Assembly (NCBI GenBank): GCA_963668025.2
Contig: CAXXTH010000023.1
Location: 128,001-192,000, forward strand
Direction: 5' to 3'
DNA: 64,000 nt
Origin: Candidatus Hydrogenedentota bacterium
GTDB taxonomy: Bacteria; Hydrogenedentota; Hydrogenedentia; Hydrogenedentales; SLHB01
In this document: positions 1 through 64,000 of the stretch, piece by piece
Layout: each line of letters begins with the position of its first letter
Position numbering within the stretch: position 1 is the stretch's first letter
Made by a program: the position numbers and the translations under genes
The notes under the pieces: model-generated
The model's input: only the letters and a program-made list of their open reading frames with translations
The model's database searches: none
What the model was told of the DNA's origin: nothing

Positions 1-2
1 GT

Positions 3-407
3 TTATGCTTTCGCCTCTGGTTCATTCCAAAAACGGACAAGAGCGGCTAACAGCTCCTTTGGGCCAATCGGTTTGTTGAGGAAGGCGTTAAAACCGGCCT
101 TTTGGCATGCATCTGCTTCATCAGGATCTATGCTGGCCGTGAGAGCCACAAGGGGAAGATTCTCGAATTCCTCCATGGAGCGAATGCGTTTTGCCGCCTC
201 CAGGCCATTCATGACCGGCATTCGAATATCCATGATGACGAGCTCGGGACGTTCCGATTGGGTGAGAGAGACGGCCTCCGCTCCATTACGCGCCACTAAA
301 ACCTGATATTCGCCAATTTCTAGATATTCGGTGAACAGGAATATGTTCACTTCATTATCTTCAGCGAGCAAGATTTTCCGTTTCTTTGGATAATGGACTA
401 CAGCCAT
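3..407 (-). CDS. Single-domain response regulator (CheY-like receiver)
   Basis: ILLAEDN, phosphoacceptor segment LVIMDIRMPVMNGLEA, VALTA and FLNKP receiver motifs; 134 aa, no output domain. Confidence 0.92.
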   Translation of the reverse strand: MAVVHYPKKRKILLAEDNEVNIFLFTEYLEIGEYQVLVARNGAEAVSLTQSERPELVIMDIRMPVMNGLEAAKRIRSMEEFENLPLVALTASIDPDEADACQKAGFNAFLNKPIGPKELLAALVRFWNEPEAKA

Positions 408-734
408 TATTCGCCTCTCTTACGAAAGGCCGCTTTGCGCGGAACAGGATTCCGCAAACATTGCGGCGTTTGAATGTTAGGCCAGCTCTTAGGGATTTCC
501 GCCCACCATATAGTTCAGGCTGCTCAATGTTCTAAGATGAGTGTACCGTATTTTTATATGAATTGAGAAATCCGCCTTAATCGACATCATTTTATTGTGC
601 TTTATGATGCATTCATATCCGCTCAAACAGGATACCTTGTGTTTATGAGTGCAATGCAAATCCTCCAATACCACCGCATCCGGAAAAAAGGCAGGGCATA
701 TCTGAAACGCCATCCCCCACATTTTATGAGAATG

Positions 735-799
735 AGCCACAAAAGACGTAAAAGATACAAAAATGAATTGTTCTTGCGTCTTTTGCGCCTCTTGAGGCT
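735..799. repeat. Imperfect inverted repeat with 9-bp periodic arms (GCCAC-type)
   Basis: Left arm AGCCAC-AAAAGACGT-AAAAGATAC-AAAA; reverse complement of right arm AGCCTC-AAGAGGCGC-AAAAGACGC-AAGAA; similar element at 50894-50957. Confidence 0.75.
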
Positions 800-948
800 A
801 ATTCGGGAAAAGTTCTATTGCCTTATTCGCATAAACGATCTAGAGTAAGCGTGCATACAGTTTCAACTATAGGATATGGGCCTATTGGCTCACGGGGAGC
901 TTCTTTTCGGGTGGGCGGCAGGCTCGCGAATTAATGGGAGGAGAAGAA

Positions 949-1740
949 ATGGGTAAGCAGTTACGCCGGTATGTGCCTCTTTTTTGCATCGTAGGGTGTT
1001 GGTTTTTGCTGACAGCCTGCCCTTGCACAGGAATTAGCTACAGCCTATTTAATTATCTGCCAGCGGATATTGGCAATAGCTGGATCTATGGCTGCAACTC
1101 AGCTAATTCCGAGGTTACAGCAGAAGAATATGTCGCCAACGAAGGCATGTCAACACAATTTAAGATTATGTCTAAAGGCGTGGTGAATAACCATTCCGTG
1201 TGGCTCGTGGAAAATAGAGATAGTTTGTCGTTGGAGAATGAGAACTTCCAAGCCTACTATTTCTTCTATCAAGATGGCGTAATGTATTATACATTAAGCC
1301 TGGATGTGATCCGCGCCCTGCCGGAACTGACGACTCCCGCGACCAATACGACAGAGACGCTGTATGTAGCGTATCCATTTGTCCACTTGGACTTAACTCC
1401 GCGCACAATTACCGACGCCACGGACCCCCTGGTGATAGAAAACAATGGGAATCCCGTGCGTTATGTACGGGGGGCATTCGCGGATTTCTTCCCTATGGCC
1501 CTCAATCCCTATATAAATGATGGCAGCCTTACTATTGAATCTTTTGCCGCGGGAGTGCAAGGGTGGGAAGACTGCATCGCCCTTGAGAAATTTGTACCCA
1601 CCGAGGTCAAGAAAGACGAGGGCGAGTGGTATATCGAGATGATTTTTGGACGTGATTTGGGTCCGATGATGATTGATTGGTATATGCCTGTCTTATCGGG
1701 CGATATTTGTGGCGGTTTTCCAGAGATAATTGAAAATTAG
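949..1740 (+). CDS. Hypothetical lipoprotein
   Basis: GGAGGAG RBS before ATG 949 (ORF open from 934); basic N-terminus, hydrophobic stretch and lipobox-like LLTAC. Confidence 0.7.
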   Translation: MGKQLRRYVPLFCIVGCWFLLTACPCTGISYSLFNYLPADIGNSWIYGCNSANSEVTAEEYVANEGMSTQFKIMSKGVVNNHSVWLVENRDSLSLENENFQAYYFFYQDGVMYYTLSLDVIRALPELTTPATNTTETLYVAYPFVHLDLTPRTITDATDPLVIENNGNPVRYVRGAFADFFPMALNPYINDGSLTIESFAAGVQGWEDCIALEKFVPTEVKKDEGEWYIEMIFGRDLGPMMIDWYMPVLSGDICGGFPEIIEN

Positions 1741-1780
1741 AAGAAGCGTCTTATTTTAAGAGAGACGGTCGAAACAGATA

Positions 1781-1819
1781 AAAAGGCAAGGCGGACTAGA
1801 AAATTCGGCCTTGCCTTTT
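1781..1819. terminator. Probable bidirectional intrinsic terminator
   Basis: AAAAGGCAAGG...CCTTGCCTTTT stem between convergent genes. Confidence 0.75.
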
Positions 1820-1832
1820 CTGTTATAACGAC

Positions 1833-2504
1833 CTACGGCTGCACGACTTCACGCCCCACGAACCACTCAGCGCCATGTATCTGCCCCGCAGGCAGATGGC
1901 CGCGCCGGGCCTCCGCGAATGCGGGGGCTTTATCGGCTCCGCTAACCAAGAACCATTTGCGCTTGGCCGCATTCAATACGGGAAATGTCAGCGTAATCCG
2001 GGGCGGCTCGAGCTGGGGAGCCTCATTGCGCACGGCTAGCCGCTGGGTTTCCCCAAGCGCGTGCGTTCCAGGGAATAGGGAAGCCGTATGCCCATCCGCG
2101 CCCATGCCCAGGAGTACGAGATCAAAGACCGGCATGCCTGCGGCGTTCATAAGCAGCTTAGCGCGCAAAAGCTGTTCATAATCCTCCGCAGCCCTTTCGC
2201 GTTCTGCCTCCATCCGGAACGCCTTTACGGGAGGCACATGCGCCAGCAATTCATGGAGGAGCATCCTCCAGTTAGATCGAGGATCCGAGGGGGAAACACA
2301 GCGTTCATCCACCTGGTAAAACGATAATGCATTCCAGGGTATGCGCGCTCGATATTCCGCCGCAAGGAGGGAATAGAACGTGGCGGGCGTCCGGCCGCCA
2401 GACACCGCGACCGTGCATGTATCGCCCCGGCTTGCGAATTCTGTAAAACGCAAGGCCATTTCGGCGGCGGGATCATCGCTTATATGGAGTAGCATATCTT
2501 CCAT
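1833..2504 (-). CDS. pgl: 6-phosphogluconolactonase
   Basis: VSGGRTP, VDERCV, SNW, LLGMGADGHTASLFP and RITLT motifs; start uncertain (2495, 2504 or 2531). Confidence 0.92.
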   Translation of the reverse strand: MEDMLLHISDDPAAEMALRFTEFASRGDTCTVAVSGGRTPATFYSLLAAEYRARIPWNALSFYQVDERCVSPSDPRSNWRMLLHELLAHVPPVKAFRMEAERERAAEDYEQLLRAKLLMNAAGMPVFDLVLLGMGADGHTASLFPGTHALGETQRLAVRNEAPQLEPPRITLTFPVLNAAKRKWFLVSGADKAPAFAEARRGHLPAGQIHGAEWFVGREVVQP

Positions 2505-2691
2505 CCGTACAAAATTCAGCTCTTTTGACAAAAAAGCTCGACCGGTTGAAAATACACCAAATAACAGCCCAAGGGAAACTGCCGCGCTTGAAGCCGCACG
2601 CGCACTCGGTTATAAGAACGGTGCGGATGGAGGCGGGATGTGATAGACCATCCGCTATCTTGAGAAACATTGAAAATGGAGTAAACGTTTC

Positions 2692-4131
2692 GTGGCTTCC
2701 ACGCCATTCACAGATGCGGCGATCATGGCCCTCTTGCGCCGTTTTAATCCATGGTGGAGCGGCGGATATCCGGCTGCACTGCCTGCGGCGCGTCGCAGCG
2801 TGTTTCAAACGTTATGGGAGCGCGTCTACGCCCAAGACGGGCCGCCGGTGCTTTTATTAAGCGGCCCGCGCGGCGCGGGTAAAACCACGCTGCTCCAGCA
2901 ACTGGCGGCGGAACTCCTCAAGAGTGGGGCCCCTCCGTTATATGTCCTGTATGCGCCCATCGAGCACCCCCTTTTCAAGCTTGCGGGGCTCGAGGCCATC
3001 ATGCGGGCATGGTCCGCCGCCACGCCCAAGGCGGGCGATACGCTGTATTTGCTGCTGGATGAAATCGAGTATGCGAAAAACTGGGAGGCCTGGCTTGCGC
3101 ATCATGCCCGGGCGGGGCTTAAATGCCGCATCATCGCGGCGGCGTCCGTGTTGCCACCCGCTGAAAAAGCGAATGCGGAATCGCCATGGCCGGTTTTGCG
3201 CATATCCTCGCTCTTGTTCGCGGACTATCTGCGCCTGCAAAATGCCCTGCCCCGGGGGCTGCCTTCTGGGCAAAATCTGCGGGAACTCTTTGCTTGGGAC
3301 GCGGGCGCGTTCGAGGCGGTGGCGGTGGCGGCCTATCCGCTGGCGGCGCAATTCCACGATTACCTCCTTCGAGGCGGTTTCCCAGGCGTGAGTTTCCAGC
3401 GCGAATTGGCGTCCGTACAGGCGGATCTGCGCGGGGTGATTATCGACCGCATACTCAAGGGCGATCTTGCGGCGATATACGGCGTGCGGAGCATCGCCGA
3501 ACTCGAACACTTATACCTAGAGCTGTGCGCCCACGATGGAGAGCCCGTGGATATCCTGGAATTAAGCGAACGGCTGGGCGTTTCCAAAAATACGGTGCGC
3601 AAGCATCTGGAGCTGCTGGCGTCGGCTCATTTGATCTGCCAGACGCCCCAGTTCGGTTACGGCAGCGAAGTGCTGCGCGGGCATATGAAAATATGCCTGT
3701 CTGATCCGGCTCTCGGATTTGCCATGCATGCCCGGGGCCGCGAGGCGCTCGAGGATGACGCCCGCATGCTCGGGGCCGCTGAGTCTTGCGTTTTCAAGCA
3801 CTTGTATGCGCGGGACGCCTGGGGCGGGCCTGCTTATTCGTATTGGCGGCTGCGCACGGGCGAGCATGTCAGCTTCATCGCCACGGGCGGTGCGGGAAAA
3901 AGCAGGCCCTTCCATGTCGTCGAAGGCGACAATGGCCTCGACCCCGCCGCATTGGCCGGCCTGCGCCGGTTTTGCGCGGATAAGCAAGTGCCGATGGCCT
4001 ACGTCATCACGCGCAGGCTCGATGATTTCGGCCCCGCGGCTCTCCCCGGGCCGGGCCGGGCATCAAAGGAAAAACTGGCCACGCAGTGCATGCGGATACC
4101 TGCGGCGCTGTTTTGTTATTGGATGTCTTAA
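2692..4131 (+). CDS. AAA-family ATP-binding protein (AAA_14 plus DUF4143-like)
   Basis: N-terminal NPWW, Walker A GPRGAGKTT, Walker B LLLDEIE, YLLRGGFP and a central HTH (ELSERLGVSKNTVRKHL). Confidence 0.85.
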   Translation: MASTPFTDAAIMALLRRFNPWWSGGYPAALPAARRSVFQTLWERVYAQDGPPVLLLSGPRGAGKTTLLQQLAAELLKSGAPPLYVLYAPIEHPLFKLAGLEAIMRAWSAATPKAGDTLYLLLDEIEYAKNWEAWLAHHARAGLKCRIIAAASVLPPAEKANAESPWPVLRISSLLFADYLRLQNALPRGLPSGQNLRELFAWDAGAFEAVAVAAYPLAAQFHDYLLRGGFPGVSFQRELASVQADLRGVIIDRILKGDLAAIYGVRSIAELEHLYLELCAHDGEPVDILELSERLGVSKNTVRKHLELLASAHLICQTPQFGYGSEVLRGHMKICLSDPALGFAMHARGREALEDDARMLGAAESCVFKHLYARDAWGGPAYSYWRLRTGEHVSFIATGGAGKSRPFHVVEGDNGLDPAALAGLRRFCADKQVPMAYVITRRLDDFGPAALPGPGRASKEKLATQCMRIPAALFCYWMS

Positions 4132-4203
4132 CGTAGCATGGGCGTCCCGCCCATGAAAAATGTGCTAGAGCCAATGTTTCATGGGCGGGACGCCCATGCT
4201 ACG
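4132..4203. repeat. REP doublet (REPIN/BIME-like), GTAG-type
   Basis: Perfect 27-bp inverted repeat CGTAGCATGGGCGTCCCGCCCATGAAA (4132-4158 and 4177-4203); each arm is itself a hairpin preceded by GTAG. Confidence 0.85.
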
Positions 4204-4247
4204 GGAGCAGGTTGAAGCGGGGTTTTTATTGACAAATCAAGGAGCAT

Positions 4248-4781
4248 ATGATGCAAGAAGAATCCAAACTGCTGGTGGCGGTCATCATGGGAAGCAAATC
4301 GGATTGGGAGACCATGAGCCCGGCTTCAGAGGTGTTGTCCGAATTCGGCGTGCCCCATGAATGCCGCGTGCTGTCGGCCCATCGCACGCCCGAGGCGTTG
4401 TTTACCTTCGTAGCGGATGCGGAAGCGCGTGGATGCGAAGTGTTCATCGCGGGCGCGGGCGGCGCGGCCCACCTCGCGGGGGTCATCGCCGCGCACACCC
4501 TCCGCCCCGTGCTGGGCGTGCCCATCGAGAGCAAACTCCAAGGGCTCGATTCACTGTTGTCCACCGTGCAAATGCCGGGCGGCATCCCCGTGGGCACGCT
4601 GGCCATTGGCCGTGCGGGGGCCACTAATGCCGCGCTGCTGGCGGCGGCCATCCTGGGCAACAGCCGTCCCGAGTTGCGCGAACAACTCCGCACCTACCGT
4701 GCGAAACGAGCGGAGGCCATTCTGAATGAGACATTGCCGCCCGCTGGCGCGCCAAAAGGATTTATATCGTCTTCCCGGTGA
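4248..4781 (+). CDS. purE: N5-carboxyaminoimidazole ribonucleotide mutase
   Basis: IMGSKSD, SAHRTP, AGAGGAAHL and STVQMPGGIPV motifs. Confidence 0.97.
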   Translation: MMQEESKLLVAVIMGSKSDWETMSPASEVLSEFGVPHECRVLSAHRTPEALFTFVADAEARGCEVFIAGAGGAAHLAGVIAAHTLRPVLGVPIESKLQGLDSLLSTVQMPGGIPVGTLAIGRAGATNAALLAAAILGNSRPELREQLRTYRAKRAEAILNETLPPAGAPKGFISSSR

Positions 4782-5166
4782 GTATCACTTTCTCTGCAAA
4801 CAAAACAGTGTAATGACACGTGAGGCAAGGTCTCAGATGGCTTTGCCTCGTTTGTTCTTATCATATGCCCGCATTAAATACCAAATTAACATATTTATTA
4901 TTAAATTATTTTACAATATTTCGTCAATATATATCCGCTGTATACTCAAAAGTGTAAATCTATATTGAATAAGCAAAATTAAAATTTCGTAATCTTATTG
5001 GCATAAACGGGATTCCATATGGTACAAACCCGTTTGGGTGGGGATGATGGTTTTTCTTGATTGCATGCCGGGGTAGTCGTGCTTCTCGGGAGTCTAGATG
5101 AAGTTTATTTGAGGTGCGGCTATGCGGAACAAGGCTTTAGCGAGCCTAAAAGAAGAGGGAAACACT

Positions 5167-8100
5167 ATGCGTTGTACAAAGCCAGCAAGATTGTTTGGGG
5201 CGGTGGAGTATGGAAAGTCATTTTGGTTGATGGCTTCGCTTGTTATTTTTATTGCATCGCCGGGCCTGGAGGCGCATGCAACGGGTCTTGCATTGAGCGG
5301 GCGGGTGCAGCTTGATGGAGCAGGATTGAGCGGCGTCACCATGACGCTGAGCCGGACGGGGGCGGCGGATCAGGTATACACCACGAGCACCGATGGTTCG
5401 TATCAATTCACGGGCATCGCTTCCGCCAACTACACGCTCACCCCGAGTTTGGCGAAGCATGCGTTTAAGCCCGCCCAGATAAGCTATGCGCCACTGGCTC
5501 AAAGCCAGACAAATCAAAATTTTACGGCATCGAAGGCGTATACAATTAGCGGGAATGTATCACTTGAGGGCGGGGATGTGACCCAAGTGGAGATGGTGTT
5601 ATCGGGAGATGCGTCACAAACGGTTTATCCCGACTCCACTGGCGCATATGCCTTCACTAACCTGGCCGCTGGTGGATATGTCATTAAGCCCAAGCTTACT
5701 GGTGCTGTGTTTACGCCTGCGTCAAAAACGTATACGGATTTGGCCGCGGACCAAAGCGGCCAGGATTTTGTGGGAGATGCGTTGCATCAGATCACGGGAA
5801 AAGTGGCCAAAGATAGCGCAGGGCTTTCCGGGGTGGTGATGACCCTTAAGCAAACCGGGGCCGCGGATCGTGTCTATACGACGGGGCAAAATGGCGTGTA
5901 TGTGTTCGAGAGCCTGCCCACTGCGGAATACACCCTTGCACCGGCCAAAGCCAGCCATGTCTTTACGCCGGAGCAACGGGCATATGCGCCGCTGCTGGCG
6001 GATCAGACGGATCAGAATTTCGAAGCGCAGGAAGTGTATAGCATAAGCGGAACGGTGGTTTTGTCAGACGGCGGCGATGTGGCGCAAGTGGCGCTGGCGC
6101 TCACCGGCGACGCCGCTCGCACCGTGTATCCAGATGCATCGGGCGCATATGTTTTCGAGCAGCTTCCCGCTGGGAATTACACGGTAACACCCACGATGGC
6201 GGGCTGCACCTTCACGCCAGAGCAGCGGTGTTATGAAGGGCTTGCCGCAAGCCAGACAGGCCAGGATTTCCAGGGCAATAACCTGCACAGCATCACGGGA
6301 CACGTGTTGAAGGATGGCGCGGGGCTTGCCGGTGTCACGATGACTCTCCGCCAAACAGACGGCGCGGACCAGGTGTACGCCACGACCGGAGAGGGCGTAT
6401 TTGTCTTTAACAATGTCCCTACAGGCGATTACACGCTTACACCCAGCCTGGAAAATCATTCTTTCACACCGGAATTGCGGTCGTATGCGCCGCTCGCACA
6501 GGACGAGCTCGGCCAAGATTTTGAAGCCTTCGCGACCTATGCCATTCGAGGGATTGTAAGCCTGACGGATGGCGGCGATGTGGCCGCAGCCAAGGTGGTC
6601 CTGTCGGGCGACAAGGATGCGGAGGTTGCGCCAGATGAAGAAGGCGCATATGCCTTCACCGATCTCGAACCGGGCAATTATGAGGTCAAAGCCGTATTGC
6701 GCGGGTATCGATTCGAGCCGGAATTGGAGCAGTTTGCCCCGCTTGAATCGGATGAGGAAGGTGTAGACTTTGAAGGCGTCCGCGCCTATGGCGTCTGTGT
6801 GCCGTTTTTCCAAGACAATGCGCCTGCGGAAGGCCGCGTACCCGGCAGCCGGGGCAACCAGTCGTTTATTGGAGTGAAAAACCTTTCCGGCGAACCGAAT
6901 ACGCTGACGATTCACTACACGAATCAAAATGGAGAAGACCGCACGCCAGAAGCCAACACCTATGTGTTGAATGCATATGAGGGGCTTTCGTGGAGGCCAT
7001 GCCGCCAGGATGCAAACATTGAAGGCGTCGCGGCCGCCATTCCCGACATGACGGAAGAGTTTATTGGAAGCGCCTTGGTGTGGTCGACAGGCCCCGTGGC
7101 GGGGCGCATGCTCTTTGTGTCGGCCAATGGCTCGGAAAGCGCCTATACCTTGCCGGGTATTGAAGGCTCGGAACAAGTGGTGGCGCCGTTCTTCATGGAT
7201 TCATCACCCACCAACGGCACGGTGTTCCCCGGTACAGGCATGTCCACTTACCTTGGCGTGTTGAATATGGACAGCTCGGACATGGAAGCGCAGCTTCGGG
7301 TGTGGTACTCGAATTCGGCTAGTGTAGATCAAACGCCGGAAGAGAATTGCTTCACACTGGGAAGCTGGCTGGGCATTTCATGGCGGCCAGGAAAAGATGA
7401 TCCGAATCTCGAGGGCCATGGCGCGGCAGTGCCCAATATGATGTCCGGCGGCGTAGGCAGCGCGGTGGTCACGGGAGGCAAGTATCTTGCGGGCCGCGTG
7501 TTGTGCATGGCCTCGACTGGGGCGCAATATGCCTATACGATGAGTGGAGAAGGCTCGGAAGACCTCGTGGTTCCGTTCTTCATGGACAACGCCCCGGTGG
7601 AAGGCAAGCTCATTCCGAGTTCAGGCGACGCCACGTATATTGGGGTGAAGAACCTTTCGGCCGAACCCGTGACACTCACCATCCGGTATGCCAATATAAG
7701 CAATCTGGATGTAACGCCTGCCGTAAACACGTACGTGCTGGCGGCGAACGGCGCGGTATCGTGGCGTCCAAGCAAGAATGCTCCATTGCTTGAAGGCGTT
7801 GCAGTGAATGTGCCCGACATGGCGGCTGGCGTGGGCGGCAGCGCGGTTATCACTGCAACCGGGCCTATCGCGGGCCGCTTGCTCACGATAGCAACGAATG
7901 GCTCGATGAGCGCCTATACCCTTCGAAGCGCTGAAGGCGCAAAGACAGTAGTCGCCCCCTTCTTCCAGGACAACGCCCCAGCCGATGGCGCGTATCCGCC
8001 CGTGACAAATGCGGCGTCCTTTATCGGGATAAAAAACCTCACGGCGGAACCCGTGACGCTCACCATCCGGTATGCTAATGGCGCGGGAACCGACCGCACT

Positions 8101-8322
8101 CCCGCGAACAATACTTATGTGCTTGCGGGCAACGCGAACATATCCTGGCGGCCGACGCGTAATGATCCGGCCGTGGAAGGCGGAGCTGCCGCCGTGCCTG
8201 ATATGACATTGGGCGGCGTGGGCAGCGCTGTTATCGAGTCTACTGGGCCGGTGGCCGGGCGGTTGCTGACCGTTTCGTCCAAGTCGCAAAGCGCCTACGA
8301 ATTACCATCCAGCGAAGAATAG
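5167..8322 (+). CDS. Large secreted or surface protein: six prealbumin-like/carboxypeptidase-regulatory-type repeats plus four ~130-aa C-terminal repeats
   Basis: Signal-like N-terminus; six ~84-aa ISG.V...G.Y.F..L..G.Y...P repeats; four V.PFF.D..P...IGVKNL...SWRP...EG...VP.M..G.VGSA....GP.AGR repeats; ORF open from 5122. Confidence 0.8.
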   Translation: MRCTKPARLFGAVEYGKSFWLMASLVIFIASPGLEAHATGLALSGRVQLDGAGLSGVTMTLSRTGAADQVYTTSTDGSYQFTGIASANYTLTPSLAKHAFKPAQISYAPLAQSQTNQNFTASKAYTISGNVSLEGGDVTQVEMVLSGDASQTVYPDSTGAYAFTNLAAGGYVIKPKLTGAVFTPASKTYTDLAADQSGQDFVGDALHQITGKVAKDSAGLSGVVMTLKQTGAADRVYTTGQNGVYVFESLPTAEYTLAPAKASHVFTPEQRAYAPLLADQTDQNFEAQEVYSISGTVVLSDGGDVAQVALALTGDAARTVYPDASGAYVFEQLPAGNYTVTPTMAGCTFTPEQRCYEGLAASQTGQDFQGNNLHSITGHVLKDGAGLAGVTMTLRQTDGADQVYATTGEGVFVFNNVPTGDYTLTPSLENHSFTPELRSYAPLAQDELGQDFEAFATYAIRGIVSLTDGGDVAAAKVVLSGDKDAEVAPDEEGAYAFTDLEPGNYEVKAVLRGYRFEPELEQFAPLESDEEGVDFEGVRAYGVCVPFFQDNAPAEGRVPGSRGNQSFIGVKNLSGEPNTLTIHYTNQNGEDRTPEANTYVLNAYEGLSWRPCRQDANIEGVAAAIPDMTEEFIGSALVWSTGPVAGRMLFVSANGSESAYTLPGIEGSEQVVAPFFMDSSPTNGTVFPGTGMSTYLGVLNMDSSDMEAQLRVWYSNSASVDQTPEENCFTLGSWLGISWRPGKDDPNLEGHGAAVPNMMSGGVGSAVVTGGKYLAGRVLCMASTGAQYAYTMSGEGSEDLVVPFFMDNAPVEGKLIPSSGDATYIGVKNLSAEPVTLTIRYANISNLDVTPAVNTYVLAANGAVSWRPSKNAPLLEGVAVNVPDMAAGVGGSAVITATGPIAGRLLTIATNGSMSAYTLRSAEGAKTVVAPFFQDNAPADGAYPPVTNAASFIGIKNLTAEPVTLTIRYANGAGTDRTPANNTYVLAGNANISWRPTRNDPAVEGGAAAVPDMTLGGVGSAVIESTGPVAGRLLTVSSKSQSAYELPSSEE

Positions 8323-8337
8323 GTCATTTGTTTATAC

Positions 8338-8382
8338 ACACGCCGCCCGGATTCCCTCACAGGGAGCCGGGCGGCGTGTTTT
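8338..8382 (+). terminator. Intrinsic terminator
   Basis: ACACGCCGCCCGG...CCGGGCGGCGTGT stem followed by a T-run, just after the stop at 8322. Confidence 0.85.
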
Positions 8383-8563
8383 AACGTGGTTTTTCGATGT
8401 GCTTCAGCTTGAGCGCCTGATGCTAAAGCGTTTCGAGAAGACACGTTAAAGAGCACTACTTAAATAGTCCTTACCATCAGAACACACCAACTGAAGCCGG
8501 ATGCCAAAAAGAACCTACTCAAGCAGGCTAAAAAGATGGGGCCTGTTGCATACAATCTTGAGC

Positions 8564-8627
8564 CACTCAATACCTCACTCAATACCCCCAAACCCAAGAC
8601 CCTAAACCCAAGACCCTAAACCCTATT
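8564..8627. repeat. Short tandem repeats (2 x 12-mer followed by 6 x heptamer)
   Basis: CACTCAATACCT/CACTCAATACCC, then CCCCAAA CCCAAGA CCCTAAA CCCAAGA CCCTAAA CCCTATT. Confidence 0.85.
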
Positions 8628-8694
8628 TGCACCTCATGGCCATCCTTTGGCAATATAGCCGTTCATTGGATGAGAAAGAAAATGGAGAAGTTTC

Positions 8695-11319
8695 GTGAAA
8701 AGTGATGACATCCGTTCGCAGTATCTCGAGTTCTTCCGCCAGCGCGGCCATGTGGTCGAACGCAGCGACAAGATAGTTCCGAGCAATGACCCGACGCTGT
8801 TGTTCTCCAGTGCGGGGATGGTGCAGTTCAAGCCGTATTATACGGGCCAGGTGCCCGTGCCCTACCGCCGCGCCACGACCTCGCAGAAATGCCTGCGGGC
8901 GGGCGGAAAGGCGAATGATCTGGATGAAGTGGGCAAAACCTCGCGGCACCTGACGTTTTTCGAGATGCTGGGCAATTTCTCGTTCGGCGATTACTTCAAA
9001 CGCGAGGCCATCACGTGGGCGTGGGAATTCAGCACGCGGGTGATCGGCTTCAAGCCCGAGCAAATCTGGGTGTCCGTGTTTACGGATGACGACGAAGCCC
9101 ATGATATTTGGGCGAAAGAGATCGGCGTTTCTGAGTCGCGCATTGTGCGCATGGGCGTGAAAGACAATTTCTGGGGCCCGGCGGGCGATACGGGGGCGTG
9201 CGGCCCTTGTTCGGAATTGCATCTCGACCGGGGCGCGCACATTGATCCGAACGGCACGCTCGAAGAGAATGACAAAGAGCGCTTTATTGAGTTTTGGAAT
9301 TTGGTGTTTCCGCAATTCGACCAACAGGCCGATGGCTCGCGCCCGCCCCTCAAGAATCGCGGCATCGACACCGGCATGGGCCTTGAACGCATGGCGGCGC
9401 TCCTGCAAGGCGTCGATACGGTATTTGATACGGACGGGATTTTCCCCATTATCGAGGCGACGCAGGCCCTTTCCAAAATACCCTACAAGAAAAATCCCGT
9501 GCCGTACCGAGTCATTGCCGACCATGTGCGGTCCCTGTCCTTCATGATTGCAGACGGCGTGCTGCCCGCCAATGACGGCCGGGGCTATGTCGAGCGGCGC
9601 TTGCTGCGCCGGGCGGCGCGGTTTGGCCGTGAGATCGGACTCGAAAAGCCGTTCCTGCACCAAGTGTGCGCGACGGTGGTCGAATTGATGGGCCACCATT
9701 ATCCCGAATTGTGCGAGCGCCAGCATCAGATTGAAAAGATCGTCCTCACGGAGGAGCAGCGGTTCCAAAGCACCTTGGCGCGCGGCATGGATCTGCTCGA
9801 AGAGATTTTCACCAAGATGGGCGGCGGGAAGACCGTTCCCGGCGAAGAATTGTTCCGCCTTCACGACACCTTTGGCTTCCCTCTCGATTTGGCTACGGAC
9901 ATCGCCGAGGATCGCGGCCTGGCGGTGGACCGGGAAGGATTCCAGGCGGCCATGACGCGCCAGCGCGAGAAGGCTCGAAGCGCCTGGGCGGGTTCGGGTG
10001 AATCGGGCATCGCGCCGGTCTACGGTGTTGTGCGCGGCGAAGTGGGCGATACCGAGTTTGTGGGGTACGACGCCTTGAACGCCGAATCGCGCATCGCGGC
10101 GATTATTCGCAACGGCCAGCGGGTTGGCAAGCTGGCGGAAGGCGAAGAAGGTGAGATCGTCCTCGATAAGACGCCGTTCTACGCCGAGTCTGGCGGACAA
10201 GTAGGCGATGTAGGCACGTTTGAATCCAAAGACGGCTGCGCCCATATCTCCGTCGCAAAAAAATTCGCGGGCAAGATGGTGATTCATCTCGCCCGTATCA
10301 CCACCGGCGCGCTCCAAGTGGGTGATGCCATCGAAGCCCAAGTGGACACGGCGGCCCGCGAGGCTACGCAGGGCCATCATACGGCGACCCACCTGCTCCA
10401 GGCGGCGCTCCAGGATATCCTGGGCGATCATGTGCAGCAGGCAGGCTCGCATGTCGGGCCGGACCGGCTCCGTTTCGATTTCACCCATTTCGAGGGCGTG
10501 GACGCGGAACGCTTGCGCGATATCGAGCGCATGGTGAACCAGTTCATCCGCACGGATTCCCCGGTGGATATTGAAAGCATGCCGCTGGATAAGGCCCGCG
10601 AGGCGGGCGCGATGGCGCTGTTCGGTGAGAAATACGAGGATGTGGTGCGCGTCGTGAAAGTCGATGGCATCAGCATGGAGCTGTGCGGCGGCACGCATGT
10701 GGCGCGCACCGGCGTGATCGGCTATTTCACGGTTTTGAGCGAGTCGTCCATTTCGGCGGGCGTGCGGCGCATCGAGGCGGTGTGCGGCGAATCCGCAGTG
10801 GACGCCGTGCAGGAACGCGAACGGCGTCTAACAGCGGCGGCGCGGCTGATGAACGCAAGCCCGGATGATATCGAGGCGCGCGTGCAAGCCATGCAGGACG
10901 AGCTCAAGCGCCTGAACCGGGAAGTCGCTAAATGGAAACAGGCCGCCGCCACCGGCGGTTCGGTGGATTATATGTCCAAAGTGGTGGACCTCGAAGGCGT
11001 GAAGCTGCTGGCCTGTGAAGTGGATGGCCAGGACGCGGCGGGGCTGCGCATGGTCATGGACAACCTGCGCGATAAGCTAGGTTCAGGCGTACTGGTGCTG
11101 GGCAGCGCCGCCGAGGGGAAAGTCTCGTTGTGCGCCGCCGTATCGAAAGACCTCGTCGGCCGGGTGCATGCGGGTAATATCGTCAAGCAACTGGCGCCCA
11201 TCGTGGGCGGCGGCGGCGGCGGTAAACCCGACATGGCGCAAGCGGGTGGCAAGCTCCCCGATAAGTTGAGCGAAGCCATCGCCCAGGTGGAAGTGGTCGT
11301 GCGGGGGATGCTGGCGTAA
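8695..11319 (+). CDS. alaS: Alanine--tRNA ligase
   Basis: DPTLLF..AGMVQFK, RHLTFFEMLGNFSFGDYFK, IDTGMGLER, editing motifs HTATHLL and ELCGGTHV, C-terminal GGGGGKPDMAQAGG. Confidence 0.99.
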   Translation: MKSDDIRSQYLEFFRQRGHVVERSDKIVPSNDPTLLFSSAGMVQFKPYYTGQVPVPYRRATTSQKCLRAGGKANDLDEVGKTSRHLTFFEMLGNFSFGDYFKREAITWAWEFSTRVIGFKPEQIWVSVFTDDDEAHDIWAKEIGVSESRIVRMGVKDNFWGPAGDTGACGPCSELHLDRGAHIDPNGTLEENDKERFIEFWNLVFPQFDQQADGSRPPLKNRGIDTGMGLERMAALLQGVDTVFDTDGIFPIIEATQALSKIPYKKNPVPYRVIADHVRSLSFMIADGVLPANDGRGYVERRLLRRAARFGREIGLEKPFLHQVCATVVELMGHHYPELCERQHQIEKIVLTEEQRFQSTLARGMDLLEEIFTKMGGGKTVPGEELFRLHDTFGFPLDLATDIAEDRGLAVDREGFQAAMTRQREKARSAWAGSGESGIAPVYGVVRGEVGDTEFVGYDALNAESRIAAIIRNGQRVGKLAEGEEGEIVLDKTPFYAESGGQVGDVGTFESKDGCAHISVAKKFAGKMVIHLARITTGALQVGDAIEAQVDTAAREATQGHHTATHLLQAALQDILGDHVQQAGSHVGPDRLRFDFTHFEGVDAERLRDIERMVNQFIRTDSPVDIESMPLDKAREAGAMALFGEKYEDVVRVVKVDGISMELCGGTHVARTGVIGYFTVLSESSISAGVRRIEAVCGESAVDAVQERERRLTAAARLMNASPDDIEARVQAMQDELKRLNREVAKWKQAAATGGSVDYMSKVVDLEGVKLLACEVDGQDAAGLRMVMDNLRDKLGSGVLVLGSAAEGKVSLCAAVSKDLVGRVHAGNIVKQLAPIVGGGGGGKPDMAQAGGKLPDKLSEAIAQVEVVVRGMLA

Positions 11320-11348
11320 CACAAAAATAGAGGCGTCTCGCCTGTGCC

Positions 11349-11502
11349 TTTTTTTAGACATGATTTACAAGATGAACAAGATTTTTTAGATTGGATTTAT
11401 TATGCGAAAGAATCCATGTCTAAAATAAAGAAAACAATGTATGAACTAATGAGAATGCTATGAAAAATCGTTGCTATCATCTTGTAAATCATGCCCAAAA
11501 AA
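11349..11502. repeat. Palindromic repeat copy 1 (left flank of GxxExxY gene)
   Basis: Begins TTTTTTTAGACAT-GATTTACAA-GATGAACAA-GATTTTT and ends ATCATCTTGTAAATCATGCCCAAAA (inverted to the start); direct copy at 11913-12076. Confidence 0.9.
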
Positions 11503-11518
11503 GTAGGGATGCGGAACG

Positions 11519-11905
11519 ATGGAAGTAAACGAATTGACCAAGCTGGTTATTGGTTCCGCCTACACGGTCCATAATGTTCTGGGTTCCGGTTTTTTAGAGA
11601 AAGTGTACGAAAATGCGCTGTTGATCGAGTTGTTGGAGATAGGGTTGTCGGCGAAGCAGCAGGCAGAAATACCGGTTTACTATCGAGGGAAGAACGTAGG
11701 AGATTTTGTGGCGGATCTGATTGTTGAGGATAGGCTTATTATCGAGTTGAAAGCCGTGCAATCCCTTGCCAAAGAGCATGAAGTCCAACTAGTCAATTAT
11801 CTGAACGCGACGGAAATAGAGAATGGGTTGCTCATTAATTTTGGATCTTCCGTCACGGTGAAACGAAAATTCCGCCGATATGAATCCGCGGAAGATATTC
11901 TATAA
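11519..11905 (+). CDS. GxxExxY protein (PD-(D/E)XK-type nuclease fold)
   Basis: LGSGFLEKVYENAL signature, ADLIVE, IIELKA, QLVNYL and GLLINFG; 128 aa; lower GC than flanking genes. Confidence 0.95.
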   Translation: MEVNELTKLVIGSAYTVHNVLGSGFLEKVYENALLIELLEIGLSAKQQAEIPVYYRGKNVGDFVADLIVEDRLIIELKAVQSLAKEHEVQLVNYLNATEIENGLLINFGSSVTVKRKFRRYESAEDIL

Positions 11906-11912
11906 GGTGCTG

Positions 11913-12076
11913 TTTTTTTAGACATGATATACAAGATGGACAAGATTTTTATTGATTGGGTTTACAATAGAAATAAATGAATGACATAAATAAAACACAT
12001 GAGAATGAGTGAACTTATGAGAATGCTATTAAAAATCTTCGTTATCATCTTGTAAATCTTGTTAATCATGTCTAAA
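11913..12076. repeat. Palindromic repeat copy 2 (right flank of GxxExxY gene)
   Basis: Begins TTTTTTTAGACAT-GATATACAA-GATGGACAA-GATTTTT (36/38 identical to copy 1) and ends ATCATCTTGTAAATCTTGTTAATCATGTCTAAA. Confidence 0.9.
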
Positions 12077-12112
12077 TAAAGCATGTGGGGAAACAACATC
12101 AGGATACGCTTT

Positions 12113-12556
12113 ATGTTGGAAGGCCGGATGATCGGGTTAGATATAGGCGATGTGCGGATCGGCGTCGCCGTGAGCGATGGACTGGGCATCACGGCCCAGC
12201 CGCGCGAAGTGATCGCCGTGTCCACGCCCGAGAAGGATATCGCGGTCATCCGGGCCATTATCGAGGAGACGCGCGCCGTGCGCATCGTAGCGGGCTTGCC
12301 GCTTGACCGCGAAGGCAAGGCGGGGCATCAGGCGCAGAAAGTGCTTGGTTTTCTGGATCAGTTGCGCGCCACCATTGAAATTCCCATTGTAATGCAGGAT
12401 GAACGTTTCACGACGGCCTCCGTACAGCGCAGCATGATCGCCGCCGATGTGAGCCGCAAGAAGCGCAAGCAAATAGTGGATAAGCTGGCGGCGCAGCAGA
12501 TTCTACAAGCGTATCTGGACCGGCAGGCCCACGAGCGGAAATACCCTTCGACATGA
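12113..12556 (+). CDS. ruvX: YqgF/RuvX family nuclease
   Basis: IGLDIGDVRIGVAVSD, GLP, QDERFTT and VDKLAAQQILQAYLD; conserved alaS-ruvX-mltG order; ORF open from 12083. Confidence 0.95.
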   Translation: MLEGRMIGLDIGDVRIGVAVSDGLGITAQPREVIAVSTPEKDIAVIRAIIEETRAVRIVAGLPLDREGKAGHQAQKVLGFLDQLRATIEIPIVMQDERFTTASVQRSMIAADVSRKKRKQIVDKLAAQQILQAYLDRQAHERKYPST

Positions 12557-13695
12557 GCAGCGAACACGGCGAGGTGATATTCGGAACGGACGAAGAAAAG
12601 CCCAAGCGTTCCCGCGCCGGATGTTGTCTTCGGGTATTGATTCGCACGGCGCTTGCCTTGCTGGCAATTGCAGCGCTGGCGGCTGCGGGTGTGGGCGTGC
12701 TCGGATATCTGGCCTACGACCGCATCACTGGCACGGGCGCACCAGGTGAAAAGGTGCATGTTGAGATTCCCGAAGGGGCCACGGGCCGTAGCGCGGGACA
12801 GATACTATCCAGCGCGGGCCTCATCGAACACGAATTCATGCTGCGCGGCGCGATGCATCTCGATAAAACAGGCAAGACCATCAAGCATGGCGCATACGAG
12901 CTGCCCAAGGGGCTGTCAGCCATGCAATATCTCGAATTGCTGGACAAGGGGCCAAACGCCGTCTTTGATGCGGGGGGAATTCCGCCGGAACGCCGGTTGA
13001 CTGTTCCCGAGGGCCTCAGCATCAACCAGATGGCCGCCCTCTTCGATGACCCCGAGGCGTTCAAGGAAGCTGCCGCTGATCCAGGCCTCCGCACACGCAT
13101 GGGCGTCCGCGCGGCTACCCTCGAAGGCTTTCTGATGCCGGACACGTATTATTTTGATCAGAAGCCCACGCCGCGCGAGGCCGTCGAGCGCATGGCGTCG
13201 CAGTTCGAACGCGAATTCGCGGAACTGCTTGCTTTGTATCCTCTGCCCGCGGATTATGACCGCGACGCGGTGGTGGCGGTGGCGTCGCTGGTGGAGGAAG
13301 AGGCCAAAGTGGATGAAGAACGTCCGCTGGTGGCGGCGGTCATTTATAATCGATTGAAAAAGGGGATTCCTTTGGGCATGGATTCCACCCTCCAATTTTC
13401 GCTGAACAAATACGGCCAGCGCATGCTCGATGCCGATAAGGAAGTGGATTCGCCTTACAATACGTATAAGAACGCGGGCTTGCCGCCAGGGCCCATATGC
13501 AGCCCTGGCCTTGCCGCCTTGCGCGCCGCGCTCGATCCCGCCCGTGAGAATTACTTATACTTCGTATCGAATGCGGATGGGCGCACGCATACCTTTAGCA
13601 AGACGCTAGAGGAGCATAACCGCGCCGTATCGCGTTTCCGTAAAGAAATTCGGGTGCAGCGGCGGCAGCTTAAGCAGGATACCGATGGCAATTGA
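12553..13695 (+). CDS. mltG: Endolytic transglycosylase
   Basis: N-terminal TM helix, LEGFLMPDTY, VASLVEEEA, SPYNTYKNAGLPPGPICSPG and YLYFV motifs. Confidence 0.96.
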   Translation: MSSEHGEVIFGTDEEKPKRSRAGCCLRVLIRTALALLAIAALAAAGVGVLGYLAYDRITGTGAPGEKVHVEIPEGATGRSAGQILSSAGLIEHEFMLRGAMHLDKTGKTIKHGAYELPKGLSAMQYLELLDKGPNAVFDAGGIPPERRLTVPEGLSINQMAALFDDPEAFKEAAADPGLRTRMGVRAATLEGFLMPDTYYFDQKPTPREAVERMASQFEREFAELLALYPLPADYDRDAVVAVASLVEEEAKVDEERPLVAAVIYNRLKKGIPLGMDSTLQFSLNKYGQRMLDADKEVDSPYNTYKNAGLPPGPICSPGLAALRAALDPARENYLYFVSNADGRTHTFSKTLEEHNRAVSRFRKEIRVQRRQLKQDTDGN

Positions 13696-14491
13696 GCGTA
13701 CACATCACCAGCCCATAGCGCCACGGGAGCGCATTCTTGTGGCGGCGGCCCATGAGCCTGAGCGGGAATTGCGCCTGGCGGAAGCATACGGCACGGGCGT
13801 GGAAATCCAGTATTTTTCATTTCCCCAGACACTTGCGGGTGATTTCGAGCCCGCCCTTTCCCAGTTAGCGGAACGCCTCAATGATTTTCCAGGCCGGATA
13901 GGCGCGCATGGCGCGTTTATCGACACCTGCCATTTCAGCGCCGACCCTGAGGTCCGGCGCGTGGCGCGCATGCGATATATCCAGTCGCTCGATATTGCAG
14001 AACGCCTCGGTGCGCGTTACGTGGTTTTCCACAGCCAATACAATCCCGTGATCAAGGTCGCCGCATATCCACAAATCTATCTCGATGGCAGCCTCGAATT
14101 CTGGCCGCCCATGATTGAAGAGGCCTCGAGGCGCGGCATCGTCCTCTATATGGAGAATATGTTCGATCACTCGCCCGAGCCGCTGCGGCGGCTCATGGAG
14201 CGATTGCACGGGCCGTATTTCCGCGTCTGTATCGATATCGCGCATGTTGCGGTGTTTTCGAGCCTGGATTTTTCGGGCTGGATAGACGAGTTGCAGCCCT
14301 ACTTGGCCCATGTCCACATGAACGATTGCGATGGCGAATTGGATGATCATCTCGGCCTTGGCCGGGGCAAGCTGGATCTGCCGCAGGCTTTCCAATTGCT
14401 GCGCGCCGCCAACTCTGAACTGACCTATACACTCGAAACCAGCCGTGATACGGACGCGAGCATGGCCTATATCGGCCTTGAACCTCTATAA
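13685..14491 (+). CDS. Sugar phosphate isomerase/epimerase family TIM-barrel protein
   Basis: GAHGAF, VVFH, YMENM, CIDIAH, HVHMNDCDG..DDHLGLG.G and TLE metal-binding motifs. Confidence 0.85.
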   Translation: MAIERTHHQPIAPRERILVAAAHEPERELRLAEAYGTGVEIQYFSFPQTLAGDFEPALSQLAERLNDFPGRIGAHGAFIDTCHFSADPEVRRVARMRYIQSLDIAERLGARYVVFHSQYNPVIKVAAYPQIYLDGSLEFWPPMIEEASRRGIVLYMENMFDHSPEPLRRLMERLHGPYFRVCIDIAHVAVFSSLDFSGWIDELQPYLAHVHMNDCDGELDDHLGLGRGKLDLPQAFQLLRAANSELTYTLETSRDTDASMAYIGLEPL

Positions 14492-14619
14492 CACCGTTGG
14501 GAAGGATTTGATCCGCCATTCGAGGTTTTCTGCACGCTCGGCGGGGAAAGCCGATGTTTTTTCCGCTTACAAATGCGTGAACCTCGATTTCAAGTCATGT
14601 ACAATGACGTGGGCGTTGC

Positions 14620-14793
14620 CCACAACCAAAGATCCGGATATTTCACCACGAGATACGAAGGACACGAAGTTTTTCTGTAGATGCTGCTCACAATATCATG
14701 GGCTGAATACCGTTTCGAGAGGCAGCCATTGGTTATGATCATACCGTTTTCTGCTTCGTGTTCTTCGTGCTCTTCGTGGTGAAGCTATCCGGA
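14620..14793. repeat. MITE-like element with 9-bp periodic terminal inverted repeats bounded by TCCGGA
   Basis: Left TCCGGATAT-TTCACCAC-GAGATAC-GAAGGACAC-GAAG; right reverse complement TCCGGATAGC-TTCACCAC-GAAGAGCAC-GAAGAACAC-GAAG; preceded by the leader CCACAACCAAAGA. Confidence 0.75.
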
Positions 14794-14826
14794 AATTCTG
14801 ACCACAAATATACACAGCGCAGTAGA

Positions 14827-14883
14827 GCCGTAACCAAAGTGCTTCACTTTTTTACCGCGAATGGACGCGAATGAACGCGAATA
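14827..14883 (+). repeat. Solo arm with 10-bp periodic units
   Basis: GCCGTAACCAAAG leader, then ACCGC-GAATGGACGC-GAATGAACGC-GAAT. Confidence 0.65.
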
Positions 14884-15118
14884 TGTTCTCTGACTTGGGT
14901 TTTGGCCACAATGTAGTATTTGTCGCAGTTTTATCAGTTCCGTCACCAAGGCTAAGCTATTGATTTTAGGAGAATTACAGTCTGCAGGCACTATTGGCGC
15001 CGCAACTTCTTGTTGTTCTTTGCAGCTTCTAAGTTTTAAGGTACTGATATACATGAAATGGAGCAATATTGCTCCTAATGGCGTTGGACTCCTAAAAAAT
15101 AGACTCGCGGGATATCAC

Positions 15119-15754
15119 ATGCTGCATGTGTTTATAAAAGGTATTGGAGCGGGCTTCGCCATAGCGGCCCCGGTGGGGCCCGTGGGTGTTTTGTGTATAC
15201 GGCGGACTCTTGCGCAAGGCCAATGGGTGGGGCTGGCGTCTGGCATGGGGGCCGTTGCCGCCGACACCGCGTATGCGTGCCTGGCGGGCTTTGGCCTGCA
15301 TTACATCCATCAATTGCTGGCGGAGTACGGCCCCTGGCTACAATTGGCGCTAGGTTTAGTATTGCTGGCGGTGGGTATTGACACGTTTTACGCGAAGGCC
15401 CGGAAGAGCGAGCGCCCGGTATCAGATGCAGGCACTATCGTTGGGGCGTTTGCATCGGCTTTCGCCATCACGCTGGCTAATCCCTTCACGTTTTTCGCGT
15501 ATCTTGCCGTATTTTCCGCTTTTCAGTTTGCCGCAGCCCCTGGCGGGATTAGCGAAGCCTTTCTTGTGGCCGCGGGGGCCATGTTAGGTTCCGCAGTGTG
15601 GTGGATTACCCTCGCGATTGCTTCATCTTCTTTTAGCCATTGGTTTCATTCCGGACACCTCGTATGGATTAATAGAATCGCGGGGCTGGTGATAGGCATG
15701 TTCGGCCTCTGGGCGCTGGTGGATTGGGCTGGCCTGCGCCTGTCTGGAAGCTGA
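15119..15754 (+). CDS. LysE family translocator
   Basis: GFAIAAPVGPVGVLCIRRTL, G.GAVAAD..Y and ITLANP motifs; multiple TM helices. Confidence 0.92.
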   Translation: MLHVFIKGIGAGFAIAAPVGPVGVLCIRRTLAQGQWVGLASGMGAVAADTAYACLAGFGLHYIHQLLAEYGPWLQLALGLVLLAVGIDTFYAKARKSERPVSDAGTIVGAFASAFAITLANPFTFFAYLAVFSAFQFAAAPGGISEAFLVAAGAMLGSAVWWITLAIASSSFSHWFHSGHLVWINRIAGLVIGMFGLWALVDWAGLRLSGS

Positions 15755-15775
15755 GAACGCCAGGAGAAGCGAAAC

Positions 15776-16117
15776 ATGAAATGTTGCCACAATTGCGGGC
15801 ATCCTTGGGAAAGCGCCAAGAATCAGCCTGCCGTGAAAGACTTCTGTGAGCAGTGTTCGGCGTATCTCCATTGCTGCCTCAACTGCCGTTTCCGTGATCC
15901 CGCGAAACACAACGAATGTGCGATACCTAACACCGACTGGGTGGGTGATCGAGCTGGGGCGAATTTCTGCGACGAGTTCGATTTCAAGCATATGCATGAG
16001 GAACAAGGAAAAGCCGACGCGGAAACGAAAGCGAAGGGCCAATTTGACCGGCTCTTTGGAGAGTCTAGCGCCGGTGGCGGAAATCCGAAGAGTTTTGATG
16101 ACCTTTTTAAGAATTAA
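15776..16117 (+). CDS. Small cysteine-rich (putative zinc-binding) hypothetical protein
   Basis: CHNCG...CEQC...LHCCLNCRF...C......V.DR...NFCDEF pattern; AGGAG RBS. Confidence 0.75.
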   Translation: MKCCHNCGHPWESAKNQPAVKDFCEQCSAYLHCCLNCRFRDPAKHNECAIPNTDWVGDRAGANFCDEFDFKHMHEEQGKADAETKAKGQFDRLFGESSAGGGNPKSFDDLFKN

Positions 16118-16146
16118 CCTGCAAGTGTCCTTGGCGAGGCGCAGCG

Positions 16147-17328
16147 TTGCGTATCATTTTTCATGAACCCCTATGCGCGGGCGTCGTGCATGCGCCTTTC
16201 AACGCGGCCCTGGTGCGTACGGCGTTGGCGGCATGGCCCGAAGATCAGGGTTTGTTCCTGGGCGAGCCGGGCCATATCGCCCATGTGCGCGGGTTATTCG
16301 AGCGCCATTGGCCGGAAGAAGCGTCCCGGATGCAATGGCAGGCCGCGCCTATTCGGCCCGAAAGCGGCGGCTGGCGCATCATGCGTGCGGAATGGGCAGG
16401 ATACCGGCGCACACTCGATGAGGCGGCGGCCCCTGGCGTACGCTGCCTGCTCCTTTGCGCCGCATCCGGTTCGAGCCTGCTGCCGTTAAAAATGCTGATG
16501 CATGCCCGGCGCACGAATACGCCGGTCGTGGCGGTGTTGCACGGCGTGCTGGGATATCTGGCCGAACCCTCGCCAAAAACGCCTTGGCGCTGGGCCTTGA
16601 GCTTGCGGCAAACCTTGCGCATTCCCCATCCCAAAGCCTTGCGCTATATCGCCTTGGGGCTATCCATCCATGCCCGCTTGGCGGAGGTTGTTCCCTGGGC
16701 CTCGCCGTGGTTTGATTCGATGGACCATCCCTATTTTTGGGAGGCCTTGGAGCCTGCATCGCCGCCGGACAATGCCCCTGTATGCTTTGGCTTTTTAGGT
16801 GTCACAGACCGGCAAAAAGGCTTCGACGCCTTCATTCGCCTGGCCAGGGATGTGCGCGCGCAGATTGCTGAAGCGCGCTTCTTGCTCGTGGGACATCTGG
16901 GCGCGGGAAATATTCCAGCGGATGCTGAATCGTTGATCGAGGGAGTGGGCCGGGAGCCATTGCCGCCCGCAGCGTATGCCTCCCGGGCGCGGGAAACGGC
17001 GTATGCGGTGTGGACTGGTAATCCGGCGTTCTACCAGCTCACCGCCAGCGCCTCGTTTCTCGACGCGCTTTCATTCCTCAAGCCGGTGATTTGCCTGCGC
17101 AATCCGTACGCCGGGCATTATTTCGAGCGCATGGGGGATATCGGTTATCTGTGCGATACATACGAGGACGTGCGCCGTACGATGGAATCCGTGGCAAGCG
17201 CGTTTCCATCCGTGCGCTACCGCCAGCAACAACTAAACATGCTGGCAGGGCGCAAGTTGCTTGAGCCGGAGCGGGTGGCTGCCCAATTGCGTGCGAGCGT
17301 GGAACGAAACATGCCGCATCCGCACTAA
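16147..17328 (+). CDS. Glycosyltransferase (GT-B, GT4-like)
   Basis: FGFLG....QKGFDAFI and Y.LTASASFLDALSFLKPVI motifs; TTG start. Confidence 0.75.
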   Translation: MRIIFHEPLCAGVVHAPFNAALVRTALAAWPEDQGLFLGEPGHIAHVRGLFERHWPEEASRMQWQAAPIRPESGGWRIMRAEWAGYRRTLDEAAAPGVRCLLLCAASGSSLLPLKMLMHARRTNTPVVAVLHGVLGYLAEPSPKTPWRWALSLRQTLRIPHPKALRYIALGLSIHARLAEVVPWASPWFDSMDHPYFWEALEPASPPDNAPVCFGFLGVTDRQKGFDAFIRLARDVRAQIAEARFLLVGHLGAGNIPADAESLIEGVGREPLPPAAYASRARETAYAVWTGNPAFYQLTASASFLDALSFLKPVICLRNPYAGHYFERMGDIGYLCDTYEDVRRTMESVASAFPSVRYRQQQLNMLAGRKLLEPERVAAQLRASVERNMPHPH

Positions 17329-18686
17329 ATAAGGCCGTGGGAAATCAGCAGCGCCGCCATCGAGAGCACGAGGAAGAAGCCACACATGTCGCCGAACGTC
17401 GTAACTACGAGCGGTGCAGCCAGAGCGGGATCAAAACCTAGTCGTTTCCAAAACAACGGAATCAGCCCGCCCACCGTCAAAGCGACGAAAATATTCATGG
17501 ACAGCGCGCCCCCAGCGAGCAAGCCTATAAACGGATTATGGTGCAACAGATAAGCGATGGCTCCTAACGATGCGCCCATGACCGTGGCGATGATGAGCCC
17601 CACCTGCATCTCTTTTCGCCACACGCGCAGGTAATCCTGGGGTTGGATTAGGCCCATGGCCAGCTCACGAATGCTGACCGCCACCGCCTGGTTGCCGCAG
17701 CAGCCGCTCATATTGGCGATGACCGGGATAAAAAACACCAGTGCGATTTTGCGGGCTATCGTGTCCTCGAACTGCAGAATGACGCTTGCCGCGCATAAGC
17801 TCAGGCCCATGTTGATCAACAGCCACGCCAAACGCCGCGAAGCACGCGGAAAGACAGGCATGTTCCGGAATTCCTCGCCGCCGATGATACCGCCGAACCG
17901 CATCAACGACTGCTCGGCCCGCTCACTATACGCTTCCTCGGCGTCGCCCCGGCGCACCACGCCCGCCATCACCCCGTTGTGGTCCGTCACGGGCACTCCC
18001 ACAAAGGCGTAACGATCGAAAAACTCGTCGAGTTCATCCAGCGTGCTGTCCACATAGACATACAGCGGATTGGGTATCATGACGCTCGTGAGCGGCGCTT
18101 CGGGTTTCGACAAGATCAAATCCCGCAATCGAATTACGCCCACCAAGCGCTCGTGCTCGTTGATGACATACGCGTATTGGACGCCATAATCCGAATACAT
18201 ATCCGCATTATCCCGGAGATCCTGGAGCACGTCCTTCACATGCAGATTCATGTGGTATGACAAGAACTCCGTAATCATGATGCCGCCCGCCAGATCCTCG
18301 GGATACGTGAGCAATTGCCGGGCGTCCTCGGCTTCCTCCGGATCCATCTTGTCAAGGATGGCTTCGGCCTCATCTTCCTCCATCTCGCCCAGCACGTCCA
18401 CGCGGTGGCCGCTATCCATTTCGTCGATGATGGCGGCGGCGTGGTCCGGCTCGAGTTCTTCAATGAGGTCCGCGCCTTGCGTGTCCGACAATTCTTCAAG
18501 GAGGTCGGCCGCATCTTCCGGTTCGAGCAGCATGAGGAGCGCCGCCTGCTGGCTGTCATCCAAACGCGATACCGCCCGGGCGATCTCGGCCGAGGAGAGC
18601 GTGGCGAGAAACTCCGTGACTTTGTCCGGATTTCCCTGGGCTACAAGGCCTTCGATCACTTCCCATGGCTGTAAAACATCGGTCAT
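17325..18686 (-). CDS. mgtE: Magnesium transporter MgtE
   Basis: Acidic N-domain, CBS pair (AGGIM, YV...RLVG..LRDL), RRLAWL, FIPVI..MSG..GNQ and DPALA.PLVVTTFGD. Confidence 0.95.
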   Translation of the reverse strand: MTDVLQPWEVIEGLVAQGNPDKVTEFLATLSSAEIARAVSRLDDSQQAALLMLLEPEDAADLLEELSDTQGADLIEELEPDHAAAIIDEMDSGHRVDVLGEMEEDEAEAILDKMDPEEAEDARQLLTYPEDLAGGIMITEFLSYHMNLHVKDVLQDLRDNADMYSDYGVQYAYVINEHERLVGVIRLRDLILSKPEAPLTSVMIPNPLYVYVDSTLDELDEFFDRYAFVGVPVTDHNGVMAGVVRRGDAEEAYSERAEQSLMRFGGIIGGEEFRNMPVFPRASRRLAWLLINMGLSLCAASVILQFEDTIARKIALVFFIPVIANMSGCCGNQAVAVSIRELAMGLIQPQDYLRVWRKEMQVGLIIATVMGASLGAIAYLLHHNPFIGLLAGGALSMNIFVALTVGGLIPLFWKRLGFDPALAAPLVVTTFGDMCGFFLVLSMAALLISHGLI

Positions 18687-18990
18687 AAGCGCTCCTCTCT
18701 CGCGGCGCACGGCCGGATGAATAGCTTATGTCATGGCCTCAGGCGGCATGGCCTCCTAGAGACGGGCAACTACGCAAATTATAGGCCCTTACGTCGGCGT
18801 TTCACACCCATGTATCCGTCTACCCAAAGTGGAGATTTTACGTCCAAGCAAGAGGCGCCCACCCCTGGTGAAGCAAAAAGGCATTCGGCAAGGGCTATAC
18901 CAAAGTGTATCAGAGCAGCCGAAAAGCCTCAAGGAAGATGAAAAACAGGTGAGTGCGTTTGCCGGTTCTGTCAAGTGTATTCACCGCCTA

Positions 18991-19019
18991 TTGACAGCCC
19001 AATGATAGTGTGCGATACT
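18991..19019 (+). promoter_or_regulatory. Sigma70-type promoter
   Basis: TTGACA-17 bp-GATACT about 70 bp upstream of ATG 19089. Confidence 0.6.
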
Positions 19020-19088
19020 AGACGTACTAAAAAGCGATTACCCGATTGCGCGTACCAGGGAACGTGCTCTCGCAAAAGGGAGGCCGCC

Positions 19089-22000
19089 ATGCATATGCAA
19101 ACCGTCCGCGCCCTGTCCATTCTCATTCTCCTCTCCGCCAGCCTGCCCAGCGCCGCAGCCGTGTGGTACGTCAACCAGGCCAATACCTCCGGAACTCATG
19201 ACGGCGCCTCCTGGGCCACCGCCTTATCCACCATCCAAGCTGGTGTACTCGCCGCCGGAGCCGCTGGCGGCGGCGAAGTCTGGGTGGCGCAGGGGGAATA
19301 CATCGAGTATGTGACCCTTCAATCCAATGTCTCGCTGCTTGGAGGTTTTAGTGGGAATGAAAACAGCGCCGAGTCGAGGAATTTTAAACAAAATGTAACT
19401 GCTATACGGGCAGAAAAACATTCGCGAGAAATTTTGAGCCGATTGTTGGCGGAAAATATACAAGCGTTTTGCGTGGATGGATTTTTCCTGAAGGGCGCAA
19501 ATCCCTCTACGGAAAAGGCTTCTGGTTTACGGTCCAAAGATTCGGAAGGGATTATTCGGAATTGCAGATTTGAGGGGATAGGAGGCAGTAGCGCTATTGG
19601 ATGCATGGATACTTCCATTATCATTCAAAAATGTGATTTTACAAATAACCGATATGATTACTCAGCTGGAGGTGTCATTTCACTTTTTAGAGGAACCGCC
19701 ACCATTGAGGACTGCAATATTTGGGGAAACAAGAAGCTCGACACAGGCATGCTGGATTTCGTTGCCTTGACGGTGGACATGAAACGATGCCGCATCTATG
19801 AGAATTCAGCAATAGCAATAATGTCTCCAACTCGAATGGAGAACTGCTTGATTGCCAACAACTACGTGACGTTTTCCGCCCCACAAACCTCCATACGAAA
19901 TTGCACTTTTCTGCAGAATGCGCCCAAGTATACAAGGGGAATTACGTTTGGAGCTTCAGGGATCATTGTTCAAAACAGCATAGTATGGTTTGGGATGACT
20001 GAGTTCGACCAGTTTTTTTGGAATAATCTGGCGTCTGGGACACGCGCTCTCTATTGGGACTCGCCAGCATATCAGCCCACATTAACTAATTGCCTTTTCT
20101 ATCACCAAATTCACGACGGAGAAAATGTTATTTCCTTGCCGCTGGCTGGTGTGGCGGATCTGGTCTACAATAATGTACGCGAACTGGAACTAAGCTTTAG
20201 CACATGCAAAGACAATATAGATGCTGATCCGCTTTTCGCAGAATCATCGTCCATGAATAAGCCGCTATCGAATGGATCTCCGGCCATTGATAGGGGTGAT
20301 CCTGCCCTGGCGCCCGAGGATGATTTGCTCGGAAACGCCCGACCGGGCGATGATGGGCTCGTGGATATCGGTGCCTATGAATCCGAATCAGCTTATATTC
20401 CTCCGATGGATGTGCTTCCTCCTACAAGCGAAATACGAAACGCTCCATTATCCACTAAAGAAACGATATTTGGCATAGACTGGTATGGTTATGATCCCGA
20501 TGGAAAGCTAAAAGATGCCGCGTTGTATTACCGGAAAGATGGCGGCGCATGGCAAATATATGCCTCGGGCGCTTTCACGGAATCTCCTATTCAGTTTGAT
20601 ATTTCGACTACAGGAGGCGCCGGAATATATGAATTCTATATCAAGGCAACGGATATGGCCGGGCATGTGGAAGAAACTCCCACAACCGCTGAATGGACGA
20701 CTGCCGTTTGGCCTTCTGATTTTACGGTGGACAGGCTGTATGTGAACATGGCGGCGCCTGCTGGTGGAGACGGATTGTCATGGGAAACGGCGATGAACTC
20801 GGTTGGTCCAGCGCTTTCCAGTTTTGATGCCGGCCAAGGAGGTGAAGTCTGGATCGCCAAAGGTGATTATGCAGCAATGACCGTAGCAATACCTGCAGGC
20901 GTGCATGTGGCCCTATATGGCGGTTTTATGGGGAATGAAACCGATCTATCCCAAAGGAATGTTGAAAACAACCCGGTTGTACTGAGGAGCTTGGGACCAA
21001 GCGAAGTCTTGAGCGCGTCCGGATGGCAGAGCCAAGGCTCTATCGTATTAGACGGTCTTACCTTGAACAGCACAACAGGAGGCATTTCATTTGAAGGAGT
21101 TGCGTCCGTCCATATTGCGAAATGTCTGTTTACCGGTTGCGGGAACGGCACGAGCCAATATGCGGGCGGCGGGCGGATCGAGGATTGCGCATCCGTGGAG
21201 ATCACGGATACACGGTTTGTGGAGAATTTCGGCTATAACGGCGGCGGCCTCTATCTTAAAAACTGCAGTGCGGCCTTTCGGCGGTGTTTCTTCGACAACA
21301 ATTGGGCCTCTCAAGATAATATGGCATTGTATGCTGAAAACTGCATCTTAGGTTTTGTAGATAGCCATTTCGCAAGTGGCAATCTAGACCCAACAAACCG
21401 TATAGAATATGTGATTGCCTATACAAGCGGACAGATCCAGGCACGCAACTGTGTCATGGATGGAGGCAAAGGTGGATGGGAGGCGGCGGCCACCACGGGA
21501 ACCAGCTTGTTTGAAGGATGCACATTCCGCGGAATTGATTCTTCCCGTGGCGGTTTACGTGCGTCGAAAACGGGCTCCGCTGGATTCCAAATCACGGAAT
21601 GCACGTTTGATGGCAACCAATGTGGCTTATACAGTTATAATGGGGTCGTGGAGACGTCCAAATGCCTTTTCAAGAACAATGGGATAGGGGGCTTTGGTGG
21701 AAAATATGATTCTTGCGTATTTCAGAACAACCTGAATATTGGCTGCCTGTACGGCAAAGCAACCAATTGCATCGCAGAGCAAAATGGAACTTATGGATTC
21801 TATTCCACCGATTCGTCCTACTGCACGTCAGTGGCCAATGGCATAGCGGGCTTTTATGCGTATTATGCCAATGATCGTATCACGAATTGCATTTCCGCGT
21901 ATAACGAGCAGGCCGCTTTTGGCGTCCACCCATCTTCGTCATCCGATGAACCAATTATAGCCATCACCAAATGCCTATTATATGGTAATCCGATGGCAGC

Positions 22001-24206
22001 CGGTGAAGGTAATGGCAATGTTGAAAACAGCGCCATCCGGCATAGTGATTGGGGCAAGGATTTAACTGAATTTCAGATTAATTGGCCGCATGCGAAAGAC
22101 AATCTGGTAGGCGATCCGTGCTTTGTGGACCGGGAGAATGGAGACTATCATCTGGCCTCCGGCAGCGCCGCCGTGGGCATGGGCGCGCTGGACGCCGGTC
22201 CCGCCGTGGATTTTGATGACCAGCCGCGTCCTGGCAACGATGGCTTGGCGGATCTGGGCGTGTTCGAGTCCGATGGACTCACTCCGCTCACGGATTCGAC
22301 TCCGCCCACGGGGCGCGTTTATAACATCACCATAGGCACGGAAACGATTTCCACGTCTTACTCGTGGCCGATTGATGGTATCCTCCGATTAGTAGCGCGT
22401 GCGCAATCCGATGATATTGCCCTGTATTGGGGCGGAGCGGACAATCAAAGCAGTATCACGCAAGCGGAGATTTATTATCGCGCCTACAATGGCGAATGGC
22501 AGTCGCTTGGGTCCTACGACAGCAGTCCAGTCCACATACCGCCGTCCATTTTCTCGGAAGATAATCTGTACGAATTCATGGCTCTGTGTACGGACTCCGC
22601 CGGGAATAAGGAGCCAATGGATGGCCTTGCGGAATTGCAGTTCTTGTGGAGCCAGAGCCCGCTTGCCTCGCCGCTGTATGTGAACATCCAATCGACGGGT
22701 GCGCAGCGAGGCGATGGGTGGGGTGCCGCGTTCCAGTCCATTCGTGATGCTTCCATCGTTGCCTATTATCAAGTACAAAAATATGGCGTTCAGCCCTTCG
22801 ATATATGGGTGGCGTCCGGCGAGTATCATGAGGCGGCTAGTTTCGGATATGATTATGTAGAGAATCTGTATGGCAGCTTCGCCGGAACAGAATCTTCTCT
22901 GGATGAGCGCGTTTCCACGAATCCCTCAACAGTTATGACGATTACAGATATACCTTGGTACAATAGTTACACATATGCACTTTTGTATTGTGGCAGCCAT
23001 GGAATTGTCGATGGCTTTGTTTTAAGAGACAGCCCCATAGACGGCCTAACAGGATCTTGCAGTGCCATACGAAACTGCGTGATAGAAAGCAGCGCGGGTG
23101 ATGGCATGTATTTCGAGCGCTATTATTCGCGCACGACTCCTCCCGGCAGTTTGCCCGCCATTGAGCATTGCGTGATTCAGAATAACCGAAGCAACGGGAT
23201 CGATGTGGAGCTTATTCAATCTTACGAAGATTGGGAAAAGGGTTCCGTAACAAAAGGCGATTCGCCTGGCCTCGATCAAAGCAATGCCAAGGGAATCCTG
23301 CAACTGCAAATTCGAGACAGTTCTTTGAAAGGAAATGGGAGCGTGGCAATTGATCTAAGCAACAAGGTCATCGCCACGAACTGCGTCATCTCGGGCAACA
23401 GAAAAGGCATATCGGCGGGCTGGGTTGAATTGTACAACTGCACCGTGGATGGAAACGGTCATGTGTTGAGCGAGCCAGGGGTGAATGGCGTGGACTCGGA
23501 GATTTTCCACATCAGGAACTCCATCATTTCGAGAACCACGGGATGCGCACTGCAAGGGACACCTTCTAGCTCGACATTGTCCTCCACGCTGTTCTATGGA
23601 AATGAGGACGGCGATTTCAGAGATCCTGCAGGCAACATCTATTTCGGCGCGGAGGCCATTGAAGGCGCTATTCCCGGCGTGATCGGCATCCTAGATGTGG
23701 ATCCCTTATTCGTTGACGCAGGAGCGGAAAATTATCATCTACTGGAGCAGTCGCCAGCGATTGATGCGGGCATCGCCGAAGGTGCGCCGGATGTGGATAT
23801 CGAAGGCACGCATCGGCCGCAAGGGGATGGCTGGGATTTGGGCGCGTATGAGTATGTGCCGAAGGGAACGGATGACCGGGATGGCGATGGATTGACCAAC
23901 GATCAGGAAACCGCGCTGGGCACAAATCCTCGCTTGAAGGATACGGATGGCGATGGCGTATCCGATTTGGATGAAATCGGGTGGGATGGCGATCTCTCAA
24001 GCTATACGCCAGGTATGGATACCGATCCTTTGAATCGAGATACGGATGGCGATGGCCTAACCGACGATATTGAGCGGGATATCGGTTTGAATCCGCTGGA
24101 TCCCAGCGATGCGGCGAGTGTTGTGCCTGCGGCTTCGTGTCTGTTGACGTTTATCGGGTTGTCGGCCGTAATGCTCCTGTTATGGATGCGGCGGCGCTCC
24201 GCTTAG
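19089..24206 (+). CDS. Large secreted triple beta-helix protein with choice-of-anchor-Q-like, Ig-like and DxDxDG repeats and a C-terminal membrane anchor
   Basis: GGGAGG RBS; signal peptide; three YVN......DG..W..A...I modules, each closed by an S.A...G.......D..G..RP..DG..D.G..E-like motif; DRDGDGL/DTDGDG repeats; hydrophobic tail ending RRRSA. Confidence 0.85.
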   Translation: MHMQTVRALSILILLSASLPSAAAVWYVNQANTSGTHDGASWATALSTIQAGVLAAGAAGGGEVWVAQGEYIEYVTLQSNVSLLGGFSGNENSAESRNFKQNVTAIRAEKHSREILSRLLAENIQAFCVDGFFLKGANPSTEKASGLRSKDSEGIIRNCRFEGIGGSSAIGCMDTSIIIQKCDFTNNRYDYSAGGVISLFRGTATIEDCNIWGNKKLDTGMLDFVALTVDMKRCRIYENSAIAIMSPTRMENCLIANNYVTFSAPQTSIRNCTFLQNAPKYTRGITFGASGIIVQNSIVWFGMTEFDQFFWNNLASGTRALYWDSPAYQPTLTNCLFYHQIHDGENVISLPLAGVADLVYNNVRELELSFSTCKDNIDADPLFAESSSMNKPLSNGSPAIDRGDPALAPEDDLLGNARPGDDGLVDIGAYESESAYIPPMDVLPPTSEIRNAPLSTKETIFGIDWYGYDPDGKLKDAALYYRKDGGAWQIYASGAFTESPIQFDISTTGGAGIYEFYIKATDMAGHVEETPTTAEWTTAVWPSDFTVDRLYVNMAAPAGGDGLSWETAMNSVGPALSSFDAGQGGEVWIAKGDYAAMTVAIPAGVHVALYGGFMGNETDLSQRNVENNPVVLRSLGPSEVLSASGWQSQGSIVLDGLTLNSTTGGISFEGVASVHIAKCLFTGCGNGTSQYAGGGRIEDCASVEITDTRFVENFGYNGGGLYLKNCSAAFRRCFFDNNWASQDNMALYAENCILGFVDSHFASGNLDPTNRIEYVIAYTSGQIQARNCVMDGGKGGWEAAATTGTSLFEGCTFRGIDSSRGGLRASKTGSAGFQITECTFDGNQCGLYSYNGVVETSKCLFKNNGIGGFGGKYDSCVFQNNLNIGCLYGKATNCIAEQNGTYGFYSTDSSYCTSVANGIAGFYAYYANDRITNCISAYNEQAAFGVHPSSSSDEPIIAITKCLLYGNPMAAGEGNGNVENSAIRHSDWGKDLTEFQINWPHAKDNLVGDPCFVDRENGDYHLASGSAAVGMGALDAGPAVDFDDQPRPGNDGLADLGVFESDGLTPLTDSTPPTGRVYNITIGTETISTSYSWPIDGILRLVARAQSDDIALYWGGADNQSSITQAEIYYRAYNGEWQSLGSYDSSPVHIPPSIFSEDNLYEFMALCTDSAGNKEPMDGLAELQFLWSQSPLASPLYVNIQSTGAQRGDGWGAAFQSIRDASIVAYYQVQKYGVQPFDIWVASGEYHEAASFGYDYVENLYGSFAGTESSLDERVSTNPSTVMTITDIPWYNSYTYALLYCGSHGIVDGFVLRDSPIDGLTGSCSAIRNCVIESSAGDGMYFERYYSRTTPPGSLPAIEHCVIQNNRSNGIDVELIQSYEDWEKGSVTKGDSPGLDQSNAKGILQLQIRDSSLKGNGSVAIDLSNKVIATNCVISGNRKGISAGWVELYNCTVDGNGHVLSEPGVNGVDSEIFHIRNSIISRTTGCALQGTPSSSTLSSTLFYGNEDGDFRDPAGNIYFGAEAIEGAIPGVIGILDVDPLFVDAGAENYHLLEQSPAIDAGIAEGAPDVDIEGTHRPQGDGWDLGAYEYVPKGTDDRDGDGLTNDQETALGTNPRLKDTDGDGVSDLDEIGWDGDLSSYTPGMDTDPLNRDTDGDGLTDDIERDIGLNPLDPSDAASVVPAASCLLTFIGLSAVMLLLWMRRRSA

Positions 24207-25288
24207 AGGTGGAAATCGCCTGCGGCTTCAGGCTGGTAGAGAAGCGCTTTCACCAAATACCGGCGAGGAAGCGGGTTCGCGTTGGTCTCGACGATGTCAT
24301 TAATGCGGCTTCCGAGGAGCCGTGTGCCTAAGGGCGACAATATCGAGATATTTTCCTTTTTAGAAGCGGCGTCGCGTGGGAACACGAGCCGGCAGGTTTC
24401 TTCCATACCTGTATCTGCGTTTTGCAATTGCACGACGGAATGCATGGTAATAAGGTCACCTGGCACTTCGTGAGGGCTGACGACTTTCGCACTTGCCAAG
24501 CGTATTTCTAGTTCTTGCAGAAAAGCGCGCGTCTTTTCGTTTCCAAAATCATGGGCCACATGGATCAACTCGCGGAGCCGTTCTAAGTCAAACCGGCTGA
24601 TATGGATAGAGCGTTCCATAGCCTCGCCGGCCTTTTCCGCGGGAATGGCCCCTATCGTTTGAAGGGTCACGGGGCTCAAGTGCATATGTACGATATGGCG
24701 CGCGATGTCGTCCAGCGAGCCCGATTGGCCAGGCCGCTCCCAATAAGCCATGAACACCTGGATGGCCGCTTCCAGGCTCAAAGTTAGGTGCAGCGGCACG
24801 ACTCCAATAAGGCGTTTACGTTCGATCACCCGCCGGAAAAGCCCTTCTATAAGATGCACATATTCCCGGTAGAGCGCTTCCACATGATGCGGCAAACTGC
24901 TCGGATCGGGCAGCACCCCAGCATGGCCTTCCGCTGAAAATGCTTGAAAGAACAGCCGGTCCTTGGTGAAGTTGTATAGCCGCAGCTTGACGGCTTCCCC
25001 CATGGCTTGCTCCGGATCCATTCCCTGGCTGGCGGCTTGCTTGGTCCGGCGCAATACGGCAATCCCGATCCGGGCGATCACCTCCGCATAAATCCCCTCT
25101 TTATCGCGAAACAGGTTATATAGCGTTCCCACGGAATACCCGGATTCCCGGGCAATATCGTCCGTGGTGGTTAAGAAATACCCACGCGTCGTAAACAGCT
25201 TGTCGGCGGCATCAAGAATGACTTCCCGTTTGAGGGCCTTGTCTTTTTCCCGGCGTGAACCATTGTCGTGTAGGGAAATAGAATGCAT
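24203..25288 (-). CDS. TetR-family regulator fused to an Rnk (GreA/GreB-family) domain
   Basis: N-terminal ILDAADKLF..RGY..TT.DDIARESG.SVGTLYNLF.DKE; C-terminal ISRFDLERL...VP.DLITMHS...LVFP......ISILSPLGT.LLG...LLYQPEAAGDFHL. Confidence 0.88.
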   Translation of the reverse strand: MHSISLHDNGSRREKDKALKREVILDAADKLFTTRGYFLTTTDDIARESGYSVGTLYNLFRDKEGIYAEVIARIGIAVLRRTKQAASQGMDPEQAMGEAVKLRLYNFTKDRLFFQAFSAEGHAGVLPDPSSLPHHVEALYREYVHLIEGLFRRVIERKRLIGVVPLHLTLSLEAAIQVFMAYWERPGQSGSLDDIARHIVHMHLSPVTLQTIGAIPAEKAGEAMERSIHISRFDLERLRELIHVAHDFGNEKTRAFLQELEIRLASAKVVSPHEVPGDLITMHSVVQLQNADTGMEETCRLVFPRDAASKKENISILSPLGTRLLGSRINDIVETNANPLPRRYLVKALLYQPEAAGDFHL

Positions 25289-25306
25289 GCCTGGGCCTCC
25301 TTGGCG

Positions 25307-25367
25307 TGAGCGAACACTCAGTTTATGAATATATACTCATCCTAAGCTTTAGGCATTCGCGTGTCAA
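25307..25367 (-). promoter_or_regulatory. Sigma70 promoter with two tandem TetR-like operators
   Basis: Minus strand TTGACA(25367-25362)-17 bp-TAGGAT(25344-25339); TGAR-N6-CTCA near-palindromes at 25307-25320 and 25326-25339. Confidence 0.7.
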
Positions 25368-25438
25368 TTTTTTATATAGGATGAGACTGGGGCCCGAGAG
25401 GGAGATTATCATTACTAGTAACGTGAATTTTGGAGAGC

Positions 25439-25511
25439 CTCTTTGTGTCTTCATGGCTTTGTGGTGAATTTTTCCGGAGCTTTCACCATGAAGTCACGAA
25501 GACGCAAAGAG
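25439..25511. repeat. Outward-facing TTCACCA-type inverted arms around TCCGGA
   Basis: 30-bp arms 25439-25468 and 25482-25511 (25/30 complementary, 8-bp periodic units); TCCGGA at 25473-25478. Confidence 0.75.
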
Positions 25512-25611
25512 TTCAAAGCGCTTTTCATGGGTATGCCATTTATACAAAAATATGTTTCTACGGTAGCTTGCTGCCGCTTTTATTAGCAATCTTCAGATTG
25601 CCGGTTCTATC

Positions 25612-26580
25612 TTACTGATTCTTTCTCGCACGTGTGCGGCATACCGTCCATAAGCCTGCCATGAGCATACACACAAGCGCCACGGGCCACTCGAGTGGCG
25701 CTTCTTGAGCATCTGGGCCTTCCCATCCGGCCAGGCGCGCCCAGAGCCACCATGCCGCGTAAGCTTTCCGGTTGGCGTTGAGCGGTTCGGTGTGCGCCGC
25801 GCCGCAGGAGTACCAATCGGTTCCTTCCGTGTGCGATGCCTGCCATTCCTGCGCCCAATTGCCTAGGGCGGTGGGGCTGTCGCCGTTGTCGTAATAGCTG
25901 CAATCGTCGCTGGCATACGGAAAATGCACGCCGTCAGGGTCATAACTTTCGATGTCCGAGAAGTCGAACAGCGTCTTGCCATTGGCGTTGCAGTAATCCC
26001 GGATGCGCTGGTTATTAGCGGTAATCGTGCCGTAGGACCAAATGTCCAAATGGCCGGTCATATAGACAAACCGCACACTCGGGAAATCCGTTTCGAGCTG
26101 GTTCATCTGGGAGAGATACAGGTCCACGTCCTCCGTGCTGGCCCAGCTCAATTCGCCGCACCACGACCACATCATCACGTTGATCTGGCTATTCGCAGGA
26201 TCCTCAAGATAGGCGTGCGTGGCCGTGTACCAGGTGGTGAAATCAGGATTGCCTAGGTCCTCCGCGCCGCCGGGAAAACCGCCGTAAAAATCGAATACCG
26301 TGAGTACACTGTTGCTGAGATCTCCCGATAAATCCACTGCATACAGGGATGGATCGTTCGGGGCGCCCGCAAATGTCTGTAATCCTTGCATGCCCTCGGT
26401 GATTTGGCTTCCATGCGAGGTATGGCCATACGCAATGCGAAGCGTTGATTTCGCCTGCTCGATGGCGCTCACCGGCACGCTCGCCAAATCTGTGCATGTG
26501 TGGTCAATGATGAGTTGCGCCATGGCTGGCACGCTAACGATTCCGCAAACAATCCCCGCGATCATACGAATGGTGAACAT
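25612..26580 (-). CDS. Secreted hypothetical protein (possible SGNH-like fold) with C-terminal membrane anchor
   Basis: GGAGG RBS, signal peptide, IAYGHTSHGSQI, MWSWCG and FVYMTGH motifs; tail PLEWPVALVCMLMAGLWTVCRTRARK. Confidence 0.75.
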   Translation of the reverse strand: MFTIRMIAGIVCGIVSVPAMAQLIIDHTCTDLASVPVSAIEQAKSTLRIAYGHTSHGSQITEGMQGLQTFAGAPNDPSLYAVDLSGDLSNSVLTVFDFYGGFPGGAEDLGNPDFTTWYTATHAYLEDPANSQINVMMWSWCGELSWASTEDVDLYLSQMNQLETDFPSVRFVYMTGHLDIWSYGTITANNQRIRDYCNANGKTLFDFSDIESYDPDGVHFPYASDDCSYYDNGDSPTALGNWAQEWQASHTEGTDWYSCGAAHTEPLNANRKAYAAWWLWARLAGWEGPDAQEAPLEWPVALVCMLMAGLWTVCRTRARKNQ

Positions 26581-26932
26581 CCCGCACCTCCAGTATTCAA
26601 AAATGCTCCTACCCCAAATGTCCATGATCCCCAAACGGCCTGATCTGATTATACCATGTTGTTTTTCGGAAGGGGGGTAATACGGGGAAAGCTTCCTTAA
26701 AAAAAAGGTTTTCTCCGAATCATTTTCCAAGAATAATTTTTTTCCGTTTTGAAAAGCGGTAGTTCTTGGGGAATTCTGTTTACGAGGTGGACTTTTCCAA
26801 CAACTGGACCAGGCCAGCCAAAGCAGGGAAATACGGATGATGCGCGCGAAAAAGAGTACAATAAGGCACCGGCAGGTTGTGCGGTTTCTCTGCTACGTCT
26901 TGGCGATTTCGGACAACCATTCCATCCCACAG

Positions 26933-27072
26933 TCAGAGCTTGTCGAGTTCCTCAAGGCCTTTGATGAACTGTTCCGTCATCGGATAGGGGCCAGGATATT
27001 TGACATACTCCTGGTGGCCGTCCATGTAGAGGACATTGCCCCCGTCTGGAACGTGGTGGCCGGGACGTTCAA
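26933..27072 (-). pseudogene. C-terminal remnant of an H-X9-DG-CTERM (DUF1559-type) protein, truncated by IS
   Basis: Minus strand from the IS boundary reads ERPGHHVPDGGNVLYMDGHQEYVKYPGPYPMTEQFIKGLEELDKL*; not listed in the ORF track. Confidence 0.8.
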
Positions 27073-28763
27073 CCTAAAAAAGGCAGTAGGAACTTGCTTT
27101 GGGATTTTTCCAGCCCAATTTTGTAAAGAAATAACTGTCCTGGCCCGCTCTTTACGTTGGCGCCGGCAGCAGGTTGGGGGTGGCCAGCGGCCTTCCCTCG
27201 AGTATTTTGGCGAAGATCCGGCTGAGGATCGTCCGCCATCGTTCGTTCCAGTTCAACTGCCGCGCAGTTGCTTTCATCTCCAATAAAAAGGCGTTTACGG
27301 ATTTCAGAACTTGTTCCATAGCATGTCCTTGCGCATGCACGGGGGTGATGGTGAGCGTGGTTTGGCCTCCGTGGCGGGTCTGCTGTCCCACGCCGTAGAG
27401 CAGCAGAGGGCGGCTTGTGATCGCTTCGGCGTGGCGCTCCGGAATCGCCAAGCGCACGTACAAAGACCACCAATTGTAAATCAGGGCTATGATTCGCGCC
27501 ATGATTTGGCAGCGCTTCATATCGTGGGTGGTATACCCGCCCCACCCCCACTGGTTTTTCTGTTCATCGTAGATGTTTTCCGCATCGCCCCGGTCGCGAT
27601 AATGCTGGGCCAAGGCCGATAGGGGGTCTGTCAGCGAAGTGGCCAGCAGCGCGTATTCATACTGCTGCACGGCTCCCGCTTGGATCTCGATGAGCTGTAG
27701 TTGGGGGGAGGGGTCAGGCAATAGCGGCTCCGTTTCCAGAACGATACTCCCTTTGAGCTTGCGCCGCAGAACGATTACCCGGCGTTTGCTCGTCCATCCC
27801 ATAAGCTCCAGACGGTCTTCCAAACCTTCCCAGCCTTGGCCTGCTGGCGTCCAGTCCTTAGAACAAAAGGCCTGCTGGATAAGCCGTTTCACGTTGCTGG
27901 TCTGCCGCAATTTGAACAGATAGGGCACTCCGCGCGCTTCGGCTTCGCTCATGTCGCGTTCGTTGCCGAAGGCGCAGTCGCCGCGAATCATGCCCGGCCA
28001 GGCCGCGCGCGGCAAGCCATCGAGAAAATGCCACAATCCAGGCATGGTGTATTTCGCCGCCGTCTCGTTGCCCGGCCGGACTTCCACGTCCAGCACCAAG
28101 CGCGTGTTCGCCATAAAATAGGTATGCAGCACATGAGAAGGACGGCCCTGTTTCGCCGGATTGTAGCCCAGCACGGCCCCTTCTTGATGGCCGAACAGGG
28201 GCTTCACGCTTGTATCCACGTCCAAAATCCAAGGCTCATAAAGCAACGGCTCATAACAGCGGCGCAGGTGCTTCTGTAGCCAGCCCGCGCAGGCTTCCCC
28301 GTCCGCCAGTATAAATGCCCGCCGCGCCGAGGAGGCGCTCATGATCTTGCTCATACCCAGCAAGCCCGGGTTCACCGCGTCGTAACGGACCGCGTCAATG
28401 TGCGCATAGCGGGTGTGGCCCGCCAGCACTGATAAAAATAGCGTGCCCAGCACATCCCTCTTGCGCGGCGCATTATTGCTGGCGTACGCCAGCGGACAGT
28501 CCTCCACCCACGCTTCAAAAAGCTCCGCCGTCTTGAGGAAATCGATAAAGAACGCCAACTGGCCAAACGGCGTCGTTGCCGCCTCCCGGTCCCATTCCAC
28601 ATGCACCCGGCCCCCGTAGCTATCTACGAAAATCGGCACCTCCAAAGACAACCATTCCTCCTCTCCCAATGGGGGAGCATCTTGCTGTTGCGATTCTGTT
28701 TCCATGTTCTTTATCTTGAACTACTTCCTGCTCGACACTCAAGATTCAACTGGCGTTTTTAGG
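27073..28763 (-). mobile_element. IS1380-family insertion sequence
   Basis: Terminal inverted repeats CCTAAAAAAGGCAGTAG and CCTAAAAACGCCAGTTG around a single transposase; 1691 bp. Confidence 0.85.
27152..28705 (-). CDS. IS1380-family DDE transposase
   Basis: ILDVDTSVKPLFGHQEGA..GYNP.K.GRPSH, IRGDCAF and YRDRGDAENIYDEQK motifs. Confidence 0.9.
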   Translation of the reverse strand: METESQQQDAPPLGEEEWLSLEVPIFVDSYGGRVHVEWDREAATTPFGQLAFFIDFLKTAELFEAWVEDCPLAYASNNAPRKRDVLGTLFLSVLAGHTRYAHIDAVRYDAVNPGLLGMSKIMSASSARRAFILADGEACAGWLQKHLRRCYEPLLYEPWILDVDTSVKPLFGHQEGAVLGYNPAKQGRPSHVLHTYFMANTRLVLDVEVRPGNETAAKYTMPGLWHFLDGLPRAAWPGMIRGDCAFGNERDMSEAEARGVPYLFKLRQTSNVKRLIQQAFCSKDWTPAGQGWEGLEDRLELMGWTSKRRVIVLRRKLKGSIVLETEPLLPDPSPQLQLIEIQAGAVQQYEYALLATSLTDPLSALAQHYRDRGDAENIYDEQKNQWGWGGYTTHDMKRCQIMARIIALIYNWWSLYVRLAIPERHAEAITSRPLLLYGVGQQTRHGGQTTLTITPVHAQGHAMEQVLKSVNAFLLEMKATARQLNWNERWRTILSRIFAKILEGRPLATPNLLPAPT

Positions 28764-29322
28764 TTGAAAGGTTCTTCTCTTTACGGCGCTGCTTGTACGC
28801 CATCCACTCCTCCTCGCTTGCGCGCTTGCCAGGCTTCTTGGCGGGGGAAGACTCCTCGAAACGCACGGGCAAGGCGCGGCAACTAAAGGCGCCGCCTTGG
28901 TGAAGCGGTACGAGAAGGGAGGCCTGCAGGAAACGCAGGCCCAGAATGAGATTGGTGTGGAACGGCGGGGACAGGGGGTCGCGCTGATGAAAAGCCTGGA
29001 CAATGCACCGGCCGGTCTTGTGCAGCTTGGTATCATCGACGGCGACGCCTACAAGCGGGTCTTCACACTGGGGCAGGGCTCCTTCCCAAATAGGGTCGAA
29101 GAGCTGCTGGGGGTCCCACTTGGCGCGGCCGTACATGTGGTATTCAGCCTGCCACGGCAGATTCTCGCGACCACAGGCCCAAAGGGTCCGCGTGATTGTG
29201 CGCCGCCCCAAACAGACCAGTGACCCAAGTCCCTGCCGCACCGCACGCACGGTGGTGCGCTCTTGGGCAAAAGCATCGCGCCAGCGCTCGGTAACGTTGA
29301 GCCATTCGTGTAAAAGACTCAT
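28764..29322 (-). pseudogene. Truncated DDE transposase (IS701-like), N-terminal part only
   Basis: LGRRTITR and VAVDDTKLHKTG (first catalytic D) motifs; reading frame stops inside the IS1380 terminal repeat. Confidence 0.8.
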
Positions 29323-29654
29323 CGCTTGCCTCCTTTGAGTCCGAAGGTGTTCTTGTCCGCGCGGACAAAGCGGTCTTCCCGAGCCACCTTTTTGGTGAGG
29401 GAAGACACCAGGCTTTCCCGGTCCACCGTAATGCCGAAGACCGCATGAATGCGACTCAGGATCTCATTGACATGAAGGGGATGAGCGGCCCTCAAGAGTA
29501 TGTCATATGCCATATCTACTTGCGACATACTTGTTCTGGGTCGTGGCTCCTCCCTGGATTCTTCCCCCCTACGCAGACGGCGCACCGCCCGAAGCTGCGC
29601 CTCAAGCCCTTTTTCCATAGCCTCTAGGATCGTGTCACGCAATTCGTCATTCAT
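29319..29654 (-). CDS. Winged-helix (HARE-HTH-like) protein coupled to the transposase
   Basis: AGGAGG RBS; AYDIL..A.HPLHVNEI......DRF.R...NTFGL pattern; ATGA overlap with the downstream transposase. Confidence 0.78.
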   Translation of the reverse strand: MNDELRDTILEAMEKGLEAQLRAVRRLRRGEESREEPRPRTSMSQVDMAYDILLRAAHPLHVNEILSRIHAVFGITVDRESLVSSLTKKVAREDRFVRADKNTFGLKGGKR

Positions 29655-29682
29655 GGCGCTGCCCTCCTGCCTAGCCAACAAG

Positions 29683-29711
29683 ATTGTAGCACAAACGAGT
29701 CGGTATGTCAA
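29683..29711 (-). promoter_or_regulatory. Near-consensus sigma70 promoter
   Basis: Minus strand TTGACA-17 bp-TACAAT about 30 bp upstream of ATG 29654. Confidence 0.75.
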
Positions 29712-29897
29712 TATATCTTTTCAATGACCGGCGGTGAAGAATAGCGGCGCCCCAGGGTCAGGCGTTGAGGTGATGCGGGTTAGACGGGGGGTGGCGAGGC
29801 CGACAGGCGACAGGAGGGGCAGCGGCTGTGCGTAAAGCCGGTGAATGGATGGGCGAGACGTGTAGGGCGGCGGCGCAACCGGGAACGCGCGGGCGCC

Positions 29898-31334
29898 CTA
29901 TGCGGAACTGAAGCGGATCTGGATGGCCTCGGTGCAGAGGGCGTCATATTGTTCGCGGGACAGGGTGGCGTTGCGCAGGGCTTCGAGGAGGCGATGGGCA
30001 AGGTTTCTGGCGGAGCCAAAGCCTTTTGGAAAGTGGGCGGCCAGAAGGCTGCCATCCTCCAGGAGTTGCATGAGCAGATGGGCTATCTGCATCAAGAGGT
30101 AGTAGATCTTGCTGGCCTGTTCGTTTTGGGTATAGGCGTGTTCGAGGTTGTAGCCGCCGTTTTTCTGCACGTTGAATGCTTCATTTTCAATCTTCCAGCG
30201 TAAGCGTCCTCCTTCATTGGCCAAGGCGGCCGCATTGTGCGCGGATACGGATACGTTGGTCACCCATTTGAACTTGGTTTTCTTTATCATGCCTTCCGCG
30301 TCCGGGCGGGTGTCCACGCATTCGAGCACGGACAGGATGTGTTCACGCCGCTCGGAATCGCGGTAGGGGATGTCGTTGACCCAGCGAAACTGCTGGTGGA
30401 TTTCCTTCTTGTTGCCGCAACGCCACGTAAGCTGGTTTTCGGGCGTCGCGGCCGCGAGGCTCTCGAATTCTTCGTTCACGGTGGCCAATTGGCCGTCCGT
30501 GAGCGTAATCATGAACTTCCAGCCATATTGCTGGCACAGCCGAAACACCGGTCCCGTGGCGTACAGGCCGTCCATCGCCAACAGCAGCGGCAAGCGGGGG
30601 AATCGGGCATGCAGGCGTGGGGCCAGCCGGTAGAAGGCTTTGGTCTCGCAATCCTGCTTGCGTTGTTGCTCGCTTTTCGCCAGGTCTTTCTCTGGATTCT
30701 CAATGAACTCCGTCATGAGCGAAAAGACCCACCCGTTTGGCGTGACGATCTTGGACTCCAGCACGGGATGGTAGTAGGTGATCTTGCCGCTCTTGTGCTT
30801 GCGCGTGAGGCAATGGGCGCAGTGGCGATGATCATAACTGCGTGTCCCCGTGGCGTCGATGGCCGCCACGTAGTAGCGCCCGAACAGGCGGTGGGGGTAC
30901 AACACCTTCTTGTCGATGAGCGTCTGCGTCATGCCGGAAACGAGTTCCTGGACCGCCTCGAACGGCAAACCGCGAAATACCCCGTTCATCGTATCGCCAT
31001 GCGGCACGCTGTCCACGTCAAACAAGACCTTGTACAGATGGACCATGAACGTCGTGTACAACTGCAGGCGGACTTGCCGGCGCGCCCCGAGCCGGCATGC
31101 GAACATCAGCACTCCCAAGAACACCAGCGACGCGACACTGTAGTCCACGTCGCCGGCTTGCTCGGGTTTGCGGGGATCGGGCAAGCCCGCAAAGCGCTTG
31201 CGCACCGGGCCAAAGAAGTGGGTGAACGTCCTCAAGAAGGCCCGGATGATTTCCGGATGCTCTTCTTGCGGGTTTGCAGGAACTGCCGTTGGGCCGCGCC
31301 CATGGCCTCGACGAGCTTCTTGAGCTTTTTCCAT
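29898..31334 (-). CDS. DDE transposase
   Basis: LPDPR, VPHGDT, AAIDATG, KQDCETKA, AMDGLY and GRLRWKIENEAFNVQK motifs. Confidence 0.9.
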   Translation of the reverse strand: MEKAQEARRGHGRGPTAVPANPQEEHPEIIRAFLRTFTHFFGPVRKRFAGLPDPRKPEQAGDVDYSVASLVFLGVLMFACRLGARRQVRLQLYTTFMVHLYKVLFDVDSVPHGDTMNGVFRGLPFEAVQELVSGMTQTLIDKKVLYPHRLFGRYYVAAIDATGTRSYDHRHCAHCLTRKHKSGKITYYHPVLESKIVTPNGWVFSLMTEFIENPEKDLAKSEQQRKQDCETKAFYRLAPRLHARFPRLPLLLAMDGLYATGPVFRLCQQYGWKFMITLTDGQLATVNEEFESLAAATPENQLTWRCGNKKEIHQQFRWVNDIPYRDSERREHILSVLECVDTRPDAEGMIKKTKFKWVTNVSVSAHNAAALANEGGRLRWKIENEAFNVQKNGGYNLEHAYTQNEQASKIYYLLMQIAHLLMQLLEDGSLLAAHFPKGFGSARNLAHRLLEALRNATLSREQYDALCTEAIQIRFSSA

Positions 31335-31579
31335 TCCTCAATCCATTGCGCCACTTCGCGGCGCAATTCACGGGGCACGTGGAGGGTGCGGGTCTTCCCG
31401 CCCTCCTTCCACGTCAGCAGGGCCGTTTCATGGATCGGCCCTTCCTGGACGCACCGGCAGCGCGGGTTCCCGCAGCGGCTGCGGGTGATGGTGAGCGTGG
31501 CGGGAAGAAAGGGCCCCAGACGCGCCAGGCGCGCCTGGACCTTGCGTCCCGCCGAGTTCGTGACAGGTTTCCCTTCCAT
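31232..31579 (-). CDS. DUF6788-like transposase-associated protein
   Basis: RCGNPRCRC..G..H....LTWK..GKTRT..VP motif; overlaps the transposase start by about 100 nt. Confidence 0.8.
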   Translation of the reverse strand: MEGKPVTNSAGRKVQARLARLGPFLPATLTITRSRCGNPRCRCVQEGPIHETALLTWKEGGKTRTLHVPRELRREVAQWIEEWKKLKKLVEAMGAAQRQFLQTRKKSIRKSSGPS

Positions 31580-31615
31580 GTACGGAAGTATATATACTTC
31601 CGTACCAGAAGTCAA
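31580..31615 (-). promoter_or_regulatory. Promoter with overlapping perfect 26-bp palindrome; leaderless start
   Basis: TTGACT(31615-31610)-17 bp-TATACT(31592-31587); palindrome GTACGGAAGTATATATACTTCCGTAC at 31580-31605; ATG at 31579. Confidence 0.75.
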
Positions 31616-31870
31616 CAAAAAAAAGCGCCGATGCGAAGAAAAAACTCCCCGCACCGGCGCATCCTCAACTCATTCAACTGCTTCTACGCGAAAAAAAAGC
31701 GGTTCTTCACCGCTGCATCCATTCAAGATTCCACGGAAACAGCCAAGCCTGGTTTTGCCTATGCCATGCTTCGGATTGGTTGTGCCTCGTGGGAAGGGCG
31801 TGATACCATGCCCTCCCTACCGGCGAAGAAGCATGCCCATTATACTTTGGAACGGATGAATTGAGATACC

Positions 31871-32545
31871 ATGTGTTTGCTTACTGAAATTGTCGCGATT
31901 GACGGCCCTGCGGGCGCAGGCAAAAGCACCATTGCCCGAAGACTCGCGGAGGCGCTCGATTTCGCATTCCTGGATACGGGCGCGATGTATCGGGCCGCCA
32001 CCTGGCGCGCGGTGCATAAGGGCGCGGACCTGAATGACGCCCAGGCGGTCTTGGATTCAGTACAAACGATGCGCCTTGAATTGGATGATACGGCGCAAGG
32101 CCTTGTGGTGCGTGTGGATGGCGAGGATGTCACCCAGGCCATCCGCACGCCGGAAATTACCCGGCTCATTTTCCACATCGATCAAAATCCCGCCGTCCGC
32201 GAACAATTGGTGGCGCTACAGCGCATATATGCCCAGCGGCGGCCCACCGTGGCTGAAGGCCGGGATATGGGCACCGTGGTGTTTCCGCACGCCAAATGCA
32301 AGATATTCCTGGATGCGTCGCTAGAGGTGCGAACACAGCGGCGTGCGCGGGAACTCGAAGCCAAGGGGCTCGCCGTGGATCTCGAGCAGCTCCGCCAAGA
32401 GATCCATGAACGCGATGAGAAGACCCGCAACCGGGCAGTAGCGCCTCTGCGCCAAGCGCCAGATGCGGTGCTTGTAGATACCAGCCATATGACGGCCGAT
32501 GAAGTGGTGGCGCGCCTCACTGCATTGGCGCGGGAACGATTATGA
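31871..32545 (+). CDS. cmk: Cytidylate kinase
   Basis: AIDGPAGAGKST, LDTGAMYRA, EGRDMGTVVFP.A..KIFL and RD.....R.VAPL motifs. Confidence 0.97.
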   Translation: MCLLTEIVAIDGPAGAGKSTIARRLAEALDFAFLDTGAMYRAATWRAVHKGADLNDAQAVLDSVQTMRLELDDTAQGLVVRVDGEDVTQAIRTPEITRLIFHIDQNPAVREQLVALQRIYAQRRPTVAEGRDMGTVVFPHAKCKIFLDASLEVRTQRRARELEAKGLAVDLEQLRQEIHERDEKTRNRAVAPLRQAPDAVLVDTSHMTADEVVARLTALARERL

Positions 32546-34242
32546 GCCATTCAGTTTTGCATCGGGAGTGGCGCATCGCCACGGATAATCGCACCGAAAG
32601 CCGCGCACTCGCCCAACAACTGGGCGTTCCGCCGCTGGTGGCGCAAGTGTTGCTCGCACGCGGCGTGCGCGAACCGGAACAGGCGCAGCGCTTTCTCCAT
32701 CCCTCGCTCGATTTCGTGAGTGATCCGTATCTGCTCCAGGGCATGGGCGTTGCCATCGAACGCTTGAAACAAGCGCGGGACCGCAAGGAGCGCGTATTGA
32801 TCTTCGGCGATTATGATGTCGATGGTTTGTCGGGAACGGCATTATTGTTCCAGGCGTTCCAACACGCGGGCATGCCGGATTGCACCTATGATATCCCGAA
32901 CCGGCTGGTGGATGGATTTGGCCTAAAGCCCGCACATATACAGCGCGCCGCCCAAAATGGGATTCAACTGATTGTTACCGTTGACAACGGCTCACGGGCT
33001 TTCGAGGCCGCTGAAACCGCACGCCAGCTTGGTATTGACCTGATCATCACGGACCATCATGAATTGGAAGACGGCCGGACGCCTCATGCGCTGTCCTTCA
33101 TCAATCCCATGCTCGAGGAACCCAGCCACCCGGGCCGCTGCTTGTGCGGGGCGGGCGTGGCGTTCAAACTGGCATGGGCGCTGACAGGCGAACGCTCGGG
33201 CGCGGATTTAGCCGCACTAGGCACGATAGCCGATGTGGCGGCGCTGCTCGGCGAGAACCGCGATCTGGCCGCCGAAGGATTGGCCTGGGCGCGGAAGCAG
33301 CCCCGGCCCGGCATTGAGGCCTTGGCCCGAGCCGCCAGCGTCCCGCTTGATGAACTGGATGCGGAAGCCGTTGCTTTTTATTTGGGCCCGCGCATCAATG
33401 CGGCGGGACGCATGGGCCGCGCCCATGCCAGCCTGGAATTGCTCCTCACGGATTCGCCCGCTGAGGCCGCACGTTTGGCGAAAGAACTCGATCTGGCCAA
33501 TGAAGAACGGCGGGAACTCGAACGGCAGATCGTGGAAGAAGCCGAGCTCATGCTCGAGGAAAGCGGTGCGGCGGGAGCCGCCAGTATTGTGCTGGCCAGC
33601 CGGGATTGGCATGCCGGAGTGCTGGGCATCGTCGCTTCCCGGCTCCAGGAACGGTATAACCTCCCCGTGCTTCTGGCGGCATTCAATCAGGAAGGCCTGG
33701 GGCGCGGTTCAGCGCGCGGCGTGGCGGGCATTCATCTGAGCGATGCGCTCGAACAATGCGCGGAGCATCTGGTCGCATATGGCGGGCATCGCAGCGCGGC
33801 GGGATTCACCGTGGAGGAAAGCTGTTTCGACGCGTTGCGCAAACGGTTCGACGAAGTGGCGTATGCCTGCTCGCCCGCGCTGGAAATCCCGGCCCTGGAA
33901 ATTGATGCAGTCGTTGGTTTGAGCGAAATAGACGGAAAACTCGTCCGAGCGCTCAACAGCCTCGAACCGTTTGGCCATAAGAACTCCGCTCCTGTTTTTT
34001 GCATATTCGGCGCGCAGATTGCTCCCATGTCGTGCCGCGAAGTAGGAAGGGGGCATTTGCGGATGACGGTCCGGCATACAGACCGCGCCTTCCCCGCCAT
34101 TGGCTTCCATATGGCGGATCAGATCAGCGAACTGGTTCAGGCCCCCGCCGTCGATATCGCGTTTACGCCGCAATTCAACACGTGGCGCGGCGAAACCACT
34201 ATCCAATTGCGTTTGAAGGATGTGCGCCCGGCCCGCGTGTAG
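32542..34242 (+). CDS. recJ: Single-stranded-DNA-specific exonuclease
   Basis: GDYDVDG, TVDNG, ITDHH, LCGAGVAFKL, GTIADV, GPRINAAGR, GRGSAR and GGHRSAAG motifs. Confidence 0.97.
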   Translation: MSHSVLHREWRIATDNRTESRALAQQLGVPPLVAQVLLARGVREPEQAQRFLHPSLDFVSDPYLLQGMGVAIERLKQARDRKERVLIFGDYDVDGLSGTALLFQAFQHAGMPDCTYDIPNRLVDGFGLKPAHIQRAAQNGIQLIVTVDNGSRAFEAAETARQLGIDLIITDHHELEDGRTPHALSFINPMLEEPSHPGRCLCGAGVAFKLAWALTGERSGADLAALGTIADVAALLGENRDLAAEGLAWARKQPRPGIEALARAASVPLDELDAEAVAFYLGPRINAAGRMGRAHASLELLLTDSPAEAARLAKELDLANEERRELERQIVEEAELMLEESGAAGAASIVLASRDWHAGVLGIVASRLQERYNLPVLLAAFNQEGLGRGSARGVAGIHLSDALEQCAEHLVAYGGHRSAAGFTVEESCFDALRKRFDEVAYACSPALEIPALEIDAVVGLSEIDGKLVRALNSLEPFGHKNSAPVFCIFGAQIAPMSCREVGRGHLRMTVRHTDRAFPAIGFHMADQISELVQAPAVDIAFTPQFNTWRGETTIQLRLKDVRPARV

Positions 34243-34328
34243 CGGTATCCAATGCCAGCGCATGCCTGTATATAAGAGCGGTTCAAGATTGGATGCCACG
34301 AAGCAAATGGATTCGATTCTCCTCTTCC

Positions 34329-34376
34329 GTGGCATGGCCGGGACGGTAATGCGCATGGGCGGGGCGGCCATGCCAC
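34329..34376. repeat. Degenerate REP-family palindrome
   Basis: GTGGCATGGCCG...CGGCCATGCCAC; internal CATGGGCGGG resembles the 4132 element. Confidence 0.65.
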
Positions 34377-34467
34377 TATATTAATAATCTACCTGATCTA
34401 TACGACACGACAAGTCCTGCCACCTACAGTTGGACTGCTTGAGTGTGTGGCATGCGTGTGTGTTCGC

Positions 34468-35337
34468 TCATTTCAAGGTGTGGAGATACGTATACAGCGC
34501 TTCACTCCATTCCGGCATGATATCGAGCCCCTGGGCATTCAAATGCCGGTTATCGAGCACCGAATAGGCGGGGCGCTTGACAGGCGAGGGGAAATCCTCC
34601 TGGGTCGCGGGCTGCAAATTCACCTCCATGCCCGCTATTTCAAAGATGGCTCTGGCGAATTGATACCACGAGCACGCGCCCTGGCAGCTTGCATGGTAAA
34701 GCCCCGGTTCGCCTTTCTCCGCCACGAGCTTGATCTGTTCCGCGAGGGCGGCGGTATAGGTCGGTGTGGTGATTTCGTCCGTAACAACCTTCACCTCGCC
34801 CCGCGTTTTGGCGAGATGGAGCATAAGATTCACAAAGTTCTGCCCGCCTTTGGCGCGGCAAGGCGCGGAGCCATATAAAGCGGCGCTACGCACGATAATG
34901 TAATTAGAGCATTCCGCGGCGATGAGGTGTTCGCCCGCGAGTTTGCTCGCACCATAGGTGCTGAGTGGGGCGGGCGGATCGGCCTCGGTGAGAGGCCTCG
35001 ATAAGCCGCGTCCGAAGACATAGTCCGTGCTGATGTGGACCAGCCTCGCGCCAGTGGCGTGGCATGCCATGGCCAAATTGCGCGCGCCGGTGGCGTTGAC
35101 GGCATACGCCAGGGCGGGCTTCTCTTCACATTGAGGCACGTTGTGGGCGGCTGCGGCGTTGATGACTAATTCCGGCTTAACCGTATCGACAATGGTTTTT
35201 CGGACGGCGTCACGGTCCGTGATGTCCAGCCGGATATCGCCGCCATCTATATCCGCCTTGACCAAGTGCGAGCCCGCATACGCTTTCACCAAGTCCGCGC
35301 CCAATTGTCCCAGTGCGCCGATAAGCAATACTTTCAT
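34468..35337 (-). CDS. rfbD: dTDP-4-dehydrorhamnose reductase
   Basis: GALGQLG, NAAA, HISTDYVF, YGASKLAGE and RPAYSVL motifs. Confidence 0.95.
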   Translation of the reverse strand: MKVLLIGALGQLGADLVKAYAGSHLVKADIDGGDIRLDITDRDAVRKTIVDTVKPELVINAAAAHNVPQCEEKPALAYAVNATGARNLAMACHATGARLVHISTDYVFGRGLSRPLTEADPPAPLSTYGASKLAGEHLIAAECSNYIIVRSAALYGSAPCRAKGGQNFVNLMLHLAKTRGEVKVVTDEITTPTYTAALAEQIKLVAEKGEPGLYHASCQGACSWYQFARAIFEIAGMEVNLQPATQEDFPSPVKRPAYSVLDNRHLNAQGLDIMPEWSEALYTYLHTLK

Positions 35338-35390
35338 GATCGTCCCTCGCTCCCTACATGCCGTTGTTGCGGGCCAGCGCCGGGCGCGGC

Positions 35391-36353
35391 CTAGTTTGTA
35401 TTATCAAGCGCCTTGAATGTCTTGATGTTGTAAAAACGGTCCGCCGAGAAATCGCCGTATTCATCCCGATGGGCGTGCAGGCTGTCCACCATGGCCGATA
35501 CGCCATATTTCGGGAAGAAGCCGAGATACGTCTTGGCTTTTTCACAGGTGACTTTATAATTGCGGAAGTCTTGAACATTGAGAATTTTCATGGCGATTTT
35601 TTCGCCTAAGATTTGCTGCATTTCATCTTTCACCAGATCGGCAATCTGTCCCACGGTGAAATTGTCATAGGCGACATTGAATGAGCCGCTGATGCTGTAA
35701 TCCGCCTGGACAGCACGGAGGAAGGCCGATGAAGTGTCGCGCACGTCGATGATGGGCCGCCAGATCGATGGATTATTCACCGTGATGCAGCGGTCCGCCA
35801 TGGCTGCCTTATACATGGTGTTGACGATCAAGTCGAAGCGCGTACGTGGGCTGTACCCGTTGACGGTTCCCTGGCGCAAGGCAATGGCCGAGAACGTGTC
35901 ATCATGCAGTTGCAGCACGCCGCGTTCGCCCTGAAGCTTCGAGATGCCATACGGATATCCGCAAGCGAGAGGGGACTCTTCGTCGTAGAGCTCATTTACC
36001 GTATAGCCATAAATGGAGCAAGACGACGCATAAACAAAACGCCGCACGCCGGCTTTTTTGGCGATAAAAGAGAGATAGGAAGGCAGCGCGCCATTTTCGA
36101 TGAAGTTTTTCGCGGGACTATATTCCGCCATGGGATCATTCGAGAGGCCCGCGAGGAAGATGATCTGGTCGAAGCCTTCCAGATCCTTTTCGGTGAGCGT
36201 GAAGAGATTGCGCTGGATGATATGCGTGCCGGGCGGCAGGTTATTGCCGAACCACAGCAGATCCACGACGGTGACTTCGTATCCGTACTCCTGCAAGAGA
36301 GGAACCAGCGTCGAACCAATAAACCCCGCGCCGCCGCCCACCAAGATTTTCAT
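35391..36353 (-). CDS. NAD-dependent epimerase/dehydratase (extended SDR)
   Basis: GGAGFIGS, LAGLSNDP, ASSCSIYG and YGISK motifs; lies between rfbC and rfbD. Confidence 0.92.
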   Translation of the reverse strand: MKILVGGGAGFIGSTLVPLLQEYGYEVTVVDLLWFGNNLPPGTHIIQRNLFTLTEKDLEGFDQIIFLAGLSNDPMAEYSPAKNFIENGALPSYLSFIAKKAGVRRFVYASSCSIYGYTVNELYDEESPLACGYPYGISKLQGERGVLQLHDDTFSAIALRQGTVNGYSPRTRFDLIVNTMYKAAMADRCITVNNPSIWRPIIDVRDTSSAFLRAVQADYSISGSFNVAYDNFTVGQIADLVKDEMQQILGEKIAMKILNVQDFRNYKVTCEKAKTYLGFFPKYGVSAMVDSLHAHRDEYGDFSADRFYNIKTFKALDNTN

Positions 36354-36365
36354 GTGCGTACTTCC

Positions 36366-36941
36366 TTATCGTGGTTGCGCCTTATATACAAAATTAAAAT
36401 CCGCCTCGTTCAATCCAGGCGCTTCTTCATCTTTTTTTGTAATCAGCGAAGGCTCGATGGGCCATTGAATGCCCACCACCGGGCATTTATACGAAAGGCT
36501 GCGCTCCGCTTCGGGCGTATGCATGTGGGTGCATTTGTAGTGGACGAGAGAGTTGTCTTCGAGCGCAACAAAGCCATGGGCGAATCCCACGGGCACCCAT
36601 AGGGTAAGGGCGTTCGCGGCGGAAAGCTCGAATCCCCGCCATTGGCCGAAGGTGGGCGAGCCCCGGCGCAAATCCACCACTACATCATAGACCGCCCCAT
36701 TAACGGCGCGCACGAGTTTGCCCATTCCATGGGGATCGAGCTGGTAATGCATGCCTCGCATGGTGCCTCGAGCCGAACAGCTCAGATTATCCTGCACAAA
36801 TGATTCCGCGAAACCTTGTTCCGACCATATGCGCTGGGAATATGTCTCCGAGAAAAAACCGCGCGCATCCCGCGCGATGCCGGTTTTGATGATGAGCACG
36901 CCATTCATATCGATGGATTGAACTTCAACGGGCATGGGCAT
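36366..36941 (-). CDS. rfbC: dTDP-4-dehydrorhamnose 3,5-epimerase
   Basis: DARGFFSE, VQDNLS.S..GTMRGMHYQ, DLRRGSPTFGQW and VPVGFAHGF motifs. Confidence 0.97.
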   Translation of the reverse strand: MPMPVEVQSIDMNGVLIIKTGIARDARGFFSETYSQRIWSEQGFAESFVQDNLSCSARGTMRGMHYQLDPHGMGKLVRAVNGAVYDVVVDLRRGSPTFGQWRGFELSAANALTLWVPVGFAHGFVALEDNSLVHYKCTHMHTPEAERSLSYKCPVVGIQWPIEPSLITKKDEEAPGLNEADFNFVYKAQPR

Positions 36942-37125
36942 AGGCTAATTCTCCATGATGATTTTACTACATGGCCATACTAAACCATGGATCACGGGCT
37001 TTTCTAGTCCTTTGATGCCAGTGAAGAGCGATGTTTTTTTACCATGTGAGAATTAGCATATGGATTGCGGAATATCAATGATGAGAAATTCGAAAATACA
37101 ACCAACCGCTCTGAATGGCGGGGAA

Positions 37126-37183
37126 AGCCCCACCCCTACTACCTTTTAGTGCGTTTAGTATATTTCGTAGTCCATAAATCCGG
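37126..37183. repeat. Solo periodic arm plus REP-like half site (copy 1)
   Basis: AGCCCCACCCCTAC...TTTAGTGCG-TTTAGTATA-TTTCGTAGTCCATAAATCCGG; direct copy at 38831-38878. Confidence 0.7.
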
Positions 37184-37226
37184 GCCTTCAGCCACAACAA
37201 TGCCATATTATGTAAGCAGAATCGCT

Positions 37227-38528
37227 TCAACCATACATGCGCTCGATCTCCTCGCGCATGACACGGGTCCAAGCCTCGAGGTATTCCGGGTGGCCGTTGT
37301 AAGACATAGTGTCCTTCAGGATGAACTCCGCCACGCAGCCGCGCGTGATCTCGAACTCTTTACGCATCTTGCGCCGGACATGCTCGGGGTCGAAATCCTG
37401 GACCACATCCGTGGGATGCACTTTGCGGGATAGGATGTATTGATCCCCCAATTCCTCGACGGCCTTATCAAGCGAGCACCATGGACTCACGGACATGCGG
37501 CACAGATTGGGGATGCGGCGTTTGCACATCTCGAACTTGTGGGTCAACGGCTCACAACATCCGTATGAATTCATGCCATACCGGCGAAGCAGGCGCAGTT
37601 CATATTCGAGGATGAATTCCTCGTGCATCTCGGGTCCGACTTCGGATGCCGACTGGGCCAGGCCATGGCCCCAAAGATCACTCAGGCGGACATGCTGGGC
37701 GTCGAACCCAGGGCCGGGCAATTCCTCGGTGAACGCGATGCCGCCGCTGTCCACATAATGCCCCTCGTTGTTCAATTCGAGGTGGCCTTCCCGCTCGAAG
37801 TATTCGGCCATGCCCAGGAAAGCATCCGCCAGAAAGCTCATGAGCTCATGCACGAATCCGGGATTCATGCACATGTCCAGCATCAACTGCTCGATGCCCC
37901 GGAAGTAAATGGCGTTATCGAACAGCAGCGTTTGCGGCGGATGGAGCGCCATGCGGATCGGCAAAATGTCGCCCACGGCTTCCTCGAGGGCTTCCCGCTG
38001 CCGGGCCGTGGCGGCCACATCCACCTCGGCGGCCATGGGCTTACACTGCGCCAAGTCATTGAATTCCTGGACTAATGGTTTCCAGGTGTAGGCGGTCTTG
38101 CCACTCTCGGACGAAGTTTCGTATTCCAGCTCCTTGCCCCAATTGCTATATCGCACGGCTTTCTCCAGCCACAAACAGGGCGGGATCACCAAGTCGTCGT
38201 GGATATGCGCATCACGGTAGAGATAGTGCCGCAACACCCATTCCCATTGCTTCCAGAAGGGATCGCGGATCACGAGCGCATCATCGCCCAGGAACTCCGG
38301 CCAGCTATCTTCCGGAAACGCGAGAAACATCGGGCGGCGCGGCTGGAGCCGGATTAAGTCATACCAGAGCTTGCGTTTTTCAGCTTGTTCCGGGCGGAGT
38401 GCGATTTCCTTCACCCGCTGGGCCAATTCGCGCAATAGTGTTCGTTCTTCTGGTTGAAGCGCGCCCGGCAAGGCGTCCGCAGGGCTCCATGAGGCAATGA
38501 ATCCGCCGGTGGGATAAATGACAGTCAT
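37227..38528 (-). CDS. Uroporphyrinogen decarboxylase-like (URO-D/methyltransferase superfamily) protein
   Basis: RGIEQLMLDM...P.FVHELM, V.PEMHEEF, YGCCEPL and SVSPW motifs. Confidence 0.7.
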   Translation of the reverse strand: MTVIYPTGGFIASWSPADALPGALQPEERTLLRELAQRVKEIALRPEQAEKRKLWYDLIRLQPRRPMFLAFPEDSWPEFLGDDALVIRDPFWKQWEWVLRHYLYRDAHIHDDLVIPPCLWLEKAVRYSNWGKELEYETSSESGKTAYTWKPLVQEFNDLAQCKPMAAEVDVAATARQREALEEAVGDILPIRMALHPPQTLLFDNAIYFRGIEQLMLDMCMNPGFVHELMSFLADAFLGMAEYFEREGHLELNNEGHYVDSGGIAFTEELPGPGFDAQHVRLSDLWGHGLAQSASEVGPEMHEEFILEYELRLLRRYGMNSYGCCEPLTHKFEMCKRRIPNLCRMSVSPWCSLDKAVEELGDQYILSRKVHPTDVVQDFDPEHVRRKMRKEFEITRGCVAEFILKDTMSYNGHPEYLEAWTRVMREEIERMYG

Positions 38529-38830
38529 GCGTGCGGCCTCCTAAACAGGTTGCATAAAAAACAATGATATGAAATGGTAACCGTTTTCTTTTTGGAAAAG
38601 CAACTATCTTGATCAGCACAAGAGGTGTGTTTACGGCCACTCATTTCATGGCGAGGCTTGCGGCTATTGTCTATATACTCATATGGCAAGATGCAGATGG
38701 GAATAGGGAATCAAAACACTTTGGAAATACTCGCATTGTAATCTGCCGTAACCGTATTTTCTTATAACGATTTTCTTTGTAAGAGAATATCATGCGTTCT
38801 TATTGAGGCATATCCTTGAACGGTGGAGCC

Positions 38831-38892
38831 AGCCCCACCCTACAAAAATTTCGTATATTTCGTGGTTCATAAATCCGGATCTTTGGTTGTGG
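38831..38892. repeat. Solo periodic arm plus REP-like half site (copy 2) with 20-bp leader
   Basis: AGCCCCACCCTAC...TTTCGTATA-TTTCGTGGTTCATAAATCCGG; 38873-38892 is the exact reverse complement of 14620-14639. Confidence 0.75.
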
Positions 38893-38907
38893 TTATGCCG
38901 ATTCATG

Positions 38908-40053
38908 CTATTCCTGGCCAGAAGCAGCACTATACGATTTCACCAGTTCATCAACCGAAAACCGCTCGAACACGATGCGCTCGTAGGGATTCTCAACTCC
39001 GGCTTCATACAGGCAAGCAGCTTCGCCGCCGGGCAATGGCGCGAGGCAGGAATAGGCCGAAGGGCCAGCATACAACACTTTGGAGGCGGGCCACGTTTCT
39101 CCTTCGTCCAAGCTCACACGCACGGTCATGCTGGCGCGCTGTTCCTGGCTGGCGGGATTCAAAAACAACAGGCGGATATGGCCATTGGCGTCCATTTGGC
39201 GAATGAGGCTGGCCTGGCAAATGGGGTCGGGCAAACCGGAGTCGTGTTTCGGAACCGACCATGTCAGGCCGCCGTCTTCGCTAAAAGAAACCGCCCGGCT
39301 TTTGTTTGTGAGGTCATAACTCCGCATGTTCAAGAGCACCCGGCCATCCGAAAGCTCGGCGGCTTGGCATTCATTCACTTGATCGGCGGGGGTGTTGCCG
39401 CCGAGTTTCCAGGTGGCTCCATGGTCATCTGAATAAATAGCATGGGAATAATACTTGCCGTTTCCGGCCTCGATATGGTCACATGGGATCAACAGGCGGC
39501 CCGCGTGCGGCCCGGCTTCGAGCTGAATGCCCACGCCCGGACCGGTGGCGTACCAGGTCCAATGGGGCTTCTTGACATCCGCCGTGATTTCACGCGGCGC
39601 GGACCAGGTACGGCCATTGTCTTTCGACTCGCAGACATACACCCGGCGCGTGTCTGCGCCCTTTCCCGCAATGATTTTTCCTTCATCATCTTCGCCGAGG
39701 TTCCAGGTCATCAGCAGATGAATGGCGCCAGTTGTTCGATCCACTACGGGACAAGGATTGCCGCAGGTGTTCCCGCCATCATTCCACACCACCTGAACAT
39801 CCTGCCAAGTAGCGCCGCCATCTTCACTGCGTTTGAGCAGGAGGTCGATATTGCCCGAATCGGAAAGGCCACCCACCCGGCCTTCACAGAAGGCAAGCAG
39901 TGCGCCGTTTGGCGCGGGCAGCAGCGCGGGAATGCGATAGGTGTTGTACCCATCTTCGCCGCTGATGAACACCGCCTTTCCCGGTATGTTAGCGGATGCT
40001 ATGTCCGCCGGAACAGAGAACACCGACGCCGCAATTAACGAGAAGCAAAGCAT
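38908..40053 (-). CDS. Sialidase family protein (GH33, BNR/Asp-box repeats)
   Basis: YRIP motif; Asp boxes [32 protein letters not shown] and SLDEGETW; signal peptide. Confidence 0.92.
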
Positions 40054-40144
40054 TTCAGGAACTCCTCCGATTTCGTTCTAAGATATGAGCTAAAACTGCA
40101 TTAGAGATGTCTTGCTTTTTGTGGCATAGATAGACGCCTTCCGT

Positions 40145-41116
40145 TCAATCATTGAAGGCGGCTTCGAATGCATCCTTCACTTCCCGCTCACTTCGTTCAC
40201 GTATCGCATCCAGGATGTCTTTTTTCAATTCATCCAAATAACAGGCGCCCAATACGGATATGGCTCCCGCCGCAATGAATTTGTTTGCTTCCCGGATAAT
40301 CTCCAGCAAGAATGCAATGCTCTCCTCGCTGCGCATTAACGCCAATGGCAGCAACAGCATGCGCCGTGATTCCGCGTCCACGCAAGATTCCCACCGGGCT
40401 CGAAGCAAGGCAAAAGCGTCTTCCCGGTGCGATTCGCCCAAGGCGATGGCCGCCGCCTCCGCGATGGCCGGTTCCTCGCTGTCCATACGGGCGGCTACGA
40501 ATTCGAGAGAACGGGCAGGTTCGAGGCGCATCAACGCCGCAAGGCAATCGCCCATGATGTCCGGATCGGGATCGCCCGCGAGCGCCTTCATCCGCAACAG
40601 CAGTTCGCCCTCGGTTCCGCCCACATACGCCACCGCTTGTATAGCCGCGCGCCGGGCAGGCGGTTCTGGGTCCATGAGCAGCCCCGCCAGTTCAAACAGC
40701 GCATCCGGGTAATTGGTCTGTGCAAGCGCCTGGCCGCAGGCTCCTCGAAGAGCGCCTGCCGTATCTTCGGGCATCCCCCAAGTGGGCTCCATCTGCACAT
40801 GGCGCACCCCTGCAAGAAACACGCGGTCTGCTTCTACTTCGAGCGCCCGAAGGGCTTCCACGATGGCCAGTTTCGCGATGCAGCCGCCGTCCCGCTGGAC
40901 CGGTTTCTCCATGAAACGGGTGAAGGCATCCGCCAGCTCGGACTCCATTTGTGTCAAGCCTTTGGCCCTGGCGATATGGGCCGCTTGGGCGGCCACGATA
41001 TTCGATCCGGAAGCGAGGGCTTTTTTGAGTTCTTTGCACAGGACATCATCGGGCGCTTCCTGGGCCAGCGTGATAAGCCGCGCCCGTTTTTCTTCCGTGG
41101 CGTCTTTCTTCACCAT
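40145..41116 (-). CDS. HEAT-repeat protein
   Basis: Helical repeats such as LLMDPEPPARRAAIQAV and DSEEPAIAEAAAIALGE. Confidence 0.75.
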   Translation of the reverse strand: MVKKDATEEKRARLITLAQEAPDDVLCKELKKALASGSNIVAAQAAHIARAKGLTQMESELADAFTRFMEKPVQRDGGCIAKLAIVEALRALEVEADRVFLAGVRHVQMEPTWGMPEDTAGALRGACGQALAQTNYPDALFELAGLLMDPEPPARRAAIQAVAYVGGTEGELLLRMKALAGDPDPDIMGDCLAALMRLEPARSLEFVAARMDSEEPAIAEAAAIALGESHREDAFALLRARWESCVDAESRRMLLLPLALMRSEESIAFLLEIIREANKFIAAGAISVLGACYLDELKKDILDAIRERSEREVKDAFEAAFND

Positions 41117-41204
41117 GCCATATACTCCTTCTGTTGCGCGGCTTTTGCCGTGCAGCCACTATCGAGTATCATGTCCTCTTTCAAGGCATGGAGACAATAA
41201 CTAA

Positions 41205-44200
41205 ATGAAGCGCTTCCTTTGCTTGCTCGTTTTGGGGCCAGTGGGCCTTTGTGCTTGGGCGCAAACGATAAACGTCGTGCCTCAGTCTTCCTACTGGGCA
41301 CCGCCGGTAGCCTGGGGCGTTCCCCTCGAAGGCGGGCCGCTCCGCGCTATTATCGCCGCGCCGGAACGGGGCATGCGTGATGTGGATGAATTGGCCCAAC
41401 GTATCGAACTAGCCCCGCAGGCCGTTGCGCTAGACGCCATGGGAGCCGAAGACGCAGGCGCATGGCTCCGTGAACGTGTGGCGGAGGGCCTTACTAAATC
41501 GGGCGGCATGTTCTCGGACACGGCCGGGCACGACCTCATCCTGCTTGGGGGAGTAGGCCTTGCTTCCCTGCCGGAAGACTCGATTGACGCCCTGCTCGAC
41601 GCAGTGAACAAAGGTATGGGCCTCGTGTATGTCATCTACGACACGCCTCCGCCGCCCAAGCTGCAAGAAGCCATTGACCGCATGGCCCCCGTAGATTCGC
41701 TTGAGCCCATCACGCGCGGGCTCGGCGAGTCGATGACCCCCGAATGGCGGGAGGGCATCCTGTTCTTGTCGGCGGGAACGATTGGGGAAGGCCGTGTGGC
41801 GGTGTTTGATTTCGGCGGCCCGGCCCCCATCAGCCATTTCTTGACGCCGCCCCTCGCGAATCCCTTGCTGGCGGAAGAAGAGCATTTCGATGTGTATTAC
41901 AGCATAATGGCGCGGGCGGTGCGATGGGTGGCCAAGCATGAGCCTAAGGTTTGGATCGCCGCGCTTGAAACGGTCCTGGTGGAACCCGACAAAACCCAAA
42001 TCCCTCCCGAACTGCCCCAGGCGTATGTGGATAATATGCAAAACTCCGTCCTGGGCAGCGGAGCGGCGTCTTATCTCCTCTATCTAAATGTCCCCGCTAC
42101 CGAAAATTACCAAGTGGAAAGCCAGCTCCGCCAGCCGGGGCGCAATTGGCAGCTCAAACGCACGTATACGGACCTGATTCCCAAGGGCGCGGATTCATAT
42201 GCATTAAACCTGCCCACCGGTCCAGGCGACTATTTTTTGGATTTATGGCTTCGCGACGAGAATGGGCGCGTGGTGGATTGGTACACGGAAGGCATCACGG
42301 TGGAAGGCTGGCCCTCGATCAGCGCGGTCCGCCTTTCCCGCGCCAGCGTGTATCCACAAGATAAGGTGGATGTGTCCGTGCAGACCGACGCCCCCCGAGG
42401 CGTGGCATCCGTTGTAGCGGTCCGCGCATCCGATATGTTCGGGCGGCTCGTGGCGCAAGGTGAAGCGCCCGCTCCCGAAGGCGGCGGCTCCACCACCATC
42501 CATTTGGAACTATCCGACCTTGTCGCGCGCATGCTCAAGATCGAGGCGTACGCCTTCCCCGCCACGAATCTGCCTACGCCAAAAGTAATCGAATTGAACC
42601 AGGCCGCTTATGCGTATGCGTATTTGCCCGTTATCCAGCCCAGCACCGACCTTTCTTTCAGCTTGGTTGTGCGCGCCGACGGCTCCGCTGAACATAACCA
42701 GCGCGCCTTTTTACGCACGTTAGCCAGTTTAGGCGCTGTCTCGGCGTATGCCCATGGAACAGAAGAATCGGGCTATTACCTCGCCCAAGCAGGATTGCGC
42801 CCCTTGTATGAAATCGCGCACTGGACGCCGGAAACCATCGTGGACGGCGTGGTGCGCGTACCCAGTTTCGCCGATGGAGAATATCAATACAAAGAAACCG
42901 AGCGCATCCGCAATCAATGCAGCGCCATCTGGGGCGGTGAATCGGCATTGTATTCGCTGGGTGATGGGAATTGCCTCGCCGCCGGGCGCGAAAACGCCTG
43001 CCAGTCCGCTGACTCGCTCGCGGGCTTCCGCAAGTCGCTCCAGCAAATGTATGGCGGCCTCGACCGCCTCAACGCCTCCTGGCGCACCCAATTCGAGCGC
43101 TGGGAAGATGTCACCCCTGCGCCCGAAGAAGCGGCTTCGGTGCTGGGGGCCTACGCGCCATGGCTCGACTTCAGGCTCTTTATGGATCGCCAGTTTACGG
43201 AGATGCTTGCCCTCGGGCGCGACGCCGTGCGCGGCGCGCGCCCTGATGCGCGTGCAGGATTTATCGCCCGCCCTGGCGAGCTTCCTTATTTGGGCTACGA
43301 CTGGCGCGCGCTGGCCGATGGCTTGTCCGTGCTGGGCGTTCCACCAGAACGCGGCGCGATAGGCCGCATCGGTTCGTATGCCGCACCCAGCGCCTTCACG
43401 CCGCTATGCCTATGGCAAGCCACCGACAGTTCCAAGCCAGAGGAAGACGCAGCCAAGCCATCTGATGAGGGCAAATCCACCGGCCCATTTTCCCGTTTAA
43501 AAACGGCCTTTCGCGCCAAACAGCCAGAAGGCGCGGCCCCCTCATTCGCCTGGTATCCATGGGTTGCGGTGATGCATGGCTTAAACGCTGTGGGATGGGA
43601 CGCTTCACAATGGAACTGCGCTCTTGATGCAAAAGGGGAACCCACGCCGGAATTTCGTTCCCTTCTGGATGGCTTGGCCCCGCTTCAACACGGCATGGGC
43701 GCATTGCTGCGGGACGCCAAGCGGACGCCTTCTGATATCGCCATCTATGACAGCCAGGCAAGCCGGTATCTCGCGGATATCCTCCCCAAAGACGCCCCGG
43801 AGCTTGCGCGCCAGGAAGGCCTGGAAACATGCCTGGCTTCCCTTGGATACCCCAGCGCATACATTGCCCCGGCCGATTTGGCCACCGGCAAGCTATCCCA
43901 GTATAAAGTGTTGGCGCTGCCTTGCTGTATTGCCTTGAGCGACACGGAGACCGTGGCCATCCGGACGTTCCAAGCCGCTGGCGGTATTTTACTGGCTGAT
44001 GTCGAGCCCGGCGTCTTTGACGCCCACGGATTCCGCCGCGCCCAGCCCGCCCTCGCTGATCTGTTCGCCGCGCCCGCCGGCGCAAAAACCACGGCAATAG
44101 CGCTGTGGAACCGCCCTGAAAATGAAGACCCCACGAACACTATCCGCAATGCCTTCACGGCGGCGGGCCTGAATCCCCCCGCAGAAATCAGCCTGAGCGG

Positions 44201-44768
44201 AACAGACCGCTTCCCCGGGTGTTGTACGGTGTGGGAGTATGGCGAGGCGAAGCTCTACGCTTTCTTGCGGGAACCGGATTCATCCGGCTCTGATTCCGCC
44301 ACGGTCAAACTCAAAGATCCCCGCGTGTTGTACAATCCCCTGCTGGGAGTAAAAGAGCTGCGTCCAAAAAAAGTACACTTGGCTCTTCCGGCAGGCCAGG
44401 CAGCCGTACTCACCTCGCTCCCATATGAAGTGTCGGATATTGTGCTCGAAACTCCAGATAAAACACTCACGGGCCGCCGCTTGCCGGTGCGCATCTCGTT
44501 CAAAACCTCGGGAGGGCTGCCCGGCAGCCATCTTTGCTACGTGACGCTGGAATACCTCCCCATGCTGGGCGGCAACATAAACTCCCAGGTAGGCAGCGCA
44601 TTGCCTCGATACAGCCGTACGGCGGCTTGCCCGCAAGGAAAAGGAGAAACCTATTTCCCATTGGCCATCAACGAATGGCCCGGGAAATACCTCCTTCGTG
44701 TGCGGGATGTCCTCACCGGCATCTCACGGGAAACCACGCTAACCGTTGAAACGCGGGGGGATTCATGA
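41205..44768 (+). CDS. Secreted GH42-like (beta-galactosidase-related) multidomain protein
   Basis: Signal peptide; FRKSLQQMYGGLDRLNASWRTQF..W...WLDFRLF; trimerisation-like L..YKVLALP...LSD.E...F..AGG.LLAD..PG.FD.HG; catalytic residues not verified. Confidence 0.7.
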   Translation: MKRFLCLLVLGPVGLCAWAQTINVVPQSSYWAPPVAWGVPLEGGPLRAIIAAPERGMRDVDELAQRIELAPQAVALDAMGAEDAGAWLRERVAEGLTKSGGMFSDTAGHDLILLGGVGLASLPEDSIDALLDAVNKGMGLVYVIYDTPPPPKLQEAIDRMAPVDSLEPITRGLGESMTPEWREGILFLSAGTIGEGRVAVFDFGGPAPISHFLTPPLANPLLAEEEHFDVYYSIMARAVRWVAKHEPKVWIAALETVLVEPDKTQIPPELPQAYVDNMQNSVLGSGAASYLLYLNVPATENYQVESQLRQPGRNWQLKRTYTDLIPKGADSYALNLPTGPGDYFLDLWLRDENGRVVDWYTEGITVEGWPSISAVRLSRASVYPQDKVDVSVQTDAPRGVASVVAVRASDMFGRLVAQGEAPAPEGGGSTTIHLELSDLVARMLKIEAYAFPATNLPTPKVIELNQAAYAYAYLPVIQPSTDLSFSLVVRADGSAEHNQRAFLRTLASLGAVSAYAHGTEESGYYLAQAGLRPLYEIAHWTPETIVDGVVRVPSFADGEYQYKETERIRNQCSAIWGGESALYSLGDGNCLAAGRENACQSADSLAGFRKSLQQMYGGLDRLNASWRTQFERWEDVTPAPEEAASVLGAYAPWLDFRLFMDRQFTEMLALGRDAVRGARPDARAGFIARPGELPYLGYDWRALADGLSVLGVPPERGAIGRIGSYAAPSAFTPLCLWQATDSSKPEEDAAKPSDEGKSTGPFSRLKTAFRAKQPEGAAPSFAWYPWVAVMHGLNAVGWDASQWNCALDAKGEPTPEFRSLLDGLAPLQHGMGALLRDAKRTPSDIAIYDSQASRYLADILPKDAPELARQEGLETCLASLGYPSAYIAPADLATGKLSQYKVLALPCCIALSDTETVAIRTFQAAGGILLADVEPGVFDAHGFRRAQPALADLFAAPAGAKTTAIALWNRPENEDPTNTIRNAFTAAGLNPPAEISLSGTDRFPGCCTVWEYGEAKLYAFLREPDSSGSDSATVKLKDPRVLYNPLLGVKELRPKKVHLALPAGQAAVLTSLPYEVSDIVLETPDKTLTGRRLPVRISFKTSGGLPGSHLCYVTLEYLPMLGGNINSQVGSALPRYSRTAACPQGKGETYFPLAINEWPGKYLLRVRDVLTGISRETTLTVETRGDS

Positions 44769-44824
44769 GTTTGGCAAGCGGCCAAAAAACAACGCGTATG
44801 CGGGCAAAAAACACGGGCTTTCTC

Positions 44825-44853
44825 TTGAAAACATTCCGATACCATTCTAGAAT
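44825..44853 (+). promoter_or_regulatory. Sigma70-type promoter
   Basis: TTGAAA-17 bp-TAGAAT upstream of the GGAGG RBS and ATG 44897. Confidence 0.6.
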
Positions 44854-44896
44854 CCCTATTTAGAACACTACAAAACATGAGGAGGGGGAGGCCATT

Positions 44897-47806
44897 ATGC
44901 CAACAACGCCACGCCATCGCATCTTTGGTGGAATTTTGATTCCAAACGCCACGGTATTCACTTCGAGTTTATGCGTTCTAGTGGTGGAACTGGTGGCGGG
45001 GCGCTTGATCTCACGTTACCTCGGCCAGTCTCTATATACATGGACGACCATCATCGGCGTTATTCTGGGCGGCATCACCATCGGCAATTATCTCGGCGGG
45101 CGGTTAGCGGACCGCAGTTATTCCCGCCGGACCATTGGGAGTATTTTCTTTTTATCTGCCCTTAGCTGCCTGCTCGTGCTCGGGCTGAATGCGTTAGTAG
45201 GACGCTGGACATTTTTATGGGGCCTTCCTTGGCCTGCGCGCATCATATGCCATATTTCCTTGGTATTCCTGCTGCCTTCAGCCGTACTCGGCATGGTAAG
45301 CCCCGTCGTCACGCGGCGCGCTTTAGCTTTAGGCCTTGCCACGGGCCGCACGATGGGCAACATCTACGCCTGCGGCGCGGCGGGCGCTATTGTGGGCTCT
45401 TTCCTCACGGGGCTTTACCTGCAAACCGTACTAGGCGCTCAGGCTATTGTGGGGCTTTCCGCTGCGGGCCTCGCTATCACCGGAGCCTTATACATGGCAG
45501 GCTCATTCCTCGAAGAACGCCGCACAGCGGAACAACATGCGGAGAAAGCGGATTCACGGCCCTGGAGTTTTCGCGAGGCGTTATTCCCCGCGAGCACCGT
45601 TTTCCTCGTGAATGTGGGCATCATGGCGATCCAGCTTGCCGCTGGGCGCATCATGTCGCTCAGCTATGGCCAATCGCTCTACACCTGGACCTCGGTCATC
45701 GGCATTATCATCGCAGGCATTTCGCTGGGCAATTACATCGGCGGCATTCTTGCAGATCGCTACCGGGCGCGCCCGGCCATCGCCCTTCTATTGGTGCTTT
45801 CCTCTCTTTGCTGCGTATACATGCCCTGGCTGAATAATTGGATGAAAGACTGGATACCCTTGCTCTTCATCCCATACGCCGCCCAAGTGGCGATTCACGT
45901 AGGCATTATCTTCCTTCTCCCTTCCACTTTGCTGGGCGCGGTGAATCCGCTTGCGGCCAAGATGGCCCTTGAACAAGGCCATGCCGCCGGCCGGACGGTT
46001 GGAACCGTATATGCCTCCGGTTCGCTGGGAAGCATCGTAGGCACTTTCCTCACGGGCTTTTATCTCATCGCCGCCTGGGGCCGTATCGGCGTCATCGTAG
46101 GCGCTGCGGCGCTCCTGGCCGCCATGGCGCTGCTATATGCGCCCAAGCGCAGCTATGTCTATATTTGGGCTGCTGTATGCGGCATAATTGTTTTTCTCGC
46201 GATAGCGCCTTGGCCAGCGGCAGCCAAAGCAGGCGCTGCACTCGCCCTGCGCGAGCCTCAAACTCCAGGCGTTTTATTAAACCTCGAAAGCCAATACTCC
46301 TATATCCGTGTCAGCGCTGACCCAAAAAATCCGGACAAACGGGAAATGGTCCTGGATAAGCTTGTTCATAGCCAAGTCAATATCAAAACCCCTCAAGTTC
46401 TTGGCTATGAATATGAGTGGGTTTATGCGCAAATAATCAACCAATACCATAAACCGATAGATTCGCCCATTAACGCCCTGATTGTCGGCGGCGGCGGATA
46501 CACTTTTCCACATTACTTAGAAATAATGCGGCCAGGCAGCAAGGTGGTGGTAGCCGAGATCGATCCGGAAGTGACCGAAGCGGCTTTCAAGGCATTTGGC
46601 CTCCCGCGAGATACATCCATTGATATTTATAACATGGATGCCCGGAATTTGGTGGATGATTTCCTGCGAAAAAAAGAAGCTGGGGAAGACGTGCCGCAGT
46701 TCGATTTTATTTTGGGCGATGCGGTGAATGACTATAGCGTCCCATACCACATCACCACGCGCGAATATTTACAATCCATCGATAAACTGCTTGCGCCTGA
46801 TGGCATCTACATGCTTAATATGATCGACTCCCCCTTGTTCGCGCGTTTTCTTGGGGCGGCAATCAATACCTGCCGTAGCGTGTTTCCAAATGTATATGTA
46901 TTCAATACATTCCCAGACAGAGTGCGTGATACATTCATCCTCGTATGTGCTAAAAGGCCTTTAGATCTGGAGCAAATTCCCAATAATATTTCGATGCATC
47001 ATAAGTATAATGGCGGCAAGCTAAGCGCATCAAAGGTTGATATGCTCGCACGCAAAGCAGGCGGAGTTATTCTCACCGATGATTTCGCCCCCGTGGACAA
47101 TATGTTAGCTGATGTTGTTTCCACCTCGGCCCGCGTAAACGCGGCTGAAACGCAAGTGCGCCGCATTGAATCCTTATTGGCCCAGAAGCAATATGACACC
47201 GCCGTGTCGAAAGCGCGGGATTTGGCGAAACGCTTCCCCAACTGGCCGCTCGTACAAGCAGCGTTTGGCAGCGCATTACTCGAATCCGGCGCGTATGAAG
47301 AAGCCATTGGCGCATTTAAAATGGCCATTCAGGCGGACCCTGCCTCCTTCGTATCTTATGAAGCCCTTGGCAACACCTATAAACAACTCGGCCGCTTCAA
47401 CGAAGCAATGGAAGCTTGGAACAAGGCTATCCAGCTCGCGCCTAAATATCCAAATTCCTACGTGAATTTGGCTGCATGCCAGGCGGAAATGGGTGAATTG
47501 GACGCCGCCATCCAAACGCTCAACACCTGCGTGGCCATGGCGCCGAACACGGCAAATGCGCATAACAACCTTGGGGCTTACCTCTTTGAAAAGAGCGACT
47601 TCGACGGCGCGCGGGCACACTTGGAGCATGCAGCCGCCCTCGCGCCCGCCGATGGGGAAATCGCGGGCCACTTAGCTCCTGTTTACTGGAAATTAAAAGA
47701 CTTTGAGCGTGCATGGCAGCAGGTAAAGAAAGCCCGCTCCTTGGGATTCGAACCTAGCCCAGAGTTCATCAAAGAACTTCAACGAGATTCCGGACGAAAC
47801 GAGTGA
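44897..47806 (+). CDS. Fused membrane (MFS-like) / spermidine synthase-like SAM-dependent domain with C-terminal TPRs
   Basis: Duplicated TM block (GQSLYTWT..IG....GI..GNY.GG.LADR twice); LIVGGGGYT, AEIDPEV, DAR, FDFILGDA and LTDDFAPV; TPR repeats. Confidence 0.9.
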   Translation: MPTTPRHRIFGGILIPNATVFTSSLCVLVVELVAGRLISRYLGQSLYTWTTIIGVILGGITIGNYLGGRLADRSYSRRTIGSIFFLSALSCLLVLGLNALVGRWTFLWGLPWPARIICHISLVFLLPSAVLGMVSPVVTRRALALGLATGRTMGNIYACGAAGAIVGSFLTGLYLQTVLGAQAIVGLSAAGLAITGALYMAGSFLEERRTAEQHAEKADSRPWSFREALFPASTVFLVNVGIMAIQLAAGRIMSLSYGQSLYTWTSVIGIIIAGISLGNYIGGILADRYRARPAIALLLVLSSLCCVYMPWLNNWMKDWIPLLFIPYAAQVAIHVGIIFLLPSTLLGAVNPLAAKMALEQGHAAGRTVGTVYASGSLGSIVGTFLTGFYLIAAWGRIGVIVGAAALLAAMALLYAPKRSYVYIWAAVCGIIVFLAIAPWPAAAKAGAALALREPQTPGVLLNLESQYSYIRVSADPKNPDKREMVLDKLVHSQVNIKTPQVLGYEYEWVYAQIINQYHKPIDSPINALIVGGGGYTFPHYLEIMRPGSKVVVAEIDPEVTEAAFKAFGLPRDTSIDIYNMDARNLVDDFLRKKEAGEDVPQFDFILGDAVNDYSVPYHITTREYLQSIDKLLAPDGIYMLNMIDSPLFARFLGAAINTCRSVFPNVYVFNTFPDRVRDTFILVCAKRPLDLEQIPNNISMHHKYNGGKLSASKVDMLARKAGGVILTDDFAPVDNMLADVVSTSARVNAAETQVRRIESLLAQKQYDTAVSKARDLAKRFPNWPLVQAAFGSALLESGAYEEAIGAFKMAIQADPASFVSYEALGNTYKQLGRFNEAMEAWNKAIQLAPKYPNSYVNLAACQAEMGELDAAIQTLNTCVAMAPNTANAHNNLGAYLFEKSDFDGARAHLEHAAALAPADGEIAGHLAPVYWKLKDFERAWQQVKKARSLGFEPSPEFIKELQRDSGRNE

Positions 47807-47832
47807 TCGCTGCGAATGCGCAGGTAATCTAG

Positions 47833-47867
47833 CGTGGCATGGGCGTAACACCCATGCCACGTTTTTT
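47833..47867 (+). terminator. REP-like hairpin plus T6 (intrinsic terminator; intron target site)
   Basis: CGTGGCATGGG...CCCATGCCACG followed by TTTTTT, directly before the intron 5' end. Confidence 0.85.
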
Positions 47868-49761
47868 GTGTGCCAAGCATGGCGCGGATCTAAGGGGTGT
47901 AAGTCCCCTGCAAGCCCTGATGGTGGGAATTGCTAGCCAAGAGCAAGGGCGTCGCCGCGAGGCGGGGTCTGGAGGAAGCAGGAGGCAAAAGTCGGACTCG
48001 ACGCACAGAAACCGGATAGAAGGCCGGGGTGGCGGGGCAAGCCAGCAATGGATGGCGACGCCCAATAACCATTCGGACACACACCTTGGTAAATCCGGCG
48101 AGGCCCGGCGGAAAGAGGCGCGTCTTACCTTGGGAGACCTGTTCATCTGTCTGGAAGAGCCAGACTAGCGGGATGGCAACATGTCGCGAGGGGTGGGCAG
48201 GAGTCAGCCGAGGCCATAATACCCGCAAGGGGAAGGGCCGAATCGATCATTCAAGGAGCAGCATTGAACGTCTCGTGGGATAGGGAGCGGCAGGAAGTAG
48301 CAGGTTGCCAGATGGAGTTCCCACTGGAGTCGGCTTGCCACGGCGCAATCGGAGAAGGCGGAACCGAATCGGATGCGTTCGAGGCGCGGCAACTATCCCC
48401 GGCGGCGAACAAGAGGCGAGCCTTGACGCAAGACTTGATGGAACGGGTCGCGAGTCTTGCGAACCTGACGGAAGCGGTACGCCGGGTGCAACGGAACAAA
48501 GGCGCGGCGGGTGCGGACGTCATGAGCGTACGCGACCTGAAGCGTTGGTTTCCGGAACACTGGCGGGGACTGCAAGAGGAACTGACGGCAGGGCGCTACC
48601 GTCCCCAACCGGTGTTGGGAGTGCAAATCCCCAAGCCGGGCGGGGGGATGCGGCAACTGGGCATTCCGACGGTGGTGGACCGAGTCGTGCAACAAGCGCT
48701 CTTGCAGGCTCTCGAACCGCTTCTAGACCCGGCCTTCTCGGAAAGCAGTTATGGATTTCGTCCAAGGCACAATGCACATCAGGCGCTGCGGCAAGCCAGC
48801 ACGTACGTAAGCGAAGGCCGCTGCATTGTTGTGGACATGGACCTGGAAAAATTCTTCGACCGGGTCAACCACGACATCCTGATGGCGCGCGTGGCGCGGC
48901 ACGTGTCAGACAAACGCGTACTCCGACTCATCCGCTGGTTTCTTGAAGTCGGCATGATGCAGAACGGCGTATGCATCGAACGATACGAAGGGACCCCGCA
49001 AGGCGGTCCTCTATCGCCGCTGCTGGCCAACCTGCTCTTGGACGACCTGGACAAGGAGTTGGAGAAACGAGGGCATCGTTTTTGCCGCTATGCGGACGAC
49101 TGCAACATTTACGTGCAGACGATACGCGCGGGAGAACGTGTCCTGACATCGGTCACGCAGTTCCTTGAGGGGAAACTGAAACTACGGGTGAACCGCGAGA
49201 AGAGCGCGGTGGCGTTCGTGGGAGAGCGGAAATTTTTGGGTTATCGCTTGCTGGGTGGGGGGCGATTGGGCATCGCGCCCAAGAGCCTCGACCGGGCGAA
49301 AGACCGCATCCGCGACATCACGCGACGCAACCGCGGCGACGCCAAAGTGCGCCAGATGATTGAGGAGCTCAACAGCTTCCTGAGCGGCTGGATAACCTAC
49401 TATCGGTTTGCCGAAGCAAAGGGCCATCTGGAACGCCTCGGGGAATGGATGCGGCGCAAACTGCGCTGCGTCATCCTCAAACGCCTCAAGCGCACGAAAA
49501 CCATAGCGGACTTCCTTAGAAAACTAGGCGTGCCGCAATTTCAGGCGTGGATACTCGCAGGGTCCGGGAAGGGCTGGTGGCGCAAAGCGGGGAGTCCTCC
49601 CGCGCAACACGCCATGGACAAACAATGGTTCGCGAAACAAAAACTGATAGACCCGGTTCAACGGTACGAAACGTTCAAAAATGACCGAAACCGCCGTGGT
49701 ACCGAGCAGGTATGCCCGGTGGTGTGAGAGGGGGGGACCGTGAGGAACCCCCCTACTCGAT
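47868..49761 (+). mobile_element. Group II intron, class IIC-type
   Basis: 5' GTGTG directly after a terminator hairpin; domain V with CGC triad near 49690-49725; domain VI GGGGG...CCCCC ending CTACTCGAT; encloses an RT ORF. Confidence 0.92.
48423..49727 (+). CDS. ltrA: Group II intron reverse transcriptase/maturase (no endonuclease domain)
   Basis: NKGAAG.D, IPKPGGG.R.LGIPTV.DR, SYGFRP, DLEKFFD, GTPQGGPLSP, RYADD, domain X GW..YY; ORF open from 48264, probable start 48423 or 48438. Confidence 0.95.
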   Translation: MTQDLMERVASLANLTEAVRRVQRNKGAAGADVMSVRDLKRWFPEHWRGLQEELTAGRYRPQPVLGVQIPKPGGGMRQLGIPTVVDRVVQQALLQALEPLLDPAFSESSYGFRPRHNAHQALRQASTYVSEGRCIVVDMDLEKFFDRVNHDILMARVARHVSDKRVLRLIRWFLEVGMMQNGVCIERYEGTPQGGPLSPLLANLLLDDLDKELEKRGHRFCRYADDCNIYVQTIRAGERVLTSVTQFLEGKLKLRVNREKSAVAFVGERKFLGYRLLGGGRLGIAPKSLDRAKDRIRDITRRNRGDAKVRQMIEELNSFLSGWITYYRFAEAKGHLERLGEWMRRKLRCVILKRLKRTKTIADFLRKLGVPQFQAWILAGSGKGWWRKAGSPPAQHAMDKQWFAKQKLIDPVQRYETFKNDRNRRGTEQVCPVV

Positions 49762-49763
49762 TA

Positions 49764-50804
49764 TCATGTAAAATACTGCCCTATGCTTTGTACATACGGG
49801 GGCCGCAAGATGCCGTTCTCCGTGATAATGCCCGCGATCAGCTCCGCTGGGGTGACATCGAACGCGGGGCTGTACACGGCGACGCCATCCGGCGCTGTTT
49901 GCTTGCCGAAACCGTGGGTGACTTCCTCCGCGCCGCGCAATTCGATGGGAATGCCATCGCCACTGGGCAATTGCGGATCGAACGTCGAGAGCGGCGCGGC
50001 GATATAAAAAGGAATGCCATGGGCCTTGGCGATCACAGCGACATTGTAGGTGCCGATCTTGTTGGCGGTGTCTCCATTGGCGGCAATCCGGTCCGCACCC
50101 GTCACTACAAGTTGGATACGCCCTTCCCGCATGACCTGCGCCGCCGTATTGTCGCAAATCAGCGTCACGTCAATGCCCGCCTGCATTAATTCCCACGCCG
50201 TCAGCCGCGCGCCTTGGAGCAAGGGTCGGGTCTCGTCCGCGAACACCTTAAACTTCGCGCCAAGTTCATGCGCGCGAAACATCACGGCGAGCGCCGTGCC
50301 ATAAGCCGAAGTGGCCAGCGCGCCCGCATTGCAGTGTGTCAATACGCCATATCCATCCTGGATGAGCGCCGCGCCGTGATCGCCGATGGCCTTGCAACGC
50401 CGGGTGTCCTCTTCACATATCTCGATGGCTTCCGCCTCGAGGCGTTTCAGGAGCGCCGCCGTATTTTCGGATTCATTCACCACGCATGCCTGTTTCATAC
50501 GTTCAAGCGCCCAAAACAGATTGACCGCCGTAGGACGCGACGTGGCCAGATAATCCGCCGCTTGGCCCACGGTTTTCACTACTTCTTCCTGGCTTGCATA
50601 TCCAGACTGCTCACGGAGCGCCACCAGCACTCCGAACGCCGCGCATACACCAATAGCAGGAGCGCCGCGCACCTGCAATGTCTTGATGGCATGCCACACA
50701 GCTTCCTTCGTACGCAATGGGATCAAGCGATACTCCGTGGGAAGCAAAGTCTGCTCGATAATCCAAAGCCCATCTTCTTTCCACAACACCGGTTGGACTG
50801 TCAC
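49764..50804 (-). CDS. mtnA: S-methyl-5-thioribose-1-phosphate isomerase
   Basis: VRGAPAIG, RPTAVNL, LTHCNAG.LAT..YGTA, ETRPLLQGARLT and GADRIAANGDTANKIGTY motifs; GTG start with GGAGG RBS. Confidence 0.96.
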   Translation of the reverse strand: MTVQPVLWKEDGLWIIEQTLLPTEYRLIPLRTKEAVWHAIKTLQVRGAPAIGVCAAFGVLVALREQSGYASQEEVVKTVGQAADYLATSRPTAVNLFWALERMKQACVVNESENTAALLKRLEAEAIEICEEDTRRCKAIGDHGAALIQDGYGVLTHCNAGALATSAYGTALAVMFRAHELGAKFKVFADETRPLLQGARLTAWELMQAGIDVTLICDNTAAQVMREGRIQLVVTGADRIAANGDTANKIGTYNVAVIAKAHGIPFYIAAPLSTFDPQLPSGDGIPIELRGAEEVTHGFGKQTAPDGVAVYSPAFDVTPAELIAGIITENGILRPPYVQSIGQYFT

Positions 50805-50893
50805 GTGTATTCCTCCAGGTAAACGCCGCAAAAACACATGCTACCTTTACCAGCGAATAAATGGCAAGAAGTGGGTTGCAGGGCAGTACACTG

Positions 50894-50957
50894 GCCACGA
50901 AAGACACAAGAAACGCAAAAAAGAACTCTTCTTGTGCGTTCTTGAGCCTTTTGTGGC
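50894..50957. repeat. Imperfect inverted repeat with 9-bp periodic arms (GCCAC-type)
   Basis: Left GCCAC-GAAAGACAC-AAGAAACGC-AAAA; right reverse complement GCCAC-AAAAGGCTC-AAGAACGCAC-AAGAA. Confidence 0.75.
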
Positions 50958-51066
50958 GCAACTGAATTGTTTTCCTAGCTGGCCCATTGGCGGATTATCG
51001 CGCCGCCATTCCCGTGTTACTCTGAATGAGCTTCCGCTTCTTCACGCGCCAACACGGAGAACAACC

Positions 51067-51405
51067 ATGCAGATCATGCTCAAGCTGCTTGCTGCGGGAT
51101 TAGCCATGGTGATACTGGCGGGCTGCGCTTCCAGCCGCTTGACGCCGCCCCAGGTCTTTTCGGAGCAATGGTCCACGCAAAAACAGCGGGATTCATCCCC
51201 CAAACGCAAACCGGTCGTGCTGGTCGGCGAAGAAAATAACCCGGCGGTCATGGTGTTCGAGGACGAATCAGGGCGTACACGCATGGGGCTCGGCGGCGAG
51301 AAAATCAGCGCGGGCGTAGGCAATAAGCAAGTGGATATTCGCTATCAAATCCCTTTGGGCGAAACTCCCAAGCGATTGCCGGGAGCAGCGCCTACACCCG
51401 AATAA
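51067..51405 (+). CDS. Small hypothetical lipoprotein
   Basis: GGAG RBS; signal with LAGC lipobox. Confidence 0.72.
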   Translation: MQIMLKLLAAGLAMVILAGCASSRLTPPQVFSEQWSTQKQRDSSPKRKPVVLVGEENNPAVMVFEDESGRTRMGLGGEKISAGVGNKQVDIRYQIPLGETPKRLPGAAPTPE

Positions 51406-51408
51406 CGC

Positions 51409-51900
51409 TCACTTCCTGTTTCGCCTGAGAGCTACATCCTCGATAGAAATGCGCAAATCTTGAATGAGCCGCGCCTGATCGGGCATGTAATCCGTCGCTG
51501 GAGCCGGAGGATGCGCGCATAGCGCATCGAGTTCATCCACATCCATCACCATGCGCCCCCAGCCGCGCCGTTCGACCATTTCCGCCAAATCGAGCTGATG
51601 GTCGTTCATGTGTTCCTTATACCGGCGAAGCCGTGGAACCACGATAAAGGGCTTCCGGGCATCGAGGGCGTCGCGTACGCACCCAATGCCCGCATGGCAT
51701 ACAATCACCCGCGCTTCCCGCTGGATGGCCAGCACCTCTTCATGCGGCTTAAATGCAAAGGACTCCGCCTGCGTGGGCAAGACGGCGTCCAAGCCAGTCT
51801 GGATCACCACGCGCTCTCCCGTGGCGGCCGCGATGGCATCCATCTTCATAACGAGCCGCGGGAATCCCATGTACATGGTGCCTATGGTCACATAGATCAT
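51409..51900 (-). CDS. Glycosyltransferase family 28 C-terminal domain protein (PssE/Cps14G/Alg13-like)
   Basis: MIYVTIGT...F.RLV, IQTG, HAGIG and VVPR....EH.NDHQ motifs. Confidence 0.88.
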   Translation of the reverse strand: MIYVTIGTMYMGFPRLVMKMDAIAAATGERVVIQTGLDAVLPTQAESFAFKPHEEVLAIQREARVIVCHAGIGCVRDALDARKPFIVVPRLRRYKEHMNDHQLDLAEMVERRGWGRMVMDVDELDALCAHPPAPATDYMPDQARLIQDLRISIEDVALRRNRK

Positions 51901-54389
51901 GGCGCGAGAGGCCGCTCCAGGAGATCCGTTTCCACGAGCGTTTTCTCCGCCAAATCGAGCAAGAACGTCTTTACTTCGAATCCGCCCAACGTGATCTCCC
52001 GCTCAACGCCAATAGCTGGAATCGACAACACCGTCGAGCGCGGCGCGCCCGTGGGTTCGAACAGGCGGACCACATATTGGCGTTCATTGCGCTCAGCTTG
52101 TTTGAATGCCGCTAACTGCACAACACCTCCGCTGAGCAAGATCCCCGCCTCGGGGCGTTTCCCCAATCCCGAGGGATAGAATGACAAAATAAATGGTTTC
52201 TCGTTATGAGCCAGGGCTTCCCGGTCGATGGCTTCAAGCCGCTCCGAGACAGGCCCACCCTGGAGCCAGAACCGGAACACCCGCTCCCCCTGGTCGATAC
52301 GGGGCGTGTAGCGGTCCTGGGCGGTAATGGGCCGCTCGCCAATGGGATGGCCTGAATAGGCCGGGGCGCGCAACAAGGTCAGGCGGATCTCGCGGTCCAC
52401 ATAATCGGAACCATATGACCCATCATTGATACACGTGAGGGCATGCCCCATGGCTTTGGATACCGCGCCCACCCATTTTTGCGCCACGACTTCTCGGTCC
52501 ACATGCGACAATACATCCCGGCCAAAGGCCACCTGGCCCATATACTGCGTATCAGGCCACGGAACGGGGATGGCGAGTTTCAACATCCTGTTCTTTTCAT
52601 TCCAATGCACCCGCACATGAATCTCGATCTCCGCGCCTTGTTTCGGAAGCTTATACGTCAAGACCAGGGCGGAATCGCCATATCCCAGCACGGACTCGAC
52701 CACCGTGCGCGCTGGGCCGTCCTCGATAATGCGCACGGAAGGAATCGGCGCGCCAGACAGCCCCGAAAGGCGCGTGGCCTTTTCGGGCTCCATCAAGGCG
52801 AACGCCCCCACGGTGTCGCGGTATCGATGCTCCTTGGCCGTCATACCCCACGGATCTTCGTCATCCTGCATGACTCGAGGCAGGAATGCGCCTGGCCGGA
52901 CCAGTTCGATGCCATGGACGGCATATCGGTCGAGCAGCCCCGTCTGGCAATTGATTACCGCTTCATAATCCGGCGTCATGATGATGATGCGGTTGCCTTC
53001 GGGTTCGATGGCGGGCATGGGGCGTTCCGGCAATATCGTCTCATAGGTGCATTCGAAGCGCGTGATGGCGCTCGGGGCCAAATCCGCTTGAACTACGGCA
53101 TGCTTGCGCCAATCCAAAGGCATGCTGCATGCCGTCTGCTCCATCTGGAAAGGAATCGGATTCCCGTCTTGCACCACCACGGGCATCGTGAATTGTTCTT
53201 CGAACCGGGGCGAAGGCAGATTAAATTCGCACTCGAACACACCGGAGACGGGGAATGGATGGGGATTATACGCGAACATGACAATGCGCCCGTCCTCCGC
53301 CCGGGGCTGACCGGAGGCCAAGGCGAAGAAAGCTTGCGCTTTAATGCGCGCCAGGATCTCGAGGCCATGGTCCATGAGGCGCAGCGCCGCCTCCTCACAG
53401 GCCTGGATGGACGAACCGGGCAATATGTCGTGGAATTCACACACCATGAGGTCGCACACAGCCTGGCGGATATCCGTTTTCGGGTACTCCATCAGCCCCT
53501 GCATGGCCGCTGCGGCGGCCATTTTTTCGACCATATACAGCTCATTTTCGAGCAGGCGATGCTTTTGTTTTAAGCGGACCTGTGAGGTGTAGCATCCCAC
53601 GGCCCAAGGATTTATGTCACTTTCATGGCGCGCCAGCTCCTTGCCCGAGGCGCTTAGTTCCGCGAAATAAGCTTCCGGAGTCGAATGGACGATAACTGGC
53701 GATTCCGAACTTGCGCTCAATTCCGCCAGAGCGTGCAAGTCCTTCCGGGATGGCCCGCCGCCGTGATCACCCACCCCCCAGGGGCATAAGGCGATATCGC
53801 GCCCTCCAACCATTTGGATGAACTTTTCCACCTTTGCGCGCGCCTGGCCCAATAATGAACAGTAATCGGTGAGCAGGCGATGGCCCATAATCTCCGAGCC
53901 GTCGTAGCCCACCCAAATAAAATCCGCATCCGGAAGCGAACAACTTCCCCGCATGAAAAGGTAGGAGTCATATCCCGATTTCTTGAGGATTTGAGCAAGG
54001 CCGCGCGTATGGCCAAACGAATCGAAATTGATGGCGGTAGTGGGCTCGACGCCGAATTTCTCCATGAAATACAGCTTGCCCGTCAACGCCTGCCGCACAA
54101 AGGATTCCCCGCTGGGCATATTGCAGTCTGGCTGGAGATACCACCCTCCGATGATATGCCATTTGCCTTCCCGCACCAGCCGTTGTATGCGCGCGAATAG
54201 CTCAGGCTCATATTGCTCCACCCACTTGTAGAGAATCACTTCATTGTGATTGAAGATAAAGCCGTCGAACTCTTCACACAGATCCGCGGCCGTGCGGAAC
54301 GTGGAAATAGCCTCTGCGGCGCCCTCTTCCCATTCCCACAGCCAATAGGGATCCAAGTGGGCGTTGCACAATAAATGCAGCTTAGGCAT
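51897..54389 (-). CDS. Alpha-mannosidase (GH38)
   Basis: NAHLDPYWLW, GGWYLQPDCNMPSGES..RQ...G, DSFGH, GVGDHGGGP and EFHDILPGS motifs. Confidence 0.93.
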   Translation of the reverse strand: MPKLHLLCNAHLDPYWLWEWEEGAAEAISTFRTAADLCEEFDGFIFNHNEVILYKWVEQYEPELFARIQRLVREGKWHIIGGWYLQPDCNMPSGESFVRQALTGKLYFMEKFGVEPTTAINFDSFGHTRGLAQILKKSGYDSYLFMRGSCSLPDADFIWVGYDGSEIMGHRLLTDYCSLLGQARAKVEKFIQMVGGRDIALCPWGVGDHGGGPSRKDLHALAELSASSESPVIVHSTPEAYFAELSASGKELARHESDINPWAVGCYTSQVRLKQKHRLLENELYMVEKMAAAAAMQGLMEYPKTDIRQAVCDLMVCEFHDILPGSSIQACEEAALRLMDHGLEILARIKAQAFFALASGQPRAEDGRIVMFAYNPHPFPVSGVFECEFNLPSPRFEEQFTMPVVVQDGNPIPFQMEQTACSMPLDWRKHAVVQADLAPSAITRFECTYETILPERPMPAIEPEGNRIIIMTPDYEAVINCQTGLLDRYAVHGIELVRPGAFLPRVMQDDEDPWGMTAKEHRYRDTVGAFALMEPEKATRLSGLSGAPIPSVRIIEDGPARTVVESVLGYGDSALVLTYKLPKQGAEIEIHVRVHWNEKNRMLKLAIPVPWPDTQYMGQVAFGRDVLSHVDREVVAQKWVGAVSKAMGHALTCINDGSYGSDYVDREIRLTLLRAPAYSGHPIGERPITAQDRYTPRIDQGERVFRFWLQGGPVSERLEAIDREALAHNEKPFILSFYPSGLGKRPEAGILLSGGVVQLAAFKQAERNERQYVVRLFEPTGAPRSTVLSIPAIGVEREITLGGFEVKTFLLDLAEKTLVETDLLERPLAP

Positions 54390-54591
54390 AGCTTGACTCC
54401 CATGTGCGTTTGTTCTCAAACAAGCAACAAACCATATGCCTCCTATCGAATCTCTATCGTACTTGAAACAGCGGGAAAATGGAATGAACAGGCCTGTCAA
54501 ACCGCACGAAAAAACGCCGGATTTCCGCTGTCGCGGCAAGCGTAAATAATCCCGCAAAAAGGGGTAACAACATGCATAGTACATGAATTCC

Positions 54592-54620
54592 TTGACAAGA
54601 CAAGACAGGCTTGTTAGATT
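54592..54620 (+). promoter_or_regulatory. Sigma70-type promoter
   Basis: TTGACA-17 bp-TAGATT upstream of the kinase pair. Confidence 0.65.
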
Positions 54621-54717
54621 CATGCTTGGAGTGTAGGGGTTTTTACGCAACAGGCTTTGGAGCAGAAAAGGAACCCTTTGAACACGAGGATTCCAGATCC
54701 AGTGATCGGCACGGTCT

Positions 54718-57033
54718 ATGGCGGCATCAAGCGCGGCGCATAACTCCCTAATCGGCCAGGTGCTCGGGGAATATGAGATTCAAGCTCTCATAGGCCGGGG
54801 AGCCATGGGGAGCGTGTATCTTGCGCGCGATTTAAGCCTCAACCGCAATGCCGCCCTAAAGGTCTTGCACGGGGATCTTGCGGATAATCCGGAAACGGTC
54901 CGGCAATTCCACCTTGAAGCCCAAGCTGCCGCACCGCTGCGCCATCCAAACATCGTGCGTATCTACTCGGCGGGCATCCAGGCCGGGCTTCCCTATATCG
55001 CCATGGAATACGTTGAGGGCGAGCCTCTCGACCGATTTTTACGCCGCCAAGGAAACATGCCCTGGCAGACGGCTCTCTACATTGGCCAGCAGGTGGCCGA
55101 GGCGCTTAATTGCGCCCATCGCCATGGGGTAATCCATCGGGATGTGAAACCCGCCAATATATTGCTCGACAGCCATGGCCAAGTGCGCCTCACCGATTTC
55201 GGCATCGCCAACGTCGCTTCCGTGGATCGGGCCGCGCCGCAGGCGGAAGACTTCGCCGGCACGCCCCATTACATGTCGCCCGAGCAATGCGCTGGACTCG
55301 ATGCCGGGCCTACATCGGATATATATTCACTCGGCGTGACGCTATATTATTTGATCGCAGGCCGCCTGCCTTTCGACAACGAATCCCAGGTCGCCTTGAT
55401 CAAAAGCATCACCAACGACGAACCGGTGCGGCTTAATAAGATTATTCCGGACATCCCAGACGATGTATCGCGCCTCGTGGCGCATCTGATGAGCAAGCGC
55501 CCGAATGAACGCCCGCCCAACGCACAATTTGTCGTCATGACCATCAAACGTATCCAGGAGGAACGCGGCGGGCGCTCCGCCATGCCCGAGGCGCTCCAGG
55601 TGTACATGCGAGAGCAGACCCGGATCCGCCAGATTCGCAGCCTGCTCAAAGAACATGATCTCACGGAAAAACCCATAGGTTCATTCAAACGGCCTCCATT
55701 GCCCCTACGGGCCGTATTGGCGCGCATTGTCTCGGCTGCGGCCATATTGCTGGTGTTCGCCTTAATCCCCGTGATCGTGGCTTCTTTATCCGGCAAACAC
55801 CAGCCGCCTCGGGAACCCCAAGTCATCGACATCGCCAATATGCGCGATCTAAGCGAAAAAATGTGCATCGTCGAGATCGCTACGACGGGCTTCATTTGTG
55901 AAAATATCCGCTGGATTGGAGGTTCTCAAACAGCCTTAGCCCAGTTTGTAGGTATTAAGGGGACATCCAACCACGATGCTTCGGGCATACTGGCGATCAA
56001 TCTCGATACCCGCCAGGTCACTAACATCTTGACCCCGGCAAGCCCTACGATTGACTCCAATTTCTGGGACGTCCGCGCCCCCCTCTTTGCCGCGCCCGCC
56101 TCCCCTATCTCCGCACCCAGCCAGCTTCTAGACGAGAGTCTGCTCATGCCCACGTATGGCGATACGCCCCGGCGCGGGGAGCGCTTTCTGCAAATCGCCG
56201 CACACCCATGGAATGAAACCAGGGAAACTGTGCTGTATGCCATTCCGTTGGCGGTGTGGAATCCCCATTTTGGTTCGCCCTGGGCAGCGCAGAGCAACGG
56301 ATATGCCATCCCCAAGCCCGATGGCCACACGTTCTGCATGGTTTTGAATGATCCCGTCCAGAATTCGAATTATCTGGTGGAACGCGACGTCTATGCTGAA
56401 GATCCGGCCGCATTGGGGTCTCCTATCACTTCAGGAGAAGCCCCGATCGTTCCAAGCAGCGTGTGCTACAGTCCCAGCGGCAGCCAGCTTGCCTATATAA
56501 GGATAGGGAGGATCGAGAACGAGCGGCAACTATGGGTATTATCGCTCACGCGCAATGAAAAAGACGGAAATCCTCTCATCGGATATGGAGTGTTAGGCAA
56601 CCATGTGGCTTTCAGCCCTGATGGGAGTTTGTTGGCCGCCCGGGTCGCACGCCAAACTCAGCTTCCCGAGTTGCAGCTTGTCAGTGCTACGAATGGCAAT
56701 GTTGCGGCACATCTCAACACGGGAGAATTTGGGGTACAGCCATGGCATACCTCGAATACATTTGTTGTCGCCACCGATGCCGGACAAATATGGGCTATCG
56801 GCCTCGAACGACCGCCCCTCGAACGACAGCATCGCCGTATTGCGTTGTCTCCGGAAAATCTTAAGGTATCGGGAGGCGCGGCTATATCTAGCGATGGGCG
56901 ATGGGTGGCTGCTATTTTAGAAGGGACAAGCATTCCTTCCATTTTATTCATACGGCTTGACCGCGTGACATTTGATGATTTAGCGGCAAGCCACGAAACC
57001 ATTTTACCTGCGGAGCCTGCGCCGCAAACATGA
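54718..57033 (+). CDS. Hanks-type Ser/Thr protein kinase with TM helix and TolB/WD40-like extracellular domain
   Basis: GRGAMGSVY, ALK, HRDVKPANIL, DFG, GTPHYMSPEQ and SDIYSLG; TM helix; SPSGSQLAY, FSPDGS and SSDGRW repeats. Confidence 0.93.
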   Translation: MAASSAAHNSLIGQVLGEYEIQALIGRGAMGSVYLARDLSLNRNAALKVLHGDLADNPETVRQFHLEAQAAAPLRHPNIVRIYSAGIQAGLPYIAMEYVEGEPLDRFLRRQGNMPWQTALYIGQQVAEALNCAHRHGVIHRDVKPANILLDSHGQVRLTDFGIANVASVDRAAPQAEDFAGTPHYMSPEQCAGLDAGPTSDIYSLGVTLYYLIAGRLPFDNESQVALIKSITNDEPVRLNKIIPDIPDDVSRLVAHLMSKRPNERPPNAQFVVMTIKRIQEERGGRSAMPEALQVYMREQTRIRQIRSLLKEHDLTEKPIGSFKRPPLPLRAVLARIVSAAAILLVFALIPVIVASLSGKHQPPREPQVIDIANMRDLSEKMCIVEIATTGFICENIRWIGGSQTALAQFVGIKGTSNHDASGILAINLDTRQVTNILTPASPTIDSNFWDVRAPLFAAPASPISAPSQLLDESLLMPTYGDTPRRGERFLQIAAHPWNETRETVLYAIPLAVWNPHFGSPWAAQSNGYAIPKPDGHTFCMVLNDPVQNSNYLVERDVYAEDPAALGSPITSGEAPIVPSSVCYSPSGSQLAYIRIGRIENERQLWVLSLTRNEKDGNPLIGYGVLGNHVAFSPDGSLLAARVARQTQLPELQLVSATNGNVAAHLNTGEFGVQPWHTSNTFVVATDAGQIWAIGLERPPLERQHRRIALSPENLKVSGGAAISSDGRWVAAILEGTSIPSILFIRLDRVTFDDLAASHETILPAEPAPQT

Positions 57034-57036
57034 TGA

Positions 57037-59316
57037 AGGGAAACGGTTATCAGCGGTAAGCCAGAGAACACGCCAATACCCGGACGCCGAATAAGCACAT
57101 ACGAACTCATCGAAGAGATCGGCCGCGGGGGAATGGGCATCATCTACAAAGCGCGCGATCTCAGCCTGGATCGGGTGGCCGCGCTTAAAGTGTTGCGCGA
57201 CGACCTGCGCGCCCAGCCGCAAATCGTGGCCCGGTTCCGGCGGGAAGCGCAAGCCGCCGCCCTCCTCAACCATCCAAACATCGTACAGATATATGCCGTG
57301 GGCACCGAAGGAGATGTCCCGTTCATCGCCATGGAATTCATCGACGGCTTGCCCCTCAGCTCCATTATGCAGCGCCACGGCCCGATGCCTTGGCAGCGCG
57401 CCTTCGGAATCGGCGAACAGGTGGCCCGGGCCTTGGCGTGCGCCCATGCCGCGCATGTCATCCATCGCGACATCAAACCGCCCAATATCCTCGTGGATCA
57501 GGATGAACAGGCCTTTGTCACCGATTTCGGCATTGCGAAAATTTTGACGGTTGAAGAGCAGCTCACGGTGGATGGCACCCGCCTCGGCACGCCGCAGTAT
57601 ATGTCGCCTGAACGATGCCGGGATGGCGAAGTGACCGCTGAAAGCGATATCTACTCGCTGGGCGTCTTGCTGTTCCAGATGATCTCGGGCAGGCTGCCAT
57701 TCGAGGCCTCCTCCTCCGTGGAACTCGTCCGGAAAATTCTATCGGCCCAGCCTACCCGCCTGCGGGAATACGCCCCCCTTGTGCCGGAAAACGTAGAACG
57801 CCTCGTGGCGTATCTAGTCGAGAAAAAACCTGAAAACCGCCCTCACAGCGCCGATGATGTCTGTAAAGCCATTGAACTGGTGCGGGCGGGCCGTTCTCTT
57901 GATGATGAACACACTTCCATGGCCTCCGCGCTCGAGGATTTTCGCCGGACAGGGCCGCCAAAGCCTTCATGGGTCCGCGATGAACCCACCACCATTTTTT
58001 TGCCATCGAGCGCCCTGGCCCGATTCACCCTGCGGTGGTTTGGCACGCCATTTCCCGGCCGCATCATCACCGCCGCATTACTAATTGTCGCCATCGGCAT
58101 TGGGCTCGGATTCGCCATCGCCCCCTTTTTCGAGCCGGATCCTGCCGTGGTGGCCATGAATATTATAAACGCGGATATGAAGCGATGGGAGCATTCGGCG
58201 GAACTGGCCAGTTTTTTGGACGCCGCTCCTGGAATACAGGAAACCCGCCTCCACCTCAAGGATTTCGCCCTTGCATCCGGGATATGGTCCGGCTCCCGCT
58301 TTTATGCATTGTTTAATGGCGTTCCATTGAGCGCCAGGGCTCAGCAAACTTGTATCGCCACCATTCATGTGGAAGCACGCTATGCCTCGATTGTGATTCC
58401 GCCTTTACCCCCAGCGCCTTTTGACGCAACAGAACAAAGCTTGATGCTCTTGTCCGCATATCGTATTCCGCCCATACCCTCCGAATCGGCTGAACCAGAA
58501 GCAGAGGTGATCATCCGATATATGGATCTTTTCGGACAAGATAGAAGAGGGCGCATTTTCTTATGCGGAACCGCCGCGAGCTCTGAAGAACCCGATTCCT
58601 TATTTGCCAGGGGGCCACACGATCCCATAGGCGCACTGCCGGAAGGCTTGAACGCCAGGCGCATTCGTGTGCTCGATCAGCGCCCTGGCTCGACGGAATA
58701 TATTGCCGCGATACGGAATGAACAAGATACAAGCTGCTATCTGGCCGCTTTGTCCCGCCAGCCCGATGGCGCTTGGCGGGCTGACACGCTGACGGATGAC
58801 GGCCCCCCCATTACCGCCGTGTATTATGCGCCAAATGGGGCAAGTTTCGTTTTTATGAGGGATTTGGGCGCTTCCCGCCAAATATGGGTAGCCCCGCGAG
58901 GCGTGGGCCCGCAGCCCGCGTTCATGGCCGCGGAGGGCAAGCTCTCGATGGGCCGTAGCGCATTTTCTCCGGATAGCAGCCGCTTGGCCTACTCGATGGA
59001 ACAGCAAGATGGCTCATCCACGTTATTCATTGCACCAATTGCTGGCGGCCCTTCCGAATCCGCCGGTGAAGGGGCCACGCCTTGCTGGCATCCTTCCGGC
59101 GCTTACTTGGCCGCCCTTAGCGCAACTAACGGAGGCATACGCCAGCTTGTAGCGATAGGCGCCGTCGCGCCATATTCCCGGCGCGTTATAACACAAACGG
59201 CTTCAAGCCTGCTCCCCTGGTGCTCCATATCGCCAGATGGCCAATGGCTCGCCACCGCGCCCATGAACGCTTCTGAAGCCACAGTATACTTCATCCGACT
59301 GGCCCCAAGGATTTAA
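57037..59316 (+). CDS. Second Hanks-type Ser/Thr kinase (start anomalous) with TM helix and TolB-like domain
   Basis: Frame open from 57037: YELIEEIGRGGMGIIY, HRDIKPPNIL, DFG and GTPQYMSPE; the first in-frame ATG (57133) lies inside the Gly-rich loop. Confidence 0.88.
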   Translation, partial: RETVISGKPENTPIPGRRISTYELIEEIGRGGMGIIYKARDLSLDRVAALKVLRDDLRAQPQIVARFRREAQAAALLNHPNIVQIYAVGTEGDVPFIAMEFIDGLPLSSIMQRHGPMPWQRAFGIGEQVARALACAHAAHVIHRDIKPPNILVDQDEQAFVTDFGIAKILTVEEQLTVDGTRLGTPQYMSPERCRDGEVTAESDIYSLGVLLFQMISGRLPFEASSSVELVRKILSAQPTRLREYAPLVPENVERLVAYLVEKKPENRPHSADDVCKAIELVRAGRSLDDEHTSMASALEDFRRTGPPKPSWVRDEPTTIFLPSSALARFTLRWFGTPFPGRIITAALLIVAIGIGLGFAIAPFFEPDPAVVAMNIINADMKRWEHSAELASFLDAAPGIQETRLHLKDFALASGIWSGSRFYALFNGVPLSARAQQTCIATIHVEARYASIVIPPLPPAPFDATEQSLMLLSAYRIPPIPSESAEPEAEVIIRYMDLFGQDRRGRIFLCGTAASSEEPDSLFARGPHDPIGALPEGLNARRIRVLDQRPGSTEYIAAIRNEQDTSCYLAALSRQPDGAWRADTLTDDGPPITAVYYAPNGASFVFMRDLGASRQIWVAPRGVGPQPAFMAAEGKLSMGRSAFSPDSSRLAYSMEQQDGSSTLFIAPIAGGPSESAGEGATPCWHPSGAYLAALSATNGGIRQLVAIGAVAPYSRRVITQTASSLLPWCSISPDGQWLATAPMNASEATVYFIRLAPRI

Positions 59317-59460
59317 GGCCCTTTTCAGCGGACGCGCTTCCCCGGCCTATATTCCGCCCACATTCAAAAATTGTGTGGCAACGGGGAAGCGTCATATGGC
59401 GTGCGCCTTAACGCGTCCATGGTGTATCATTCCGCTAAGCATGAGGAGGAGATGAATACG

Positions 59461-60417
59461 ATGCGGACCATTACAACTGGCATGCGGGTGCTGGGCGCTT
59501 GGCTCCTGCTATACAGCGTGGCGCTTGCCCAAGACCAAGCGCTGCCCGGCGAGATTGCGCCTCTGGCGCAGCTTATGACACATGAAGATCAAGCCATCGA
59601 AGTCCTCCGCCGTTTTGACCGGGCGCAGAATGCGCTGGGCGATTGGGATTTTGAATTGGCCCGCCAGCTTGGCAATGCCGGGGATACGGCTGCGGCGCAA
59701 ACAAAGCTCGATGACGCCAGGCGCCGTTTCGACTTGGTGCGCAAGGCGTATGAAACATTTCTCCAAACATATCCAAACAACGCGCGCGCCCTTACTTATT
59801 TTGGCGAATTATTATATGACCGATATCAGGAATACCCACAGGCCATCCAGAATTGGAAGCTGGCCACGCAGCTTGATGCGACACTGGGCATGCCCTGTAA
59901 TGACTTAGGCATCCATTATTGCCACGAAGGCGACTACGACCAGGGATTCAGTTACTTCGAAAAAGCGCTCGAACTCGAGCCCAATAATCCCGATTATTTA
60001 TTTAATGTCGCTCAGATTTATCTGACCAACCGGCCCCAGGCCATGGAACGGTATAAATGGAATGAGAAACGGCTGTTCAAAGAAGCCATGAAACTCTCGA
60101 AACGGGCCACCGAATTAGCTCCCAATGATTTTTCGCTTGCACAAGATTACGCCGTAAATTTCTTCGCGGCAGAATCGCTCGGAATCAGCGCCAACTGGAA
60201 TGAAGCGATCAAAGCATGGGAACATGCGCGAGCGCTTACGACGAATCCCGATCAAATCTACTATGCGTGGCTCAATGAAGGCCGGGCCGCCATCAAGGCG
60301 AATAAAGCCAGCCATGCCTCCGCATGCCTCGAAGAGGCCATCCGCATGAATCCCAACAGCACGGCGGCGCGGGGGCTTCTGGAAGAAGTCAAGCACGCGC
60401 AACAAGCCGGGCTCTAG
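59461..60417 (+). CDS. Secreted tetratricopeptide-repeat protein
   Basis: GAGGAGG RBS, signal peptide ending ALA-Q, TPR motifs such as YFEKALELEPNNPDYLFN. Confidence 0.85.
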   Translation: MRTITTGMRVLGAWLLLYSVALAQDQALPGEIAPLAQLMTHEDQAIEVLRRFDRAQNALGDWDFELARQLGNAGDTAAAQTKLDDARRRFDLVRKAYETFLQTYPNNARALTYFGELLYDRYQEYPQAIQNWKLATQLDATLGMPCNDLGIHYCHEGDYDQGFSYFEKALELEPNNPDYLFNVAQIYLTNRPQAMERYKWNEKRLFKEAMKLSKRATELAPNDFSLAQDYAVNFFAAESLGISANWNEAIKAWEHARALTTNPDQIYYAWLNEGRAAIKANKASHASACLEEAIRMNPNSTAARGLLEEVKHAQQAGL

Positions 60418-60422
60418 CAGCC

Positions 60423-61451
60423 ATGGTCGTGGGGGAACGGTGCGGAGAGGGCAAAACGCCGCGTGCCAAACATGGCCTGTTTCTCCTCGTGGGCCTTCTG
60501 GTGCTCGTGGCGGCCAGCGCTGAGTTCGCGGTACGGGCGCGCCTCTTTTTTTTCGATCCCCACCGCTGGGATGAATATGGCCTGTTCCGGTATCGCTCGA
60601 GTGCGCAGGTAGGCGATTTGCCCGCCATCAAGACCAACAGCGACGGTTTTTTCGGCGTGGACTTGTCCAAGCCCAAGGCTTCCAGCACCTACCGCGTGTT
60701 TCTTCTGGGGAGTTCCCCGCTCACCAATCCCGCCGTGCCTCAAGCCATGCAAGATGCCTTGTCCGAGCGATTCCCCAACATGCATTTTGAAGTGAACAGC
60801 GCCGGCATACCCCGGTATACCTCATACCACAACAAACTGCTGTATGAACATTATGTTTCCACACTCGAACCGGACTGCTTCATCCTATATCTCGGCATGA
60901 ATGACAATGTATACAACACCAATCCCTCCCTTGACGGGCCTACGCCCACGGGACTTTGGAACTGGGCCGACACGCAACGGAGCATCGTTTTCGACATGTT
61001 GTGGTACCACGCCGTGCAAAAACGTTTCGGGGTGAATCCGGCTTTCTCAATCGTCCGTAGCGGCGAAATGCTCGAAAAAAACATCCGCCCCATCCTGGAA
61101 TCCGCTCGAAACCGAGGCGTCCAGGCCATTCTGGTGCGTGAGGCGTTAAGTTATCCGACCGATGATGAAGAGCTGCTGCGCGTGATTCGCGCCAACGAAG
61201 GGCCAATGCGCCATTATTGGGGCGATTTGGATGCCGCGCTGCGTGGATTCGCGGCCAATGGAGCCGCCATCGAGCGCCTGGCTTCCACATGCCAGTCACC
61301 CATGGCCGATGCCAGCGCCATCTTGCCGCACACCAAAGCCTGCTTCATTGATCTTTGCCATCTTACCCCCGAAGGCAACAAGGCGCTTGGCCGTTTCTTC
61401 GCGTCATTAGCGGGAGACGCCATTGAAAACCGGAACAAATCAGACGGCTGA
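60423..61451 (+). CDS. Membrane-anchored SGNH/GDSL hydrolase-like protein
   Basis: N-terminal TM; TNSDGF.G, RVFLLGSS, NSAG, YLGMND and DLCHLTPEGN motifs. Confidence 0.82.
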   Translation: MVVGERCGEGKTPRAKHGLFLLVGLLVLVAASAEFAVRARLFFFDPHRWDEYGLFRYRSSAQVGDLPAIKTNSDGFFGVDLSKPKASSTYRVFLLGSSPLTNPAVPQAMQDALSERFPNMHFEVNSAGIPRYTSYHNKLLYEHYVSTLEPDCFILYLGMNDNVYNTNPSLDGPTPTGLWNWADTQRSIVFDMLWYHAVQKRFGVNPAFSIVRSGEMLEKNIRPILESARNRGVQAILVREALSYPTDDEELLRVIRANEGPMRHYWGDLDAALRGFAANGAAIERLASTCQSPMADASAILPHTKACFIDLCHLTPEGNKALGRFFASLAGDAIENRNKSDG

Positions 61452-61497
61452 AGCCGTGTGCAATGGGCTGCAATAACAGATATTCTGTATAATCGAA

Positions 61498-61526
61498 CGT
61501 GGCATGGCCATTCCGGCCATGCCACG
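61498..61526. repeat. REP-family hairpin
   Basis: CGTGGCATGGCC-ATTCC-GGCCATGCCACG; same family as 4132, 34329 and 47833. Confidence 0.75.
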
Positions 61527-61568
61527 GATAGTAACAACCAGGCGCTTGCGCGCCATAGGAAGCTTTGC

Positions 61569-62228
61569 ATGACGGAATGGGAATATCGGGAAGCAATTTG
61601 TGAAGCAGGCCGCCGCATGTATGCGAAAAATCTTGCGGTGGCGACCGATGGCAATATCAGTGTGCGGCTCGGGCCAGACCGCTTCCTTTGTACGCCTAGC
61701 GGCGTATCGAAGGGCTATATGAAGCCCGGCGATCTCCTGCTCGCCGATGGAGATGGATGCAAGATCGAGGGCGAAAATAAAGTAACCAGTGAGTTTTACA
61801 CCCATCTGGCCGCATATCGGGAACGCCCCGACATACAAGCCGTCGTCCACGCCCATCCGCCTAAAACCATCGCGTTGAACATCGCCGGGATTCCCATGAC
61901 GGAGTATATTCTGCCCGAAGTCGTCTATACCCTGGGCAGCATCCCCACTTCCGAATACGCTACGCCCGGCACCTCCGAAGGGGCCGAAGTCATCCGGGAA
62001 CTCATCCGCGAATGCGATGCCGTCATCCTCGACCGGCACGGCGCGATTACCGTGGGACAGGATGTGTTCGACGCATTATATCGAATGGAGAAAATCGAGA
62101 CCGCCGCGGAAACGCTTTATATCGCGCATTTGCTCGGTAACATCCGCCAGCTTGACCCCGGGCAAATCGAGAAGCTCCACGCCCTCCGCGTGGCGTACAA
62201 TCCGCTTGCCCGCGCATATAGCCGGTAA
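61569..62228 (+). CDS. Class II aldolase/adducin family protein
   Basis: DGNISVR, TPSGVSK, TSE...H...Y..RPDI.AVVHAHP and L.RHG motifs. Confidence 0.93.
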   Translation: MTEWEYREAICEAGRRMYAKNLAVATDGNISVRLGPDRFLCTPSGVSKGYMKPGDLLLADGDGCKIEGENKVTSEFYTHLAAYRERPDIQAVVHAHPPKTIALNIAGIPMTEYILPEVVYTLGSIPTSEYATPGTSEGAEVIRELIRECDAVILDRHGAITVGQDVFDALYRMEKIETAAETLYIAHLLGNIRQLDPGQIEKLHALRVAYNPLARAYSR

Positions 62229-62251
62229 TGAAGCGAGGGAAGGCGGTGCGG

Positions 62252-63307
62252 CTATTTTTGTGAATAGACCTCGCCAGTCGCGGGCGCATACTGCCAGACG
62301 CGGCCGGGATAAGGATGGGGCGGGATGCCGCCAAGCGCGCCGGTTTGCACTAACTCCTCCAGGCTCTCGGGCCAGCGCTGTTGCGCGTCACGGAACCGGT
62401 TCACGGCATTCTGGAGATACCGTTGAACCTGTTCGGCCTTGTCATCCAGCAAGGTGCTGCTCTGCACTTGGCCCGTTTGATCGATAAAGAAATGCCCTCC
62501 GAGGGGATCCGGCGGTTCGCTCTGGATGAGTCCCGCGTTGCGCAGCTCATCTAGTGACTGCGGCGCACGCCCATGCTGCTGGGCATATCGCGCCGCAACG
62601 CCATTCAGGGCGTCGCAAAGCTGTTGCAACCCGAGCAATTGCAGATTGCGCGCCGCCAATTCACGCATCATGGAATTGCTGCTGGTTTGATAGAGCTGCT
62701 CCCAAATGCGCTGGCCCACATCCGAGATGCCGTTCTTGGACTGTATCGCATAGGCCCAGTTGGCGAGATAATTCGCCTGTGCGGCGGGTGCGAGGCCAGC
62801 GGCCATCGTCAGAAAATACGACGCGGAGGCGGCAGCCCCTTCCTCCGCGCGCCGGTTCATGACATAGATTTTAGCGATCTCGAAGGGAATCTCGTACCGG
62901 TCAGGCCGCTTCACGCAACCGCGTTCGAGAAGGTCCAGCGCCTTGCCATCCGCGCCTATGGCCGCCAGCAACGTCCCGCCGAATTGGTACGCCCCAGTGA
63001 AGTAGGGGTCCAACCGCACCACCGTGTTCGCAATATGATCGAGCCACGTGAATTTCCGTTCCTGGCTGTGAAATTCCCGAGAGGTATATTGGATGCATTC
63101 CAGCCACAGCATATCGGCCACGATGCTGCTCATGCCCGCCGTGAAATGGTTGAGCAGCTTGTCATTGGGAAGATACAGCAGTTCTTCATCTGAAGCGCGG
63201 GAGCGCCCGGTGTCAATCCGCTGCTGGAAAACAGCCGCACTCGACAGCCCTACTATCAGCGCCAGCGGGGCGATAATGAACCAGCGATGGCGGGCGGTCA
63301 TGCCCAT
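62252..63307 (-). CDS. Membrane-anchored hypothetical protein (TPR-like, with P.SL.EL...G repeats)
   Basis: N-terminal TM; ADMLWL..IQY and LDPYF..AY.FGG; two PQSLDEL/PESLEEL..G.....P.DP/HP motifs; follows an ABC permease. Confidence 0.7.
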   Translation of the reverse strand: MGMTARHRWFIIAPLALIVGLSSAAVFQQRIDTGRSRASDEELLYLPNDKLLNHFTAGMSSIVADMLWLECIQYTSREFHSQERKFTWLDHIANTVVRLDPYFTGAYQFGGTLLAAIGADGKALDLLERGCVKRPDRYEIPFEIAKIYVMNRRAEEGAAASASYFLTMAAGLAPAAQANYLANWAYAIQSKNGISDVGQRIWEQLYQTSSNSMMRELAARNLQLLGLQQLCDALNGVAARYAQQHGRAPQSLDELRNAGLIQSEPPDPLGGHFFIDQTGQVQSSTLLDDKAEQVQRYLQNAVNRFRDAQQRWPESLEELVQTGALGGIPPHPYPGRVWQYAPATGEVYSQK

Positions 63308-63323
63308 GCCTCAGCCCTCCGCC

Positions 63324-64000
63324 TCATAGGTCCTTATCCTCGAAGACCAGCGCGGCGAACGCCAGCGCCAAGGCGGTATATACCGCGCCATAGGCCATGG
63401 CCCAGCCCACATAGCTCATGGCCACGGGCACGCCATTGGCCGCTTCGGCGCGGATATTGAAATTGGATAAGTTAGGGACGATGTAGTACGCCGCCTTGAG
63501 GAGCCATTCGCCTGCCGTTCCTTTGAGTTGTTCAGGCAAATCGAGGAGGATATTGGTGGCGTGCCCCACAATATAGAGCGAAAATACGATTAACGCACCA
63601 AGCACCGGAGACGACAAGCTGGACATGAGCACGGCCACGGCGGTCACCAGCATCAGCTCCCAATAGCTGAGCAGCGCCGCCAGTAAAAACACCGTGTCCA
63701 CCGTGCCGCCCAAGAGCCAAATATACGCGGCGGACACGGCCAGCATAATAGCGGATACGACGGCCAGCAGCGCCATGAGGCCTGCGTATTTCCCGAGCAC
63801 GAATTCATAGCGATGTATCGGGCGGCTGATAATGGTATACAGCGTGCGCTTGTCGATTTCCTTATAGACCAGGCTCGTGCCCACGAAAATGGCGATGAGC
63901 GTTCCAAATACGGATATTGCGGCGAGGCAGATGTCCTTGACGATTTTGATGTCTTGCCCGACGCTCACCCAGCCCAAAGCCTTCGAGCCTAGAATCGCCG
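63324..64000 (-). CDS. ABC-2 type transporter permease (5' end beyond the window)
   Basis: LVYKEIDKRTLYTIISRPI.R.EFVLGKY.G motif, multiple TM helices and C-terminal FEDKDL. Confidence 0.88.
   Translation of the reverse strand, partial: AILGSKALGWVSVGQDIKIVKDICLAAISVFGTLIAIFVGTSLVYKEIDKRTLYTIISRPIHRYEFVLGKYAGLMALLAVVSAIMLAVSAAYIWLLGGTVDTVFLLAALLSYWELMLVTAVAVLMSSLSSPVLGALIVFSLYIVGHATNILLDLPEQLKGTAGEWLLKAAYYIVPNLSNFNIRAEAANGVPVAMSYVGWAMAYGAVYTALALAFAALVFEDKDL

Follow-up and report, generated by a model that had tools for sequence, protein, structure and literature searches.

A GxxExxY nuclease gene framed by palindromes of tandem 9-bp units: a putative mobile module at the alaS–ruvX junction of a Hydrogenedentota bacterium

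REPIN–RAYT systems pair a small enzyme gene, flanked by cognate palindromic repeats, with a large population of gene-less palindromic doublets. The repeat sequence differs from one RAYT lineage to the next, the enzyme being an HUH/Y1 transposase (IS200/IS605 type); the REP sequence is a hairpin with a conserved tetranucleotide, and the inheritance of RAYTs is described as mostly vertical. MITEs and foldback elements are short, AT-rich, intergenic palindromes with conserved termini and variable cores, the arms of foldback elements being built of tandem sub-repeats. ORF-bearing intervening sequences (IVS) of 23S rRNA (Leptospira, Coxiella and others) carry an ORF of ~120 aa, encoding an S23p/four-helix bundle protein (PF05635), within terminal inverted repeats of tandem units. 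In the Coxiella IVS its terminal inverted repeats make a stem of 28 bp, tandem GACAGAT heptamers lie beside the ORF and RNase III cleaves at the first repeat (PMC4990558). Mobility of IVS has long been suspected, and the idea of Ralph and McClelland that the ORF is its agent is cited in the same account (PMC4990558).

The locus described here lies in a 64,000-nt stretch of a Candidatus Hydrogenedentota genome (the window), where a gene of the GxxExxY/PDDEXK_3 family and its flanking repeats form a module between alaS and ruvX. Like the IVS, the module holds a small ORF within terminal inverted repeats of tandem units and sits inside a transcribed host unit. It differs in that the ORF encodes a PF13366 nuclease, the units are 9 bp rather than 7 bp, the site is an mRNA operon junction rather than a 23S rRNA helix, a complete hairpin stands on each side where the IVS has one stem, and many gene-less copies exist. 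With REPIN–RAYT it shares an enzyme gene, cognate palindromes, many gene-less copies and lineage-specific repeats, but the enzyme is a PD-(D/E)XK nuclease, each arm combines a T-run with an array of 9-bp units, and the module itself appears to have moved into new sites. Its palindromes and arms have the features of MITEs and foldback elements listed above, but lack a target-site duplication, and the partner seen to co-occur with them is a 128-aa nuclease rather than a DDE or other transposase. The ORF-bearing 23S rRNA IVS is the closest described relative, ahead of RAYT; the analogy with RAYT and REPINs drawn in the original prediction gains from the gene-less copies found in this and other genomes, and gives way to the IVS as nearest relative. 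The family is entered as “Unknown” in the section of a PD-(D/E)XK survey that lists it (PMC3424549), and our search of the full-text literature, with bioRxiv supplements and NCBIfam/TIGRFAM curators’ comments outside its scope, found no description of repeats flanking GxxExxY/PDDEXK_3 genes.

Table 1. Features of the alaS–ruvX region, in window positions
Feature	Position	Strand	Basis or detail
alaS (alanyl-tRNA synthetase), left host gene	8695..11319	+	ORF, 874 aa
Short GC hairpin, terminator-like, outside the module, just before the T-run	11331..11343	+	Consensus scan only
Palindrome 1, 155 bp	11349..11503	.	Left arm 11349-11386, AT-rich loop, right arm ~11466-11503
GxxExxY / PDDEXK_3 gene, 128 aa	11519..11905	+	G24-x-x-E27-x-x-Y30; D66, E76, K78
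Palindrome 2, 168 bp	11913..12080	.	Left arm 11913-11950, loop, right arm 12047-12080, one extra 9-bp unit
ruvX (YqgF-type putative resolvase), right host gene	12113..12556	+	Homology 12113-12553; start not fixed, ORF opens at 12083
mltG, next gene in conserved order	12553..13695	+	ORF and relatives’ gene order

The gene lies between two direct repeats, as had been proposed from the sequence alone, and the finer claims about these repeats were borne out by alignment and folding. The left arms are identical at 36 of 38 positions (95%, family D3) and the right parts align with 86% identity over 58 nt (11436-11493 against 12004-12061, D1). Each copy is self-palindromic, with inverted ends of 26 nt at 92% in copy 1 (11350-11375 and 11477-11502, I3) and 34 nt at 85% in copy 2 (11913-11946 and 12047-12080, I2), and folds as ssDNA to a degree that 0 of 200 shuffles equalled (-22.9 kcal/mol, z -5.5, for copy 1; -22.2 kcal/mol, z -4.0, for copy 2). 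Copy 2 also has the proposed additional 9-bp unit (ATCTTGTAAATCTTGTTAATCATG vs ATCTTGTAAATCATG). The arms are laid out as a T-run, GAC and then two to four repeats of a 9-bp unit, ACAnGAT plus a 2-nt spacer, and the motif occurs four times in the window, against none in 100 shuffles. Two details required correction: the right end of the cassette moves from 12076 to 12080, and the likening to solo palindromes elsewhere in the window does not hold, since within the window the cassette arm is confined to the cassette. A palindrome at 14643-14783 and a solo arm at 14852-14886 belong to other arm families, and a palindrome at 4132-4203 is unrelated.

ORFs and relatives’ gene order agree on the alaS–ruvX–mltG context, a ruvX match being present in 39 of 41 genomes, and the C-terminal 299 aa of AlaS finding a 63–72% match directly upstream of ruvX in 18 relatives. 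GC content drops across the insert from ~0.64 to 0.28–0.47. The consensus scan returned two terminator-like sites (0.6 in shuffles), the promoter scan found one site against a shuffle mean of 2.2, hence not above chance, and an Rfam search of 11000-12500 at E up to 1 gave STnc50 alone (E 0.5), well below its threshold.

The assignment of the protein to the PD-(D/E)XK superfamily is upheld by family profiles above their curated cut-offs (PF13366, 8e-41, 139.5 bits, cut-off 22; TIGR04256, 1.7e-40, 138 bits, cut-off 35) and by the predicted fold, an AF2 model (pLDDT 92.4) with an alpha-beta PD-(D/E)XK core. Across 85 sequences D66 and E76 never vary and K78 is kept in at least 90%, and the G24/E27/Y30 motif is conserved as well. 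The best PDB fold matches of the model are Cas4 SSO0001 (E 1.8e-5, TMq 0.58), lambda-type exonucleases and Hjc (2wcw, TM 0.46–0.50 over ~100 residues). The protein is thus like the archaeal Hjc resolvase and Cas4 core in fold, size and D...ExK triad, but membership at the sequence level is absent from the PDB sequence search, which returned nothing relevant, its sole match, a ketol-acid reductoisomerase, being spurious. All family matches are to PD-(D/E)XK, with no transposase, recombinase or ligase domain among them, and a PHROGs search gave no match. Junction or hairpin cutting by the protein would be a guess. Comparison of the gene with its paralogue (dS 1.27, dN 0.055, dN/dS 0.043) shows that the protein is under strong purifying selection.

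That the cassette was inserted between alaS and ruvX, as originally predicted, is supported by the corresponding loci of relatives. The alaS–ruvX gap is ~796 bp here against 8–160 bp in those relatives’ loci, 18 of 29, in which alaS is adjacent, and a GxxExxY gene is found at the ruvX locus in 0 of 29 relatives, which argues against vertical conservation of the gene at this position. A second copy of the module lies in the same genome between sufC and sufD, where the gap is 765 bp against 17–151 bp in 27 of 29 relatives and where, again, 0 of 29 carry a GxxExxY gene. The two modules can be aligned only between their outermost arms (gene 81% identical, flanks 38–39%), with homology beginning exactly at 11349 and stopping at ~12080. 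As judged from these gaps and breakpoints, a 730-bp unit has been inserted between alaS and ruvX and again, as a second copy, between sufC and sufD. The arms have kept 33 of 36, 33 of 36, 31 of 36 and 26 of 36 positions identical between the two modules despite the dS of 1.27, and in this alignment they are conserved as sequence motifs. Contigs of public sequencing runs contained no clean excision joint. One candidate, joining 11385 to 12054 (run X6), had 18 other letters between its sides and was read as another short palindrome copy.

To survey the family we used 82 loci that include the best 80 of 579 tblastn-confirmed relatives, hence the sample is biased towards this clade. Other GxxExxY genes had been expected to have such flanks, and inverted arrays do frame the gene in 69 of these 82 loci, from many phyla and also from archaea, the threshold for framing being the 95th percentile of 262 shifted-window controls (median 37.5 in loci vs 19 in controls). 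The remaining 13 have no inverted repeat across the gene. Periodicity was assessed by a best-lag test, an earlier threshold of 20 of 24 having been too strict and having detected almost nothing; 9 bp was the best lag for 41 of the 82 loci, compared with 8 of 82 after shuffling. The tandem units flank the coding region closely, an arm often beginning no more than a few bases from the stop codon. The predicted co-variation of arm sequence with protein clade was also recovered. Within one genome each GxxExxY lineage has its own arm (ACAAGAT, ACGCGAAT, ACACGAAA, CCACAGAG, GGCGCAAAG and ACAAAGGC types), and arm similarity correlates positively with protein identity (Spearman 0.24, a value reached in 0 of 500 permutations), although this co-variation could stem from common descent of each module alone. 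Carriage by viruses and plasmids is rare (one locus on a viral contig, eight of 72,556 plasmid records and one haloarchaeal virus in two records), and none of 92 GxxExxY loci (L001-L092) showed similarity to LSU rRNA.

The architecture extends to the protein family of the IVS. Of 27 PF05635 loci from this genome and its relatives, 21 are framed by inverted arrays, compared with 3 of 38 controls, and 20 of the 27 have 7-bp units where GxxExxY has 9-bp ones. As an unrelated four-helix-bundle family has the same architecture, and a non-nuclease one, nuclease chemistry cannot be the whole story, and the arms may be served by something else or act as RNA.

Most copies of the repeat have no gene. 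A search of this genome gave 109 arm hits, forming 42 palindromes and 25 solo arms and almost all gene-less, so that ~40 gene-less palindromes stand against two gene copies; 40 of the 42 palindromes are intergenic, and other arm families of the same genome have 14–63 hits each. Likewise, contigs free of a GxxExxY gene hold 18 of the 20 arms in the genome of an ANME-2 archaeon and 6 of the 8 in that of an Acidobacteriota member. Solo palindromes had been predicted to arise by recombination between the two copies flanking the gene; no solo palindrome in the genome has the loop of either copy, hence the gene-less copies are not products of such recombination. Most are embedded in a ~290-bp repeat with its own terminal inverted repeats and so may ride on this larger element. 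Empty copies of the repeat were sought, and 10 of 10 full-length matches to its left flank contained the palindrome. Among 40 relatives, the arm pattern was recovered from 12 of the 14 genomes with a best GxxExxY match of 50% identity or more, from 7 of the 21 whose match was weaker and from 0 of the 5 lacking one, while the reversed pattern, used as a control, occurred in 0 of 41 genomes.

That this cassette design recurs across many bacteria and in some archaea suggests that it is a hitherto undescribed form of selfish DNA. We consider it, on balance, somewhat probable that the module is an IVS-like selfish element, with a nuclease that works on the element's own arms and also disseminates palindromes lacking the gene, in the way that RAYT spreads REPINs. 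In such a mechanism the nuclease, probably as an oligomer, would recognise the tandem units that make up its own arms, cutting at or near the hairpin or cruciform that the arms can form, after which repair or copying would spread the gene-bearing module by way of its outermost arms. Gene-less palindromes would be non-autonomous copies served in trans. As the module usually lies within a transcription unit and points in its direction, host RNases can probably remove it from the transcript by way of the arm stems, as in rRNA intervening sequences, which would make insertion into operons tolerable.

Removal from the transcript could also be all that the arms do. They would then be dsRNA stems for RNase III, trimming the module harmlessly, the nuclease would be cargo with another role, and spread would depend on another route, a reading we regard as unlikely. 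The Coxiella IVS offers a parallel in its stem, GACAGAT heptamers and RNase III cut at the first repeat (PMC4990558), both modules are co-directional within conserved operons, 65 of 79 loci have an upstream neighbour pointing the same way, and a 793-nt transcript is predicted to fold with both hairpins present (z -3.5, 20 shuffles). However, at variable arm positions, two arms that share a palindrome resemble each other no more than arms taken from different ones (e.g. 0.63 vs 0.62 and 0.47 vs 0.40), which indicates that the motif is conserved and not pairing as such. Furthermore, the unit is 9 or 7 bp long according to protein family, and an RNA stem leaves the lineage-specific arms, the proliferation of gene-less copies and the strong purifying selection on catalytic residues unexplained.

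The gene could alternatively be a passenger, caught between two MITE-like palindromes in the manner of a composite transposon and moved by a transposase encoded elsewhere. Its position between two complete palindromes, a duplicated unit bounded by the outermost arms, the excess of gene-less palindromes over gene copies and the embedding of most palindromes in a larger repeat that bears terminal inverted repeats itself would all fit such an origin. It would nevertheless require repeated capture, in the 69 of 82 framed loci (best 80 of 579 included) of many phyla and with arms that are lineage-specific even within one genome, and in 32 of the 69 framed loci of this set the gene lies inside a single arm pair. 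The tracking of clade-matched GxxExxY genes by arm presence across the 40 relatives also points against it, as does the target-site duplication, which was not found at the 42 palindromes: the longest flank repeat averaged 2.5 nt, and 2000 mismatched pairs gave 2.39 nt, a comparison in which short A or T duplications could be hidden because the palindromes end in ambiguous T/A runs. We therefore think capture of a passenger gene quite improbable.

Just as improbable is a nuclease useful to the host in repair, defence or addiction, with the tandem units as its own regulatory sites and the scattered copies as decoys or regulon sites: strong purifying selection, a weak similarity to Cas4 in PADLOC (E 0.005) and in the fold search, and units that hug the coding region, often a few bases from the stop codon, would suit it, but the distribution is patchy (21 of 41 genomes without such arms, 5 of 41 without a GxxExxY match), paralogues and fragments are numerous in each genome, the modules sit in unrelated conserved operons, and PADLOC gave faint matches only, to Cas4 and PDC-M36A, with no defence-system partner seen.

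Returning to the selfish, arm-acting nuclease, a broader reading can be put forward tentatively, as a possibility short of an even chance. GxxExxY modules, with 9-bp units, and S23p-type modules, with 7-bp units, may be branches of a single class of minimal autonomous elements, pan-prokaryotic in extent, in which a protein of ~120 aa reads the units of its own arms and copies both the module and gene-less palindromes; the ORF-bearing IVS of rRNA would be members that landed in rRNA. If so, the origin and mobility of IVS would acquire a testable enzyme–substrate pair, and a REPIN-like repeat system with a different enzyme would be added to those described. The large GxxExxY/PDDEXK_3 family gains a concrete, testable role and substrate, and is thereby linked to the ORF-bearing IVS of rRNA. 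Should the nuclease indeed act on its arms, the RAYT/REPIN lifestyle would have a second solution, reached independently; the module would also be a compact system of sequence-programmable DNA recognition and a source from which intergenic repeat families arise in bacteria and archaea of the environment.

The gene between alaS and ruvX is a clear member of PF13366/TIGR04256 by profile match. Together with the palindromes on either side it forms a ~730-bp module, in which each palindrome consists of two inverted arms, an arm being a T-run followed by 9-bp ACAnGAT units. The repeat-flanked GxxExxY cassette of the original prediction was confirmed, along with its details: the left arms of the two palindromes are identical at 36/38 positions, their right parts align at 86% identity across 58 nt, the ends are inverted within each copy (26 nt at 92% and 34 nt at 85%), and the second copy carries an extra 9-bp unit (n = 1). 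The arm motif had four matches in the window versus none in 100 shuffles, and single-strand folding of both palindromes was far beyond that of shuffled sequence (z = −5.5 and −4.0). A loop motif, GAACTWATGAGRATGCT, is common to three of the four module-flanking palindromes (window 11440-11465 and 12010-12030, and C17:83700-83720) and is missing from gene-less palindromes. The window also holds an unrelated, near-perfect GC-rich palindrome at 4132-4203 (35-nt arms, 91% complementary, 2-nt gap).

Layout of the alaS–ruvX locus (window positions) and arm units framing paralogous genes in the source genome (C8, C17, C18, C21 and C23 are its contigs; the window is C23:128001-192000)
Feature	Position	Remark
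alaS	3' end at 11319	ORF
Small GC hairpin	11331-11343	within the 29 bases separating the alaS end from the AT-rich block
AT-rich block	11349-12080	GC 0.28-0.47 vs ~0.64 outside
Palindrome 1	11349-11503	first part of AT-rich block
GxxExxY gene, 128 codons	11519-11905	middle of AT-rich block
Palindrome 2	11913-12080	last part of AT-rich block
ruvX	homology from 12113	mltG next
Paralogue arm units	C17:511061	ACGCGAAT
Paralogue arm units	C18:315039	ACACGAAA
Paralogue arm units	C21:77772	CCACAGAG
Paralogue arm units	C21:37477	GGCGCAAAG; also gene fragments on C23
Paralogue arm units	C8:160985	ACAAAGGC

The module was inserted here, and it has moved as a unit delimited by its outer arms. In relatives from this family and order, 18/29 loci have alaS directly upstream of ruvX, with gaps of 8–160 bp; the gap in the source genome is 796 bp. 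The gene is not vertically conserved at this site, being found in none of the 29 relatives' loci, and the proposed insertion survives. A second GxxExxY gene (C17:83194-83574; protein 88% identical) is likewise flanked by two such palindromes and separates sufC from sufD, with a gap of 765 bp versus 17–151 bp in 27/29 relatives; the other two loci comprise one with an unrelated small ORF and one rearrangement, and none of the 29 has a GxxExxY gene there. In one relative (locus L174, G026:C776) the sufC–sufD gap is ~615 bp, with a small membrane-protein-like ORF and no arm-type repeats. Each module runs in the direction of the operon that it interrupts. They can be aligned only between their outermost arms (flanks 38–39% identical), with 81% identity in the gene and 58–67% in the palindromes, where the arms are nearly identical and the loops have diverged.

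The encoded protein is a predicted nuclease, catalytically complete and under purifying selection (dS 1.27, dN 0.055, ratio 0.043 between the two gene copies), and the arms are under motif-level constraint, retaining 33/36, 33/36, 31/36 and 26/36 identical positions between modules at that dS. Residues Y30, V53, G61, D66, E76, Y94 and F108 are invariant in 85 homologues, with G24, F25, E27 and K78 at least 90% conserved. The AlphaFold model (pLDDT 92.4) contains a PD-(D/E)XK core, and its best matches among solved structures were Cas4 SSO0001 (E = 1.8e-5, TMq 0.58), exonucleases of the lambda type and Hjc, a resolvase of similar size (TM 0.46–0.50). A sequence search of the PDB returned no relevant match.

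The 38-nt arm is a genome-wide repeat, with 109 BLAST matches in the 6.1-Mb source genome that resolve into 42 inverted pairs, spaced 91–298 bp apart (mostly 150–165 bp), and 25 solo arms. Forty of the 42 palindromes are intergenic, and 4.8% of them lie over open frames of 150 aa or longer, versus 91.5% of 400 random positions. The arm consensus (T5-7, A/T, GACA(T/G)GAT, T(T/A), ACA(A/T)GAT, two variable bases, ACAAGAT) therefore defines a 9-bp unit with a 7-base core. What is conserved is the arm motif and not arm pairing, because at variable positions in the 38/42 anchorable palindromes left and right arms of the same palindrome were no more alike than those of different palindromes (0.71/0.66, 0.63/0.62, 0.61/0.55 and 0.47/0.40). 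Just beyond the last shared unit the arms differ systematically, with identity of 0.08–0.13 within versus 0.37–0.43 between elements, so the element has a left end and a right end. No target-site duplication was detectable at the 42 palindromes. Most gene-less palindromes form the core of a larger ~290-bp repeat with its own terminal inverted repeats, and all 10 full-length matches to its outer left flank carry the inner palindrome. Solo palindromes are not, as had been suggested, products of recombination within the cassette. One such composite lies at C17:558467-558756 (outer terminal inverted repeats GTAACACTTTAGCCGACTGAAG...), and some variants have a further array, made of GCGAATA-like units, in their outer portion. 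In the window, past a gene ending at 14491, one intergenic region holds a gene-less palindrome with arms of 9-bp ACGAAG units (14643-14783; CCACGAGATACGAAGGACACGAAG ..., six genome matches) and a solo ACGCGAAT-family arm (14852-14886).

Such framing is a property of the wider family. GxxExxY matches were present in 36/41 related genomes, the source included, and inverted arms of 8–9-bp units occurred in all 10 relatives' loci with scorable flanks (11 extracted). A scan using one genome per species gave 579 relatives, of which the best 80 were retained; these came from Acidobacteriota, Bacteroidota, Planctomycetota, Verrucomicrobiota, Chloroflexota, Desulfobacterota, Spirochaetota, Bacillota and Nitrospirota and, among archaea, from ANME-2 and Methanosarcinales. 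We scored 82 loci including the window's own (10/92 were left out for short flanks) by the best local alignment of 350 bp upstream against the reverse complement of 350 bp downstream. Controls were 262 windows from these loci, each displaced by 1100 or 1500 bp. The control 95th percentile (score 23) was exceeded by 69/82 loci (median 37.5 vs 19; control maximum 38), and the idea that other GxxExxY genes share inverted-arm flanks held. Typical arms consist of a T-run and 2–5 units (e.g. ACAGGAT, ACACGGAT, ACGCGGAT, ACACAGAT, ACGCTGAT, ACAGAAT), and self-similarity peaked at a lag of 9 bp in 41/82 loci versus 8/82 after shuffling. The 69 positive loci had one arm per side with the gene in the loop (n = 32), a one-sided hairpin (n = 24) or, as in the window's module, a hairpin on both sides (n = 13). 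The upstream neighbour was co-directional in 65/79 loci.

Arms are lineage-specific, and gene-less arms proliferate. Other paralogues in the source genome, 34–49% identical, are framed by different arms, most with hairpins on both sides, and every paralogue arm family has further copies there (14–63 matches). Truncated or frameshifted GxxExxY fragments (C23:334254-334688, C21:37262-37599, C21:32274-32525) adjoin GGCGCAAAG-type hairpins and look like decaying modules. A Rhodothermaeota locus (L014) encodes a protein 59% identical to the window's and has nearly the same arm. Across the 82 modules, shared flank 8-mers rose with protein identity (16.5 at 40–50%, 25.8 at 60–70%, 37.8 above 70%; Spearman 0.24, 0/500 permutations as high), a correlation confounded by host relatedness and non-independent genomes. 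The pattern GACAKGATTNACANGAT is patchy across 40 relatives, with 89 copies in the source genome, none in 21 genomes and 60, 50, 34, 31, 23, 21, 18, 13 and 11 in the richest others; its reversed control gave none in 41/41 genomes. It was present in 12/14 genomes whose best GxxExxY match is at least 50% identical to the window's protein, 7/21 with a weaker match and 0/5 without one. Of 20 cognate arms in an ANME-2 genome, 18 were on contigs without a GxxExxY gene, and 6/8 arms lay elsewhere in an Acidobacteriota genome with one such gene. In G041, an ANME-2 archaeal genome (e.g. C91:15477-15547), several arm pairs stand tail-to-tail, 8 nt apart with T-run/GAC ends central and polarity opposite to the window hairpins; these may be junctions of adjacent modules.

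The same design was seen around genes of PF05635, the four-helix-bundle family named "23S rRNA IVS protein". The source genome has one clear PF05635 gene, framed by inverted arrays of TAGGGTCT-like units; at this locus (L123, C18:379096-379412) the gene seems to be split between two frames (profile positions 1-64 in one and 64-106 in the other), the units are 8 bp long, and the insertion lies between two co-directional host genes. Among relatives' PF05635 loci, 21/27 exceeded the same inverted-arm threshold versus 3/38 controls, with a best lag of 7 bp in 20/27 and 14 bp in four; unit length depends on the encoded protein family. In work on the Coxiella intervening sequence (IVS), this 428-nt element is described with terminal inverted repeats that pair into a 28-bp stem, tandem GACAGAT heptamers of strain-variable number adjoining the S23p ORF, and an RNase III cut at the first repeat, and an older proposal is cited that the IVS is mobile with its ORF serving mobility (PMC4990558). 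A small ORF inside inverted short-tandem-unit arrays is thus a known design where S23p lies in rRNA. The version with GxxExxY differs in its 9-bp units, its location outside rRNA and its large gene-less populations; no LSU similarity was found in the 92 GxxExxY loci. The 23S rRNA gene of the source genome (L126, C23:70266-73271) spans 3006 nt versus 2925 model positions. The searchable literature yielded no description of the GxxExxY version: a PD-(D/E)XK survey gives the function of GxxExxY/PDDEXK_3 as "unknown" (PMC3424549), and in other work the family appears as a reverse transcriptase neighbour.

We propose that the GxxExxY protein would read the tandem units in its own arms and cut there, and that repair or copying after cutting would spread the elements, with gene-less palindromes served in trans and the gene mobilised via the outermost arms; RNA-level trimming of the stems would probably make insertion into operons tolerable. 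The whole mechanism, from arm reading and cutting through repair or copying to service in trans, is one we favour by a narrow margin. It is weakened chiefly by four points: co-variation of arms and protein may reflect co-descent, the larger 290-bp repeat may be what carries the gene-less palindromes, target duplication was not found at the 42 palindromes, and a non-nuclease family, PF05635, has the same design. As a descriptive claim, a selfish, arm-framed module class is very probable; its spread across phyla is evident, and viral and plasmid carriage of GxxExxY is rare. The original interpretation, a minimal nuclease element with recognition repeats likened to RAYT with REPINs, came through both computational tests, of vertical conservation and of flanks elsewhere; it is amended on three points: the nearest known relative is the rRNA intervening sequence, the arm-framed design also exists with a second gene family, and solo palindromes did not arise from this cassette by recombination.
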